Position numbers and translations under genes: made by a program. A stretch of DNA of 63,273 nt, filler included, from Folioceros fuciformis (taxonomy: Eukaryota): assembly GCA_049999805.1 (NCBI GenBank). It is 7 parts of 7 records of this genome, joined end to end, with 100 filler letters (N's around TTAATTAATTAA, not from the genome) between each part and the next. Parts side by side here need not be neighbours in the genome. Positions count along the whole stretch, not along the records: positions 53,525 to 58,738 come from JBNGIO010004184.1; 6 more parts are not named here. One strand, written 5' to 3'. Below the pieces are notes generated by a model. The model saw only the letters and a program-made list of their open reading frames with translations, searched no databases and had not been told where the DNA came from. How positions within the stretch are numbered: position 1 is the first letter of the stretch; the number at the start of each line of letters is the position of its first letter. Shown in pieces: positions 1 through 63,273 of this stretch.

Positions 1-1544
1 CTCCCCTGTAGACCACCCACATTTCCCGCCGCTGTCAGCGATGCCCACACCTCCGCAACCGCAACACCACCCACAAAAACCAATAGCAAGCCACAAACCT
101 CGACCTCCACCACCCCAACCCCGCATGCCTGCTGCCCAGCAGAACATTCCTAAAATATTCCTCCGCGCTACCTCGCCCCAAACATAAATCACTGAAGCCA
201 ACAATGCACAGTGCATTCCAGATTCCCACACCAACGCGCCCACACACAGATCTTGCAATAAGACTTACTCACGATCCGCAGCGCCACAGCCTCATCTTCC
301 ACCTCCCGTCAGCCGGCCCCCCGCGCCCTCCGAATTTCCGCATCCTCCTGCAAGGACACGGGGAGAGAAGGGGCACCGGTGCAGCTGGAGAGAAACGGCA
401 AGCAACCTCAAGCCGCAGGTGGAGCGCAACGCGGAGGCCAGGTGGAGCGATCGTCCATGCTTATCCACAGCGCAAGCAGAGACGCCGCGTAGCCGGAGTC
501 GACTCCCGCGCCGCTAGGAGCAGGACATGAAGCAAAGGCTCGGAGGAGCAAGATGAGAAGAGAAGGGCCAGGCCAAGGTCGGGGCCGACGCCGATGCCGG
601 GGCCGGGGCCTGGGCCTGGGCCGGGTGACGTCCCACCCCGCTTTCAGCCCCCATTGCGCCGGGCCCGGCCCCACATGGTGGTCAGATCAGGTCAGTCGCC
701 CGTTAAAAAATCGAGGCAAGGTTGGGCGCCGCGCAAACATAATGCGCCCGCGAGTCCATTCCCACTCCCGGCGAGAGAGAGTCTGGAAAGCGAGCTGTTG
801 ACGGCTCGAATCCGCTGCGTGCTTGCTTGCTACGTCTCGTCATGATTGGGACGCACGTATGTGAGGATCGGAGATATGGTACTACGATAGCGTAACGTAT
901 ACAATGTTACTGTTCGCAGCGTAGTAGGCGGCCCTGATTTTAAATGTGCAACGGACAAGTAGCACAACCGGCTAACGCCGGGGACTCCACAGCCCCACCC
1001 CCCCAAGCCGCAACGGGCTCCGCGTTTCCCACGCACCCCGCCGATTTTCTCGCAGCTCACGCCACGAGGTGTCAATGGCCCCACTTCCTCTTATTTTGCC
1101 CTCCCACCTGCCTCCTCTGGTCCTACTCTTGCTCCGCAACCACATGTGAGGTGCTTGATTTTACCACCCCACACCTACGTATGTATGTCTCTACCTTTCC
1201 AAGTGTCGTACGTACGAACTGTACAACATTTTGAGAAGAGCACTCAGTGCCTGGGGAAAAGCTCGGGGTACAAAGCCCATGTCAAACACTAGACTTTCTT
1301 AGGAAGCTTACCACCCTGGACAATGTCTCAAAGTGGAAATGGCGTAGTAGATGCAAAAGCTGATGGAGGGCACAACAACTCTTTGTATCTTAGGAGTTAC
1401 AGGCTAAGGTGGACGAGGGGGTTACGCCCCATTCTTGGCTTTTCCCCATTGTGGGTTGTTCCCCTTGTCTCAAGGTAGATGGAACTTCCATTTGTTTTTT
1501 TGCATAAAGTCTTCAAGAATCTCTAGTAGTGGAATACCTCCACC

Positions 1545-2185
1545 GATCATCACACAATGCCTAAGAAGGCTCAATTGATCATCACACAATGCCTAAGAAG
1601 GCTCAATTGATCATCGCACAGTGCCTAAGAAGGCTCAACTGATCATCACATAGTGCCTAAGAAGGCTCAACTGATCTATCACACGATGCCAAATTGCCCC
1701 CATATAAAATATTATCGCATTATTACAGACTCGTAATTCCAGGCCGCAATGAGTCTAGCTCAGGCAAGAGTGGATCCTTTCGCTCAAGGCCCTAAGGTTG
1801 TGGTGGCACGGGGTATGTTAGCTAAGGGTTGGTCATTGTCTACTCTCTTTCTAGCTCGTCTTTAGGTTTTGTGAACTCTACTACCACTTAGACAAAAGGG
1901 CTCTACTTATCCTCCAACCTGCCTAAGAAGGCTCAACTGATCATCACACGATGCCAAATTGTCCCCATCTAAAAATATTATCACATTATTACAGACTCGC
2001 GGTTTCAGGCCGTAATGAGTCTAGCTCAGGCAAGAGTGGATCCTTTCACTCAAGGCCCTAAGGTTGTGGTGGCACGAGGTATGTTAGCTAAGGGTTGGTC
2101 ATTGTCTGCTCCCTTTCTAGCTCGTCTTTAGGTTTTGTGAACTCCACAACCACTTAAACAAAGGGGCTCTACTTATCCTCCAACC
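1545..2185. repeat. 32-bp tandem repeat (about 4 copies, 1545-1672) followed by a ~265-bp direct duplication (~1654-1920 / ~1920-2185)
   Basis: The unit GATCATCACACAATGCCTAAGAAGGCTCAATT recurs at 1545, 1577, 1609 and 1641. The block GCCTAAGAAGGCTC...CTCTACTTATCCTCCAACCT occurs twice with a few substitutions. Confidence 0.85.
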
Positions 2186-3827
2186 TCATGGACTCACCGT
2201 CTTTGGGCTTTTGAGGAGATCAAATTAATTATCTTCATAATCTTAGAGCAATGGTAGGCAAAGTTTGAGTCCATCTGATGGATTTCCTCTTCCACATTGG
2301 CTTTGAGGATTGTCTATTCCTTCCTCCGCTAGCTCTTTGGCAGCCTGGCATGATTGGTGGTAGCCACTCATCTCTCAGGGTCCTTAAGAAATGCTATAGC
2401 ACTTCTAAGGCAGGAGTAGTAGTTACCTTCAACCAAGTCTTCTAATGCTCCGTATGTTCTTGGTGTTTGAATTCCAACATTTGAAATCCGACTTGGAGGT
2501 CAACCATCTTTAAGTTATCTTGTTTTGGAGGTCAACCATCTTTCAGTTATCTTGTTTCTGCTCTTAGAGAAATGTCTCATGATTTTGAAGATTCTTGGTG
2601 ATGTCTGCTATTAACAATGTCTAATGAAAAAGAGGTTTCTTCTCACACTACGTTTTGTATCTAAGGATTTTTTCCATGTCAGCTATTTTGAAAAGTTTGG
2701 GCTTTTTTACATAAATATAAATATGTATGATTTTAAAAATTACTGGATTTAGGGTTTTCAACCAACAAAGCTATTCTTAGGTCTAGCTAAAATAGAAATG
2801 TAAAGAGTTTTCATACAACGTGCTCAAAATTCTATTGGTGCACAAAAATACATTCAATTATCTCATGCTCTTAATCCACATGTCATGCTAGAAAGAGATG
2901 ATATTAATCTACATTTAGAGTCGGGCCTAACCCAAACATCTTAAGATGTAAAATATATCAAAGATTCTCACTACTTTTTCAAGGTTTAGATAATGGGTTT
3001 AGATAACGAGGATAAAGATGAGCACTAGTAGACGTGAGCTCTTATTTAAATTACAAAAGTGTGTAGATAGAATTAAAAATGGTAAAAAAATCTTCAAAAT
3101 ATAAAAACAAAAAAATAATAGAAAATAAAACTAAAAATATGAAAATTTTGGAGGGAGTAGTGTGCAATCAGGTACGCAACTNNNNNNNNNNNNNNNNNNN
3201 NNNNNNNNNNNNNNNNNNNNNNNNNNNNNNNNNNNNNNNNNNNNNNNNNNNNNNNNNNNNNNNNNNNNNNNNNNNNNNNNNTGTGGGTTGGTCGGTGTGC
3301 ACTAGTGCAAGCCATCTAGCCACTGGGATGAATTTGTATGCCAACCAGCTCACCGGGTGACATTACAAGGATAGTCAACTTCTAGCGTGCACTTGTTTTC
3401 ACTAGTTGGTTCTTTGGGCGCATTTGTGTGCACTACTCTCTCAAAAAATGAAGTTTAGAGTAGTTGGGTCCCAATTGGATAGTTGAAGAATGGGCTGGTG
3501 CACATAAGTGTGTACTAAGAACCATCTAGTATAAATAACAACTATATGTTGGTTTCTCCATACGCACTTCTAGGTGCTAGCTAGTTCTTTACATGCACTT
3601 GTGTGCGCTAGATAGTTCTTACCACATAAAAGTGTGTGTTCGCAATTGGTTGGTACATACTTGCACGTACTAATGGGTTGATTCAAAGTCTTCCAAACAT
3701 TAGAAGAAGGAAAAAAGAGAAGGCAAAACCCTAGGATTGAAATCTCTAGCCCTTTAATTAACAATTTGTTTAGGCATTCAAGATCATAAATATTCTTCAT
3801 ATTAGGCGTGTATATGTTCTTTTAGTC

Positions 3828-3944
3828 TACACGATTCGATAAAGAGTTATCTAAGGCTATGGGTATGCTAGGATAACAGGTATACACGATTTGATAAAGA
3901 GTTATCTAAGGCTATAGGTATGCCAGGATAACAGGTATACACGA
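3828..3944. repeat. ~54-bp tandem duplication
   Basis: TACACGATT(C/T)GATAAAGAGTTATCTAAGGCTAT(G/A)GGTATGC(T/C)AGGATAACAGG occurs twice in tandem. Confidence 0.8.
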
Positions 3945-4385
3945 TGAACCTCCAAAGTTTGGGGTAGTAGTTTGTTTTGGTTGAAAAAGGGTTAATAGTG
4001 GTATGGTTTGGTTTTCTTTTTCAACTTATGTTCCCTAATTTTCCTTGATTTTCTGGTCATTTTTCCTATTTTTCTTTGTGCTAATTGGGTTAATTGACCA
4101 GGAAATAGTGGGTTTGGTTATAAGAGTGGGTATAGGTTTGGTCCCAGACCTGGGAAGGTTTAGGTTCGGTACGAGGCCATAGGGTTGGGTGATTAGTTTA
4201 ATATTAATTAAAGGTATATAATATTAAATGATTAAATAATAATATAATAATATTAAATAATAAAAATAATATAATAATGGTTTGAACATAGGAACGGGTA
4301 TTTGGGTATGTCAGTGTCAGGGGTCAGGGTCTGACGATAGGCTGGCTGATTGCTTGGCTGGCATGAACGGCCATGGAGGCCATGC
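3945..4385 (+). mobile_element. Start of an LTR, same family as the solo LTR at 34783-36889; truncated by the contig end
   Basis: GAACCTCCAAAGTTTGGGGTAGT...GGTCCCAGACCT...GGTTTGAAC aligns by eye with about 34786-35270. Confidence 0.8.
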
Positions 4386-4485
4386 NNNNNNNNNNNNNNN
4401 NNNNNNNNNNNNNNNNNNNNNNNNNNNNNTTAATTAATTAANNNNNNNNNNNNNNNNNNNNNNNNNNNNNNNNNNNNNNNNNNNN
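4386..4485. other. Artificial contig-joining linker (N44 + TTAATTAATTAA + N44); identical blocks at 8602-8701, 31534-31633, 39164-39263, 53425-53524 and 58739-58838
   Basis: The same 12-mer, with stop codons in all six frames, is centred in a 100-nt N block six times. Plain 100-N gaps lie at 3182-3281, 27682-27781, 33127-33226, 56055-56154 and 61279-61378. Confidence 0.95.
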
Positions 4486-5800
4486 ACCATTATCCGTGCA
4501 GAGTACCTTGAGTAGACAGCCTGACTGCCTCTACACCATAGGCAACCATTCCCGGAAAAAATCTAGTGTGTCACTCTTCAGATGCATCAGGTAGGTCCAT
4601 GAATATCTACTGAAATCATCCGTAATTGTTAGATAATACAGGGCACCTCCAAGGGAGGGCTTGTGGAGTTTGCCAGAGATATCCGCATGGACTAACTCCA
4701 ATAGACCTGTTGCTCTGTATGCATGTCTTGGAAACGGGGGCTCCCTCTGCTTGGCTAAAATACAAGACTCGCAGACGGGAAGATCCTTGAAGTAGGGTGG
4801 CAAGGGTTCCCTGTGGCAAGATTGCTTTGACATATCTATCAGCTTTTGGCGGTTAGCATGCCCTAAGCGTGCATGCCACAGTGATGCCAAATGTTGTGAA
4901 TTCAGAGGGGCAGCGCCTGTAGAGTAAGCAGCAGGTGGCCGAACACACTGCACAGCTAGCCTGTACAGGTCATCTGCAATTGGTTAGTCAGCATGCGGTG
5001 AGGACCCTTCACACCGTCTCTTCACACAAACAGCACCACTTCGATTCTCCCTCGTGCCGTTTCAGCTTTCTGCAGCGGAAGTTTCACAAGAGAACTGATT
5101 CTTGGCGCTCTAGGGCCAAGGCTCGGCTCAATTCACACACTTTGAAGTTCAATTGGGTCATCATTTCTGCCATTCTACTGATTTCCTGTGTAAAATCGGT
5201 GTTGGTAGCCAGGCGGCTGATGTCAATCTTCAAATCTGTGTATGTTTCGTCGATTTTCTGCCCAAGGCTCTCATCAGTTTCTTGGATGTCGTTCTTAAGA
5301 GATTCTTGCCGTGACAGCAACATGGTAAGTGTCTTCTCAACTCTCGTGGCCACTGCCAGTGATTGAAGCGCAATGCCTTCAGTACTGCTGTCTGCCGGTC
5401 TCGAAGTTGATCGCTTTTCCCTGTTGTCTACAGATCTGGAAGCCTAAAGAATTGATTCGACTCCAGGAATTTCTGGCCTCCTATAGGATAGTTCTGGATT
5501 TTGTCCTCTCTATATACAGCGTGCCCTGAACAAAGTGTCTATATGCTGATTTGGAAAGGGAAATCTACGCTGTTGAGAGCGGTTTGGACCAGAATGCCTA
5601 TTGGCTAGGTTTTTGAGCCAGAGTAATCCTGCTCATAGAGATCTAGCACTGTCTCCGTAGATAGGTATCGTGGATTTTGTGGGTAGGTGCCCTCAATGTG
5701 TCCACGAACACTTCTACGGTTGCTCCTCGTACTGCGATTACCTGATCTCGGCATTTTCTATAAATGTAAATGGTAGATCAAGCATAGCTCTGATACCATG
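4486..5800 (-). mobile_element. Ty1/Copia 5' part: LTR edge, tRNA-iMet PBS (5787-5798), and a pre-integrase/integrase fragment (4531-4953); canonical gag-protease not seen
   Basis: GCTCTGATACCA|TG is the reverse complement of CA-TGGTATCAGAGC. The ORF has LWHARLGH, CESC, LELVHADI and ITDDFSRYSWTY Copia integrase motifs. Confidence 0.85.
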
Positions 5801-5962
5801 TTTCTTTTGTAAGCTGACGAGCGTACAAGATAAACTTTCATCAAAATAAATAAAATGAATACAAAAAGTGTTTGAGTTGTGTCTTTTATACTTGACTAGA
5901 TAACGCTTCACTTAACCCTAACGACCGTTACTTAACTAGAGGTTGGCTTTACCTCCAACAAA

Positions 5963-6190
5963 AACCAACACATTCTTTCAACTTTGTGCGACACTAGCAA
6001 AACCAACACATTCTTTCAACTTTGGCTCGCACATGGACTAACCATTACACATTCTTTCAACATGGACTAACCATTACNNNNNNNNNNACATGGACTAACC
6101 ATTACACATTCTTTCAACATGGACTAACCATTACACATTCTTTCAACTTTGGCTCCCACATGGACTAACTGGCTCCCACATGGACTAACT
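5963..6190. repeat. Short tandem repeat (ACATGGACTAACCATTACACATTCTTTCA-like, ~29 bp)
   Basis: Several near-identical copies lie around a 10-N gap. Confidence 0.75.
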
Positions 6191-6562
6191 ATTCTCGGTA
6201 TTGGTTCTTCATTAGATTGTTTTTTTTCATGTAGTTTTTCCAATCTCTTCCTACTAATAAAGTCTGAATTTTATTATCTAACTATAAAAATAATTCTTAT
6301 TTCAATTATTAAATATGTTTTAAATTTATCTTCTAATGAGAAACATCTAAGTACCATGTCTTATGCTTGCACGAACATAAAACCACATATCCGTCAAGAA
6401 CATATCGTGTTCGTCCGTTTCAGTTATAAAATAGCTTCTACTTGTTCTACTTATCGTCTTATGCAGCCTCGATATTCAGTGTAGAATAAGTTACAAGAGA
6501 ACTAAAGGACCTAGGGAAGGAGAGGGGACGACCGGTTGAGAACACAGTGGAAGCTCCCGTGG

Positions 6563-8335
6563 TTAGATCAAACCCCCAAGCATCAAGAGCAGCAAAATGA
6601 GCTTGGTGGACGGAATGATGGTGGTCTGGGAGGACGGGAACAGGGCACCCAGCGGTGGAGCAGGCGCCTGCAAATCGGCCAGCAGGCCGCAATAGAGCAA
6701 GTTTGCAGGTGGAACTTTCTCATTGCCATTTACCGCCTCGGCGCCAGCCTGCCTATCCACCACGCGCATATAGAGCTCCTGGCCCAGATACTGATTTTGC
6801 AGGAGCTGAGAGCGGATGTTCCACATTCCCGCATTGTTCAGCTCCACCTGCACCGCAGTCCAGGCGCCGGGCAGGACCTGCACTGTGGAGCGTACAACTG
6901 CATTCCACTTGTTGTACTGGCTGCGCTTATCCGGGCTCCACACTCCCTGGTCGAAGCCCAACACGAAGAAGGCGTATCCGTCCAGGTGCCATGTGTTGAC
7001 ATTGCTGTCGTTGTTCTGGAACACAATCTCGATGTTAGACTCATATTCGCCTTCGATGACGGGCACCCCCAGTACTCCAGTCCCGGAGTCATCTGGCAAG
7101 GACGGAAAGCTCCCGGGTATGAACACGTCCGGCACCTGCTTGTAGTCTGCCAGCTTCAGAGGCGTCGATGGCGCTTGGTAGGACACACCGTTCACAGCGT
7201 ACCGCTGCCGGCCTGATATCACAGGGTCAGATGCTACCAGCAGGTATGTTGCGTTGATTGGGATGCTGCCATACTTGTAAGATCCCTGCGGGTTAGGCCT
7301 GGCCGCGCCTGCGCTGAGGTTCCACGTCACAGACCGGAGCTGCTCCATAGCAAACCAGAACTGGCTGATGGAGTTGGAAAACTCATATTCGTAGGGGAAC
7401 ACGCCGACTGGTGAGACAGTCGATCCTGTATAATGCATCACAGCCACGCCAGAAACATTCCATTCCGACTGATTCACAAATCGAGGCGTCGCCACAATGT
7501 AGAAATCTGCGGGGATAGTGTAGTTAGCCGTGACCAACACAGAATAGGACTGGCCTACGTGTATGTCCAGCGAGGTGTAATTCTGCTGCGAAGTGTAGGA
7601 ACCCTCTGTCTCCACCAGCTGCATCAGATGGCCCTGTATCATGAAATTGAGACAGGTTGCAATACCGACGTTGGATATCCGAAGCCTGTAGGTTGCGCCC
7701 GAAGTCACCTCGACGGAGGTGAAATCTCCCCCGCTCCCGTAAGGCCCCTTCCCATTGATGTGAACGCCGTCGGGATACCCGAGAACCGAGCCACTGTCCA
7801 ATTGCGCCTTAAGAGCTTTGTGACTAGTTGTATACCAGTCCCCGATCAAAATGACGTAGTCTCCTGCAGGTGCGTGGAAGGGCAACGCAATTGTTGCGCG
7901 GTTGTTGATGATGATACCTCCAAACCCTCCCGCTGCTTTCTGAAAATAAGTTGTCGGGAAGTAGTAGAAGCTCCCGATCTGGTCCTTCAACTGGAACTGG
8001 TACGTCCAGTTCGTCTGAGGTTGGATAGGACAATTGGTGCCGAGGACGCCATCCTGCCACGAGTTCTTGCGCATCTGGATGCCGTCGAATGTCACCAGAA
8101 ACGGCTCGTCCAACGTGTTGATGATGTTGATCCGCAAGTTGTGGTTGGTCGTGGTGTTGATCACCGGGCCGGGGAACTCCCCGTTGATAGCAATTACCTG
8201 CTGCGGTACGCCAAGCACCGTGGCTGTGATGTAGGAAACATTCCAAAGAAAAACGTCTGTAGGATCGCCTCCACTAACGGGTTCCAGCAATGTGCACAAC
8301 AACACCAGGAGAGCCGCAACCACTTCGTTTCCCAT
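6563..8335 (-). CDS. SKU5: SKU5/SKS-family multicopper-oxidase-like protein, 590 aa, signal peptide and probable GPI-anchor tail; single exon
   Basis: Motifs GVPQQVIAINGEFPGP, RKNSWQDGVLGTNCPI, KDQIGSFYYFP, LVETEGSYT, WNLSAGAARPNPQGSY, WHLDGYAFFV and GMWNIRS. N- and C-termini are hydrophobic. Confidence 0.93.
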   Translation of the reverse strand: MGNEVVAALLVLLCTLLEPVSGGDPTDVFLWNVSYITATVLGVPQQVIAINGEFPGPVINTTTNHNLRINIINTLDEPFLVTFDGIQMRKNSWQDGVLGTNCPIQPQTNWTYQFQLKDQIGSFYYFPTTYFQKAAGGFGGIIINNRATIALPFHAPAGDYVILIGDWYTTSHKALKAQLDSGSVLGYPDGVHINGKGPYGSGGDFTSVEVTSGATYRLRISNVGIATCLNFMIQGHLMQLVETEGSYTSQQNYTSLDIHVGQSYSVLVTANYTIPADFYIVATPRFVNQSEWNVSGVAVMHYTGSTVSPVGVFPYEYEFSNSISQFWFAMEQLRSVTWNLSAGAARPNPQGSYKYGSIPINATYLLVASDPVISGRQRYAVNGVSYQAPSTPLKLADYKQVPDVFIPGSFPSLPDDSGTGVLGVPVIEGEYESNIEIVFQNNDSNVNTWHLDGYAFFVLGFDQGVWSPDKRSQYNKWNAVVRSTVQVLPGAWTAVQVELNNAGMWNIRSQLLQNQYLGQELYMRVVDRQAGAEAVNGNEKVPPANLLYCGLLADLQAPAPPLGALFPSSQTTIIPSTKLILLLLMLGGLI

Positions 8336-8701
8336 CCCTTTCCGCTCTTAATTGAACCACAGAAAGGTCAACAAATTGCAGCTGTTGCCACAAGAACTTG
8401 CACACGCTCTAGGAAAACGCTTTTCCTACTTCTGGAACAAGGGAAATCCAGGACCTGGTGTCTTAGTCTGGACAAAGAGCCTCTTGACTCCTTCTTTAGC
8501 TTCCATTCTCCGTCTAGATCCTCAGAACCAAGCCCCAGCAACAGAACACGCACCCTGCAGCACTGCCGAGCTCAATGAAGCAGAGTAGGCACATTCGCGA
8601 CNNNNNNNNNNNNNNNNNNNNNNNNNNNNNNNNNNNNNNNNNNNNTTAATTAATTAANNNNNNNNNNNNNNNNNNNNNNNNNNNNNNNNNNNNNNNNNNN
8701 N

Positions 8702-9118
8702 AGATTGGATGTGAGCAAGATTAGAAAGAAGAGGATTTCCAAGTCCTCAGTTCTAGGGTTTAGTAAATCAGCAGGAGCGTTAACCGAAAGTCAAAAGAAG
8801 AGGATCTCCAAATTTGAGGAGATTTAGCATATTGCCCAAGAACGGTTGAATGAAATTGTTGGGGACCCAATCAAAATCACACTTCGTGATGGTTCCGTGA
8901 GAGATGGGGTTAAATGGCGAACTTCACCCCTCACCATTGCCAAGCAAACTTCCAAACAATTGGCAACGGCCGCTCTCATTTCGGAGGTTGATGGTGTCTT
9001 TTGGGACTTAGGAAGACCCTTGGAGGGAGATTGTTAGCTTAAAATATTTAATTTCGGTGACAAAGAAGGACGAGACACATTTTGGCATTCTAGTGCTCAC
9101 ATCCTAGGGCAGGCATTG
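8702..9118 (+). pseudogene. Threonyl-tRNA synthetase N-terminal (TGS) fragment with in-frame stops
   Basis: Translates as RISKFEEI*...DPIKITLRDGSVRDG...[38 protein letters not shown], which is the ThrRS TGS domain plus the HSSAH motif. Similarity ends abruptly near 9118. Confidence 0.88.
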
Positions 9119-9899
9119 GGCTCCCGACACCTCGAGCACCCTTGCTGAGTGGCCACACCCACTATCGTTGTAGGATTCCTTGGTCCATCCCCGTGAGTGA
9201 TTTGCTGGTCCTGGTGGCAAAAACTAACAACGCCACTGATGAGATCTTTGGAATGAAGGGCAAGAGTGACAATTTCCTCAGGATGAAAGACTGAAGCCTT
9301 AAAAAATCAGCACAAGAATAGCTTCACAGCCAAGTCTGGAAACGCCACCCTAGGCTCCCTCAAACACTAGAAATCCACACTATACTCATCTCATCTTATA
9401 CTCCTAGCCTTCCATCTATTTTCAGTTAGGGGCCTAGGCACCAATAGCGTAATTTAAGCAATCTAAAAAGCAAATCCCATCTAATCAGGAGGCCACCAAC
9501 TATTCTTAGTTTCCAGCAGTAACTCAGCCTCCCTAGCCTAGCCTATCTCCTCCCCTAGCCATTGCGCAATCATCTCCTGGCCTCTCGTTGCTGCTCTCCA
9601 CCTAATCTTGTCACTGTTGCCTCTTGGAATCCTGCAAGGGTGAAGCATTAATGTCTTCAACAAAAGGGTGCTTCACTCCCTTGGATACCACTATAGAAGG
9701 GTGGGCTAAGGCTGGATCACTCTGCAGAGGAAGATTCTCTGCTCCTCAAGACTCCACGACAGGCGACAGCACCAACTATTTGTCTTTCTCTAGGTCCTAA
9801 TCTTTTCGTCCCGCATAGGGTCCCCATCGGTGCATGTAGGCTTCCTCCCTGTCTGCACAGTTCTATCTTCCGTCGCCTCTTGCACCTTTACTCGCTCTC

Positions 9900-12075
9900 T
9901 TCCCGCCTCTGTAGAAGGTTCTCCTTCCTCCTGTTGTCCTGCTCCACCGTTCGTAGGTTGACTCCCTCCTGCCTCCGTAGGTGGTTCGACAACAAGTTCC
10001 TTTTGTGGCGGTAGGTCTGCAAGGTCAGTCAGCGTCTCAGCGGCTTCTCTCGCTCATTCCTCTTCCTCCTGCTCAGGTACCTCCTCCCACTCAAAATCTT
10101 CCTTATCCATGTCATTGTCTTCCGTCCATTCTGTCACGGGAGGTATGGACTTCTTCAGCTCAGCTCGGTCATCGTCATGAGGCTCAATAGCCTTCCTCTT
10201 CGTAATCTTCAGCAGCTCCTAGTTGGTCTTCAAAATCTTGTTGTATAGGTGCACCCTTTCCTCCTCCAAAGTCAACTTGAGTTCTTCCAAATCCAGAGGG
10301 TCACCTTGCAAACGCTGCTAGTAGGCATCTCTCTCCAAGGTCAGTCTTCCTACCTTCAACTATAGGGCCACATTCTCTTCCTGTAGGAGACAAAGTTGGG
10401 TAAGCAAACCAAACCATAGTCCACTCGGAACCTACGCTTCCTAACAACCAACATCTTGTGAATCTGGGAGGCATGTTGAAGTTCTAAGTTCTCCTTCTGC
10501 TACTCCACCTCCTCAAATCTCAAGTGATCCTTCTTTCTCTCCTGCTGTAGGCAAGACTGTTCTTTAGTCAGTCGTTGAATCTCTACGTCTTTGTTCTTTA
10601 CTTCATTCTTGCGCCCTTCCAGCAGAGCCTCCAAATTTCGTGGGTGTGACACCCTCTCTTGCAGTGTAGCCTCATCTTGCTGTTTCTTCTCTTCCAAAGT
10701 CACAACTTGCTGACGTGTTTCCAATAATTCAGACTGAGTAGTGTCCAGTGAGTGCTTTAGCTCAACGACTTGGGCCCGCAACTAAATCTGTAGGTCTCCT
10801 TGCTATTGGTTAAGCTACATGAGATCTTCTCGTTCCACCTCCTAATCATTGATGAATACGCGCAGATAGTTGGCTTCCTCCTTCCCTTCTTTCTTCAGAT
10901 CTTCTAATGTTCTCCTTGCTACTTGCTAATCAATCTTACTAATCTTCACACAGTACTCCAGCATCTCACATAAGGGATCCCTCTTCTCTCGCTCTTGGTC
11001 TTCCTCCTCTTGTGGTGGGCACTCTTCAGGGGTCGGGTTCTCTTGAGTAGGTGGCTCCATCTCTATTGGACTCTCTTTTGGAGGGGCTGGTGACATGAGA
11101 AATCTCGATGATTCGCTCCCTTCCTAACACCAGGGACTTTCCCCTCCTTCTGCTTGCGAGAGGCACTGCTCCTCCGTCTTCTTCCCTACCCGCGCGTAGG
11201 TTGAGTATGGTACTGCCATGGTAGGTTGGCTTCCCTACCCCTCCTGACCTATAGGCTCCACATCTCTCAAGGTAATGACTGCAAAGGGTCCCTTTGCCTC
11301 TGCATATTCATCATCTGTCAGCAGCCCTTCAGTAGACCAGACATGTACTAGATAAGGGGTCAAATAGCAGGGTTGAGCTCCTCCTTCATCTGTAGTATTG
11401 GGTCGTAACAGCTTCTCCCTGTGGTAGGTGTAGGCTTCATACATGATAAGTCCCCAATCTGGTTTCTCCCCTTGAGTCACTCTCCTCAGAAAATGCAGAA
11501 AACTATTGATGAAATAAGAAGTATGCTGGTAATTGACAAGACCCAAGACAATTTTAGTAAACAATTTCCACTTGTGATCCTTGATCTGGTCTGTCCTCCA
11601 GCCATTCTTGGTCTTGGCCTGCAATCCTCCAACCAACATGTCCATTGCTCCATCTGGAGGGAAGGTGTTGAAGACCTTTTACCATTTGTAGTTTTGTCTG
11701 CCAAGCTGATGCCATCACTCTTTGACTCGGGCCTTCCATAGACCTAATGAATACTCTTCACTATCCAGCACCGAGGGTCTGTCCTAGCATTCCACTCAGG
11801 TAGGGCTGCGAATGGCTCATCCGTTTACTGCAAGTTCCTGTAATACTCCGCCACCAAACCTTGATGAGAAAAAGCCCAATGGCGCCCATAAATCCACTGC
11901 AACTGGATGTTGCCCTCTCTTGCCCAAGGTTGACACTCCAGGCGGTCGCGAGGGTTCAACTACCCTCCAAAACAAGTGAAAGTTTGGACAGGGATTGCGG
12001 AGCTACTTCCTTCTCCTCCCCTCCAATTTCTGTCATTTTGCCCAACATGAGTTGTCTTGGTCATCCTGGCCATCT
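9900..12075 (-). mobile_element. Degenerate transposon-associated ORF (globular region followed by a long coiled coil), broken by many stops
   Basis: ORF remnants at 11235-11645 (GEKPDWGLIMY) and 10500-10781 (coiled coil) with many TAG/TAA interruptions. It resembles the accessory ORFs of large plant LTR elements; the family is not identified. Confidence 0.4.
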
Positions 12076-12888
12076 TATATAGGCAACTGCTATTTCTGAA
12101 AACACCGAGAGCCAAGGATTCCTACACACACCGAGAAAAGCTCAACACTCCTTGGCCTTCAACTTGTGTTTCTGCCTATATAAGATGCACGCGCCTACAG
12201 CAGAAAACACTTCTTCCTCCTATCAATCTTGTTTCTCCCTTCTGATTCGTCGCGGGAGTTGGGGTAGGCGATTTGCCGTCGAAAACTGAAGAGCAGGTGT
12301 AAGAAGCAAGTCGGCTTGGTGATGGCGGCGGCTGTGGAAGGTACTGGCCACATGTGCATACTCCCTGCCGTTTTACTCTTGCTTTAAACATATCCTAGAT
12401 TTGCTCTGATTCCCCTAAGTACAGGATGTCCTCCCATTGTTTGACCTACCCGCCGCGTAGGCTTATTATAATCTACGGGTAGTTAACTAACACTTACTGA
12501 CGACTAACCCCTAACGACCCTATTTAGACTTAGGAGTTTTATTCTCCTACTGACAAACACACAAACTCACAAAAATCCACTTTCAATGGCCATAGGTCAA
12601 CCTACCAAAAATCATACCAACTGTCCTAACAATTTCACTCTCTCTCTCTAGCAGAAACACTGAAATGATCGTGGAAAATTTGGTCAGACAACAACCTCTC
12701 AGACCTACAAAACGCCTACGTAGGTAAGTTTGACACGTTAGTTAACAACCAAAGACCAAGGAACACCAAATAAGAATCAAACAGACACAAACGAGAAACA
12801 AAGACACAAATCAGAACAAACTTTGGGCAAAGAACTGAACACTACAGGATAGGAGCCCATCTCGTATCCCGAAATTTCGTGTTCCACA

Positions 12889-13104
12889 CAAGGTTAAAGG
12901 CTTTGAACTTGATTTTTCTTATGCTCAACTCCTTTGAAGACAAATACTATGTCAGGTGATGTTGCACTAGCTAATCTCGTCCTTATGCATGTGCAGCAAG
13001 GTAGTCTTGTTGGCGTTGTCCAACCCTACAAAGAGGATTTGAGCCTCCTTTGGCCATAGCCCAAGCTTGGTGAGCACATTGTAGAACCAGTCGAACAAGA
13101 ACAT
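12889..13104 (-). pseudogene. SAR1: SAR1 small GTPase 5' fragment, probable processed pseudogene (missed by the ORF track)
   Basis: The minus strand reads [43 protein letters not shown] / frameshift / LVQHHLT*YLSSKELSIRKIKFKAFNL. This is colinear with plant SAR1 (MFLFDWFY...[26 protein letters not shown]...ELSIGKIKFKAFDL). Confidence 0.9.
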
Positions 13105-13204
13105 GGTGCCCACATGAGATTGATCGGCTCACGGCCCAGCTGCGGTTGCCGCTTTGTCTATCCCCTCTCAAGGTGACTTGCATTTGTTCCTATCCTATCT
13201 CTTG

Positions 13205-13750
13205 AACTCGATGTTGTGGTGCGAAATGATTGAAGGGCCTATCTACCAATGATACTTATTGATGATGGTGCAGACTTACACATGTCACATGTTTATGGTT
13301 CCGAGGATGTCATGGTGTGAAATGATGAAGGACCTATCTACCATTGGTGTTGATGAAGCTACAAAACTTAAACTTTTTGCCATCTTATGACTCCAAGTAT
13401 GTCATGGTATGAAGTAATGAAGGGCCTACCTACTACCGATGCGTACAAATGAAGATACTAGACCTACATTTGTCGTCATCTTATCACTGTGAGGATGTCG
13501 TTTGTTTGAAATGACACGAAGGGCCCACCTATCACTATAGCCTAGTAATAAAGCTACCAAACCTACACTTCTCACCATCCTATAGCTTTGAGGATTTCGT
13601 AGTGTGAAATGTTAAAGGGCCTATCTATCATTGGAGCCGATGCCATTCAATGGCTCTTGGATGTCGTGGGGTGAAAGGACAAAGGGCCTACTTATTACGT
13701 GTGCCACTTATGAAGCTCCTAGGCCTATACTATTTGCCACTCTATAATCT
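13205..13750. repeat. Degenerate ~95-100-bp tandem repeat, about 5-6 copies
   Basis: GATGTC(A/G)TGGTGTGAAATGA..AAGGGCCTATCTA recurs near 13210, 13307, 13398, 13494, 13593 and 13660. Confidence 0.7.
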
Positions 13751-14569
13751 GTGTTGGCTAGTGATCTTTGTAAAGTGATGGAGATGACCCATTAATACTA
13801 ACACTTCTTTTTGTATCTAATAAATGTAATACTCTTTGAAATAGTTTCCTACATAGTCTAGTGCTTCATATAAGAAATGATGAAGCCCTAGCTATCGAGT
13901 GGAATTGATTTTTGATTGATATAATTACTCATTTATTGTACCCAAGGATGAAAATGAGTTCAAAAATACATTACAGAATATATGTGACTTTGTTTTTTCA
14001 AATAATAATAAATTACATGAAAATAATAAAATTAAAAGTCCCCTTCAATAAATTAAATTGAAATAAATAAAACGATGCCCATCACTCGGACAGTCCTCGT
14101 CGGTCGCAGTAGTACTTATCGTCAGCGTAAGATAGACGGATGAGAGATGTAGTGAGATTCACAGCCAACGCGGCTCAAAGAATTTGGCTTTTCAACTAAC
14201 AAAAATGAATGAGTAACCTCGCGTTCCAACAAAAGAGTAAAGAAACTTAATTAAGAAGCACTCCTTTCACTGAGACAGGACTCGTCGGGCCTGCAGCATA
14301 GCCTCACAGTCCAAGCTTGGACGCTCTACAGACCAGCAGCAAGCTCAAGGTGCCAACAAATATGTCTGGGATGATCGGAGGGGCTGAGGGTGACGGGCAT
14401 ACTGTCCACGAGACATCCATATGAGACCCACACATGGCCCTTGCGGCCCCTGCAGCATTGCAAGAAGCCTGTATACCTCGTGTCCACGGTTTTCCGGGCT
14501 CTCTATGCAACCAAGGGCCGGTGTTCGCTACCTAACTATGACAAAAATACTGCAACCCAGAGAATTCTC

Positions 14570-16836
14570 TCACGCTTCAACTTGCATCTTCTCGGCTTCC
14601 TCACGGATAGACTGGAAGAGGACTGATGAGAGGTAACGCTCACCAAAACTGGGCAGAACAACCTGGGCAACACAGAGCAGCCGAAGAAGGTGAAAGCTTA
14701 GACGGAGACCCAGAGTGCACTCCCACCGCTTGCATTTAGCAGACATACACGTACCGCGATGAGCTTTCCAGCGTTTTCCGGCCTCTTGCCTACTTGGATA
14801 GCTGCAGCCGCAGCTGCGCCAGAAGAGATACCGACCTAGGGAGGCACACACAACTACGTACATGAGGAGAAAATGAAACTTGCTGAGTCTGCTCCAGTGA
14901 CTGCGTTCAACCCTGCGTACCAGCAAACCTTCCTTGAGCGCCAGTTGCTTGGCCATCTCCACTGCCTCAGCACTAGAGATCTGCCGTGCAGGGCATTACC
15001 ATTGTTCGTCAGACTACAAAAGCTTAACAGTCTTTCGGAAATAGGGACAAAGGGCACCTTCAAAACCCTGCCCTATCAACAAAGAGAAACTTTACGTCCA
15101 CGATCCTAAGGCCAACAAAAAAGACTGGTCATGGCAGTACCCACCTGGATGACCTCATCCAAGACGTCGACATCCAAAATGCTTGGAATAAAACCTGCAC
15201 CAATGCCTTGGATTTTATGAGGGCCTGCAGGCCAACCAGCTAGGACTGTCAAAGAAACCCCAAACACTGGATAGATCGGATTGATACTATCCAAGAACCT
15301 GTCCTACCAGGTTTGCCTCCTGATAGTATGTTGCTTTCAGTAGGTTCCACGCCAATCACCTGCATGACCCAGCAGAACTCTTAAGAGAGTGTTCAGAGCT
15401 GCATATGCCATCATAATGTCCATAGGCCTTGCTGATATGACCTACCTTTACTTTGGGATTCTTGGACTTGAGAAAATGGCCTACTCCAGTAACTGTCCCA
15501 CCTGTGCCGATTCCAGCAACAATAATATCCACTTTGCCTGCAGTATCTTCCCAGATCTCAGGCCCCGTTGTCTCAAAATGGACCTACACATGTGCATAAT
15601 TACTTAAAATGCCATAGAGCACAGCACGAATACGATCATGATGTACAACTGTGTCCCAGACTGAAGGTACCTTGGGGTTGGCAGGGTTCTCAAACTGCTG
15701 CAACATGTAGGAGTTGGGAGTTTTCTTAAGGATTTCCTCTGCTTTTTGCACAGCACCCTTCATGCCCTTGGCTGGATCCGTCAGGATCAACTCAGCACCA
15801 AAAGCCCGTAGCAATATCCTTCGCTCTAGACTCATGGAGGCAGGCATGGTCAAAATGAGTTTGTAGCCCTTAGCTGCCGCAATAAACGCCAAACCAATTC
15901 CCGTATTGCCACTGGTTGGCTCCACAAGAACGGTCTGCACATCCAAGACTGGAATCAAGCGCAGTTTCACCATCCCGGTGCAGTGCACCCAGTCCCAAGC
16001 ATCCGATCCAACAATGCAAACTGCAGCTCACCTTCCCAGGGGTGATGGCCCCTTTGCTCTCTGCATCAGTTATCATGCTATAACCAATCCTGCAGTTCAC
16101 GGACAAACCCCCCTGCAGTCAGCTTGGACGGAGACGATCAGGCCCGCGAGCCTAAGCTGGATCAATGCAGTCCACGGTTCGGACGAGGATAAGTCCATGT
16201 TGCCAAGCAAGACAGCGGCAAAGCAAAACCGCCCCTCACCTATCCTTCACGCTACAGCATGGTTCCATGATTTCCAGCTTGGCGGCAATATTTGCGACAG
16301 AACCTTCCACGACCTTGTTGAGATAAACCATGGGCGTCTTCCCTATGAGCTGGCATAATAGAAACGAAGAAGGATGAGAGAGCCCGGAAACCAGACCTCC
16401 GGGTCTTGCTTAGTATGTGAATTGGCCGGCGCGGCGCACCCCACTCCATCGTCCGCAAGGCACCCGCACCGGCACGGACAGAGGGAAGTGGAAAGCAGTG
16501 CAGAAGCGCAGGCGCGGCTACCTGAGTGACATCCTCCGCAATGTTGAGTACGTCGACGGCGTCCTGGTCCGTGTCCGCGGGGGCCTCCGCCGCCACGGCG
16601 TCCAGCTTGCTATCCACTCGCAACTTCTCCATGTTCGTGGTGAGCGCGTCCACCTTGCGGACTGGCGATGAGCGCTTGGCAGAGAGACTCGAAACCGGTG
16701 AGGTGCTCATGGCCCCCAGTCGAAGTAGACCGCAAGACGAGCCTGAGGACGAGGCGGCAGCTGACGAGCAGGGCGCGTCAAGCAGGCGGGCAGATGCCGA
16801 GGCAGAAAGGCGAGCGACAGCGGTGGCGGTAGCCAT
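14570..16836 (-). CDS. OASTL: Cysteine synthase / O-acetylserine(thiol)lyase with N-terminal transit peptide. 10 exons: 16836-16522, 16349-16240, 16089-16032, 15934-15671, 15583-15446, 15359-15308, 15224-15145, 14980-14921, 14835-14755, 14662-14570
   Basis: Motifs LIGKTP, SVKDRIG (PLP lysine), [39 protein letters not shown] and PSFGERYLS. All introns are GT-AG and phase-consistent. The leader is Ser/Ala-rich. Confidence 0.95.
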
Positions 16837-19236
16837 GATTACTGATAAGCCACTATGCGTGTATGGCAGAACTTCGTTCCAGAAGGAAAGTTGTCCTCGT
16901 TGCGATCGATGTAGACGGCCCGGAAGCAGCCTAGGCAGGTGGCCAGATCTACAATGCGACGCTCGAGCGGCCTGCTCACCTTCCTTGCCTTCCCTGGTGC
17001 GACCACGCGCCGCCCAACCCTGCGCGTGCACGCTAGCGTTGCACTGGGTACGCGCAGTTCCAGGGACTCTCACCACGATGGCCACTGCTCACGTTCTTAC
17101 AGTATGTTGTGCCACCCCTCTAAACACCATCTAAATGCACGCCAGACTGTACAACACGACTGTAGCCCGACAAAGGCGACCCGTCCCAAAAATCGCTCAA
17201 TCGTCTTGCCTTGCCTTGCCCTGGCCTGCCCTGCCTGGAGACAATCCACCTCACCTTCGGTCCCTTGCAATGCTCTTGGCATTGAAGCTGGCCTTCAATC
17301 CCAGGCATAGCGGGCGATGGCCATAGGAGGTTAATCCATCGGCCATCCATTCTTTCAACTTCATTTTACGCGGTTCACCGCGCGGACACCCGGAAGCAGC
17401 TCGACTGTTCGGGATCGTGGGTAGCCATTTCACCTCAAACTAAAATTTAAGGACACAAATACTACATACTCTCAAATAGTAGAAAGAACGATACGGGACG
17501 GCCGTGCATTTCCCAATTTTGCCACAAACGGGGCACTCTAAATGTGTCTCATCTCCAAAGTCCCGGATGAGTCGGAGTCTAGTAGACCTTGGGATTTCTG
17601 ATTGATTGCTAAACCTAATGTTTCATACCCCTAAAGAAAAAGGGGTCTTCTTTCTCTGCCAACCTATTGTTTAAGGACTCACCCCTAATGTTTAAGATCC
17701 CTAAAGAAACGGGATGTTTTTTACGGCACTTTGTTTAATCACTTTTTTTAAATATCAGTTGTAATATTTTATTATAAATCATATGATTGGATGGGATGAA
17801 AATATCAACTCAATTTAGCTTTTATCAGTCATACTTGTTTTGTTACATTTTTTGAATTATTCAAACAACCTCGGGGTGAGAAGTCTTGCGAGGGTTGGGA
17901 TTCTCAACTAAATGACGAGTTGGTGTGTGGCATAGGAAACCCGACCCGTTTCTTGAGGTCCCGCTGACAAACGCTCCTTTTTTAGTTGGCAAGGGACGGA
18001 ACGGCCGAAACCCTAATGCGGCCAGCCCTTCGGCGACCTGGCTGAACACAAGGAACATGGACGATTCCCGAGATCAGAAGAAAACGACTCCAATTGCATG
18101 GCACGAATTGCTTCGGCATCGGAGGCCTCGTCCCTACGCGTTGTAGCTGGTGGTGGATCAGTCCACCACCACAGTGCCTTAGCGGAAGAGACTGTCCAGG
18201 CGAGGTGTAGTTCCCCGGCTGTGCTTTAAGCATCAGTTTCAAAAAATATCTTGTACATGGGGAACTCCCACGAGTCTCGATTCAACAGAGGATGTGTAGC
18301 CGCAGGGATCCTTCATGGCTCTCATTCATAGTCCTCTGACTCGGTTTCTTCCGGGACTGGTTACTCTCTGCCTATTACTTCTTGCCTTCCTTCACTGGCT
18401 CCTTCTCGACTACACTTGGCTTTTTGGAGCCGGTTTGGCCTCCTGGTTCTTTGCAAGACCAGCCTTCCACTGCTGTCGACGGTGGCCTCGGGTATGGCCT
18501 TTGTACCCCTTTCCGATTCAATCGTGATATCGTTTCCCCGTAACAATTTTGCAAACGAATATGCATACACCGATTTCCCACTGTCCGATAAGACGCATTA
18601 ATACCCCGGCTGCGATTTCGCGACCAACCATGCGCCACGCGGTCAGAGATATTTCTATATAATTCCACGCGAAGTATTCCCCACATACACATAGAGACAA
18701 GTAGAGACCTACACGCAACGAACCTGCCTTTTCCCCGAGAGATGCAACTCCTAGTTTCAACCAGCTCGAAGTGGGCTCCACTTGAAGGAACCCGCTGACG
18801 GGAAAGCAAGTGCATCACGCCGCCTGGCCCGAGTCAACTCGGTGCCATCATCTACTGTCCCTTGGAACATCATATGTACACACAGCATTTTGAGTGACCA
18901 GAAAGTCACATTGACCTACGTTGTGATACAAAAACGAATTTTACCACCGTGAAGAGCTCGACATTTCAGACCACAAACCCTGTTAGCGATACATGTAGGA
19001 ACTGAAAAGTTGCCTGCTCTAAACCGTGCAGTGTAGTATATGTTACATGATAGCCTCTGCGTTGAGGGGGAGAAGGATTGTGAACCTTTCTGCATTCACA
19101 CACAGCACAACAGCAGAAAGTTCTTCAGAAGCTAGCAGCCAACAACCTGCGAGCGGCCAGCTTCTGATAACTAACCTCAACGTACTGCTGTTGTGGCCGA
19201 ATACCACTAGAACTTCAGTCAACCGCCCCAAATTGA

Positions 19237-21500
19237 TTAGGTCGACCTCCGCAATTTTGTGTTCAGAGGAGGCTCCTTGTAGGAGGCAATGCATGCGGTT
19301 GCCTTCCTCATTGGTCTTCCAGACACTGCACTTACAAGTGCGCGTTTCTGAGATAACTCTGGACTCTCCACTTTCAAAGCAACAGGGCTTAGTCCGTGGC
19401 GTGACCGTTTCATGTCCTTGTCTGTGTCGGGCTCCATCTTTGCTGCTACTCTTCGTCCATCGGTTCCACCAGTAGCACATGCCAAGTTCTCAGGTGAGCA
19501 AACAGCGTCCATAACCACACCACTTGGTCTTCGAACACGTCCCTGCCTCTGGAGCTTGACAGCTGGCTTCATATCATCTTCTGCTGTACCTGATGCGCCT
19601 GCGCTGCCACTTTCTGACATCAAGGACGAGCTTTCAAACCCATCAGCTGGGCTATCTCCCCTTGCTGAGCTGGAGACCGTTTCATCTCCTTCACACAATC
19701 TGTCCATGCCCTCATGCTCCACAGCTTTATATTGCCGCCTGTTAATACTCTTGGGTACAGCCAAGAGCGCCTCTTGTGGAACCTTACATGGATCTTCCTT
19801 GGTTGCTAAAGTACCCCTTGACCTCAGGCTCAGCCTGCCGACAATTTGGAACAAGACTTGATTAAACCTCTCTCACCTCCACCTTCAAAACTTTTCGCTG
19901 CAATATGATGTACTCCACAGTGGTTGACAGTACCTTCTATACGTCGGGGGCTCATTCTTCATGCACGCAGACTCACTGCTACCTGGTCTAGAATTTTGCA
20001 TGTCCTCCAATAGCTGACCTGCAGGGCAGATGTCTAGTCACATGTTCTCAACACCAGATAGTGCCCCGAAAAGGGTATAAACGGAAAGGCACCTGGGGTC
20101 ATGCTATGCCTTTTGGTCGAAGACGCCTTACTCCGAGCTCTCAATGTTGTGGTCGAGCCTTTGCACACATTCTGCACATACACATACCCACCATAAACGA
20201 GCCACAATGGGAAACAACGCCGATTAGAACTCATCAGAACAACCATACCTGCATCTGCTTGTCCATAAGGAGCATATTTCGGCTGTGTTCTAATTCTTCA
20301 AGTCTAAGCTGCAAGTAGTTTCGAGCGTCAGTATACATCAAGGGACCATACCCCTAATAGCGTCATTGCCAATGGCAAGTTTCTAAGGTCAATGAATGTA
20401 CATCCCTAGTGCATATCGTCTATTGCTAGGACACTTGCACGCGTCATCAGGGATAACGCTTTCCCTGCTGCCACGGGACATGGGTACAATATGGTTAGAC
20501 TAGAAATGGCAGTTTCATTTGCATACCCGAAGCTCAGCTTCCATGACCCTGAACATTGACGTCATCTGGTTGTACTCATGCTGCAAAATTTTCATCTGTA
20601 GAAGTCCAGCAGGTAACATGAGCTAAACACCTCTCACACGCACAAGGTCCACCACCCGACAAACAAATCTTTGTGCACAAGCGGACGGAGGTTGGTATTA
20701 CTTGCTCCCTCAGTTGAAGATTTTCCTGCCGACGCCAACATGATCAGGCTGTCATGGACTTTTGACACTCGAGAACGAAAAAGTGAGCATGGCAGGAAGG
20801 AGAGGCTACTTTGGCTGGTCTTTGTAGTGGTTTAGGCACTAGCACAAAGGTTTTGTTCTAACCTTGGACAGCCTAGTGTTGTGAAATATGATCTCCTCGT
20901 TCACAGCGGCTCTACGATGCAAATTGAAGGTGTACTCCCTTTGAAGCTTTTGCACCTGCTCAGTCTGCGCTGCAATTATTGCACTAAGACCTTCGGTTTA
21001 AGGAGAACATGGGGAAGAGGTACAGAGCGAACTAGGTTCTCGCTGCAAAACTGCAAGGTCTGCCGACACATGAAACTGGGAAAGGATACTCCTTCTCGGA
21101 CAACAATTTCGTCAACGTGAAAATTTCCTGCACCATACAACATTGAAGACAAGCTTGATGCACTAACACATTGCAGCAAAAGTGGCCACTTTAGAGCCAC
21201 GGATTGGAAACAAAAAAAAGAATTGGTACAGCAGCCACACCTTCTCTAGTTCCTTGTCTTTGCTGGAAGGAATTAAATTATCCAGGCTGGCCGTAAACAG
21301 CGGCAAGTTTGTCAGATCCGACAGACGCCTCCTGTGACTTGGGGTGGCAGAGGCGCGCTTCCCTTGCCTGTCGCCCCCCATAACGGTTGTAATACCGTAT
21401 GGAGCGATTTTGTCTTGGTGCCCTATCTCTCTATCTATCTATCTATCTATCTATCTGTCTATCTACTGTCTTTCCCTTACCCACTATGCGGCGACTCCAT
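19237..21500 (-). CDS. SGO1: Shugoshin (centromeric cohesion protector), multi-exon; 5' start approximate
   Basis: C-terminal SGO motif SGRPMRKATACIASYKEPPLNTKLRR. N-terminal RRRLSDLTNL, then coiled-coil exons (KLLSEK, ENLQLREQ, MKILQHEYNQM) with GT-AG borders. A candidate first exon MESPHSG at 21500 splices in frame. Confidence 0.8.
21423..21465. repeat. (CTAT)n microsatellite in the putative first intron of shugoshin
   Basis: ctatctctctatctatctatctatctatctatctgtctatcta. Confidence 0.85.
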
Positions 21501-22662
21501 CGCAGCCAGGAGAAGATGGGCAAACTGCTTTCAAACAAGTGTAGAAGAAACCAGACCTGTTCATTCCGCTGCAGACACGCCGAAGACCCAGCGACAGAAA
21601 CGGTGCAACCATCAATCACACCGTGAACACAGGTAACCCGGACGGCTCATTCGGCACAGTACATCGTTCCTCTTCGGCCAAGCGAGGTTCACCGCTGCCT
21701 TGCTCTTGTCCTCAATGTGATCACAGGCACCCAGGCAAGTGGTTAGACACCAATGTTGCCCCGCATCAGTGATCCTGCTGCTGACGTTCAGGTCTCAACT
21801 CCAGCCTGCCGCTTGACGGCTGGAGAGGGTCAAATTCCGGCAATCACCATTCCCTTCCTGCTGCATTTCAAATGTCTCCGCCTGCTGATGAGCCGTGAAA
21901 TCGAGGCAAATAATGATCGTACCGGTAAATCCACGCTATGTCCTCTTCCACAATGTCCAAGAGCTGCCCTCCAGGTATGCAATGCAAGCAGAGAAGAGGA
22001 GCTGAACGCGGTCGCGAAAGCACGCCTCGGCCGAAACCGCACAAAATTTTCGAAGGCCAGCCCGCTCCAACTTTCAACGGCTACCTAGTTTCTTGGGAAC
22101 CGTTTGCGCCTCGTAGCCCCGACTACGTGCACCCCTGTCATTGGGGTCATATACAGTAATGTTGCGAAGCGTGAATTGTTAACAATTCATACAAAACGAT
22201 AATATTGAAACTTAACTGGTAATTGTAGTGCATTGTAGAACGAACGTTGTGAAACGTGAATTGCGAGGCATCTTGTGCATGGAACGAAGCGAAGCATCCT
22301 TTGCATGGATGAAGTCTGTCGTCAGCGGCTGCTGATAGAACTTGGCTTGCGGACATCACCAGTTGTGTATATGGGATGGATCTGATTTCACTAGATTTAT
22401 TATTTGTGTATGTTGACAATGTTCTGTTTAGCACCTCAGCCAATCTCATGGCATGCGTCAAGCAGTAATTCCAGTCGTGAGAAAGATATAGACGATCGAT
22501 TTTCGCGATGTGAGGAAGAGGTCCGAGCAAGACTTGACTCAATTTCTGGGTACTTGGTAACTTGCACAGCAGTCCATAGCTCAGGCAAGGGTCCAAATTA
22601 GGCGAGTTAGGTTTCTGCATCGTGAAGACATGGAAGTTTGTGGCGCGACGAAGCAGCATGGG

Positions 22663-23936
22663 TCAATGTATTATGCTATCCAATGTAGGGAAGAACACTC
22701 CAATTTCATCGGAATAACACTTGAAGTTATGGTCCACAAATGATGGAAAACGAGGGAGCCACTGCCACAACCTCTGCTGAAAATGGTACACGAGAACAGC
22801 TGTGCTTGCTGATCCCCCGCCTGTGAAGTACAACAAGTCCCCCTGCCCAATGCATCTAAACTCCTCAAAATTGACCTTTTGCAAAAACATCTTGCAAATG
22901 GATTTAGGCATTTTGTCCACCTCCACCCATTTCTCTTCGTGTGCCTCATCAAGCTCCCAGATGCGAATAGGCCCCTTGGAGTAGTGCAGACCTCGTTCCC
23001 AGCAGTTATCAATCCCTCCAACCATGAGGAGACGACCATGACGCTCCACCAAGTGGGGTTCCACCACATACCTTGCACACAGTTCACGTAACGACCAGGG
23101 CCATGAATTCGATGCTCATCCGGGGATCCCACTACGTCATAAGCGAAGCCAATGACGCCAGCAAGTAGCGCAGAGACGAGGTGAGGAATAAAGGTGATAA
23201 TTGTTGGTAGGTACCTGGGCACTGGAACTGGTAACTCCCCCCACGCTGAGTTAGCGACATCGTATTCGATGATTCTGTTGGGCAACCTGGCCATTCCATA
23301 CAGGTGTGTGCCATTCACAAACACGCCAAGCTCGTCCTCATAGCCAACAAGTCCACGGGGAAGCCTGCCACCGTAAGTCCATCGGCCGGTGGCGGAGCTG
23401 TACACGTCTGTCATTCGATCCTCACAGAAGCTGCGGTCTGCAATCACTATGGTGAATGTCCTGGAACCCTTGTCGACAGCCATGCCTGCCAGGAAAGGAG
23501 GACCCAAAGGACGCCGGTGCGGCAAGCACGGCAATTTGCAGAATGCTTTCCGACCATTGTAAATAGGGTTGCACACATAGAAGACAGAGCTGTAAGAATC
23601 GATGGAGCAGAAGCAAAACAGCCCTCCTGCACTTGCGATGAGAGCGTACCTATCGTTGCTGGAGAGGAAAGGCATGAGAATCTGATGCCATCTACCCAGT
23701 GCGGGGTTGTAAGCAGCAACACATTCACACCCTCCCACTACAGAATGGAAGACGAACAAGGGCTGGCGAAGAGGGAGATGAGTGCGCTCATGCAAGTGCA
23801 AGAAGCTGGGAGACATGATCAGCGTGTTCCAAGCTTTGCAGGTGCCTCGGAGCTGAAGCAGGTTCAGGACGGGAAGTTTGGCAAGAATCCTTTCGATAAG
23901 CTCATTCGGAAGGCGACTCCAAATCTTGGAGTCCAT
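22663..23936 (-). CDS. F-box protein with C-terminal beta-propeller (F-box/kelch-like); 2 exons, 23936-23215 and 23071-22663
   Basis: F-box motif MDSKIWSRLPNELIERILAKLP...CKAWN, then ASAGGLFC and YVCNP. A 143-nt GT-AG intron joins PVPR to YVVEPHLVERHGRLLMVGG...IRIWELD...WVEVDKMP, which explains the two overlapping ORFs. Confidence 0.88.
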
Positions 23937-24533
23937 GTTCCATAAGCCTGCTCAGGCAATTTGCAACTGTGGCATCCGCAGATGCTACCACAGCACTCAC
24001 CCTAACGCTGAAACCTGCAACATCACCATCTCCTTTTAGCAACCAATAGAGCCAAATCCTGAACCAGGCGGGCAGGCATCAGAAGAACGCAGTCCTGCTC
24101 TGGCAAGTCGGCGTCATTCAAGTCGCTTCGCATGTAGAGATCACAACAACACATGCCAGACTCAAGAACGAAGAACCCAAAGGGATGTGTACAGGCAGTG
24201 GCACAAACAGGGAACAGGGAGAAATTCGTCAACACACGTGCGAGGCCGAAGCCATAGGCGGAGGGCTACATACCTTCAAGCCTGGGGCAGGCAAGGCCCA
24301 GGAGATTGAGGAAGAGAGGAAATGAACGAAGAGATGCGGTGCGGAACGTGCTTCCCGGAAGTCCACATCGAAGCACCTGCCCTTAAAAGCGGCATGTGCC
24401 ACCGCATCGCACCTCCAAGCTCGCTTTCCGTCGACGTACACACGTGGGTTGGCTGGACAGTTTAGCCTGCACCATTGCATAGGCAGGTCATCTGCAATCC
24501 TGTCCCGTCCCGCACACGTACTAAACTGCGACA

Positions 24534-25528
24534 ATGGCGGCAGGCCGCCCCAAGGTGGATTTAGTCTCGGTAGTGTTGCCCGCGCTGCTGATAGCGGTAA
24601 CGGTGACACGCGGTACACGGGCTTTCACAATTCCGGTGCGCTACGACGGGTTTGTGCTACGCCCACAGCGGGGTGACGTGGTGGTGCTGGAGAAATTCAT
24701 CGACCCACTATGCCCCGATTGCAAGCAGTCGTGGCCTGTGGTGAAACAGGTGATCCAGCGCTACGGCTCCGAGTTGCAATTCATCGGCCATCCCTTTGCG
24801 AATCCGTATGCTCTCGTCTCCTCTGCTCTCGTTATGCCTTGTGCACTTTCTTTCGTACTAGCTTACTGGCCTTGTTTCTCACACCAGACTCCTCTGTGGC
24901 ATGTAAGGTTTCACCACAACGCCTTCTTGGCTTCAAGGCTGTTGCACGCCGCCCAGACAGTCAATTCATCGCTGGTGTATCCCTTGCTGGATCTCATCTA
25001 CCTGAATCAGGTTGGGAATTGGCTTTGCGTTGGCAGCCTGCAAGCTCATGCAGCCTTCCATCCGCACGCGGTTTTAGGGTACTTTTCTGCTTCACAGGAT
25101 GCATTCTCGAATGACGACACAGCAAATGAATCTCCAGCCAGTGTGGTAGAGCGACTTGTGGCATTGGCCGGTGAGCTTGGGGCCTCCGTAGACAAATTCC
25201 GAGCGGCATTTGCAGATTCTGCAACAGATCAAGCGACTAGAATTTCTTTCAAGGTGAGCTTCTAACGGAGGGGAGATTCTGAATCAGTAGGGATTCGGAA
25301 TCAAACTGAGACTGATGGCCTTGGCTGTCTTTTCTGTCCTGCCAGTATGGATGCTCCAGAGTGGTAACCTCGACTCCGACGTTTCTGGTCAATGGCGTGT
25401 TGGTGGATGGAGCCGATGAAAAATGGAGCTTCGAACAGTGGGTCAAGTTGCTCGATCCTTTGGTTTACGGTCCCGCAGCAGCTGCGGTAGACACCAGGGC
25501 GCGTGGCTTCGCTCACCCTACGGCTTAA
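24534..25528 (+). CDS. Secreted thioredoxin-fold (DsbA-like) protein; exons 24534-24805, 24908-25010, 25098-25253, 25346-25528
   Basis: Signal peptide, IPVRYDGF, DPLCPDC (CxxC), FHHNAF, TRISFK|YGCSRVVTSTPTFLVNG. Introns are GT-AG and phase-consistent. Confidence 0.88.
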
Positions 25529-26258
25529 CCAAGCTCGTCGTCGCTCCTGAGGGAAGGTCATTCCAAAGGTGCATGCATGCACCTTGCCAAGGGCCACAAC
25601 TGTTGTAAATATTTTTGCTTATGTACAGCCGTTCCACAACTCGGAGAAGGCAAAGTAAGGTCAGAATACCTAGATGGTTAAATTCATTTTTGGGCGGCTC
25701 TAGACTAATAGTGTTACAACAAGAAGATCTGCTCGATGGGAGAAGAATGTCTTCTCAAGACCTAACCAGCAAGCCGCACGAACAGAGTTTTACACCTAAC
25801 CAAAACTCCACCCATTCAGCAAAAAAAAAAGTGGAGAAAGGAGTTTCGGTCATGTTCCCTACAGTAAGATGAGGTTTGGACACCAGCGGAAGGCAGGATC
25901 AGGTTTGGCTGCAAGATTCTCTGAGGATGAGGAGTAGTTCCTAGCAGGAAACGGACGCTAGTTCTCCTTGAACTTCCTGCAAATTTATGTTGTCCGGTCG
26001 TTAGCACAAAACCGTTCGTAATGAGGGCCAACCTTGCTGCCAACATTAAAAACGAAACTTCTTACTTTCGCCAGAGCCGAGACGTGGAAGCAGAGCTCAA
26101 AGCAGTTAAGGGAAGTCGTCAGACTGCCAGATGAATGCCCAAAGTCATGACACAAGTTAGCGTCTTCACTGGGGAGGGAAGAGAGGGCTCCTCTCAGCAT
26201 TCAAGAACGCAAGGTGCAGCAGTCGAGAACAAACCTGGTCATGCTCTTGACGGTCGGG

Positions 26259-28943
26259 CTATTGACCCCGTCTCGGAGAGTCATCTGTAGGTTTAACACC
26301 CGCCTTTGGTGATTTTGTGGACTCCGCTGATCCAGGGGTGGCCTTGTCCCCAGCACCTGCATCCCTAGCATCTCTAGTACCTCGTGTTTTGTCCGCTGCA
26401 GCACTTCCAGGTGCTGCTGCGCTGCTACTCACAACCACAGATTGTTCAGGTCGCTGCCTCTCAGCTGAGCTGCCCATGAGTCCAGCAGCAGGAGCTCCTT
26501 GGGTTCCCACTGTGGGAGGTCGATGACCATGGCTAGAGATGGCAGTGGCCAACGAAATTGGCATCAAACAAAGTCCCTTGCTCTGCAAAAACTGCATGGC
26601 ACTGCCCATGTCTTGCTCCATCAAACGTGCCACCTCCCGTTCTGTTAATGCAAGCCCCTCCGAAGGCGGGCCTGAGGCTCCGGCACTACGGCCGATACTT
26701 GCTGCCACAAAAGTACTAGACCCCTGATGATAATGAGCCAACTGTTAGTCAAACAGTTACGGTCCGGCTCGCAATCCATCTCGAAGGAGCCCATGTAAAT
26801 TTTACGACTACCTCGGAGGGGAGATCAGCGACGAGAGGAGCGACAGCACCGGCTCCGCCCAATCTACTCATACTCAGTACCTGCAGAAGTGGAAAACGAT
26901 CATTCCACGAAAACCCACCACCTCAGTCAAATCAAAGCAGTCGAGTTGAGCGTCATAGAAGTACCTTCACTTGAAGCTGAAGAAACTTGACATAATCTAT
27001 TATCTCGTCCAGCATCGAGGCCTTATCAGTCTGCAACACAGAAGACAGGACGTGAAGGACGACCTTCATAGTTTCCACTCAAGCAAAACTCAAGAACCGA
27101 CCGTACCAACATCAACACAATCCGAGGTCCAAGTTGTACCTTGTTGGAGTTGGGCACGAGCTCTTGAAGAGATTTCATTCTTTCAGCTATCCTTTCTCTG
27201 CGGAGCTGATCACGAACAAAACACACTTCAAACACTTTCCTCAAAGCTCCTTGATCAAAGCACGATCCACGAAGACTGATGAGGAAATGAGTAGTTCTCG
27301 GCAGAGCAGCATACCCGCTCTGCAATACTGTGCGGATCCGTAGCTTGCCCCCGCCGTGCCCGTACCCGAGGTCTCGCAACCGCCGGAACACCCGGCGCTG
27401 TGGCTTGGTGCGGAGGAGGGCCAGGTTGGGCTCCATACATCGGGCTCCCTTGACCTTGAGATGGTGCATTAAGCCCCTGCTTAATGTCGAAAACGGTGGC
27501 AAGGCAATGAGAGATGCACAAAAGGAGCAGGTCGTTGCTGGGAACGGAATGCACAAATCCAATGCACACAGACCTGCTGATGTGTGGGTTGGCTCGCTAT
27601 TCTGACCAGCGACGCGTGACCCCCTAACTGAAAAGGGGAATAGGGACCTGACGGCCCGTCTCGTCCCTGCAAGCATTGGACNNNNNNNNNNNNNNNNNNN
27701 NNNNNNNNNNNNNNNNNNNNNNNNNNNNNNNNNNNNNNNNNNNNNNNNNNNNNNNNNNNNNNNNNNNNNNNNNNNNNNNNNGGTCAGACACAGCTCTAAA
27801 GCACACGGGTGGCGCTGTTGGGCATTCAAAGCTACTGCTTACCGTGCCTCCAGCGCGGTTTTCCCTAGACATTTCCTCCTCATCCCGGGTTCGCTTTCCC
27901 AGAAGAGCTTCGCTGTTTCCGACTTCGGCTCCTTTACCTTGGCTCAAGGTCATGGGGAGAGGTGGAACTCCGCCCACATAGGGTTGCCGCCATGTGGGAG
28001 CGATGGGCGGAGGTGAGTGATCCCGAGGAGGCTGCTGCTGCCCTGCTGGAGAGCCTTCGCTTCCGCTACTTCCGATAGAGGGGGATCTCTGGAGCCTTGC
28101 GGGACCTGATGCCAGAGCTGCGAGGCGTGGGAAACACGTTAGGTCTGTGAGGATAGAACGGGAACGAGAAGGCAGTAAAAGATTGTCAGAAGCTTCCAGG
28201 AACGAAGACAAACATACGTAGTCTACCTGAAAGATCTTGGAGTCCATGCTGCTGTGGAATGCGAGACAGCAACATCGGGTCGTCCGCTGAGTAGTGTAAA
28301 GTTTCCCCTGTCCTGGGATTGTCAGGGACGTCGTGCAGATCACCTCGGAGTGCGGAAAGTTGGTGCGCCCCGTGCGAGCCCTCCGGTACTCCTATTCCTG
28401 GGGACATGAGACACATGGTGAAGAGCTTTTGTGCTCCCATGGGGCCCATGTCCATCCCCGTCCCCGTTCCCCCCGCATTGAAATCCCAGACCCCATTGCC
28501 ACAAGTGGAGAAGGGGAACAACGGATCAAATAACTCGTCCATTGCAGGAGGAGGATGCTCCATCTGCTCGTAGTGCAGCGTCTGGTGCTGTGGCTGGTGC
28601 ATCATCCCCGCCATGCCGCCGGCGCCAATCGCCCCCAGGTGCACCCCGGCAAGAGCAGATCGGAATCCTCCGACCGCACCTGGAATTGAAAGCCGTGTTC
28701 CCAATACAGAACCCTGCTGCATATCACCGGAGAATCGGGGCAAATCTGCCTGCTGTTGCCAGCCCTGGGAGGTCAATGCACTGAGCGTAGCCTGCACAGA
28801 AGCTAGATTCGGGAAGGACGACAGCAGCGGGGCAGAAGAGCGATTGTGGCCACTGGGGTCATCTTCATACTGCTGTTGCTGCTGCTGCTGCTGCTGCTGC
28901 TGTTGTCTCCCTTGTTCTCCCCTGTCGTAGCTGGTCGTCAAGC
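26259..28943 (-). CDS. LRL: LRL/UNE12-type (group XI) bHLH transcription factor. Exons approx. 28943-28227, 28117-27843, (gap), 27476-27315, 27205-27140, 27030-26965, 26880-26812, 26723-26259; start codon uncertain
   Basis: [70 protein letters not shown], plus the LRL box [33 protein letters not shown]. Confidence 0.92.
28871..28906. repeat. (CTG/CAG)n repeat, poly-Gln in the LRL 5' frame
   Basis: tgctgttgctgctgctgctgctgctgctgctgttg. Confidence 0.85.
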
Positions 28944-30639
28944 CTGCAGGCAGATGTTGTGGCCTGCATCATCATCAGGAGAGTGGCATCAGGAGTTGTG
29001 ACAGCACAACGGCTGCCGAGACACTTGTGGAACAGTCCTGATGCGTGGGCGCTACGTGACAAAGTGTCAGATAAGAGTCGCCGGAATCCAGAGGTTCAAG
29101 CATGAGAGATCTCAAGCTGACAATGCGTTCCTTGGTCAATCGCCATCCATAATCAAAGACACAGAAGGAGACAGCTGTGGACATGCACAACTACTCACTC
29201 ACGCAAGCGATTGAAATGAGCATACCATCGTAATACGTGCCAGAATAAGAGCGGCGGATTGGACGGGCATGACAGTCACTCCTGTGGAAAGAGGAAGGGA
29301 GAAGTTGGCGGTTGCAGCAAGCGGGCGATCCCAGACAGTGTGGAGTGGTGGGATCTTGAAGGCAATACACAATCACTGCGACTGCGATCCCTTGCGTCCC
29401 TTGCCAACTACGGCTGCCGTAATCTAAAAGTCAGCTAGACCAGTGCGGTGCAGTCCAGACCAGCTCAGTCTAGTAGGCAGGCTGGAGGAATTGAGGAAAT
29501 GACGGCAGCATTCGTCTATTCCTAACAACTTAAACAAACACTCGAAATGAAAGGCAGCCATTGGCAAGGAGTAATCAGAGCGAGCTGGTGCAGCACAAAT
29601 TGCAAAGCACGCTCTCGGACAAACATGCGGTAAAGACGGGGACACAAAGAGAGTTGGAGATGGGAGGGGAAAAAAGAGAAGAAAGCAGATGCAAGCAGAA
29701 GGGTGTGGCGTTGTGGTTGCTTAGTGCCTAGCTAGAGGTAAGGAGACGAAGAGTCTTGAGGCCAGGGCCAGGCGACGCAGTCACTTTCACCAGACGGAGT
29801 TACAACAGAAAGAAAGCAAGGCTTGTATAAGCTAGACACGGCAGGCTCCAGCTCACGCACACATGGACCGGAGATGACAGCCAAGCAGGTATTGATAGAA
29901 TAATCTGCAAACCGCAGATAGTCGCCAGCAGCATGAACATGAGCTGAGGTGAGCGGAGCGGAGCAGGGTGATGCTTGGTCGACTCGACGGTATCCACAAG
30001 AGGGCGCGCTTTGCCAGGCGTGGCAATTAAGAGCCTGGCGCAATGCGCGAACCCTGTGGCAACCCGCAGCCAGAGTGGGGTCCGGAGCAATTGCGGAGGA
30101 GAAGGCGAGTCCCGTCTAGACTAGTCCATTGCATTCCAGTGAGGTGCAGAGCAGTCGGATGACAGACAAAGCATGCAGACCGGGAGAAAGTTGGAAGAAG
30201 AGCAAAGAAGAGAGAAAGGGGAAGGAAAGGTGATTGCGGTCCAGTGCATGGGCAAGCCCAGCACGTTGAATACAGACAGAGGGGAAACACGCGTTTCCTC
30301 GACGCTGCATTGAGATCCATGGGAGCAACCAATTGAAAGCGCTGCTTGTGTGGACAAGTTGCGACAGTGGCTGCAAGCCGGTGCGCTCAGGACTAAGACA
30401 CGGAGGAGGAAACACACAAGCGTGAAGCGTGGTGCGCAAGACAAGTGCGGGAGACAGAGTGCAGGGAATTGGAGGCCTGGTGGTGCTGCTGCAATTGGAA
30501 GAGGGAGAGGGAGAGGGAGACGGCGGCGGATGGATCGGGCGCGGCAAGGGTAAGGGCAAGGACAATTGCCCAGAGGCGGGAAGCATGGGGAGAATGTAGG
30601 CGCCGAGTGAGCATCACGCAAGGCTGACAAGAGCAAGTC

Positions 30640-31041
30640 TTAGAGATCGTACAAGGGGAAGGATGTGAAATGCCGGAGCGCCTGCGGCTGCGGCTGGGGC
30701 TGTTGCTGGTGCTGGAGGAGAAGCTGGTGCCGTTGCCGTTGGTGGTGGTGGTGGTGTTGTTGCTGCTGCTGTTGGTGCCTCTGGTCCGCGGTGAGAAAGG
30801 GGCTGGTCCCTCCAGCTGCTCGGAGAGTTGCGCTACCTCCGGGAGGAGCTGCGGCAGCAGTGGTGGCTGGCGGAAGAGGGGAAGCGACAACAGAAGGAGG
30901 CGGCGAGGCGAGAGCAGGTTGTGGTGCTGGCTGGAGATGCTCGCCTTGTTGCTGCTCCTGCTCCTGCTCCTGGTCCTGCTCCTTGTTGTGTTGTTGTTGG
31001 TGCTGGTGGTGGTGCTGCTGCGAGAAGTAATCATCTGACAT
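30640..31041 (-). CDS. Possible 133-aa Gln/His/Pro-rich ORF upstream of LRL (uORF or separate small gene)
   Basis: ACCATG start; MSDDYFSQQHHHQ...LRHFTSFPLYDL*. It is low complexity and no family is recognised. Confidence 0.3.
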   Translation of the reverse strand: MSDDYFSQQHHHQHQQQHNKEQDQEQEQEQQQGEHLQPAPQPALASPPPSVVASPLPPATTAAAAPPGGSATLRAAGGTSPFLTADQRHQQQQQQHHHHHQRQRHQLLLQHQQQPQPQPQALRHFTSFPLYDL

Positions 31042-31633
31042 GGTCAGGCTCTCTCCTCCCGGCTCCGGCGCGGAAGATGCATTCTCTCTGCTCTCTCTTG
31101 CGAGGTGCGGGGCCAATGCATGCGATTCCGAGGGGCCGAAGCGCGCGCGGCAAGCAGCAGGCGGCAGGGCCAGGGGACAGGGGACAGGGTCGCGAGACGT
31201 GGGAGTCGCGAGTCGGGAAGGTTTCAAGGCAGGGAGAGCAAGGTTGCGGTGGGGTGCGATTGCAGTCGCGATTCGCGGACTCGCGACTCTGAGACGTGGT
31301 GAGGGATTGCCAGATCGCCAGGGAAGGAGAGGTGTGTGTGAAGTGTGTGAAGAGAGAACACAAGAGACAGGCTCGGTCACGACTCGGCCAAGCCCCCCCA
31401 AGCCCCAGCCGCGGCCCGTCGTTTTGGCGGCTTCCCTGTGTTTGGAGCAGCAGTGGAGAGAGTCTGGCACTGGCACCGGGCACTGAGCACTGCCACACCA
31501 CCTTATTCTTCTCTCCTCTGTCCTGTCCCACTGNNNNNNNNNNNNNNNNNNNNNNNNNNNNNNNNNNNNNNNNNNNNTTAATTAATTAANNNNNNNNNNN
31601 NNNNNNNNNNNNNNNNNNNNNNNNNNNNNNNNN

Positions 31634-33422
31634 GTGGAGTCTTCACAACTTGGGTAAGGAATGCTCTGCTGTATTTGTTCCTCGTAACAGCTAAGTGGCC
31701 AGAAGATGGGCCACTTTCTCCTGACAGTCGTTTTCAACATACTTCCCATGTATGGTTTTGCAGGCTACAGAACCTGCATGGAGGCTTTGGCCTGGTGCTA
31801 CCAAACTGTTGGGGTCGGAATGCTCCTCGACCTCCACGTCCTCCTCATCCTCTGAGAAAAGGACGACCTCGCCCTCGACCTCTTATAGGTCGATTCATGT
31901 ACAACGCTTGGTCTGTACGGCTGCTAGAAATAGATGTGCTTGCAATTCTTCTCCTGGACTCCTCAGTAAGCATGGCAGCAATAACTCTGTTCACTATGAG
32001 TGAAGGAACATCTTGGAGGGCGTGTACCACACTTGACCACGATTCTGGAAGCGTGGTTAGAAAGAAGATGGCCATGAACTCTTCCTCCAAGTCAAAACCA
32101 GCGGAGTGCATCTTACCCCTCCAGTTTCGAAATTCTAGCACATGTTTATCAACTAGCTCTCCAGCAGACATCTTGAGGCCAGTGAATTGGCGAAGCACGT
32201 AAGTTTGCAGCATTAGATCTCTAGAGTCATAGACCATTAGCACTTGTTTCCACCAATCTGATGCAAGTTCTTGTGTGCCTTGGAATACATTGATGTGTGT
32301 ACTCTTGATGCTGAAATGAAGCAGCGTTTTGGCCAACTGATCATTTTCTTCCCATTTTGCCACATCATCTAGTTGTGATGTAGGTGGCTTTGGAGTAGGG
32401 ACTGGTGGACTCCCTGTGCCATGGACATGAGCCCAGAGCTTTCTGGACTTAAACAATTCAATCATGCGAAATTTTCAGACATGAAAATTAGTACCATCAA
32501 ATTTGTCCTCTTTAGGTATGGTTGAATTAAAGTGCAAAGATGGGTTGTTCATTTGCTGCTGGGCCATGACTGAATATGATACAACTTATAGCATTATGCC
32601 GTCAAGGTATCTGATTCTGTTGTGTTCAAGTGGAACATTTGTTGCGGTGCATATGTGCATACATAGATTTGAAGCAAGACAGAGGATAAGCAATTCTTGG
32701 GGGCAGCAACTTGTCACATGAGGTCTGTAACATCGAGATGGCTCTAGTCATTACCGTCGAGGCTGGGGTAGCCCTGCAGAATGTTGGTAGCCATTAGTTC
32801 CAAGATGTTGCAGATACGCACCCAAATTTGTTGGCACCACGTGTCTCCCAAGGTAAGCATATAAGCTCTGCCCCTGGCTGCCAACCACTCCGTGAGCATG
32901 TGCTGACGTTGTGCCCTTCTTACTAATCACTGCTGTTTTCTAAAGTTTGGCATCTGAAGAAGCTAACAGCCTCGTGGATATGCATGCCTGCAGGCAAGGC
33001 GCCTTCGTGCATCTGCGCCTACAGATCTGCTCTTTGCAGCAAAGAAATCCCATCCAAAAATTTTAGAAAAATAGACCGATTAAAATAGGTAGAAGGTATT
33101 AAAGCCAGGGATCGTGGTGGCGTCGCNNNNNNNNNNNNNNNNNNNNNNNNNNNNNNNNNNNNNNNNNNNNNNNNNNNNNNNNNNNNNNNNNNNNNNNNNN
33201 NNNNNNNNNNNNNNNNNNNNNNNNNNAGAAAAGATGTCGCACGTGGCGGATCACCCGTGCTCTGATACCATGAGACGGATTAGATGGGTGTCACGGAGTG
33301 AGAAAAGAAAAGTGGTTATTCAGTGTTCTCGGTCACGTCACCAAGACATGGCGACGGTTAGGGTTTCCAACTGTCTAGCCCTAAACCTGTAAGTAAGTTA
33401 ATGTATTTAACCTGGTCTAACA
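31634..33422 (-). mobile_element. Ty1/Copia 5' half: 152-bp LTR (33271-33422), PBS (33259-33270), gag with zinc knuckle (~31720-32565); inserted into another Copia
   Basis: The minus strand reads TGTTAGAC...GTCTCA, then TGGTATCAGAGC. Gag motifs FDGTNF, LPESW and CRFCSLQNHTWEVC. A 100-N gap lies between the PBS and gag. Confidence 0.8.
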
Positions 33423-34330
33423 TAAGGTTCCATACTCATCAACTATAGGGAGTTTGATGTATGCAATGATTGCTACATGTCCTGACATTGCCTTTGAAGT
33501 GGGAGTGGTTAGCAGGTTTATGTCAAACCCTGGCAGGAAGCATTGGGAGGCAGTGAAAGGAGTTATGAGGTACTTGAATGGTATGAAAGCTTTGTGCTTA
33601 TGTTTTGGTAGTGAAGATGCATATATCGTGGGATATACGGATGCTGATTATGCAGGGGATATGGACAGAAGCAGGTCCACATCAGGTTATGTCTTCATGT
33701 GCACTTGAGGGGCAGTCTCATGGCGACCTCGTTTGCAATCGTGCATAACGCTATCTACCACAGAGGCTGAGTATGTTGCAGCGACGGAGGCGTGCAAGGA
33801 AGTCATGTGGCTTGCTCATTTAGTGGGAGATTTGGGTATCAAGGTTGAGTTGCCAGTGTTGTATTGTGATAGCCAGAGTGCTATCCAATTGGCGAAGAAT
33901 TTGGTGTTTCATGCAAAGACCAAACATGTGGACGTGAAGTATCACTTCATTCGAGAGGTGTTGGAAGACAAGAGGGTACAGCTTGTCAAAGTTCACACCA
34001 GTGAGAACCTTGTAGATATTCTTACCAAGGGGCTCGCTTCAGAGCAATTCGGACAAGCTCGGACACTCATGGGCATGAGGTAGACCACTCTCCTATGAAG
34101 GTAAATTGGCCTTTAAGTGGGAGGTTGTAGGGTTAATAAAGCCCAATGTGCTTAGACTAATGTGTTTAGTCTAAGATTAGTGTTTTGTTAAGTACCATTA
34201 ATTTAGATTAGCTTAAGCTTATCTGTAGGAAGCTTCTTGCGCAGCTTCGTATGCGATTCTTGTGAAGCTTCCTAGGGAGCTCTTCTAGAGGGTATAAATA
34301 CCCCCTTGAGCTCCCTTGCATATTGAGACT
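33423..34330 (+). mobile_element. Ty1/Copia RT C-terminus and RNase H, polypurine tract, and 3' LTR starting near 34126
   Basis: VPYSSTIGSLMYAM, YTDADYAGD, STTEAEY, CDSQSAI and HAKTKHVDVKYHFIRE. AAGTGGGAGG is followed by TGTAGGG. Confidence 0.88.
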
Positions 34331-34419
34331 CAATGTGAGAGTGTGACCTCTCTTTCTCCTCTCCTCCTTGGCTCCTCATCTCCTCCTTCACCATGTAGCT
34401 CCTGGAGCGATCCTTCACT

Positions 34420-37400
34420 GAACCTTTTACAATCACTGAGGCCTTTGCTGGTCCTGATAAAGCCAAGTGGAAGATAGCTGTAGATGATGAGTTTAACAAC
34501 CTTATTCAGAATGGTACCTAGAAGCTCGTTCGTCGTCCAGCAGGCCGCAGACCCATCACCTGCAAGTGGGTCTTTAAACATAAACTCAATGGTGTTGGGA
34601 AGATAGCGCAATACAAGGCACGTTTGTGTGCTTGTGGGTTTACGCAAGTTCCAGGGTTAGAATTTCAAGAAACCTTCTCTCCAATAGTCCGCTCTCAATC
34701 CATTCGCCTCATGCTAGCCCTTGCTACTGAGCATGACTTAGAGCTAGAGCAGATGGATATGAAGACGGCTTTCTTGCACGGCTGTGAACCTCCAAAGTTT
34801 GGGGTAGTGGTTTGTTTTGGTTGAAAAAGGGTATCATTCTGAATGGTACCGTTTTTCAACCAAAACAAACCTTCAGGGTTAATAGTGGTATAGTTTGGTT
34901 TTCTTTTTCTACTTATTTTCCCTAATTTTTCTTTATTTTATGGTCATTTTTCCTATTTTTGTTTGTACTAATTAGGTTAATTGACCAGGAAATAGTTGGT
35001 TTAGTTATAAGAGTGGGTATAGGTTTGGTCCCAGACCTAGGACAATTTAGGTCCGGTACCATACCATAGGGTCGGGAAAGTTTGAATCTAGGTTTGGTGA
35101 TTGGTTTATAATTAATTAAAGATATATAGTATTAAATGATTAAATAATGTAGAATAATATTAAATAATAAAATAATGGTTTGAACGTAGGAACGGGAATC
35201 TGGGGTATGAGGGTCAAGGGGTCAGGGTCAGATGTCTGGCTGGCCTAAACGGCCGTGGAGGCCGTGCCCTAGCTAGGGCAGGGGCTGCTGCCGCCCCCTT
35301 TCTCCCTTTCTCTCTTCCTCCCTCCTTCATTTTCCTCTAGCCCCACTTCTTCTCCTTCCCGTTCTCTCTCCATCCCTTTGTCCAGCTTCTTCATTTGGAT
35401 CCACATTGCATGTAGGGGGAAGGGATCCCTGAGTGTTGGGAGTGAAGGCCGCTACAAAAGGATTAGGAGCTACAACCCTGCTCACCATCACCAGTTTCGA
35501 GCTCCAGCCCAATCCGTAGCCCCGCTGCTGGATCTGCTCAGCCCCGCTGCTGTCTCCCAATCTAATGTTTTATAAAGTATACGTATTCCTGTATTTATTT
35601 TCTTTTTATTTTTCTAATTTTCTTTTTCTATTTTTACACCTATTTTTCTGGATTTAATTCCAAAGATTCCAGCTCCACTCTATTTCACCTGCTTTCTTCT
35701 TCTCACAGTCCGGGGCCTCTCCCAACACCCCAGGGTCAGTTGTTCATGGCCGAGGAACCATTTCGGCTGGAAGTCGATTCTGCTGGATAAGCCGCCGATT
35801 TCAGGTCCGGTTCCAGCTGCTGATCCCACCTGTTCCCCATCTTCTCCCACTGCTCATCCTCCTCCCGTGCAGACAGGCTCAGCCACCAAGGGGGAAAAGT
35901 TGCAGGAGAAGGCTTTGTGGGCGGCCATCCAGCAAGGAAGAGGCGACGTCCGTAAGAACTTTGAAGATTAGGCATCCTTCAAAGTTTCAGGATAGTTTAA
36001 GAGGTGGTAGATACTTGTGGTGGTAGGGTCAGCAGGTTGTAGGGCCAGCTCATTGGTGGCAGGATGTGCTAGAAAATTCTAAATAAGTGGCTGGTGATAG
36101 CCAGCTAGGCTGGTGGTTCTATGAAAATAATATTTCTCATACTAGAGAGAGGTGAAGTCAGAGGGAGAGAGGCTCCTATAAGATCAGGTGAGCCTGTGAG
36201 AGGCAAGTTGTCACTTCGCGAGTTCTCTCAAGCTGTCCCTGCTTGGATACAGCGGTGTGTGCCGGCTGTGCATGTGTGCAGCGTCTGGTAAAGCTTTGAG
36301 AAGTGGTGGCCAGGATTAAGGGCAGGGTCCCTTTTAATTCTTGATCGTGCTCTCCGTGTTGTGTCCCCATGATCCGTCATTTTCGTTTCCTCGCAGGTCT
36401 GGAGTGAGTGCCAACCGTGCTTGCATGGTGTCTCGTAGGATTGTGGGTGGTGGCATGTTCTTCTTTGGGGTTAGTCTAGTGACTCTTGCCAAGTAGGGGG
36501 AGTCCATAGGGAAGCGTGGAAGGTGGTGGTGTCGTTGCTAGTTGCTGGTGCTGGAGTGAGTGAGTGAGTAAAGTGAAGTGAAGTGAAGTGAGGGAAGTCG
36601 CAGATTTGGGAAGTCAGGGTTGTTGTAGTGACTGGAGTGAGTTTGTGGGCACCAAGAGAGGTGTAGTTGACTACTAGACAGCGAGAACTGTCCCACGCCT
36701 GATCGAAGCTAGAGGAGAGCCCTCGAATCCGTCATCGAGTTGGTTGAGTCCGACCTTCCATCCAGAGCAGCTAGGAACTCCATCGCTCCTTCGTGGGAAC
36801 AAATCCCAATGTCTCAACAACAGTGGGATACGTGTGGCTGCTAAAGGTTGAACCCGTTGGCAAATAGTGCCCGGGGTTTACCCACCACAGTGGCATTTTA
36901 GAAGAAGAGGTGTATATGGAACAACCAGAAGGCTATGAGGATCCTACACATCCAGACTAGGTTTGTAAGCTCCTAAAGTGCATTTATGGCCTTAAACAAA
37001 GTGCAAAACGCTGGAATGCCAGGTTAGATACTTGCTTGAAGTCCCAGGGTTTTAAGCAAAGCCCTGTAGATCCCTCGGTGTACATCTATGATGATGGAAC
37101 AGCCTATGTTTTGCTGGCCATATATGTCAATGACACCATATTTGCTTCCAATGACAAGCCATTATTAGCCAAAGTTCAAGGTATGCTCCACAAGGAATTT
37201 GAAATGACAGATGTTGAAGAACCGAAGTTCTGCCTACGCATTCAAGTCCTTCGAGTTCGTGAGCAAGGCATGATCATTATCCATTAGCATAAGTATATAT
37301 CTGAGATTCTGCAGCGATTCCATATGGCCACTACACACCCTGCTGCTGCCGGTACAAGACTCAGCAAAGATGATTGCCCTACCTCAGCTCTGGACAAGGC

Positions 37401-38090
37401 ATATATGAAGGATGTACCTTATAGGCACGCTGTTGGCAGCCTCCTTTTTGTCAGCAACTGGACCAGGCCAGACATCACTTATGTTGTTAACACTGCCGCT
37501 CAATTTCTGGAATGCCCTAGACCTCCACTGGACGGCGGTTAAGCGTATCTTCAGATACTTAAGAGGTACTCCTTACCTTGGCTTATGTTACAAGCGGACT
37601 GGTTCAGTTCCTACCTTCCAAGGGTTTGCAGGCGCCGACTGGGCTTCTTATTGTAATTCCTGTAGGAGCCTATCCGCTTATGTTTTCCTCTTATCCTCCA
37701 CTGCCTAGTGATTAGCTGGTCCTGTAAGAAACAGACAAGCAGAGCTTAGTCCAGTACAGAGGTAGAATACAAGTGCTTGACAGAATCAGCAAAAGAGGTT
37801 GAGTAGGAAAGAGTTTTTCTGTTGTCTGTCCATGCCGAACATCCTAGGCCAACCATCCTCTTCTGTGATAATGCATTTGCCCTAAAGCTTGTCGAGCATC
37901 CTCGCTTTCATGCTCGAACCAAGCACATAGAAATACAACATCATTACATCAGGGATGTCAAATCACGGGCTGTCGTTAGCCCTACCGATGTTCACATAGA
38001 TGCAAACACAGTGGATGTTCTCACCAAAGCCCTTCTAAGTCACAAACATGAGCTCAACACGTGTAGAAGGCTTAGGTCTTATTGATTTTT
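34420..38090 (+). mobile_element. Decayed Ty1/Copia RT-RNase H interrupted by a solo LTR
   Basis: CKWVFK, YKARL, MDMKTAFLHG | insertion | ILEEEVYMEQPEG, YGLKQ, YVND, TRPDI and RTKHIEIQHH. Many stops. Confidence 0.88.
34783..36889 (+). mobile_element. ~2.1-kb solo LTR (TG...CA) with a degenerate 5-bp TSD (ACGGC / GTGGC); strand arbitrary
   Basis: Begins TGTGAACC and ends CACCACA. Removing it plus one TSD copy restores the Copia FLHG-ILEE motif. Homologous pieces lie at 3945-4385 and, inverted, at 38909-39163. Confidence 0.85.
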
Positions 38091-38908
38091 CTCCCCACCT
38101 TATAGTATAACACAGTAGCCTTGCTTGCTTACAATAGAGCCAATAGCTTACAGCTCTGCACATCATCAGTGGGAGTCTTTTCCCTTACATATGCCCCAGT
38201 GGATCAAGCTTCACAAACACATCCATTCGTGGGAGCAGTCATATAAAAGAAAATAAATTCCCTACCTTGCCAGACCCATTATCTCCGCTCCTTCCTCTTC
38301 TTGATAGCAGCCTGTGCCTTGTGTACATTATAGCTGCCCTTTGATAGGTCGTTCAGAACCTCCTCGAATTTGTTAGCTGTCAGGTCGCGTTCACCTCCTC
38401 CTATGTTGGGTTTGACTGAAATTATGTTCGCAAGTTGTTTCGCATTGAGCTTTGCTGCCTCTAATTCCTTCTCCAATTTTGCACACTTATTGTCCATGTT
38501 CATGAGGTACAGCATCAGTTGTCTGTCTCTGGTCCTAGAGTTGGGAGTCACTGAGACTGAGCTTCCTTCATCTCCTATCTCGCTCGCTCCTCTTGCCATC
38601 TTAGGTCTGGGCTAAGAGGTATGCCCACAGATCCACTCTCTAACCATTCTGAAGGCTAGTGGAAGCAATAAAGGGGTCACTACAATCAAAAATAGGATTA
38701 GCCAAGTGAGGTAGCTCACCACGAGGACCATGGGGACGATTTCCTCATGTATTGACTCCATCTTCACACGGAGCTTATGCAAGATGCTATGGATTTTTCA
38801 CGCAGAACCAGTGCAAGCATTCGAGTGCGACTTTGATTGTGGCTGGTGAGAGTACTCGCGAGTTATTGAGCGCACCTTCAGGGTTTAGGGTTTTATACCA
38901 GGCGTTTC

Positions 38909-39163
38909 TGTGGAGGCAAAACCCCGGGCACTGATTGCCGACGGATTCCACCTTTAGTGGCCACACTTATCCCACTGTCGTTGAGACATTGGGTTTCGTT
39001 CCCACGAAGGAGCGATGGGGTTCCTTGTTGCTGTGGATGGAGGGTCGGACTTGATCAACTCGATGATGGATTCGAGGGCTCCCCTCCAGCTCCGATCAGG
39101 CGTAGGACAGGCCTCGCTGTCCGGCGGTCAGCTGCACCTCTCTCGGTGCCCACAAACTCACTC
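38909..39163 (-). mobile_element. Inverted end of a further copy of the 34783-36889 LTR family
   Basis: TGTGGAGGCAAAACCCCGGGCACT...CCCACGAAGGAGCGATGG... is the reverse complement of about 36640-36889 with substitutions. Confidence 0.82.
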
Positions 39164-40443
39164 NNNNNNNNNNNNNNNNNNNNNNNNNNNNNNNNNNNNN
39201 NNNNNNNTTAATTAATTAANNNNNNNNNNNNNNNNNNNNNNNNNNNNNNNNNNNNNNNNNNNNGGGAGTGTAACGGAGCGTTTAGCGCGTGCCGTGGCCC
39301 CGAAGTTAGATGACACACGATGGTAGACACAGCACTTACAGCGCGACCCAGTGACTCACGGGACAGAGTACTCACAGGCGGTCGGCTTCGCTGCCCGTTC
39401 ACATGGGTTGGAGGTCGGGCTTTTTGTCTTTTTATCTTCTCTTTAGAGTCATGGGATGGCAAAGTAGAAACCCGTACCGGATTCACGTTCACTAGCGGAC
39501 GTCCTGCCCTGGATGCTACCTTCGTGTATATGGTCATTCTCAGCGCCTGCGTACATTCTCTCACCTGGTAAGTAGCTTCTTCTCTTACGCATGGTCGACC
39601 TTTTCATGCTATAATAACCGTGCGCGTGCTAGTACTGTACAGGGTCCACTTAGCATGAATCATGGTGGCCGAGAGAAGGGTGGGTTGGACTCTGGTGTGT
39701 CGTGGAGTTACTCACATGCTTGGCTTCGCTTTTAGAGCGTTGTGATCTGTCTTTTCCCCAGTTGAGGAGATCCGAAGGTACAAACTTCGTGGTTACAGCT
39801 GTGAGCAAGGCGTCGGGATGAAGTGATAACTCGGGGTCTAAGACTAGTCTAGCGGTGATGAAGCAAATCGCTTTACGGTGGCTCACAATGGCGAACGGTG
39901 AATGGTCCATTGCGTCGGTGAATGGAATTATTGTGCAACGCAGCAGCAACAGAAACTGCGCAGCTGAGAGTTTGTGAGGTCATCTCTAGCACTAGAAGTC
40001 TCTTACGAATGGACAGGAAGAAGACGGAAGGAAAGTCCCATGGAGCAAGAGGAAGGAAAGTCCCATGGTGCAAGAGGAAGGAGCAGGAGGATGGGACAGC
40101 ACAAGCCCGAATGCTGGTTTCGTGCGGAGGAGCAAGTAGGAACGAAGCCCCGTGCCTCTTGGAGGAATGAATTGCGGTCTCGTCTCAAGCTGGTTCGACG
40201 TCTGGCGGGCGTCATCGCACTGTGCCAGCCCCTTCCCTGGATGACATTTGGAGCCCAGGAAGGTAACATGGGCTCGTTCCCAGAAGTGAGACCGTGCCCA
40301 ATATCCAGTGATGAGCGCCGAGTCGGTGTTTTCCGTGTCCCCTGTGACGCATCACAATGCTTCCCGAAGGAGACGAGGAGAAACACATACGACTTCGAGT
40401 CAACATTTTTCCGCTTCCCTCAAAGTGCCGCAGAGGGAAGGAA

Positions 40444-40476
<33 letters not shown>

Positions 40477-41179
40477 CCGGGCCCAGGCCCAGGATCACGA
40501 CCGGGGCAAACATGTTGCAGCTCTCGATCCGGGATCCGCGTCTCGCAGGGCTGATGGGAGAAGTAGAATGGCACCGCACCGCATGTCATTCACGCCATGT
40601 GCCTGCTGACGTGTTGTGGCCTCGGCCACCCACAAAATGTCTAACGACATAACCGGCTTGAGTGACCATTTCGTAAGATTCACGGTCCCGATTTGGCATT
40701 ACGCACCACAGGGGTCATCCACACTTGGCTACATATTTGTCGGCAGGACAGCAGCATCTTCGATCCCCCCATGAGCTGCAATCTATGTATGTACTCCCGG
40801 GAGCTTTGAAGGAACCTGCCCTTATCCCTCTAATAGTTTTTCACGTCATTAATGATCTTGTCCGTACGCAGACCGAATCCCGTTCCATAGCTGGCCTTCT
40901 GCCTCTGGCCCACCTCTGTGGCTGCGGGCCCATCACAGGGTGCGAGCGGAAAGGAAGTTTGGCTCACGAAGTTTCAGGAAGTTTCAGACTCCATCATCTA
41001 GTGCCTCACGAGTCACAGATCCCAACAAGCTTGCCCGCCCACGCCTCTTGCTCACAAACAACACAGTAAACTTCCGGACAGAGCAGGAAATTTGTGCGAT
41101 GTGCTGCTGCCCATCCCGGGGGTAGGGATGGTCAGCCCTAAACAGATAGGGGTTTATGCACAGGGATCTGTTTATGGTC

Positions 41180-41248
41180 AGCCCTAAGCCCTAAGCTCTA
41201 AGCCCTAAGCCCTAACCTCTAAGCCCTCAGCTCTAAACCCTAAACCCG
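41180..41248. repeat. Interstitial telomere-like heptamer array (CCCTAAG / CTCTAAG / CCCTAAA)
   Basis: cagccctaagccctaagctctaagccctaagccctaacctctaagccctcagctctaaaccctaaaccc. Confidence 0.7.
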
Positions 41249-41432
41249 AAATGGCACCAGGGGCTGTCGAGTGTCCCAATTCGGCATACCCGTTGGACCA
41301 GCTCAGTCCACGCGTCCTTCAGGCCACGGTCCGTACAACGCGATTCACGGCTCTTGTACCGGACAATATTCCATCCAGAATGTAGAATCTTCAATGTCCT
41401 CGCATATTATATATGAAGGTTTTTTTTATCTT

Positions 41433-42983
41433 TTATTTATAGGGTTTAAACGAAGATATAATTTTGATTGACCTTGCTACAGGATAGTAACACGCTTGAG
41501 TATCAGCAGCAGATGTATGGAAAAGGAGAGGAACTATAAAAGGTTCTTTCAAAGATTTTTCTTCTACCATAATATTATCATCCATTATAAATATATTTAT
41601 GTTCTGTAAATCCATATTACTAGGAAACACAATTACAATAATTGTATATTGCACAGGCACACCATGAAAGTATGTAGTTGATATTGGTCCATCTAAGGGA
41701 ACTGATTTGATTGCCACATCCACCTTTCTTTCATCATTAACATCTCCTTCTTCACACCCACAAAGGGTTTGTTTGGTTCCATTTGCAATACCACTCACAC
41801 AATGAGCATTTGATACTATGAGATTTGTTGACGAAGTTTGCACCAGCTGTGATTGTTCTGGTTCATCTTTCTCCATGTTGTGAACTAATACTTCATCTCC
41901 TTGGTCCTCTACTTTGTAATGTGATGTTGTGTTTGATGAGATACAAGTTTCATTGGAAACATCTTGGTTTGAATAGACGACAGGTAAAGAAGATTCTTTA
42001 TGAAGAAATGTAGAGTTCATAATCAAAACTTCATCTTTATCATCTTGCAAAGTAGCACTTGATGGGAAACTTGTTGGACAATGGGTTGGTTTAAATACCA
42101 TCTGCTTTGTGTACTTAACCAAACATGTCTCATGAGAAGATTTGTCACCCATCACTTGATTCTGCCTACTTGGAGTTGATTCTGAAGAAAATCTTTTCTC
42201 CTTATTGAAAGGAAGAGAGCATTTCTTTGGTATCAAATTTGGCCTCAAAGATCCTGAATGGGTTAGCAGTGGAAAAGATGGTTCCAAATCCTCAACTTCG
42301 GTCACTAAGGGTCCTCTTGGCTTTACCCGAATACAGTGCTTACTAACATGTTTGCCTTTATACTTCATCTTTGGGAGCTTAAATTCAGCATTGAGAGGGG
42401 TTCCAAACTTTTGACCAATCCAAGTGAGTCCAAGGTCTATCAAGAATTTTTTCAAATTCCTATACCTCATAGCATGCTGAAGAATCACCATATTGAAAAT
42501 GATGTCATAAACATAACATAAATTTTGATTATGATCGGTAGAAATTAATGGGCCTGAACAACTCAAAGGACACCTTATGTTTTGCATGATATCATCTTCT
42601 TCTAAGTCTGACCTTTCCAGCATTTCCTCAACCTCTGGAGGAACTCCATTCTCCCAATCTCCAATTGTTGGTATTTTCGAAGACCCACACACATTAATGA
42701 AAACTTTAGTATTCTTCTCATCTATTGTCTTCACCACAAAAAATGGTTCAGGCATAATTTCTTCGCTTTCCTCTTCACCAATAGTATCCGTCTTTAGGTT
42801 AAGTTGGGCTTGAGTTTCTCTTAGATCCTTAGATTCTTTCAAAGCAGCCAACAATTGTTCCAACTTTACATTTTGTGGAGCCACTCCCTCATTTCGAGCT
42901 TTTTCATAGCTCATTAGCATCTTCATAATATTGTCAAGCTCTCCCGACTCCTCCTCCTCTACCAAGTTCTTTTGTGCAGCCAT
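41433..42983 (-). CDS. PIH1-domain protein (Kintoun/DNAAF2 / PIH1D-like), single exon, with a probable C-terminal CS-like domain
   Basis: PEPFFVVKT...KVFINVC...CPLSCS...VYDIIFN...FLIDLGLTWIGQKF...KLPKMKYKG matches the PIH1 consensus. First ATG (MAAQKN) is at 42983; the ORF is intact, about 516 aa. Confidence 0.85.
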   Translation of the reverse strand: MAAQKNLVEEEESGELDNIMKMLMSYEKARNEGVAPQNVKLEQLLAALKESKDLRETQAQLNLKTDTIGEEESEEIMPEPFFVVKTIDEKNTKVFINVCGSSKIPTIGDWENGVPPEVEEMLERSDLEEDDIMQNIRCPLSCSGPLISTDHNQNLCYVYDIIFNMVILQHAMRYRNLKKFLIDLGLTWIGQKFGTPLNAEFKLPKMKYKGKHVSKHCIRVKPRGPLVTEVEDLEPSFPLLTHSGSLRPNLIPKKCSLPFNKEKRFSSESTPSRQNQVMGDKSSHETCLVKYTKQMVFKPTHCPTSFPSSATLQDDKDEVLIMNSTFLHKESSLPVVYSNQDVSNETCISSNTTSHYKVEDQGDEVLVHNMEKDEPEQSQLVQTSSTNLIVSNAHCVSGIANGTKQTLCGCEEGDVNDERKVDVAIKSVPLDGPISTTYFHGVPVQYTIIVIVFPSNMDLQNINIFIMDDNIMVEEKSLKEPFIVPLLFHTSAADTQACYYPVARSIKIISSFKPYK

Positions 42984-43364
42984 TTTTCCAATCAATGTCA
43001 ACACTCCATCCTAGAAAACCTCTTAGCAAGAAAAGAGCCAAACAAGGGAAGGGTGTTTGTGTTTGTGTGTGTGTGTGCCCTAACATGCTACATGTGTTTA
43101 CAAATATTTTTGGACACTTTTGACCTAATATTATAATTAAATTATCTACAAAGAAATAACTTGTTTCATTTAGAGTAGAAACATGTGTTTGAAATTTGTT
43201 GAGAGTATTAAAAATAATAATAGATAAAAATATGATGTGTTATCATGAAATGTGCTAAGGTATAGATAGCATCAAGTACAAGACATGTTTACTGAACCAT
43301 GCAATTGAAGATATTTTTGAGATAATATCATATTAAAACAATAATACATTTTGAGAAAGCAAAG

Positions 43365-43935
43365 ATGGATCCAAAGATAGATACAAGTAAACTTGGAACG
43401 CGCACTACTGATCCCCGGAGGGGTTCAATGTTTCCAATCAAATATGATTCTTGTACAAATAATTTGAGAATAGCTATGGAGGCTTATGGATTGCGAGTAG
43501 ATGTTCATACTCTTTTGGCCAAGTTTCTGACAGACCTTTTGATGGCACAACCTCCAGGTATTTGTTGTTTTCTTTAACATCAAGGTATAGGAAATTATTT
43601 TGATACAAATATGAGTGATTATGTTCCCCAAACAGATGATTAGATATAAGTTTACAAAATTTGTGTAGACCCATTTGCTTACATGAAGACATGGATTGAC
43701 AAGGAGGATAAAGAAAGGAAAGCTCCCCCTCCAAAGAAACCGGGACCACCACAACCTCCACCACCATCGGTACACAATTTGTCTAAATTATTATACACCC
43801 ATGTGTTGATGTCATGCATCACTACTACTAGGTATTTGATAGTTTTCTTTACATATAGATGAAATAATTTTCTGTATTTTTAAAATATGTTTTTTTTAAA
43901 AAAAAATTCTGATTTATTTGCAGAAATGGTTGTAA
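43365..43935 (+). CDS. Small (~101 aa) RIIa/Dpy-30-like dimerisation-domain protein; exons 43365-43557, 43669-43769, 43924-43935
   Basis: The spliced product contains VHTLLAKFLTDLLMAQP|DPFAYMKTWI, matching the D/D pattern LL..L...LL...P.DP..(F/Y). A Pro-rich tail follows. Introns are GT-AG and phase-consistent; the last exon is the least certain. Confidence 0.6.
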
Positions 43936-46900
43936 AATGATGCTGAAGTGAACTTGGTAGCTGATGGCATGCAAGTTTATACATGGAATAGAGATTTGTC
44001 ATGTCATGTTGTTCATGGCCAAGAAAGTATACGGTGTGTATATGCCGGTATAATAATAGAACAATGGCCAAACTTGGTATTCCGTTGAAATTTTTTTTTG
44101 AAATCTTTGGTATAGAAAAAGAGAATTTGATGAGGAGGAGGTGTCCTCCCAAGAACAACAACAACAAAGGATGCAAGCAGGGTTTTGTCTTTGGGCTGTT
44201 GATAGGAAGGAGGTGGGGGCGAGCTGCTGGGTGGAGGAGCGTGCACGGTGTGGAGGAAATTTTGAAGCAGGTTATATTAAAATGAAAAATCATAGGATCT
44301 TGATTTTGAAAAGAAATGAAATGAATTTCTGAGGAAATTAAGGGAGAAGAAAATGTCAATGAAGTGTACGGCGTTTGACATTCACTTGGTTCCGTAGAAA
44401 GCGACGCGGGGAAGGTGTCAGACTATAGGAGTCACGATATTTGTCACCGTACGTTCCTTGTCGTTTGCGGAATGAGCGTACTGTTTGTATGTAGGCGGAT
44501 ACGTTTGAGGCGTTGTAGAGATGGCCAGTAGATGTCCCCAGGCCCACCGGGCGACAAGTCCAGGCGCTAACTAGCTTTACTATAAGCATGGAGTTACTTG
44601 AGCTGACAATGGAGGCAGCGGGAGAGGCACAGTTGAGGCGATGGAGGGAGGAGTCCAGAGATTAAAGCGTGCAACTCCGTGCTCTGCAGGCGGGCGTTTC
44701 TTTCGCATCGCTCTGGATCCCGATTGGAAAGCCCGTGGCCCGTGCACGTCGTACTACACATACAATGTTTTCTATTCCCAGGGACCTTATGAGTACAGAA
44801 CATATGGATTCCGAACGAGATTATACACAAGGGAAGGCATGTGTAGAGAGCCGGGTTCCGGCAGGAGGCAAGAAGCTTGCAAGCCGGAGTCCTGATTCAT
44901 GACCAGCAAGTGTGCATCAAACCTGGAGGTGAAGTGAATGCTATGTATGGTAGGCAAAAAGACAAGATGCAGAGCTGACTGGCAGAGTGCAGCCTTACTT
45001 AGAACACAAACGGGATAGCTCGACTCGACTGGGACTGGGACTGGGACTGGGACTGGGACTGGACATGACACGACACGGCGGCTTGGCATCAGGAGGAATG
45101 ATGCTTGCCGCATTCGACTCAACCTGGGGATTGTGATACCGATAGGGAAGTACCTTGCCGGTTCCCGCAGGAAGACTACGGAACAGAGCCTTCCTACTCA
45201 TTCTTGCGTTTGTCACGAGCTTCATTTCCTCCATTGCAGCCCTTGCAACACGCGGCAGTGAATGTGGCCATATTTGACACGCAAGCCTGCAACACCGCGT
45301 TGTTCTTCTTCTGAGCGGGAAAGGAGGATCCTGTCGCATTATTCGAACATTTGTGACAAACCGCTGGAGTGCCTTCTTGATTGATGGCCGGTAGCTTGTT
45401 GTACTTACACTCACGGCCCATACCTCCGGGGTCTTCCACACGCGTCGGTCTGGGTTGTGTGATATGTAGTGGAATCTGGACAAGCTCAGGTTGGCTGCTG
45501 GTTGGTTACACACTCATCAGCAACCTCCTAGGAGGTCCTGGCCAGGAAAGTCAGAGCTCCACCAATCCCAACCGTCACGACGCACAGAGCGGACACTAAA
45601 AACGCACGCGCCACGGCATGGGGGGAGACAAGGGGGGGGCAGGGTGACACAGGCTAGCAGGACCCAAGTGATCTGACAAACCAGATTAGCCCCGCCGCGG
45701 CTTGCCTTCCGTCCTCGCCGCCGAGTACTACGTACTCAGTCTGCCAGTGGGATCTTCTCCCTACACTGCGCACAACAGCGCACGCACAAGACACGGCAGT
45801 GGAGCTCAGTAACTCCAAAGAGCCAAAAAACCGTCCCACAATCCAAGCCGCAGCAGCACCACGTAAGTACGCCACGGACACCAGCACCTGACCACGCAAA
45901 CAAAGCGGCAAACAAAAGGAAATCAGAACGTCCTCGGCCAGTCTTCGATCTGGAAGAAACGCTGGCCGCGGGAGAAGGAAAAAGCAAAGGCGCCGCAGCC
46001 CGCCTATAGCGATTCCCGATGACCTCTCACAGCAACAACTCCCAACTTGAAGGATTACATTGCAGCCAGCAACGACAAACGCTTGAGAAGGCTCAGGAGG
46101 CGGCCGCAATCAACAAGACACAGCCCAATAGTACACACATCCTCGGCCTCGGCCTCCCCCTCCGCCTGAGCCTCACCCGAATCCCAGCCAGCACGACAGG
46201 AAATTGAGAGGAGCCAAAATCCGCAGTTGATGAAGTAGCACCAGAGAGGACGGCAGCGCAGCGAAGGTGATGCGTGACAGACCGGGACTTCACCTTAGAT
46301 TGGGAGCTCCTCTCCCTCACGCAGCGGCTACCGCCGCCGGTATGCGAGATGCCCGAAATCCACAACTGCCCCCTGCCGGAATTGACGGCTGTTGCGACAC
46401 AGACAACTTCTAAACAACACCTTGGCGAACAGCGGGGCCGGTCTCTTACCAGGGTCAAGGTGGAGGACGACGGACGTCGTCCTCCACCTTGACCAACGGG
46501 TTCGATGGAATCCGCGTGCGATAACCCAACCTAACCCCAGGGGCGGTCCCACAAACCAGCTGGCCAGGCCTGGGAGGCCGGTTCTGGACTACCGGGCTAC
46601 CGGCTCCCAAGCACTACCTGAATCCGCCAGGCCAGAAGTCCACCGCAACCGACCCACTCACAACGAGACAAACCATGAGCTCTGGAGTTTGAGCTCCGAA
46701 AGAGCAGTGTGCGCTCGACCATTGCGGGTCACAGTGGCCATGGACGCTTCTACACATGGCCCTCCTCCACAGGACAGAAGGGCTGCCTCTTGTTTCCACC
46801 ATGAGGAGTGAAATTGCCTCTTTCACCGGGGTAAAACTGACTCCTCCACTGCATCTGCACATGCATCAAGCACACAAAACCTGCTTCTTGTCACCTACGA

Positions 46901-47801
46901 GTACCTGTGTGATGGCCAGCCTGTGCCTGTGCGGGACAAGCGCTGGGATTAGAGGCCGCGAAAAGGGAAGGCAGACAAGCGTGTCTTGGTGGAGAGACTC
47001 AAACACACCGGCATCACCATTGCCAAGTAAAGAGCAAGCAAGCTTGAAAGCACAACCCACCAGGTTGATGAGCTCACCGGATCGTACACGCATGACTGGG
47101 TCTTTATCATATCGACTGCCAGTGCCAGGGAACATTCGCACCAAGCATTGTGGTTTCCACCATGGTAGCCCCAGCCCGCTGACAGTGGAACCAGTTTCAA
47201 GGCACTCCCATACCGCATGTAATTAACCGGAATGATGCAATATTAGGGGAAATGTCAAACGGCGGTGGACGATGATGGAACGCGTGTGTGTTTACACGGA
47301 CACATCCTCCCTCACTTTGTCAGTCACTCAGCTGAAGCCGGGAAAGAATCATGTGTACACAGCTTGATGCTCATGATGTTTGTAAGACATCCGTGTTCAC
47401 AAGAGAAGTATCATGTCCTAACATTTCATAACATGACATCTCAGCACAAAAGCATCATGCTCCAAGCTAACTCTTGCGAAAGCTACGCTACAAGGAAAAC
47501 CAAGCTTCGCATTGCATCCTGTACAATCAGCTGTCCTTATTTGCCCACTTGGATACGGGACAAGTCCTTACCCCCGTTCTCCCTCTCCATCACCGACAAA
47601 AGGGTGGCGCGGAAAGATGATGCGGGAATTCCCTGTCTCGGCCAAAACTATCCAGGATTGCATCTGTTGCATGTCAGACTCTACATTTTCCTGGCCATCT
47701 GCGTGGCATGGCTCATCAGTGCTCACTTCTTGTGCTCCTGTCGCGACACCTGAAAGGACCATGGACCTAAAAAGGTGACTTGAATACTCCACGTCTCCTT
47801 C

Positions 47802-48071
47802 TCAATGCTTCTCCCGATGCTGGCAGCAGCAAGTGAAGAAGCGGAGCAAACTCTCTATATCTTCCTTGGCTTTGGTGAATACCCTGGCCTTTATCTTGCC
47901 TCTCTTGGGCAGATACCCGCGATATTTCTCAGGCGGCTCCTCCTCTAATTCAGAAACCGCGGCATCCATATCAGCATCGGAGACCACATCCTCTTTGAAC
48001 ACAACGCCCTGAGTCTGGGAATTCCGCATCTCCACAACCGTCAAAAGGTTAGATACTTCGATCTTGGTCAT
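47802..48071 (-). CDS. Small uncharacterised plant protein with an LP(P/K)RGxIK motif and a C-terminal Cys cluster
   Basis: MTKIEV...YLPKRGKIKARVF...FFTCCCQHREKH*. The motif resembles the LPPRRGQIK small plant proteins (recalled, not searched). Confidence 0.5.
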   Translation of the reverse strand: MTKIEVSNLLTVVEMRNSQTQGVVFKEDVVSDADMDAAVSELEEEPPEKYRGYLPKRGKIKARVFTKAKEDIESLLRFFTCCCQHREKH

Positions 48072-50289
48072 ACTTGCCCTCCCAACAGTCCACACCGGCA
48101 ACAAGCAAGAAGCAGACAGGCGTGTGCTGGAACTGCCGCCTGCCCCTTCCCTCAACACTCCACATAAAGCAGCAACAAGGAGTCCTCGGGTGTGCTGTGC
48201 TCAGATTGCCGCCTGTCCCCTGCAACAAAAGCGAGTGATCCCGACACGGAATTGCGACTCCCAAGACAACAGGATGATGTGTTACCACAAAGGGATGAAT
48301 CCTTCGCCCCGCCCCAATCCTCGCAATTCAAGACCTAACGCATGCCGGGCAAAACGCTGCCCAAGCATACGCAGCTGGTGCTATGGCTGCTATCATAGGA
48401 TCTTCATCCCACACAACACAAAAGCGGGATGAATCACGGGAGCAGCGATGTAAGTAGTCAGGAAACTTCGAGAGTGTGAAATTAATTAGCAAACTATTCG
48501 CTAGGCTGTTAATTAGTTGAGATTAAAGGACCTTTGCTTCGCACCAACGTCGCACCGCAAAAGAAAGATGAGTCCGGTTTGTGTGGCGGAAGGCGAGACT
48601 AAAATTCACTCGAGTTCCTGGACGGAACAAAGAAGCCATGCAGAAATGATGCGCATGTATCGATCTCAGGCGTCACGAAGAGGCAAGGATAGGGTTGATT
48701 GAGTATAAGCTTAAAGATTGGCAGGCTCACAGCTTACGAACAACATTGCGTCTCCAGTACTGGAAGGAAGAAGGTGTAGCACCTGAGCTTACAATACGGC
48801 AGACTTGTGATTTGTGCAAAGAGTGCCACAACGCACAACTCTTACACACAGAGTGGCATGTAAGTACGTCACTCACACACGCAAGTTGAGCCTACTGTAC
48901 AGAAGAGAGAGCGCGCGGCGCACTGATGGTTGTCCAGCATGCGCCATGCTCTTGGACGACGGTAATACACATGAACTAACTGTACAATCGCATAAAGTAC
49001 GAAGCATATGACAGAAATCAAGGCAGATGCATCTCGGAGCTTAACAGGCGGAGAGGCGAGGCCGCAAGGTGGTCAGGAAGCGCAGAATTCCGTGTCCTAC
49101 ACATTGTCCCGACGCCCGGCCTACTTCGCCCAGCGCGAGTTTCCCCCGGTGCCATTGGCAGAGTTTTGCGAATCCTTCGGAGATGTGGAGGCCGAAGGTC
49201 GGCCTACAACAGCCTTCATTACGTTGCCGCGGACCGGTTGGGGAGGATACTGGCCGCTCTGAATCTGGCCGTCGCCGTCCCTGTCCATAGTGGCGGGGAG
49301 CTGGAAGCCGGGAAGCTGGGAAGTGGAGACGGAGGGAACGGCAACAGCTCGCGACGCAGGAAGAGGGCGCGAGGCGATGGAATCGCATTTCTAATTCCTG
49401 GAGCGGGGAGAGGAGAGGGGCACGTGCGGTTCCAGTAAACCTATGAGTAGGGTGAGAAGTTTGGGTAATAAGGCCGGTTTCACAAGCCCGGTACATTTTT
49501 AGCCCGGTGGGCAATGTATATTATTTATACCTGGCATGGCCACGGTGGGGGTTTTCTGGTTCCCCATTTCACAAGACCGGTATATATTTTTACTTTGACA
49601 TCTGGTTCTACCCTCTTTCATATGGACTCATTATTTTATCCATAGGTGGATTTAAGGTTCTAGCTTAAGGCAAAAGGTGCGTCATTGCCTCTCTTTCTCA
49701 TAGGTGTGCAGCTTGGAGGTTGGAGCTTGGATTTTGAGTAGAGGGCTTCACTTAGGGTTCATCATGGATCCCCATGAACATAACTTGTGGTGTGCTTTTT
49801 TTATGGGCATCATGTTGTATATGGCATTAGAAGCTACTTCACATTCTTTGCTTTTGAATTTACGAGCTAATATTTCTACTACCCTTCATATGTTGCAATA
49901 CAATGAGACATNNNNNNNNNNAGCTAATATTTCTACTACCCTTCATATGTTGCAATACAATGAGACATGCACTAAGCAGGGGTTCACATGCACTAAGCAG
50001 GGGTTCACATGCACATAGGCGTAACCCACTTCATTGGGTCATTCAACGTTCTCAAACGTTCTTCCACAACGGCGTTCTTCCACAACGGCCTTCTGGGGAC
50101 ATACACTACAAAGTTGTTCAAGAATAGGATGCGTGTAAGTAGACCTAGCTTTGTCAATAGGATCGACTCCAGTCTACGTGCAAGTGTAGGAGAGGAGAGA
50201 GGGTGGTATTGGTGATCACAACCATGAAAACAATACACATCACCATTGTCTTACTATGGAGGTCCGAGGTCTCCATTTAAGTAGTACAT

Positions 50290-53200
50290 TTAGGGCTACA
50301 CAACTTCCAGGTTCAATATGTCGTCTGCTCGTCTGTATTGACATACACAAGATCAATAGCTCCAGATAAAATCCTTTCACGAAGAAAATGATAATGTATT
50401 TCAATGTGTTTTGTCCTGGCATGAAACACTGGGTTTCGCGCCAACTGTATGCTGCTAAGATTGTCACAGTAGATAACAACCTTGTCGTTGACCTGCAATC
50501 CAAAATCTCCGAGTAACTTACAAATCCAAGTCACTTCACACGCTGCCATTGCTGCGCCTCTGTATTCAGCTTCTGTACTAGACAAAGCCACTGTAGGCTG
50601 CTTCTTGCTACTCCATGTAATTGCTGCACTCCCAAGTGAAAAAATGAATCCACTTGCAGATCTACGATCAGTAACACTGCCTGCCCAATCTGCATGTGTA
50701 TCCACACAGGTTTATTTCTAAATCTGCAACATAAAAGAGAGCATGATCCATAGTTGCCTTCACATAGCGCAACGTTCGCCTTACTGCATCCAAATGTGGC
50801 TTTCTTGGCGCCTGCATAAACTGACTTTGCAATCCCACTGTATAGTTCAAATCTGGTCGGGATAGAGTGAGATATATCAAGCTACCCACTATCTTCCTGT
50901 ACATTGTTGGATCTTCAAGTGCTTTACCATCATGAGCACTGAGCTTTAGATTTTGATCCAAAGGAATCGAGATTGGCTTGCACTCAACCATACCATACTT
51001 AGTTAGTACATCCGACGCATACTTCCGCTGTGACAGCCAAATGCCTGTGTTGGTTCGTATAATTTCAATGCCCAAAAAGAACCTCAGTTCACCTAGGTCC
51101 GCCATCTTGAACTCTTGTTGTAGAAGTTCCTTGATCTGCTCCACTTGATCCAACTGATTACCTCCAATGATTAGATCATCCACATAAATGGTCACAAAGA
51201 CCAGTCGTTTTGTACTTTTGCACACATACAACGAATGATCCGCATCTGCCATGTTGAATCCGATGTGAATCAGATGCTGACCAAGACGCTCATGCCAAGC
51301 CCTCGGGGCTTGCTTCAGTCCGTACAACGTTCTTTTCAGCTTGCACACATGATTTGGATGATCCAAATCCTCATAACCTGGTGGCTGGTCCATGTATACT
51401 TCTTCCAGCAATTCTCCATGTAAAAACGCATTCTTCACATCCATATGATGTAGGACCCAACCTTTCGATGCCGCTAGTGCGATCACGGTTCGAATTGTTG
51501 CCATTTTGGCAACTGGACTGAACGTCTCCTCAAAATCTATTCCATATGTCTGGGCATATCCCTTGGCCACAAGCCTTGCCTTGTACCTGTTGATACTACC
51601 ATCTGCGTTGTGTTTGACCTTGTACACCCATTTGCAACCTATTGGTTTCTTGCCTTCAGGTAGTTGTACTAGGTCCCATGTTGCATTCTGATTTAACGCA
51701 TTCATTTCTTCATCCATAGCATGTTCCCACTTTGTGTCTCCAATAGCTTCTTCAAGGCTTCTTGGTTCCACATCCTGTACAACCTTTGCCATATAGGCAT
51801 GGTGCCTAGCTACATAGCTATCATAGGTCAACCGCTGTATTGGAACCTTCTGCCTTCCAGATCTCCGTGGGATTGAACCACTTCCAGGGGCTGATTGAAC
51901 TTCTTTTGCACCAGGTGTTTCGATTTTCGGTACACCGAATTCCTCATCCAAGCTCTGCTCAGAGTCGCTTGAATCATCCGCACCTGCACTTAGGTCTGGT
52001 ATCTTTGAATCTTGGACTTTTTCCTTCCCTTTGCGAGACACAGCTGTGGAGTTCGTAGGACTCACACGACCTCGCAACCTGGAACTCCATGGATTCTGAA
52101 CATTTGTCGAGTTTGATGACGCTTGCGGTCCACTCAACACTTGTGATTGTTGACCTGCATTGCTTGTTACCTCAGTTTCAAGCACATCAGCTACACTACT
52201 TCCTTGTACTTCAAAGTACCAGCTACCCATTTCATCAAAGACTACGTCTCTGCTTACTCTCATAGTCCGTGTACTGGGATTGTAGCACCTGTATCCTTTC
52301 TGTGTAACAGAATACCCAATGAAGACACACTTTTCTGCTTTTGGATCAAGCTTAGTCCGCAACTCATCCGGAATATGGACATAAGCAATGCAACCAAATA
52401 CCTTTAAGTGTGACAAGTCAGGTTTCTTCCCTGTGAACTTCTCCTCCGGTGTTACACTGTGCACCGCTGCTGTGGGAGTTCTGTTCATGATGTACACTGC
52501 TGTGCTTACAGCTTCAGCCCAATAGTAGTGAGGCATCTTCTTCTCTGTCATCAAGGCTCTCGCCACTTCTGCTATGTGCCTGTTCTTGCGCTCTGCAACT
52601 CCATTTTGTTGTGGCGTATAACGACATGAGTACTGCCGTTGAATGCCTTGTTCTGATAAGAATTTGCTGAACTCTCTGGAGAAGTACTCTCCCCCTCCAT
52701 CAGATCTTAGGCATTTGATGTGCCTACCTGTCTGCTTCTCAACCATCGCCTTGAAAGTATGAAAATGAGTGATCACTTCACTTTTTTCTTTCATGAAATA
52801 GACCCACACCTTCCTTGTGTGGTCGTCAATGAAGGTCATATAGTACTTGCAACCTCCGATTGATGCAGTCTGTGTAGGACCTCATACATCTGAATGCACA
52901 ACATCCAACACATATCTGCTGACATGTTTGTCATGGGGGAACGCATTCCTAGGCTGTTTCCCAAGTTGACATGCTTCACATATACCTTGCAGTCCATTTT
53001 CTGTAAGCTTGGGTATGCCTGTGACAACCTTCTGATGCTGCATGGACTTCAACTTCTGCACATTTACATGTCCAATGCGTTTGTGCCACATCTCTAGGTC
53101 TGTCACTACCCTTGTACCCTTCGCAAACATGGCTGACTTCAGCTTAGGAACCTCCACGTTCAAGGTGAACATCCGTCCAACCTTCTGTCCTTGAGCAATC

Positions 53201-53424
53201 AGGCGACCGCCTTTCTTGCACTCTTCAACAAAGAGTCCTACAGGTGTAAATCTAACCTGCAGTCCTTGCTCAACCATCTGCCCAACTGACACCAAGTTCT
53301 TTGTGATGTTGGGTACGTGAAGAACATCTACCAGGCACTTTACTTTGCCATCCTGCATCTTCAGAGGTACAGTTCCTGTATGCACAATTGCATGTGTTGT
53401 GTCATCTCCAGTTTCTACATATCC
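50290..53424 (-). mobile_element. Ty1/Copia pol (protease end, integrase, RT, RNase H), lightly disrupted; possible 3' LTR sequence at ~49860-50240
   Basis: VLHVPNITKNLVSV, WHKRIGH, RSDGGGEY, PQQNGVAER, CKWVYK, YKARLVAKG, YGLKQAPRAW, YVDD, SSTEAEY and RTKHIEIHYHF. Integrase precedes RT. Confidence 0.95.
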
Positions 53425-54122
53425 NNNNNNNNNNNNNNNNNNNNNNNNNNNNNNNNNNNNNNNNNNNNTTAATTAATTAANNNNNNNNNNNNNNNNNNNN
53501 NNNNNNNNNNNNNNNNNNNNNNNNTGGCCAATGGAGGTTTGGAGGTAGTGATGGGAGAGACTAAGGAAAAAAATATATAAAAATTGTAGTTATGCTTTAA
53601 GTCTGGAACAGAGGAAGAAACCATGATTGGTATGAAATGCTTGATTGTTAAATCTGGAAATTTTGATGTCATTTTGGGGACAGAGGCTTTGTTCATGCAT
53701 GGAGGAGGAGTGGATTTATGGACAGACGAGTTTTACTATGGTCTAGGGTAGCGACAAGGTGAAGAAATAAGAGTAGCAACAATTCCACTTAAGTTGCAGT
53801 TGCCGGAGGATATGCAAGATGCGTGTGTAGTGAATATGATGACTTCGTGGAATGAACAGGATGAAGAAGATGAAGATGATAGAATGTGGGTTGTGTGTCA
53901 TATGAATAAGTTATGTTTAAAAGAATATACTCATACCAGAGTGGAAGAGGATGCAATGAGAGAAAGTGTTGGTAGAGCATTAGCTAAAATTTTTAGACAG
54001 CTTGAGAAATGACAGATTGAGTTTCAGCTATATGATAAAATTCGACCTTGTACAAAGGAAGTAGTTTGTAAACTTGAATCTATGTGTAATAAACTTATAA
54101 TGTTGAGTCGTCTGAGTATGAG

Positions 54123-55080
54123 TTGGTTGTGGTTGAGCTGTTTGCTGGAATTGCATCTGGTTTGGAGGTTGTGTTGGCTGCTGGGTATGTGGTCAGGCGT
54201 TACATTTACTGTGATCCAGATGAAGTTTGTCAGGCAATTGCAAAGGCAAGAGTGTTCAAATTATGTAAGAAGTATCCTGAACAATTAAAGGTTGAAGTTG
54301 TGAAGCAAGTGTTTTCTGCTTGGCCGCAGGATGTTAGGCTTATTGGATTGATACAATTTCGATTGGAAGAAGAAATTGATCTAATCATAGCCGGTTGGGA
54401 ATGTCAAGGGCATTCAATGGCAGGCAAAGGAAAGGGCCTGTTAGATTATAGGTTAGTGTTATTTTATGAGCTAATTAGGATTTTGGATTTGGTGCAAAAG
54501 CATCAAAAGAAAGAATGTGGGTTTTTGATTGAAAATGTAACCCTAAACCCTAGATTCACAAATGGACAGAAGAATGGAATTGAAACGAGATTTTGAGGAG
54601 ATCAAGTATTATTTAGGTGAGACTATAAAGTTGGATGCAGTGCAGTTTGGATCCAGTGCTCATAGGCATCGTTGTTTTTGGAATAACATGATGCTTAAGC
54701 ATTTGTGGCAAATGCATGCGAGTCAGTGGTGTAGAGATGATGATTTGATAGTTGATCAGATATCAAATGAGGGGCGAGTGAGTAAGCAGGTGACTCCAGA
54801 TGACAGACAACCCTTTTATTGTGTAAGTAAAAAGGGTGAGCTTAGGAGGGCATTGCCGACATTTGTTAGTTTTGAAGGCACCAATGCATTTAAGGGGAAT
54901 GGACCTGAGATAATATTTGATACAAAGAGGAATGTGTGGGATGTACCATCTCCCATAGAGAGAGAGAGAGAGTGATGGGTTTTGATACAAATACTACTAA
55001 GGTGGAGGGCATAACATTTGAGTAGAGGAATAAAAAACTCGAACAAGCTATGGATTTAAATACAATTAGGTGGCTTATGA
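54123..55080 (+). pseudogene. C5 cytosine DNA methyltransferase domain embedded in the Gypsy pol (2 frameshifts, 1 stop)
   Basis: Motifs in canonical order: I ELFAGIAS, II YCDPD, III QDV, IV IIAGWECQGHSMAG, V LFYELIRIL, VI FLIENV, VIII DAVQFGSSAHRHRCFW, IX IERERVMGF, X R..LEQAMD. Confidence 0.88.
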
Positions 55081-58000
55081 TGTCTATAAAAGTTTATTAA
55101 GAGTGGAAGAAAATGTGGAAAGCTATTTTGAGCTCAAGGTTGGAAGAACGTAATTTGGGTAAAGTAAAAAGGGGCGAAGGTCTAGATGTTGGGGGGAGAT
55201 TATAAGGATGAGAGAGCATGATGATGTTTTAGGTGATGAGGGTAAACAAAACAAGTAGATGAGATATGGGACACAAATGGCAGAGGTGGAGAGGGGAGTT
55301 GGAAGTGTTGTTAGCTCAGGTTGGGAGGTCAAGGTTTGTGAGAAACAAGAACATATGGATTTTCAATGGGACATTTCTGATGAGATGACTTTGGAAGATA
55401 GGGAGGATTTTGTAAAGATTTTGGGAAGTAGCAGGCAGGTATTTGCTTTTTCCAATAAAACAATTGGGCAGGAACAAGACGTTTAAGTTTAAGATTCGGC
55501 TTAAAACTTCTGAACCGGTTTTTAGAAGGCCATATCGTTTGAGTAAACTAGAGAATGAGATTGTGGATAAGAAGTGTCAAGAGTTGCTAGAAGCTAGATT
55601 GATAAGGTCTTCGGAGTCAGAGTATGTAGCAGCTACAGTACTTCCGCCAAAGAAAGACATGCATGACAATTGGATAGAAAAGAGAATGTGTGGTGATTAT
55701 ATGCCGCTTAATGAAGTGACGCTTATGGACAAATACCCAATATTGACTGCAAAGGAAATTTTTGATGCAATTGGTGAGTGTAAGATATTTTCAACATCGG
55801 ATTTGACGGGTGGTTTTAATTAAATTGAAATTGAAGAGGAAAATAAGAAGAAGACAGCTTTTTTGGGTAATAGATGTTTGTGGGAATAGGTGGTTATTAC
55901 GTTTGGATTGAAGAATGCTCCTAGTGCTTTTTAGAGGGCGATGGACCAAGCATTGAGAGGTTTGTTGTTTACTAGGTGTTATTAAATAAATGGTGTGATA
56001 ATTTTCAATAGCAATGTGGAAGAACATAAGGAGCATGTTAGGCAAGTGTTGGATNNNNNNNNNNNNNNNNNNNNNNNNNNNNNNNNNNNNNNNNNNNNNN
56101 NNNNNNNNNNNNNNNNNNNNNNNNNNNNNNNNNNNNNNNNNNNNNNNNNNNNNNGTACCTAGTGGGACGGCACTATCTGATGTCAAGGTTGAGGCGATAG
56201 CAAAAATGATGCCACCTTAAGATGTGGGAACTTTGCGCTCCTTTTTAGAGTTGGTAAATTATTATCGCAATTTTGTGGCAAACCACAGTATGGTGGTGAA
56301 ACCTATGACAATGTTGTTAAAGAAAGATGCAGTGTGGGTTTGGGGAGAAGATCATCAGAGAGCATTTAAGGAGATAAAAGACATTTTGATGAGCAAGCCT
56401 TTATTGACAAGACCCAATTTTGACAGAAAGTTTAAGTTATATACAGGTTGGAGCAAACTTGGTTTGCGAGCAGTGCCAGCGCAGGATGATGAGAGTGGAG
56501 TGGAGCATGTGGTAGCGTATGCAAGCAGGAGTAACAATTCTGCAAAGAGTAATTATTCCTCATATCATGGAGAATGTTTGGCAACGGTATGGGCAGTATC
56601 GCATTTTAGGCCTTATCTGTATGGTACTGAATTTGAGCTGGTGATGGATCATCAACCTTTGAAGTGGTTGATGAAGATTGAAAAGTTGACAAGAAAGTTA
56701 GCAAGGTGGGCACTTATCTTGTAGGAGTATAATTTTTCTATTGAGCATAGGGCGGGAGTGAAACACGCAAATGCAGATGTGTTGTCAAGGAATCCATTAG
56801 GAAGTTTAGAAGATTCAACAGTTTCCAGGCAGGATTTTGATAAGAATGTCAGAGTTGACTGTAATTTGGTGGTGTCCAGATGGGCACCGAGTGCATACCT
56901 GGTGAATTTGGTGGAGTTGGGAGTTCCTTCGGTGTCAGTAGATGTGTGGGAAGACAGGAATACATTGGAGAGGGTGATGACCGGTGGGATTTAGGAGACG
57001 TTGTGAGGGAGAATGATAGAGTGACAAAACGAAGTAGGAGATATGTATGGGTTGACAATAAGTTATTGTTTAAGGATAACATGAAGGTGGTACCAAGACC
57101 GGAAGAAAGAATGAATTTGGGAAAAAAGATTTATGTAGAGTTAGGACATTTTGGTACAAAAAGAACAATGAGTTTACTCATGAACAGTTATTATTGGAAA
57201 GGAATGATGGAGGTAGTTGAGAAAGGTGGTGTCTACTTGTGAGGTTTGTGATAGGGTGAAAGCAAGTTTTTCAAGCAAAACTTCTCAGCTTCATCTGTTC
57301 CCTATTAGGGGGATGTTTTATAGGTGGAGTTTGGATTTGGCTGGAGAGTTACCAGTTACGCGTAGAGGTTTTAAGTATGTGTTGGTGATGATAGAACATT
57401 ACTTTAAGTGGATAGTTTTGGTGCCTTTGAGAGAGAAGAAGTCACATAACATTAAGGAAGCATTTCTTAATCATGTGTTGAGTGTTTTTGGGGCTTGTGC
57501 AGAAGTTTTGACAGATTAGGGTATTGAGTTTATGGGAGATTTTGATGAATTTTTAAATGAGTATCTTATTGATCATAGGGTAACTTCAAGGAATCACGCG
57601 AAGGCTGATGGTTCGGCAGAAAGAATGGTACAGACTTGTAAGAGTGCTTTGAGGAAGTATTGTTTGGTAATGGACAAGAGTGAGTGGGATAGGATGTTGC
57701 CATTTCTTGCAATGAGTTATAGGATGAGTAGGCAAGCATCGTTGGGAAAGTTTTCGCTATACATGTTGTTGTTTGGGTGTAGACCACAGTTGTCTGGGAT
57801 GTTAGAAGACAAGGTGAATAATATAGTGGATCTGGATGACCCTAATAAATGGTTGAAGATAGTTACACATAGAGCGGAATTGTTTAGGAGAATTATGCCT
57901 ATGGCAATGGATAACTTGTTGATAGCTCAACAGAGAGATGAGTTGAGGCACAGAAAAACAAGGAGTGGGCATTTCAGGCCTAAGGTGAAGAAGTTTGAAG

Positions 58001-58221
58001 TTGGAGAATATGTATATTTGGAGAGGAAGACAATGACAACAATTGATACGAGTGCGGGTAGGATAATATTAAGGGTGAGAAGTGTGAAGTTGAATGGAAT
58101 TTTGGAGTTGTAAAGGAAGGATGGTACAACTTGTTTGGAACACATGAAAAATTGTGCGCCATGTCATTTACCTCATTTGAATCCAATAATTGATGTGCAA
58201 GCTTTTGTGCCGAGGAAGGGA

Positions 58222-58383
58222 TTTGCTTGTACAGGTTGTGGAGATTCTGGAAGTGATCATTGCATGTTGTTGTGCGATAGGTGTAATGATGGGTGGCACA
58301 CCTTTTGTTTAGAGCCTCCACTAGAAGCAGTGGCTGATGGGCAACGGTTTTGTCCAATGTGTGTAGCAGTTGATACATTGTGA
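58222..58383 (+). pseudogene. PHD finger (Cys4-His-Cys3) at the integrase C-terminus
   Basis: CTGC...MLLCDRCNDGWHTFCLEPPLEAVADGQRFCPMC, in the same frame as the integrase ORF across one TAA (58111-58113). Confidence 0.9.
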
Positions 58384-58493
58384 GGAGCAGTGTAGTCAGC
58401 ATGTATGAATTTTGATGTTAAAGTTTGTTAATCTATCTTACCAATAAAAGATGATCAGCAGATTAAGGGGGGGAAGTGATGGTGCCACATCGA

Positions 58494-58738
58494 GGGAGGA
58501 GGAGTAGAGGAAAGCTACTCCTTTTGTCAATCTCGTGTGTAGTAAACCACCAAAGAGTGGTAGGATGACTAGTAGCCTTGGTGTGCACGATGGGGAGGAA
58601 GCCATCAAGGGGAGGCATCCATGAATTATAAGTGTGATCACTATACTCACATTAAGGGAGGAGGAGTAGAGGAAAGCTATTCCTTTCGTCGATCTCGTGT
58701 GTAGTAAACCACCAAAGAGTGGTAGGATGACTAGTAGC
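58494..58738. repeat. Direct repeat (~160-bp period) inside the Gypsy 3' LTR
   Basis: GGGAGGAGGAGTAGAGGAAAGCTA...GGTAGGATGACTAGTAGC occurs at ~58494 and ~58656. Confidence 0.8.
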
Positions 58739-59019
58739 NNNNNNNNNNNNNNNNNNNNNNNNNNNNNNNNNNNNNNNNNNNNTTAATTAATTAANNNNNN
58801 NNNNNNNNNNNNNNNNNNNNNNNNNNNNNNNNNNNNNNAAGAACCTCATGCACATCTTCGATGCATCAAGAAGGTTAGGTCCATTCATTTTAAAAAGACA
58901 ATATGGAAAATCCATCCATCCGTAATGAGGGAGATAAATCTTGATTAGACGCTAGGGCTACCCCTGACCCTAATGGCTACCAATAGTAGCTAAAATATCT
59001 GTGTCCAAGCTAGCTTGGA

Positions 59020-59292
59020 GAAAGAGTCTTCACTACCACTAGAGTCCTAGGTCCTCCAAGCTAGTAAGGAGAAAGAGTCTTCACTACCACTAGAGTCCTA
59101 GGTCCTAGCATCGAGCAAGGGTCTAACTACCACTAGAGTCCTAGGAAGCTTCCAATCTTAGGACCTAGGAAGCTTCACAAGAAGCGCATCGGAAGCTGCG
59201 CAAGAAGCTTCCAACTGATTAGCTTAAGCTAATCTAAACTAATGGTACTTAACTAGACACTAATCTTAAACTAAACACATTAGTCTAAGCTC
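59020..59292 (-). mobile_element. Inverted LTR fragment related to the Copia 3' LTR at ~34126-34330, with short internal repeats
   Basis: 59170-59290 is the near reverse complement of 34150-34275. CACTACCACTAGAGTCCTAGG is repeated. Confidence 0.75.
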
Positions 59293-59544
59293 ACTTCTTG
59301 TCTGTACACAGGTTGGCTGGTTCTTCATAGAAGAAATCACTCTAGCCTAACATTTTAGACTTTTCTCCATGCTCAAGCATTGTAACTCATGCACCCATCC
59401 ATCCACCTGCCCGGTTGGCTGGTTCTACATAAACGAAGTCACTCCAACATGACGTTTTAGATTTTTCTCCATGGTCAAGCATGGTGTCCCATGTTTTGGA
59501 CTTTTTATAGGGTTAATAAAGTCCAATTGGAATGTAATCAATCT

Positions 59545-62500
59545 GAATCACCTTGCGCTCCACAGATTAGCAAACAAAATGATGTTGGATCTCGATATGT
59601 TTGGTGCGGGCATGGAAACGGGGATTCCCAACAAGCATAATTGTTGATCTGTTGTCGCAGTAGATGATAGTTGGAGCTGGTTGAGGACAATTCAGGCTGG
59701 AGAGAAAAGTACACTCCCACTCAGCTTCCTTAGCTGAATCCGTGAGTGCCTTATACTCCGCTTCCGTGGAGGAAATAGCAATGGAGGCTTGCTTCTTCAA
59801 GCTCCAATTGACAGCAGCATTCGAAAGCAAAAAACAATAAGCTGAGATGCTTCTGCGCTGGTCAGGATCTGTTGCCCAGTCAGTATCAGCATACGCTTGA
59901 ATGGTATTGGAGTTCTCAGCTTCGTTGAATCATAACCCATAGGTGGATGTTCCCTTTAAACAGCGAAGGATACACTTCACAGCCATCCAATGGTCCTGGC
60001 CTGGGTTCTCAAGATATTGTGATACAAAGCTCACAGAATGCTGAATATCAGGCCTTGTCCAACATGCTATGTAATTCAGGCAGCCTACTGCATGACAATA
60101 AGGGATCTAACTCATGGCTGCCTTTTCTTCTTCATCTTGTGGGGATTTCCCAGCAGACAACTTCCGACCCACTATGCTTGGTGTTCTAACAGGCTTGGCA
60201 TCTACTAGGTTGAAGCGGCGAAGTGTCTCATGAACATACTTGGTCTTATGAAGAATCAAGGTATGATTTTGCCTATCGCACAGAAGCCGAACACCAAGGA
60301 CAAATGCAAGCTAACCTATGTCTTTCATGTCGTAGCGCTTGTGCAGCATGCCCTTGACCCAGTCTAAAAGATCTCTCTCGATTGTTGGAGGCTAAAATGA
60401 CGTCGTCAACATAAAGGGCTAGGATCACAATGTGTTCTCCTTTGGTATACATATATATGTTGGCGTCTGCTAGATTCTAAACGAAGCCAATAGATTTGAG
60501 GTATTTATCAATGCATTTGTACCATTCCCTTGTGCTCTGCTTAAGCCTGTAGAGAGTCTTATGGAGCTTGCAAACCCAATCTGGGTGTTCAAGATCCAGA
60601 AAACCCTTTGTCTGATGCATATAAATGTCCTCTTCTAACTCTCCGTATAGAAATGCAGTCGAGGCATCCATTTGTTTGAGATCCCAGTCACGAGCAGCAG
60701 CAAGTGCCAGCATGATTCTTATGGATTGTGTCTTCACAATAGGGCTGAATGTTTCGTTGAAGTCGACACCTACAACGTGGGAGAAACCTCGTGCAACAAG
60801 ACGTGACTTGTGACGTGCTATCTCTCCTTGTGCATTTAACTTGTGCTTGAACACCCACTTGCAGCTCACAGTTTTCCTTCCTGCAGGCAAGGGGCAGAGT
60901 TCCAGGTTTCATTTTTCATCAAAGAGTCATATTCGTCCTGGATTGATGGAATCCAGTGTTTCTTATTCTTCCCTGTGATGGCCTCTCTGTATGTGCAAGG
61001 TTCTACCGGAAAAGAAGTGTTGGATGAGAAGACCTCGCAGAGACGTGCAGACCGTGGTCGCCTAAAGTCTTCTGGCTCATAGGGTTTAGTCTACCAGTTT
61101 TCTCGAGAAGGACGAGAACAAGTAGGGTATCTTCTTTCTTCCTCTGCAGCTGGTTGTGAGAGTAATGGGACAGGTACTACAACAGCAGGTTTTGCAATAG
61201 GCATGTCTCCATCATCAGCAGGCTATGAATCAGGAGTGTCTGAATCAGATGCTACAGCTAAATCGGCTGGCTCTAAAANNNNNNNNNNNNNNNNNNNNNN
61301 NNNNNNNNNNNNNNNNNNNNNNNNNNNNNNNNNNNNNNNNNNNNNNNNNNNNNNNNNNNNNNNNNNNNNNNNNNNNNNTGACTGCTATGGGCTATGTAGT
61401 GGATGGAAAACGGACTGCTGTGATGAAGGTGGCAATTGTTCAGGGCTCTGTAAAGTCTGGTGTGGCTGCGGCTGCTGTGATATCTGTGATCCACCTCCTG
61501 AAGGGCTAGCAACTGAAACAAGTATATAAACGACAGCTGCTGGCAATTCAAACACGGCATCTTGTGGAAAAACCGAAGGGGAATCATCGAAAACAGAGGC
61601 GTTGAGAACAAAACCAGGAATTGTAGGTGAATCAGGAGTTCCAGAATTTTGATCAGCTGTAGAGTGAGAGTTGGTGATCTCCTTGAAGGTAACACTCCTG
61701 GCAAATAGAGAGGTGTGTGAAACCGGGTCATAAAGGTTGAATGCTTTGGTTTCTTCACCATAGCAGACAAAAATAAGGGGTCGTGCCCGAGCTTCAAGCT
61801 TTTTACGTTGTTCCTCATGGATGTAAGCATATGCAGGAGAGCCGAAGACACGTAAATGAAGCAAGCTAGGTTTCCTTTGCTAGAGAGCTTCGAAAGGGGT
61901 TCGATCCGGTACAGTAGAAGTAAGGAGGCAATTCAAGATGTAAGTAGCCATAACTACAGCCTTAGCCCAATATGATTTGTGAAGTCCAGACCAGGCTACC
62001 ATACTCCGAGTCATATTTAATAAGGTCTGATTACGGTGCTCTACAACGCCATTCTGATGTTGAATGTAGGGTATGCTTAGTTGCCTTCTGATGCCTTGTG
62101 AGGAAAGGTACTCGCCACGAGCTAACACAAGAGAAAATTGTGGAGATCTTCCAAGGATGATCCCCAAACCAACAGTGGTAGCCAACGGTATCCAACTGCC
62201 CTGCGCTAATCATGCTTTTTGTCAACTTTGGAACATGCCTAACATCCTTCATTATAAATGAAGATCCGTTGTCAAACCTTAGCTGCACATCACCAATGCC
62301 TGCAATCTTGCATGCGTAGTTATTTCCAAGCCGAACACATCCTTTCCTAGTAGCATCATAGGTGCTAAACCACTCCCTATGCGGAGTAACAAGGAAAGAT
62401 GCTCTCGAGTCAATTATCCAATTAGAGAGTAAGTGACTATCCACGGCTGTCAATTGTGCAGAATCTAAGGAAGAAGAGATAAGAACATCTCCATCATCAA

Positions 62501-62700
62501 CAGAATTCACCTCGTCAGACTTGATACTCAGACTTGCCTTGTTGTCGTTCTACTTCTTCTCCTTTCCTTTGTCCTTCTTGAAGTTCTCACAGTCCCTTCT
62601 GATGTGACTCTTTTTGTGACAATGATAACACTCAACATTGTTACAACTACGAGATTTGCTATAGGAAAGGCTTTGCTCCTTTTGCTTCCCATCTCAAACG
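59545..62700 (-). mobile_element. Decayed Ty1/Copia: gag zinc knuckle and protease (62130-62700) joined by a deletion to integrase-RT-RNase H (59545-62125)
   Basis: CYHCHKKSHIRRDC, WIIDS, QNGVVE, HLRVFG, CKWVFK, YVDD, SSTEAEY and RTKHIEIQHHFV. Confidence 0.88.
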
Positions 62701-63273
62701 CCCTTCAAACATGTGCACGGGCACTCCAATCTGATCGCCGTCTGGCGTGTGGATGGAATCGCCCAGGCAAACTTAGACCAGATTTCAAGTGCGCGTTCAA
62801 AAGAAACATGTCCGTCCGTAAGCTGAACTGCCATCCCCGATACTGCAGGGTCTCGAATCTGCGCCGTCGCACCGAGTTAACCACTATTAGGCACGCCGAA
62901 ATGGTCGCCCAGGCGTGCGCACTAGCAGGCGCCCATCAAATTTCGTCCGCGCCCGTGAATTTGCAAGCGCACATGCGAGAGAAACAGCTGTTCCTTGCTG
63001 GCGCCTCAAAGGAACGCGCGTGCGGTGCCATAACAGGCACACACGTGCAAACCTGGCGCGCGTGTGTGCGTACAAGCACGGCGTGGCTAGACAGGTCCGG
63101 ATTTGGTCGTGCTACATCATGAATTGCATGCATGTAGGTGCGCGATCCCGTGGGAACCTTGCTATGATACCAAAGAAAAGTTTTATGAAAAAAGAGGAGA
63201 AGTCGTTAGATGCACGGACACCTTATATGCATCCGGCAGTTAGGGTTCCAAGCTTTAGGACATATTGTATTTG

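Follow-up and report, generated by a model that had tools for sequence, protein, structure and literature searches.

Results

A decayed Ty3/Gypsy-type element on an unplaced scaffold

The window, i.e. the whole 63,273-nucleotide stretch of Folioceros fuciformis DNA that was analysed, consists of scaffolds strung together by N44-TTAATTAATTAA-N44 spacers, so that the parts adjoining positions 53525-58738 are not their genomic neighbours. The other scaffolds of the window are streptophyte-like (SKU5-like gene, F-box, Copia); the SKU5-like gene shares at most 57% identity with any protein among the matches listed and, in the tree, forms a long branch where lycophytes and euphyllophytes split. Positions 53525-58738 make up a single unplaced record of 5.2 kb without host flanks, gag or 5′ LTR. 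The element that the initial annotation placed there is present, but its "locus" is in fact the entire small scaffold. On the plus strand, pol runs in the order protease (PR), C5 DNA methyltransferase (DNMT), reverse transcriptase (RT), RNase H (RH), integrase (INT) and PHD finger, followed by a polypurine-tract (PPT)-like run and the start of a 3′ LTR. The features outside the DNMT are as follows.

53525-58738, plus strand: truncated Ty3/Gypsy-type element, a decayed copy of which the 3′ two thirds are present, with its 5′ break inside PR and its 3′ break inside the LTR
53527-53790, plus strand: aspartic protease, C-terminal part, with FDVILG at 53662-53679 and 3 in-frame stops; 31% identity over 89 aa to residues 708-791 of the relative P0330
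53791-54092, plus strand: PR-DNMT linker with no recognisable domain (no Pfam match for 53752-54012)
55098-55415, plus strand: DNMT-RT linker with several stops (three-frame translation)
55416-56054, plus strand: reverse transcriptase with 4 in-frame stops; matches P0330 1369-1568 over 201 aa at 45% identity
56164-56991, plus strand: RT-connection and RNase H, interrupted by 2 in-frame stops; matches P0330 over 283 aa at 49% identity
56961-58113, plus strand: integrase, interrupted by frame changes and spanning the zinc-binding domain, the catalytic core and the C-terminal region; matches P0330 1876-2345 at 39% and 52% identity
58228-58362, plus strand: PHD finger, C-terminal end of pol (PF00628, E 2.6e-7, 31 bits vs a cut-off of 24)
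58462-58476, plus strand: polypurine-tract-like run with TG directly after it, a putative role read from the sequence
58477-58738, plus strand: candidate 3′ LTR start, cut by the scaffold end

By tblastn, the scaffold is collinear with residues 708-2345 of P0330, an intact relative of 2358 aa organized as Gag-PR-DNMT-RT-RH-INT-PHD. Pfam matches and the P0330 alignment place PR, RT, RH and INT on the same strand in Ty3/Gypsy order, with integrase after RT-RNase H. RNase H was recognized on 56221-56724 by PF17917 (E 1.4e-31) and PF17919 (E 3.1e-31), and the integrase zinc domain by PF17921 (29.9 bits vs a cut-off of 25.5); rve scored 23.9 bits, under its Pfam cut-off of 32.6. No Pfam match was obtained for the protease part (53527-53790), which phmmer also matched to the PR region of relatives, nor, at E ≤ 0.01, for the RT piece 55416-55823. 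The RT, recognized by its identity to P0330, appears to be of Ty3/Gypsy type, judging by two Pfam models (RT_RNaseH, RT_RNaseH_2) and by RVT_1 and rve in its intact relatives. It starts near 55416-55449 and is cut by a 100-N gap (56055-56154); both this start and the FDVILG motif agree with the initial annotation, which had put them at ~55450 and ~53670, respectively.

The copy is dead, as had been proposed: the stretches aligned to P0330 contain 12 in-frame stops, the reading frame changes six times from one aligned stretch to the next, including once over the 100-N gap, and the sequence around the RT active site translates as Y*INGV. The pol stop codon lies at 58381-58383. Among solved structures, the PHD finger is nearest to KDM5 PHD1 (E 7e-12) and the ATXR5 PHD (E 3.7e-10), with BAZ2 also near, a class that we take to read the unmodified H3 tail (unmodified H3K4). 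With no 5′ LTR for comparison, the 3′ LTR is a candidate; it contains a 162-bp tandem duplication (58486-58576 and 58648-58738, 95% alike), and the summed contig depth of the last bin reaches 1012 and 1564 in sequence runs X1 and X2, vs about 400-650 in the two preceding bins.

A Dnmt3-type domain between protease and reverse transcriptase

The DNMT domain is split into three pieces with the following features.

54093-54596, plus strand: DNMT piece A, with motifs I, IV and VI (PF00145, E 2.2e-8)
54135-54161, plus strand: motif I, ELFAGIASG
54390-54416, plus strand: motif IV, AGWECQGHS, with the catalytic Cys in Glu-Cys
54522-54539, plus strand: motif VI, FLIENV, with ENV
54547-54975, plus strand: DNMT piece B, shifted to the +1 frame with respect to piece A, with motif VIII and the target-recognition region; 38% identity over 138 aa to P0330 1097-1234
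54643-54687, plus strand: motif VIII, QFGSSAHRHRCFWNN, with HRHR
54850-54873, plus strand: ALPTF, in piece B
54957-55097, plus strand: DNMT piece C, in the frame of piece A again; 45% identity over 40 aa to P0330 1231-1270, with TAA at 55098
54957-54983, plus strand: motif IX, RERERVMGF
55038-55061, plus strand: motif X-like, LEQAMDLN

Reading through the domain takes two frameshifts (near 54547-54596 and 54957-54975) and one stop (TAG 55023, read as X in piece C); in an alignment with 15 natural relatives, the three pieces tile a single family domain in normal motif order. Piece A matched PF00145 with 34.4 bits (cut-off 22), over profile positions 57-112 only because the frameshifts split the copy. 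Together with the motif order and the collinearity with P0330, this match bears out the proposal that the pol strand of a Ty3/Gypsy-type element encodes a C5-methyltransferase domain between PR and RT. Motifs I, IV, VI, VIII, IX and X follow one another canonically, with the catalytic Cys, ENV and RxR, and are unrearranged, unlike those of DRM. One correction to the initial annotation concerns motif IV, where the canonical Pro-Cys is absent and the window copy reads Glu-Cys instead.

A search of the family profile against solved structures returned DNMT3A as the best match (E 3.9e-24, 88.6 bits) and DNMT3A/3B/3C in the first 29 of 53 rows; weaker matches were chain 4onj (2.1e-11), which we take to be a plant DRM, M.HhaI (1.2e-9) and DRM2 (1e-7). 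The predicted model of a natural relative, P0012 (pLDDT 85.5, pTM 0.83), retrieved chains of DNMT3A/3B/3C only, among the best 35 matches listed, the best being 6f57_D (E 1.7e-14, TM 0.80 on target). On profile and predicted fold, the domain is of the Dnmt3 type, closest to DNMT3 among solved DNMTs; it therefore represents the kind published as Gypsy-DNMT3, not a new category.

A large green-lineage family with two architectures

The DNMT family comprises 271 representative clusters at E ≤ 1e-10 (806 at E ≤ 1e-3), with named members in Mesostigma, Closterium, Haematococcus, Chlamydomonas eustigma, Cymbomonas and Marchantia; annotated proteins of Marchantia polymorpha bear the same TE-type domain. 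Two domain orders exist, PR-DNMT-RT (type A) and RT-RH-DNMT-INT-PHD (type B), and a PHD finger usually terminates the protein. The type A order is found in one open reading frame in P0330, P0079 and P0284 and partly in 10 Closterium proteins; the 10 named Closterium members are all type A, the 6 named chlorophyte members all type B. The DNMT tree splits by architecture and, as far as sequence goes, the window copy is in type A. One clade (support 97) unites 43 type A rows, 8 of unassigned order and both window pieces (53 rows), and a second holds 78 type B rows, 13 of unassigned order and a single type A row (92 rows). In a smaller DNMT tree, the position of the window DNMT inside type A was weakly supported (smallest starred sets: none).

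Of the 150 unique family rows, 83 read Glu-Cys in motif IV and 58 read Pro-Cys. Given that each form turns up in the two architectures and in several of the named algae, Glu-Cys is a conserved state and not decay. All 150 unique rows with a residue at the catalytic position keep the Cys, and 149/150 keep the motif VI Glu; also kept are the motif VI Glu-Asn, the H-R-x-R of motif VIII and the glycines of motif I. Between two natural type A relatives from metagenomes, dN/dS is 0.13 for the DNMT vs 0.03-0.04 for RT, RH and INT, at a dS of about 1.3, near saturation.

From these alignments and trees, the scaffold is very probably a dead, 5′-truncated copy of a multi-copy Ty3/Gypsy LTR retrotransposon of the published Gypsy-DNMT3 kind, from the type A branch of a green-lineage family, with a Dnmt3-type domain between PR and RT and a PHD finger after the integrase.

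Discussion

Proposed role of the methyltransferase and PHD finger

Cytosine methylation is the main means by which plants silence transposons; a transposon carrying its own writer therefore inverts the usual picture. The window's own copy is an ordinary dead repeat without function. For live members of the family, we tentatively propose that the element's DNMT pre-marks its cDNA or insertion site while the PHD finger tethers its integrase. The DNMT would be produced within Gag-Pol; in some relatives, it may belong to an abundant Gag-PR-DNMT product terminated by a single in-frame TAG, RT-RH-INT-PHD continuing in the same frame. Travelling with the replication and integration machinery, the DNMT would methylate newly made cDNA or the integration site, and the PHD finger would hold the integrase on chromatin devoid of H3K4 methylation, with the result that the new copy would arrive pre-marked in silent chromatin. 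Methylation of the element's own cDNA or insertion site is a published hypothesis (PMC5890265).

Alternatively, the DNMT may not be an ordinary writer of 5mC in DNA: the Pro-to-Glu replacement may signal that the activity has shifted, that the substrate is a different one (ssDNA, RNA:DNA hybrid or RNA) or that the domain binds without catalysis. We consider this rather unlikely; it bears on mechanism and leaves the anatomy unchanged. Glu in place of Pro, conserved across both architectures and present in the window copy, means that ordinary DNA methylation is not to be assumed, and the faster evolution of the DNMT relative to RT, RH and INT is suggestive of the same. In yeast, no methylation by the Klebsormidium Gypsy DNMT was detected; the authors call the result inconclusive (PMC5890265), and the assay was negative for human DNMT3B too. 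The retained catalytic Cys, motif VI Glu-Asn, motif VIII H-R-x-R and motif I glycines would, moreover, be needless for a binding-only role, and profile and predicted fold are nearest to active DNMT3 enzymes.

A wider history, doubtful when all of its parts are taken jointly, would have an old green-lineage Gypsy-DNMT3-PHD clade, with the Klebsormidium element as its tip, diverge at an early stage, the chlorophytes having the order RT-RH-DNMT-INT-PHD and the streptophytes PR-DNMT-RT-RH-INT-PHD, and survive among land plants in Marchantia and possibly the window host. The enzyme of this clade would have changed its chemistry, with the conserved Pro-to-Glu switch as the mark of that change; its target might for instance be single-stranded cDNA or RNA:DNA hybrids while reverse transcription proceeds, and not the DNA of chromatin.

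Origin of the scaffold

When other copies were sought, many diverged contig copies, the DNMT part included, were found: public runs X1-X3 of the same organism include 1107, 1207 and 1539 contig pieces that match the scaffold at ≥80% identity. An origin of the scaffold in an alga or other organism in the sample, and not in the labelled host, is improbable. To be sure, it is an isolated, unplaced 5.2-kb sequence lacking host flanks, C and G make up 11% and 29% of its coding strand, vs 22-26% C in the six other window scaffolds, its nearest relatives are metagenome or run-assembly proteins, and every run that holds it stems from one sample of one study, perhaps the assembly's own source. Nevertheless, each run covers it with over 1000 diverged contig pieces, their depths summing to about 80-1500, which is more in keeping with a repeat family in the sample's dominant genome than with a minor contaminant. 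Since type A accounts for all named Closterium members and type B for all named chlorophytes, a type A element fits a streptophyte host, and the remaining window scaffolds are likewise streptophyte-like.

That an ordinary Gypsy element acquired the DNMT segment by nested insertion or by capture of a host gene fragment, or that the two were joined in an assembly chimera, is hardly credible: DNMT domains are generally rare in plant Ty3/Gypsy pol and two frameshifts bracket piece B, but the same order recurs in the single reading frames of P0330, P0079 and P0284 and in part in Closterium, the DNMT tree is congruent with architecture, both junctions are crossed by independent diverged contigs (records 1 and 8 from PR into the DNMT start, records 3-5 from the DNMT end into RT), and depth in the DNMT bins is similar to that in the RT/RH bins (105-231 and 80-213, respectively, in X1), so that many diverged DNMT-bearing copies and the collinearity with P0330 speak for neither a one-off insertion nor a chimera.

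Comparison with known systems

A Dnmt3 within the Pol of a Gypsy element was first described in Klebsormidium nitens by de Mendoza et al. in 2018 (PMC5890265), and the statement in the initial annotation that DNMT-bearing retrotransposons have been reported in dinoflagellates and charophytes is correct. Its suggestion of a first land-plant family is not supported as it stands: the evidence places the host among streptophytes without narrowing it to land plants, the kind has been published for a streptophyte alga, and the Marchantia polymorpha proteins carry the same domain. Apart from that paper, the literature searches on such elements yielded just a 2026 preprint citing it for "streptophytes (Gypsy-DNMT3)". 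The idea of a self-carried DNMT is published for one charophyte and for dinoflagellates. What is new here is a large family with named hosts from chlorophytes to Marchantia, two domain orders, a PHD end and mostly Glu-Cys. The locus has led to evidence for a large, old green-lineage family, for its presence in at least one annotated land-plant proteome, for a writer combined with a histone reader on the integrase, and for a mostly non-canonical catalytic loop. These four points matter for deciding between self-silencing, camouflage of the cDNA and some other role of such elements.

KnitGypsy-Dnmt3 is, according to PMC5890265, an intronless, multi-copy LTR Gypsy element of a streptophyte with an unrearranged Dnmt3-type domain in its Pol ORF, in all of which it resembles the present element. 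Its DNMT is under purifying selection (Ka/Ks <0.2), as is that of our two metagenome relatives (0.13). A DIRS-like repeat arrangement is noted for it, and the window scaffold lacks the 5′ end. No K. nitens protein was among the family matches named or listed; kinship to the published elements is therefore suggested by shared kind only. SymbioDIRS-Dnmt3 of Symbiodinium likewise has a Dnmt3-type domain in a retroelement Pol and two coexisting domain orders, and its de novo CG methylation was demonstrated in yeast. It differs in its DIRS backbone, its tyrosine recombinase in place of a DDE integrase and its dinoflagellate host, and its authors treat it as an independent acquisition (PMC5890265).

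The catalytic domains of host DNMT3A/3B/3C are the best profile match, align in fold with a TM of 0.77-0.82 on target and share the motif VIII and IX/X signatures; however, motif IV reads S-P-C-N in the aligned DNMT3A chain and G-W-E-C-Q in the family, and the retroelement domain, which sits in a polyprotein, lacks PWWP and ADD. Chromoviruses, finally, also bear a chromatin-reader module on the integrase C-terminus, presumably directing integration; theirs is a chromodomain, whereas the window element has a PHD finger (PF00628) in that position and no chromodomain.

The methyltransferase domain and its scaffold

The window is split into seven scaffolds by six N44-TTAATTAATTAA-N44 spacers, and 53525-58738 is precisely one of these (5214 bases, with an internal gap of 100 Ns at 56055-56154). 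The features read on it are as follows.

Features of the scaffold at 53525-58738
53662-53679, plus strand: protease end (FDVILG), upstream of the DNMT domain
54093-54596, plus strand: DNMT piece A, matching PF00145 (E 2.2e-8; 34.4 bits, cut-off 22)
54135-54161, plus strand: motif I, ELFAGIASG
54390-54416, plus strand: motif IV, AGWECQGHS
54522-54539, plus strand: motif VI, FLIENV
54547-54975, plus strand: DNMT piece B, in the +1 frame, aligned with 15 natural relatives
within 54643-54687, plus strand: motif VIII, HRHR
54957-55097, plus strand: DNMT piece C, in the first frame again, with one TAG read as X
54957-54983, plus strand: motif IX, RERERVMGF
55038-55061, plus strand: motif X-like LEQAMDLN
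downstream of the DNMT domain, plus strand: reverse transcriptase (RT), then RNase H (RH; PF17917, E 1.4e-31)
downstream of RNase H, plus strand: integrase zinc domain (PF17921, score above the cut-off) and integrase core (rve, score below the cut-off)
after the integrase, plus strand: PHD finger (PF00628; 31 bits, cut-off 24)
58381-58383, plus strand: pol stop
58462-58476, plus strand: purine run followed by TG, candidate PPT
3' of the purine run, plus strand: candidate 3' LTR start with a 162-bp tandem duplication, reaching the scaffold end

The initial annotation had placed a cytosine DNA methyltransferase inside pol, between protease and RT, and had proposed a PF00145 search as a check. 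Piece A passes this search, and the alignment of pieces A, B and C with the 15 natural relatives tiles a single domain with the usual order of motifs, so that the placement holds. Its description was otherwise right and needs one correction, in that the catalytic Cys is preceded by Glu and not by Pro.

Because the window is a chain of separate scaffolds, the Ty1/Copia-type elements flanking this one are not its genomic neighbours. The other scaffolds carry streptophyte-type genes, namely an SKU5-like multicopper oxidase, an F-box gene, a cysteine synthase and an ORF with a PIH1 domain, together with the Copia elements.

Features of other scaffolds
6563-8347, minus strand: SKU5-like multicopper oxidase ORF, 594 aa, intronless
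41433-43010, minus strand: ORF whose N-terminal domain is PIH1 (E 1e-28), 525 aa, intronless, in surroundings of ~35% GC
50313-53424, minus strand: Ty1/Copia-type element on a neighbouring scaffold, with an open pol stretch of 737 aa
59567-62549, minus strand: Ty1/Copia-type element on a neighbouring scaffold, decayed, with a 100-N gap inside

The SKU5-like ORF has its best identity (57%, among the best 120 of 4225 matches) to a lycophyte protein. In a 36-row tree from which bryophytes and algae are absent, it occupies a branch 1.05 long where lycophytes and euphyllophytes part; it could represent either a divergent paralogue or a retrocopy. The host can be called a streptophyte, probably one outside the seed plants. 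We note that the 10-N gaps at 6078-6087 and 49912-49921 each have an identical short sequence on either side, which looks like a gap-filling artefact. An Rfam scan of the window gave 0 matches.

Intact relatives and two architectures

At E<=1e-3, a HMMER scan with piece A against 1.84 billion representatives returned 806 proteins; 271 of them passed <=1e-10 and 2 passed <=1e-30, and many of these proteins are 1000-3400 residues long. A word search with a single sequence, limited to longer proteins, gave 2 matches, and the ESM Atlas label for the DNMT piece is 'DNA methylase'. When the domain pieces of the scaffold were mapped on the first 162 relatives, 160 showed some match. The scaffold's own order, in which the protease precedes the DNMT or the RT follows it (type A), was found in 19 of these 162, and a second order with RT/RH ahead of the DNMT or the integrase straight after it (type B, in full RT-RH-DNMT-INT-PHD) in 54; the DNMT was followed by RH in 3 and stood alone in 82. 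Profile searching also recovered P0330, an intact protein of 2358 aa in which Pfam recognizes aspartyl protease, DNA_methylase, RVT_1, RNase H, integrase and PHD domains in the same order as on the scaffold. By tblastn its residues 708-2345 match the scaffold in eight collinear stretches, with identities of 31% in the protease, 36-45% in the DNMT, 45% in the RT, 49% in the RH and 39-52% in the integrase and PHD regions, and it has no match in the window outside 53525-58738. The PR-DNMT-RT architecture is thus real and not a chimera.

Scanning metagenomes with another relative, P0295, yielded 6 loci, and none was found with P0003. Two of the contigs were analysed; in L001 the ORFs are open, and in L003 gag-PR has one frameshift. 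ORF1 of L001 encodes protease and DNA_methylase and terminates at one TAG (5083-5091 region), and ORF2, with RT, RNase H, integrase and PHD, continues in frame; L003 has a similar layout of two ORFs with a TAG at 4661-4663. The leaky-stop pattern of tobamoviruses is UAG-CAR-YYA. The context of the L001 stop (TAG CAG TTA) fits this pattern; the DNMT would then be produced in excess over RT and integrase. Between L001 and L003, dN/dS is 0.13 for the DNMT, 0.03 for the RT, 0.04 for the RH and 0.03 for the integrase with dS near saturation, a pattern that shows what appears to be purifying selection acting on the relatives' DNMT domain.

Further copies in the organism

Three public sequencing runs, X1, X2 and X3, contain fractions of 0.49, 0.32 and 0.09 of the scaffold's sampled words exactly; they derive from one sample and one study, perhaps the assembly's own source. 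Contig pieces matching the scaffold at >=80% identity numbered 1107, 1207 and 1539, respectively, and covered all 30 bins. Their identity was mostly 80-95% (in X1, 123 pieces at >=99%, 219 at 95-99%, 413 at 90-95% and 352 at <90%). Contig depth in the DNMT bins was comparable to that in the RT and RH bins, and diverged contigs join the protease to the start of the DNMT (records 1 and 8) and the end of the DNMT to the RT (records 3, 4 and 5). Sister copies lacking the domain, which in the initial annotation would have pointed to a one-off insertion or misassembly, were not seen in the contig tables of X1-X3; within these tables that scenario fails, since the DNMT bins are as deep as those of RT and RH and both junctions are bridged. 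The host therefore carries the family in a multi-copy state. No single contig among those listed spans the whole element, and the contigs give no copy number. No RNA run is listed among those containing the scaffold, and one run guessed to be RNA gave 3 partial pieces matching it.

X3 resembles a bisulfite-converted library. Among the best-supported positions listed, 11 show T for C in every X3 contig but in no contig from X1 or X2, and at 4 more the change is near-complete in X3; all 15 are CHH sites, a class that makes up 388 of the 565 Cs of the scaffold's plus strand. As far as these positions go, the family's CG and CHG sites may have been left unconverted in X3 and would then be methylated.

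Decay of the copy

The copy had been called dead, and its reading frames bear this out. Aligned with P0330, it has 12 in-frame stops (opposite Gln in 6 cases, Trp, Glu and Ala in 1 each, and a gap in 3) and six frame changes between consecutive matched stretches, one of which spans the N gap; around the RT active site the sequence is Y*INGV. The catalytic residues of the DNMT are readable still in a domain interrupted by two frameshifts and one stop. Of the 375 columns at which >=70% of relatives agree, 298 still have the consensus in the copy and 77 depart from it, G>A (16) and C>T (12) being the commonest single steps. The decay is ordinary and transition-driven, on both strands.

The coding strand contains A 31%, C 11%, G 29% and T 29% (GC skew ~ +0.45), as compared with C contents of 22-26% in the six other scaffolds of the window and 20-25% in the related metagenome loci L001-L006. 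Strand-specific C-to-T hypermutation of the copy, a reading prompted by this 11% C and by the half of the stops that face Gln, is not supported, as G>A steps are at least as frequent as C>T at the conserved columns and as, between the scaffold and the other host copies in X1, 149 T>C changes stand against 206 A>G. From the latter comparison, C-poverty of the coding strand therefore seems to be a trait common to the host's other copies of the family.

Kinship with Dnmt3 and distribution of the family

Piece A alone was ambiguous against solved structures (M.HhaI, 4.6e-4; DNMT3A, 0.013). A profile of the family matched DNMT3A at E 3.9e-24 (88.6 bits) and DNMT3B and DNMT3C at 1e-22 to 1e-17, followed by 4onj, which we take to be a plant DRM (2.1e-11), M.HhaI (1.2e-9) and DRM2 (1e-7). 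Motif VIII carries a DNMT3 signature (DAaqfGSrAHRlRnyWtNL in the profile, DAKEV-SAAHRARYFWGNL in DNMT3A), and signatures of motifs IX and X are shared too. A structure model of the relative P0012, which has the Glu-Cys form of motif IV, was built from a 32-row alignment (pLDDT 85.5, pTM 0.83), and all 35 Foldseek rows listed for it are DNMT3A, 3B or 3C chains (best E 1.7e-14, TM 0.80 on target). In both family profile and predicted fold the domain is of the Dnmt3 type.

Members of the family were found in Mesostigma viride, Closterium strains NIES-53, -54, -65 and -68, Haematococcus lacustris, Chlamydomonas eustigma, Cymbomonas tetramitiformis and Marchantia polymorpha. In the later profile search 75 proteins reached E<=1e-10, and 10 of these carry an organism name. 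Type A accounts for all 10 Closterium proteins, type B for all 6 from chlorophytes. In two Marchantia and two Mesostigma proteins the DNMT lies close to the C-terminus behind roughly 620-870 residues, and a gag match below threshold is present in one of the Marchantia proteins; by their layout these proteins are compatible with type A. The Marchantia pair (MARPO_0204s0011 and MARPO_0020s0163, ~1160 aa) has a transposable element-type Dnmt3 domain in the Pro-Cys form, and through these annotated proteins the family reaches land plants.

A FastTree of 145 DNMT rows separates a clade of 53 (support 97; 43 of type A, 8 unassigned and both scaffold pieces) from one of 92 (78 of type B, 13 without assigned type and 1 of type A on a long branch). 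A 50-row IQ-TREE, run quickly with the mixture model omitted, united type B in one clade (95) and placed the Marchantia pair with Gag-PR-DNMT proteins (96); this quick run gave no supported exact position for the scaffold DNMT. Among 150 unique rows the catalytic Cys is present in all and the Glu of motif VI in 149. The residue preceding the Cys is Glu in 83 (including Closterium, Mesostigma, Haematococcus, C. eustigma, P0330 and the scaffold) and Pro in 58 (including Marchantia and Cymbomonas), each state occurring in both types.

Proposed mechanism and comparison with known elements

Among solved structures, the PHD finger comes closest to PHD1 of KDM5 demethylases (E 7e-12 to 5e-11), followed by the fingers of ATXR5, WSTF, BAZ2A/B, KMT2C/D, UHRF1/2, CHD4, DPF3, PHF21A and AIRE. 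Most of these fingers bind the unmodified H3 tail (H3K4me0 or H3R2). In live members the DNMT would be produced within Gag-Pol, or within a Gag-PR-DNMT product, and may methylate the element's cDNA or insertion site, the hypothesis put forward in 2018 (PMC5890265); the PHD finger would direct the integrase to H3K4-unmethylated chromatin. We put forward these three steps jointly as a tentative scheme, to which we give somewhat less than an even chance. A role in which the Glu-Cys loop is tied to an altered activity or substrate seems to us unlikely, and the remaining probability belongs to roles as yet unimagined.

The initial annotation read the element as a Gypsy retrotransposon with a DNMT within pol and knew of no described land-plant family. 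Anatomy and Dnmt3 kinship sustain the first part; as a kind the element is not new, for Dnmt3-type domains in the Pol ORF of LTR Gypsy elements, with Ka/Ks <0.2, were published in Klebsormidium nitens (de Mendoza et al. 2018, PMC5890265). That paper also describes separate DIRS and LINE cases in Symbiodinium and reports de novo CG methylation in yeast by the SymbioDIRS domains; the Klebsormidium Gypsy domain gave no methylation there, a result that the authors call inconclusive given that human DNMT3B failed too. A 2026 preprint mentions 'streptophytes (Gypsy-DNMT3)', backed, in the text available, only by this 2018 paper (PMC5890265). In literature coverage that left out most subscription journals, we found such elements described in neither land plants nor Zygnematophyceae nor chlorophytes, and the names MARPO_0204s0011 and MARPO_0020s0163 did not turn up. 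The interest of the element is moderate and lies in the family, which is broad, has two domain orders, combines the DNMT with a PHD finger and carries the Glu-Cys loop, not in the dead copy.

The scaffold thus adds a member to an already known kind, the Gypsy element with a Dnmt3-type domain in Pol. Unlike in DRM, the order of motifs in its family is unrearranged, and where chromoviruses have a chromodomain, this family has a PHD finger.

Follow-up and report, generated by a model that had tools for sequence, protein, structure and literature searches.

A PHD finger behind the integrase of a retrotransposon family that carries a DNMT3-like methyltransferase

Results

We analyzed a window of 63,273 nucleotides, in which seven parts of the Folioceros fuciformis assembly GCA_049999805.1 are joined end to end. 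One part, the unplaced 5.2-kb scaffold JBNGIO010004184.1 (53525-58738), carries a decayed mobile element and nothing else. Its pol domains run in the Ty3/Gypsy order of protease (PR), reverse transcriptase (RT), RNase H (RH) and integrase (INT), with a cytosine methyltransferase (DNMT) inserted between protease and reverse transcriptase (tblastn, Pfam). By its domain content, the element is a DNMT3-bearing Ty3/Gypsy retrotransposon, with the order PR-DNMT3-RT-RNaseH-INT-PHD, in a land-plant host. Its features are as follows.

53425-53524: linker between joined parts
53533..53793, plus strand: aspartic protease remnant (tblastn with residues 292-384 of the family protein P0046; 3 in-frame stops)
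54123..55079, plus strand: DNMT3-like C5 cytosine methyltransferase domain (Pfam PF00145, E 2.2e-8; tblastn)
55449..56054, plus strand: reverse transcriptase, N-terminal part (tblastn; 4 in-frame stops)
56055..56154, no strand: 100-N scaffolding gap within the reverse transcriptase
56155..56985, plus strand: end of the reverse transcriptase and RNase H (Pfam RT_RNaseH, E 1.4e-31; 2 in-frame stops)
57003..57224, plus strand: integrase N-terminal zinc-binding (HHCC) domain (Integrase_H2C2, 29.9 bits, cut-off 25.5)
57217..58110, plus strand: catalytic (DDE) core and C-terminal domain of the integrase (intact relatives are 52-55% identical)
58111..58113, plus strand: premature, copy-specific stop TAA separating integrase from PHD
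58114..58227, plus strand: linker with the conserved motif NCAPCHLP (alignment with relatives)
58228..58362, plus strand: PHD finger, Cys4-His-Cys3 (PF00628)
58381..58383, plus strand: natural polyprotein stop TGA (translation)
58384..58738, plus strand: 3' non-coding end, which contains a 91-nt direct repeat and extends to the scaffold end

The copy is dead and 5'-truncated. It lacks gag and the 5' terminal repeat because the scaffold begins at the protease remnant, and translation and tblastn revealed 12 premature stops and 4 frameshifts in the remainder. The methyltransferase is spread over three frame segments (54123-54539, 54565-54969 and 54960-55079), damaged by two frameshifts and one stop (TAG 55023), and the N-terminal part of the reverse transcriptase is 39-48% identical to the family proteins P0002, P0040 and P0046 (tblastn). 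The HHCC segment of the integrase is out of frame with its neighbors, with frameshifts on either side at about 57003 and about 57222; copies from the same organism read +AACG at 57002 and -1 at 57222 relative to the window. Inside the integrase core lies a second in-frame stop, TAG 57517, which the earlier note on this DNA did not mention. The Pfam rve match of this decayed copy is 23.9 bits, under the cut-off of 32.6; seven intact relatives score 29.6-51.9 bits, one of them (L077, 29.6) also under the cut-off.

The earlier note had described a Cys4-His-Cys3 PHD finger following the integrase in frame, in the position of the chromodomain of chromoviruses, with a stop at 58111 between the two. 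Each of these observations is borne out. The peptide 58114-58383 passes the suggested PF00628 check (E 2.6e-7; 31 bits, curated cut-off 24), and the match spans residues 39-83 and covers the entire 47-position profile. In translation, the zinc ligands are C39, C42, C54, C57, H62, C65, C80 and C83, with the spacing C-x2-C-x11-C-x2-C-x4-H-x2-C-x14-C-x2-C. Finger and integrase core (57217 onward) share frame 1, the TAA is present at 58111-58113, and a Pfam scan of 57520-58383 found no chromodomain or other family behind the integrase besides PHD. Because of the in-frame stops and the flanking frameshifts, INT-PHD is not a single open frame in this copy. Two residues before Cys7, where 68 of 76 relatives have Trp, the window finger has Arg. 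Given the 12 stops, the 4 frameshifts and this Arg at a conserved Trp, nothing can be claimed for the locus itself: it is a dead fragment in which neither the PHD nor the DNMT module can work and no function is expected.

The same architecture is intact elsewhere. Used as a query, the INT-PHD junction aligned to dozens of proteins over 97-100% of its length, with identities of 40-55%, and PF00628 is listed for 55 of the 74 longer proteins retrieved with INT-PHD. Across 160 family proteins surveyed, 105 bear an integrase and 78 of these have a PHD, so the finger is not absent from the family; the full C4HC3 pattern with all eight zinc ligands is found in 76 of the 78. On the earlier note's check for INT-PHD in one ORF, the two share a frame in intact relatives and in seven metagenome loci with an uninterrupted frame, all seven of which match PF00628 at 27-46 bits. 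The Protein Atlas contains one cluster of integrase-PHD proteins (score 0.93), which we treat as a lead only.

Alignment of the relatives shows that the junction motif NCAPCHLP is conserved and that the codon of the 58111 stop encodes Gln, Arg or Glu; both stops of the window INT-PHD frame align with Gln (also Arg or Glu) of relatives. The 58111 codon reads GAG in six contigs of sequencing run X1, from the same organism. Far from being conserved across copies, the stop is, judged by these comparisons, specific to the window copy. Type-A relatives end 1-8 residues past the finger, and type-B relatives have an extra tail of 100-400 residues without a Pfam match. In a quick tree, from which we read kinship, a Closterium subgroup without PHD is nested among the relatives, and the finger is thus dispensable in some lineages. 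These data show the PHD to be a real C-terminal module of the integrase, kept by selection across the family and occupying the chromodomain place of chromoviruses. We hold the identity of the element and the PHD as a family trait with high confidence.

The methyltransferase accompanies the finger. Of the 41 metagenome loci whose upstream sequence extends for 4300 nt or more, 38 have a DNMT there on the same strand, and 40 of the 160 family proteins combine DNMT, integrase and PHD in a single ORF; the presence of DNMT and PHD on the same element, as first noticed in the window, is a stable family trait. Another portion of the survey (55 proteins) is DNMT-only, with the DNMT mostly near the C-terminal end. 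In the window, the motifs ELFAGIASG, GWECQ and ENV are sequential, and motifs I, IV and VI stand in the canonical order, indicating a non-rearranged enzyme. In the PDB, the DNMT family profile matches DNMT3A/3B/3C best (E 2e-21 to 1e-15); bacterial enzymes reach 1e-8 and DRM2 7e-6. By these matches, the element's methyltransferase is DNMT3-like.

Two domain orders occur in the family, DNMT-RT-RH-INT-PHD, which is that of the window, and RT-RH-DNMT-INT-PHD, in which the DNMT lies 150-285 residues ahead of the integrase core. The DNMT-PHD pair persists through domain rearrangement, and it does so across liverworts, charophytes and chlorophytes. RT and RNase H separate DNMT from PHD in the window order, placing the two at opposite ends of the polyprotein. 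Two relatives, L006 (intact) and L053, have an in-frame UAG between the Gag-PR-DNMT frame and RT-RH-INT-PHD, in the contexts TAG CAG TTA and TAG CAA CCC, respectively. The finger of L006 occupies residues of about 980-1043 in ORF2. A conserved leaky stop between DNMT and RT was rejected, as the P0002-like family crosses that junction without a stop. With the domains at opposite ends and a UAG between them in two relatives, physical coupling is plausible mainly for RT-RH-DNMT-INT-PHD.

The window family shows extreme coding-strand C depletion, with 4% C at third codon positions. Hypermutation of the window copy alone is rejected as the whole cause: Arg and Leu in the window are mostly AGR and TTG codons, and X1 copies compared with the window show C>T at 95 places and T>C at 93. 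An assembly artefact of bisulfite reads is rejected as well. Run X3 (bisulfite-type) shows T at nearly all C positions, but the ordinary runs X1 and X2 keep the C's and are richer in words of the scaffold (fractions of 0.34 and 0.29, against 0.06 for X3). Run X4, RNA by guess only, gave two pieces, one of them a 1613-nt contig matching just 58137-58169; we read its loose ends as the INT-PHD junction of another subfamily and draw no firm conclusion on expression from it.

At the 3' end, the 91-nt direct repeat (58486-58576 and 58648-58738, 95% alike, 162 apart) is the only repeat visible, in two copies, before the scaffold, which ends on both sides, stops. Depth in X1 and X2 is 3-4x higher from 58504 onward, which would fit a terminal repeat, although contig depth is not equivalent to copy number. 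In the relative L019 the termini are arranged as A ... B-A-B, with A at 1763 and 11385 and B at 11205 and 11674. Terminal repeats of at least 40 nt were not found in L006, whose contig probably ends within them.

Compared with all PDB chains, the PHD family profile finds solved PHD fingers with E values as low as 7e-23, with Lid/KDM5 PHD1 at 83 bits. The best 60 matches include KDM5 PHD1, CHD4, KMT2C/D, WSTF, ATXR5, BAZ2A/B and UHRF1/2, along with DPF, PHF21A, KAT6, AIRE and the like; ING, BPTF, TAF3 and the ADD domains of DNMT3 or ATRX are not among these 60. Many PHD fingers read H3K4me3, and those of KDM5 (PHD1), BAZ2, ATXR5, UHRF1, PHF21A and AIRE read unmethylated H3K4. In sequence, the finger most resembles those solved PHD fingers that recognize the H3 tail when Lys4 is unmethylated. 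The residue two before the zinc-binding His, which we take to be the position of the cage tryptophan in H3K4me3-reading fingers, is Gly, Ala or Pro in 76/76 fingers, never aromatic, and Gly in the window. Acidic residues in the first loop, presumably part of the H3K4me0 reading mode, are variable, and 21/76 fingers have none. We regard H3K4me0 as a tentative candidate for the state read, at somewhat less than even odds.

Discussion

The element is one of the Gypsy-DNMT3 kind, which is already published (PMC5890265). Its closest counterpart there, KnitGypsy-Dnmt3 (de Mendoza et al. 2018), likewise combines Gypsy domains with a non-rearranged DNMT3-like methyltransferase within the polyprotein in a streptophyte host, and its terminal repeats (A-coding-B-A-B, a DIRS-like split) have the A ... 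B-A-B form seen in L019. The host there is a charophyte alga, whereas here it is a land plant, and the window family differs in its extreme C depletion. The term PHD has 0 occurrences in the searchable main text of that paper, and PHD, PF00628 and KnitGypsy have 0 occurrences in one text supplement. Klebsormidium nitens has an INT-PHD relative at 42% identity, the 'putative retrotransposon protein' P0052, which is a candidate part of KnitGypsy-Dnmt3.

The earlier note had allowed that PHD-bearing Ty3 elements may already be known. Passages of two studies (PMC6673714, 10.1101/2021.11.30.470311) describe retrotransposon PHD fingers as widespread. With these and a streptophyte DNMT3-bearing Gypsy in print (PMC5890265), its view of the DNMT and PHD combination as the chief novelty is weakened. 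Passages of PMC8557442, PMC6673714 and PMC9940879 present the PHD as a recurrent retroelement accessory in REM1, Gypsy-7a_cRei, CR1 LINEs and Chlamys PLEs, and those passages report no DNMT with them; a figure legend gives Gypsy-7a_cRei the order RH, PHD, INT, whereas the window finger is C-terminal. EpiLTRs (10.64898/2026.05.21.726589) are LTR retrotransposons that also pair DNA methyltransferase(s) with a histone-reader domain, but theirs are an adenine methyltransferase, a DNMT sister to DNMT4 and a chromodomain, in contrast to the DNMT3-like enzyme and PHD described here.

Two further systems are comparable. Chromoviruses (e.g. MAGGY) also carry a small chromatin reader behind the integrase C-terminal domain, and the likely shared logic is tethering to a histone state. 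The reader in the window is a PHD zinc finger with no chromodomain, however, and its mark would probably be unmodified H3K4 rather than H3K9me. In animal DNMT3A/3B, a reader of unmethylated H3K4 is paired with a DNMT3 writer, and the window family may follow the same logic, its catalytic domain being closest to DNMT3A/B/C and its finger most similar to KDM5 PHD1. Unlike in the animal enzymes, the window finger is one canonical PHD instead of an ADD, and it sits on the integrase, not on the methyltransferase.

We favor, with a probability of about 0.6, the following overall explanation. The window holds a copy of a DNMT3-bearing Gypsy element in which the PHD would tether the integration complex to nucleosomes without H3K4 methylation, which would steer insertions off active promoters. 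The DNMT3-like domain, placed apart from the finger, would be the element's second chromatin module; its target would probably be the cDNA or new insertion of the element itself, in line with what PMC5890265 proposes for the Gypsy-DNMT3 kind. Histone-tail tethering by the PHD, taken by itself, stands at roughly even odds. The absence of the finger from the Closterium subgroup and the varying first-loop acidic residues count against the overall explanation. The isolated KnitGypsy-Dnmt3 methyltransferase domain produced no methylation in yeast, which its authors consider inconclusive (PMC5890265, section 10).

The element could instead be a coupled system, as the earlier note had envisaged, in which the histone state read by the PHD would guide the element's DNMT in methylating the site of insertion. 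The stable co-occurrence of the two domains, the DNMT3-like nature of the enzyme and a PHD class that includes H3K4me0 readers are in keeping with this idea, and the second domain order makes a DNMT-INT-PHD protein conceivable. We nevertheless consider it unlikely. RT and RNase H intervene in the window order, the UAG parts the DNMT from the finger in L006 and L053, DNMT-only proteins are found in the family, and protease processing would probably part the two domains. Moreover, the reading in animal DNMT3 is done by the ADD domain, and the finger matches KDM5/BAZ fingers, with no ADD among its best 60.

About as improbable is a finger that is no histone reader at all, serving instead as a zinc module in the assembly of the integrase or in DNA binding, or as a dock for a host protein. 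The variable first loop would suit such a role, and the type-B tail suggests that the C-terminus may have other roles; the close likeness to histone-tail-binding fingers, Lid/KDM5 PHD1 above all, and the position equivalent to the chromoviral chromodomain argue against it. Reading of H3K4me3, which many PHD fingers perform and which would send insertions to active promoters, is very unlikely here, given that the best 60 solved matches contain no H3K4me3 reader and that the presumed cage position is never aromatic. A precedent is reported in cnidarians, where PYGO-like PHD fingers are fused to retrotransposons and PYGO recognizes methylated H3K4 (passages of 10.1101/2021.11.30.470311). Finally, a chance pattern or a host-gene exon adjoining the element, which the stop between integrase and finger and the short, unplaced scaffold with its N gap might have suggested, is ruled out by the one-frame relatives, the conserved junction and the stop-free copies of the same organism, as well as, for chance, by the matches to solved fingers; the PHD is part of the element, not of a neighboring gene.

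A more far-reaching combination of these ideas is unlikely. A Viridiplantae-wide retrotransposon lineage would carry an H3K4me0 reader and a DNMT3 catalytic domain around its integrase, and a DNMT-INT-PHD protein would self-silence insertions. If true, the working logic of animal DNMT3 would have been assembled around a retrotransposon integrase, and the single protein of the RT-RH-DNMT-INT-PHD form would both insert the element into promoter-free chromatin and methylate that chromatin de novo (a 'stealth' insertion). The C depletion would then be the footprint of methylation/deamination on one strand of replication intermediates.

Only recently has it been recognized that retrotransposons bearing a DNMT are one way for mobile elements to interfere with the epigenetics of the host; PMC5890265 leaves open what purpose the methyltransferase serves. 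In the Gypsy-DNMT3 lineage a second chromatin module is nearly always present, an integrase PHD resembling readers of unmethylated H3K4. The pairing of integrase PHD and DNMT yields a concrete, testable targeting hypothesis, for which natural intact copies exist (L006, Marchantia, Klebsormidium).

Anatomy of the window copy

The window joins separate unplaced scaffolds through N44-TTAATTAATTAA-N44 linkers (4386-4485, 8602-8701, 31534-31633, 39164-39263, 53425-53524 and 58739-58838), so that adjacency across a linker is biologically meaningless. The element has a short scaffold to itself, 53525-58738 (5.2 kb), interrupted by 100 N at 56055-56154, and therefore is not physically linked to the Copia-like element at 50668-52881. 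Mapping of intact relatives onto the scaffold, together with Pfam, placed the following parts on the plus strand:

53533-53793, protease remnant
54123-55079, C5 cytosine methyltransferase (DNMT), in three frame pieces
55449-56054, reverse transcriptase (RT), with the N gap directly after
56155-56985, RT end and RNase H (RH)
57003-57224, integrase (INT) zinc domain
57217-58380, integrase core, C-terminal domain and PHD finger
58486-58576 and 58648-58738, pair of 91-nt direct repeats

Other features of the window are:

50668-52881 and 59567-62549, minus strand, Ty1/Copia-type polyprotein remnants on neighbouring scaffolds (737-residue open frame, integrase and RT motifs), with no relation to the INT-PHD element
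6566-8347, minus strand, host gene for an SKU5-like multicopper oxidase (at most 57% identity to named land-plant proteins; lycophyte top match; seed plants 39-55%), from which the host is read as a land plant, probably not a seed plant

The scaffold end cuts off gag and the 5' end. With 12 premature stops in the domain segments, every one TAA or TAG, and four frameshifts counted outside the N gap, the window copy is dead. The 355 nt 3' of the natural stop reach the scaffold end and hold the direct repeats, which are 95% alike.

The earlier note had described a well-formed Cys4-His-Cys3 PHD finger in frame with the integrase, and both parts of that description stand. The 58114-58383 peptide matches the whole PF00628 profile (E 2.6e-7; score 31 bits, cut-off 24), with eight ligands in canonical spacing (C39, C42, C54, C57, H62, C65, C80, C83; nt 58228-58362). 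The finger is read in the frame of the integrase core, which runs from 57217, and is closed by the TGA at 58381. TAA at 58111 does break the INT-PHD frame in this copy, and the integrase is broken further by TAG at 57517 and by frameshifts near 57003 and 57222. At the site two residues before Cys7, where Trp is usual, the window finger has Arg, a private defect of this copy.

The integrase-PHD fusion is a family trait

We searched 2278 candidate proteins for longer proteins resembling the INT-PHD stretch, with its stops written as X. Among the 74 matched, 55 list PF00628, and these are mostly 40-55% identical across 97-100% of the query. In a five-relative alignment, both window INT-PHD stops align to columns with Gln in four of five relatives, and otherwise Arg or Glu. 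Metagenome contigs yielded 600 candidate stretches, of which 484 proved to be relatives. Of the best 80 loci, which were kept, 63 cover the whole query; seven are stop-free (L006, L020, L049, L058, L061, L071 and L077) and the other 56 are decayed, as is the window copy. PF00628 scores above its cut-off in each of the seven intact frames (27-46 bits), placing INT and PHD in one ORF.

Public DNA runs of the same organism contain contig pieces 80-99% alike to the window element (777 in run X1, 686 in X2). The stop at 58111, for which conservation across copies had been raised as a concern, is not conserved: six X1 contigs have GAG where the window has TAA. At 58114 every covering contig has G, which brings back the Gly found in the relatives' LQG motif. 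In some copies four bases are added at 57002 and one is missing at 57222, so that neither of the window's frameshifts at those sites is present. Hence the stop and both frameshifts belong to the window copy or its sub-lineage alone.

Run X4, listed for the same species and only guessed to be RNA, gave a 1613-nt contig that matches the window only at the NCAPCH motif (58137-58169). The flanks of this contig, as read from the loose ends, encode LQGSDGRTT ... HLPNLDPTIVTS, an uninterrupted INT-PHD junction of a different subfamily, resembling relative P0002. A second subfamily may thus be present, and perhaps transcribed, in the organism.

A DNMT3-like domain accompanies the finger in two domain orders

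In the window DNMT, the motifs ELFAGIASG, GWECQ and ENV stand in canonical order. Catalytic motif IV (GWECQ, 54393-54407) has Glu-Cys-Gln for the usual Pro-Cys-Gln, as do the intact locus L071 and protein P0046; loci L006 and L053 retain Pro-Cys-Gln. Against solved structures, the family's DNMT profile (alignment A2) matches DNMT3A/3B/3C best (E 2e-21 to 1e-15), and far more weakly bacterial enzymes (~1e-8), DRM2 (7e-6) and DNMT2.

Co-occurrence of DNMT and PHD, proposed earlier as the notable feature, was surveyed in two ways. A same-strand upstream DNMT is present in 38 of the 41 loci, among the 80, whose integrase core is preceded by 4300 nt or more; L013, L033 and L072 have none despite that length. 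A search with the DNMT profile matched 86 longer proteins, among them named ones from Marchantia polymorpha (7), Calypogeia fissa, Closterium species, Haematococcus lacustris, Chlamydomonas eustigma and Cymbomonas tetramitiformis. The 160 proteins from both searches were scored with our own profiles; the Pfam DNMT model misses many family members, so that a listing without PF00145 is poor evidence against a DNMT. The finger is present in 78 of the 105 integrase-bearing proteins among them, which disposes of the possibility that the family lacks it.

Domains scored in 160 proteins
DNMT, INT and PHD: 40
INT and PHD, no DNMT: 38
DNMT only: 55 (DNMT mostly near the C-terminal end, cf. the first ORF of L006)
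DNMT and INT, no PHD: 11
INT only: 16

Two orders recur. Type A, DNMT-RT-RH-INT-PHD, is that of the window, L006, P0009, P0040 and P0046; type B, RT-RH-DNMT-INT-PHD, is that of 36 proteins and of L071 and L077. Type-B relatives usually have an unannotated tail of 100-400 residues beyond the finger (L071 10654-11835; L077 4516-5679; P0023, P0042, P0047, P0053), and L049 has one as well (1604-2617). No Pfam match was found in the tails of L071, L077, L049, L061 or L058; a conserved aromatic-rich stretch in them may represent one more reader-like domain. We placed 84 INT-PHD rows, leaving out 22 integrase-bearing proteins with matches under 290 residues, in a maximum-likelihood tree built by a quick search and rooted at the midpoint only. 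The tree separates every type-A row (41, among them the window and a Closterium group without PHD) from every type-B row (43) with an SH-aLRT of 92. Judged from these sequences, one ancestor with both modules followed by one rearrangement would fit, but is not proven.

The intact relative L006 is 53% identical to the window, near the highest value found (55%). Its first ORF (1359 residues) comprises Gag with CCHC knuckles, protease and DNMT; its second (1043 residues), after an in-frame TAG, comprises RT-RNaseH-INT-PHD and ends 8 residues past the finger. The stop lies here:

L006 5083-5085, in-frame TAG between the two frames (TAG CAG TTA)
L053 1470-1472, the same junction (TAG CAA CCC)

The L006 sequence fits the leaky-stop context CAR-YYA of plant viruses, which suggests that stop-codon readthrough makes Pol in this element. 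In the P0002-like family the DNMT/RT junction is read through without a stop.

The coding strand is poor in C

On the scaffold's plus strand C is extremely scarce (A.31, C.11, G.29, T.29; GC skew +0.45), with a CpG observed/expected of 0.42. C fills 4-8% of third codon positions in the element, against 31-35% in host ORFs of the window and 14-36% in intact relatives. The bias recurs in other copies from the organism, which makes it a family trait and rules out a mutational burst in the window copy alone. Candidate sources are plus-strand deamination of RNA or cDNA over many replication cycles and an effect of the element's own methyltransferase. Runs X1, X2 and X3 come from one sample; on 56155-58738, X3 has T at nearly all listed C, whereas X1 and X2 mostly keep C. 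X3 looks like a library converted by bisulfite or enzyme, from which a methylation map of the family could be drawn.

The finger resembles readers of unmethylated H3K4

Structure searches with the window finger alone and with a profile of eight fingers (A3) match the same solved PHDs: PHD1 of Lid/KDM5A/KDM5B/KDM5D, CHD4, KMT2C/D, WSTF and ATXR5. Further matches are BAZ2A/B, UHRF1/2, DPF2/3, PHF21A, KAT6A/B, AIRE, ORC1b and PHF12, the whole set spanning E 7e-23 to ~1e-11. Most of these fingers recognise an H3 tail whose Lys4 or Arg2 is unmethylated. Fingers of the ING, BPTF, TAF3 and PHF8 type are not among the best 60 solved matches. PHDs that read H3K4me3 have Trp two residues before the zinc-binding His. 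In the 76 of 78 family fingers that keep the full C4HC3 pattern, that site is Gly (68), Ala (6) or Pro (2); Trp stands two residues before Cys7 in 68. By sequence, the finger falls in a class resembling H3K4me0 readers, a reading tempered by first-loop acidic residues that are variable and lacking in 21 of the 76.

A proposed role for the finger

The finger has a conserved position, behind the integrase C-terminal domain and after an NCAPCHLP motif; its zinc ligands are conserved across lineages only 40-55% identical, and a DNMT3-like domain is the constant company of this Gypsy-type INT-PHD. We propose that the PHD anchors the integration complex on H3 tails and that these tails most probably lack K4 methylation. 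By analogy with chromovirus chromodomains, tethering would keep insertions away from active promoters. For the DNMT, work on elements of this kind (PMC5890265) suggests methylation of their own cDNA as a possible role.

The earlier note had envisaged a reader-writer system in one polyprotein, and this is partly supported, as architecture only, by the 38 of 41 loci and 40 of 160 proteins. Direct coupling of PHD and DNMT is less likely in the window order, since RT and RNase H lie between them and an in-frame UAG separates them in the L006/L053 subgroup; it is more plausible in type B, where DNMT directly precedes integrase.

Relation to known elements

The PHD observation is confirmed, and the window element is a dead copy of an already described kind. 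KnitGypsy-Dnmt3 of Klebsormidium has a DNMT3-like domain within the Pol of a Gypsy element with DIRS-like repeats (PMC5890265). The decayed relative L019 likewise has DIRS-like A ... B-A-B termini and no simple LTRs:

L019 1763-2051 and 11385-11673, repeat A
L019 11205-11385 and 11674-11854, repeat B

The K. nitens protein P0052 is a PHD-bearing relative; 'PHD' occurs 0 times in the main text and one supplement's text of PMC5890265. PHD fingers on retroelements are widespread, according to passages of PMC6673714, PMC8557442, PMC9940879 and 10.1101/2021.11.30.470311. At the level of titles, opening lines of abstracts and such passages, no paper found in our searches describes the DNMT3-Gypsy-PHD combination or such elements in liverworts.

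What is added is modest: the PHD finger almost always accompanies the DNMT in the Gypsy-DNMT3 lineage, its class resembles H3K4me0 readers, and the pair outlasted a domain rearrangement and ranges from chlorophytes to liverworts.
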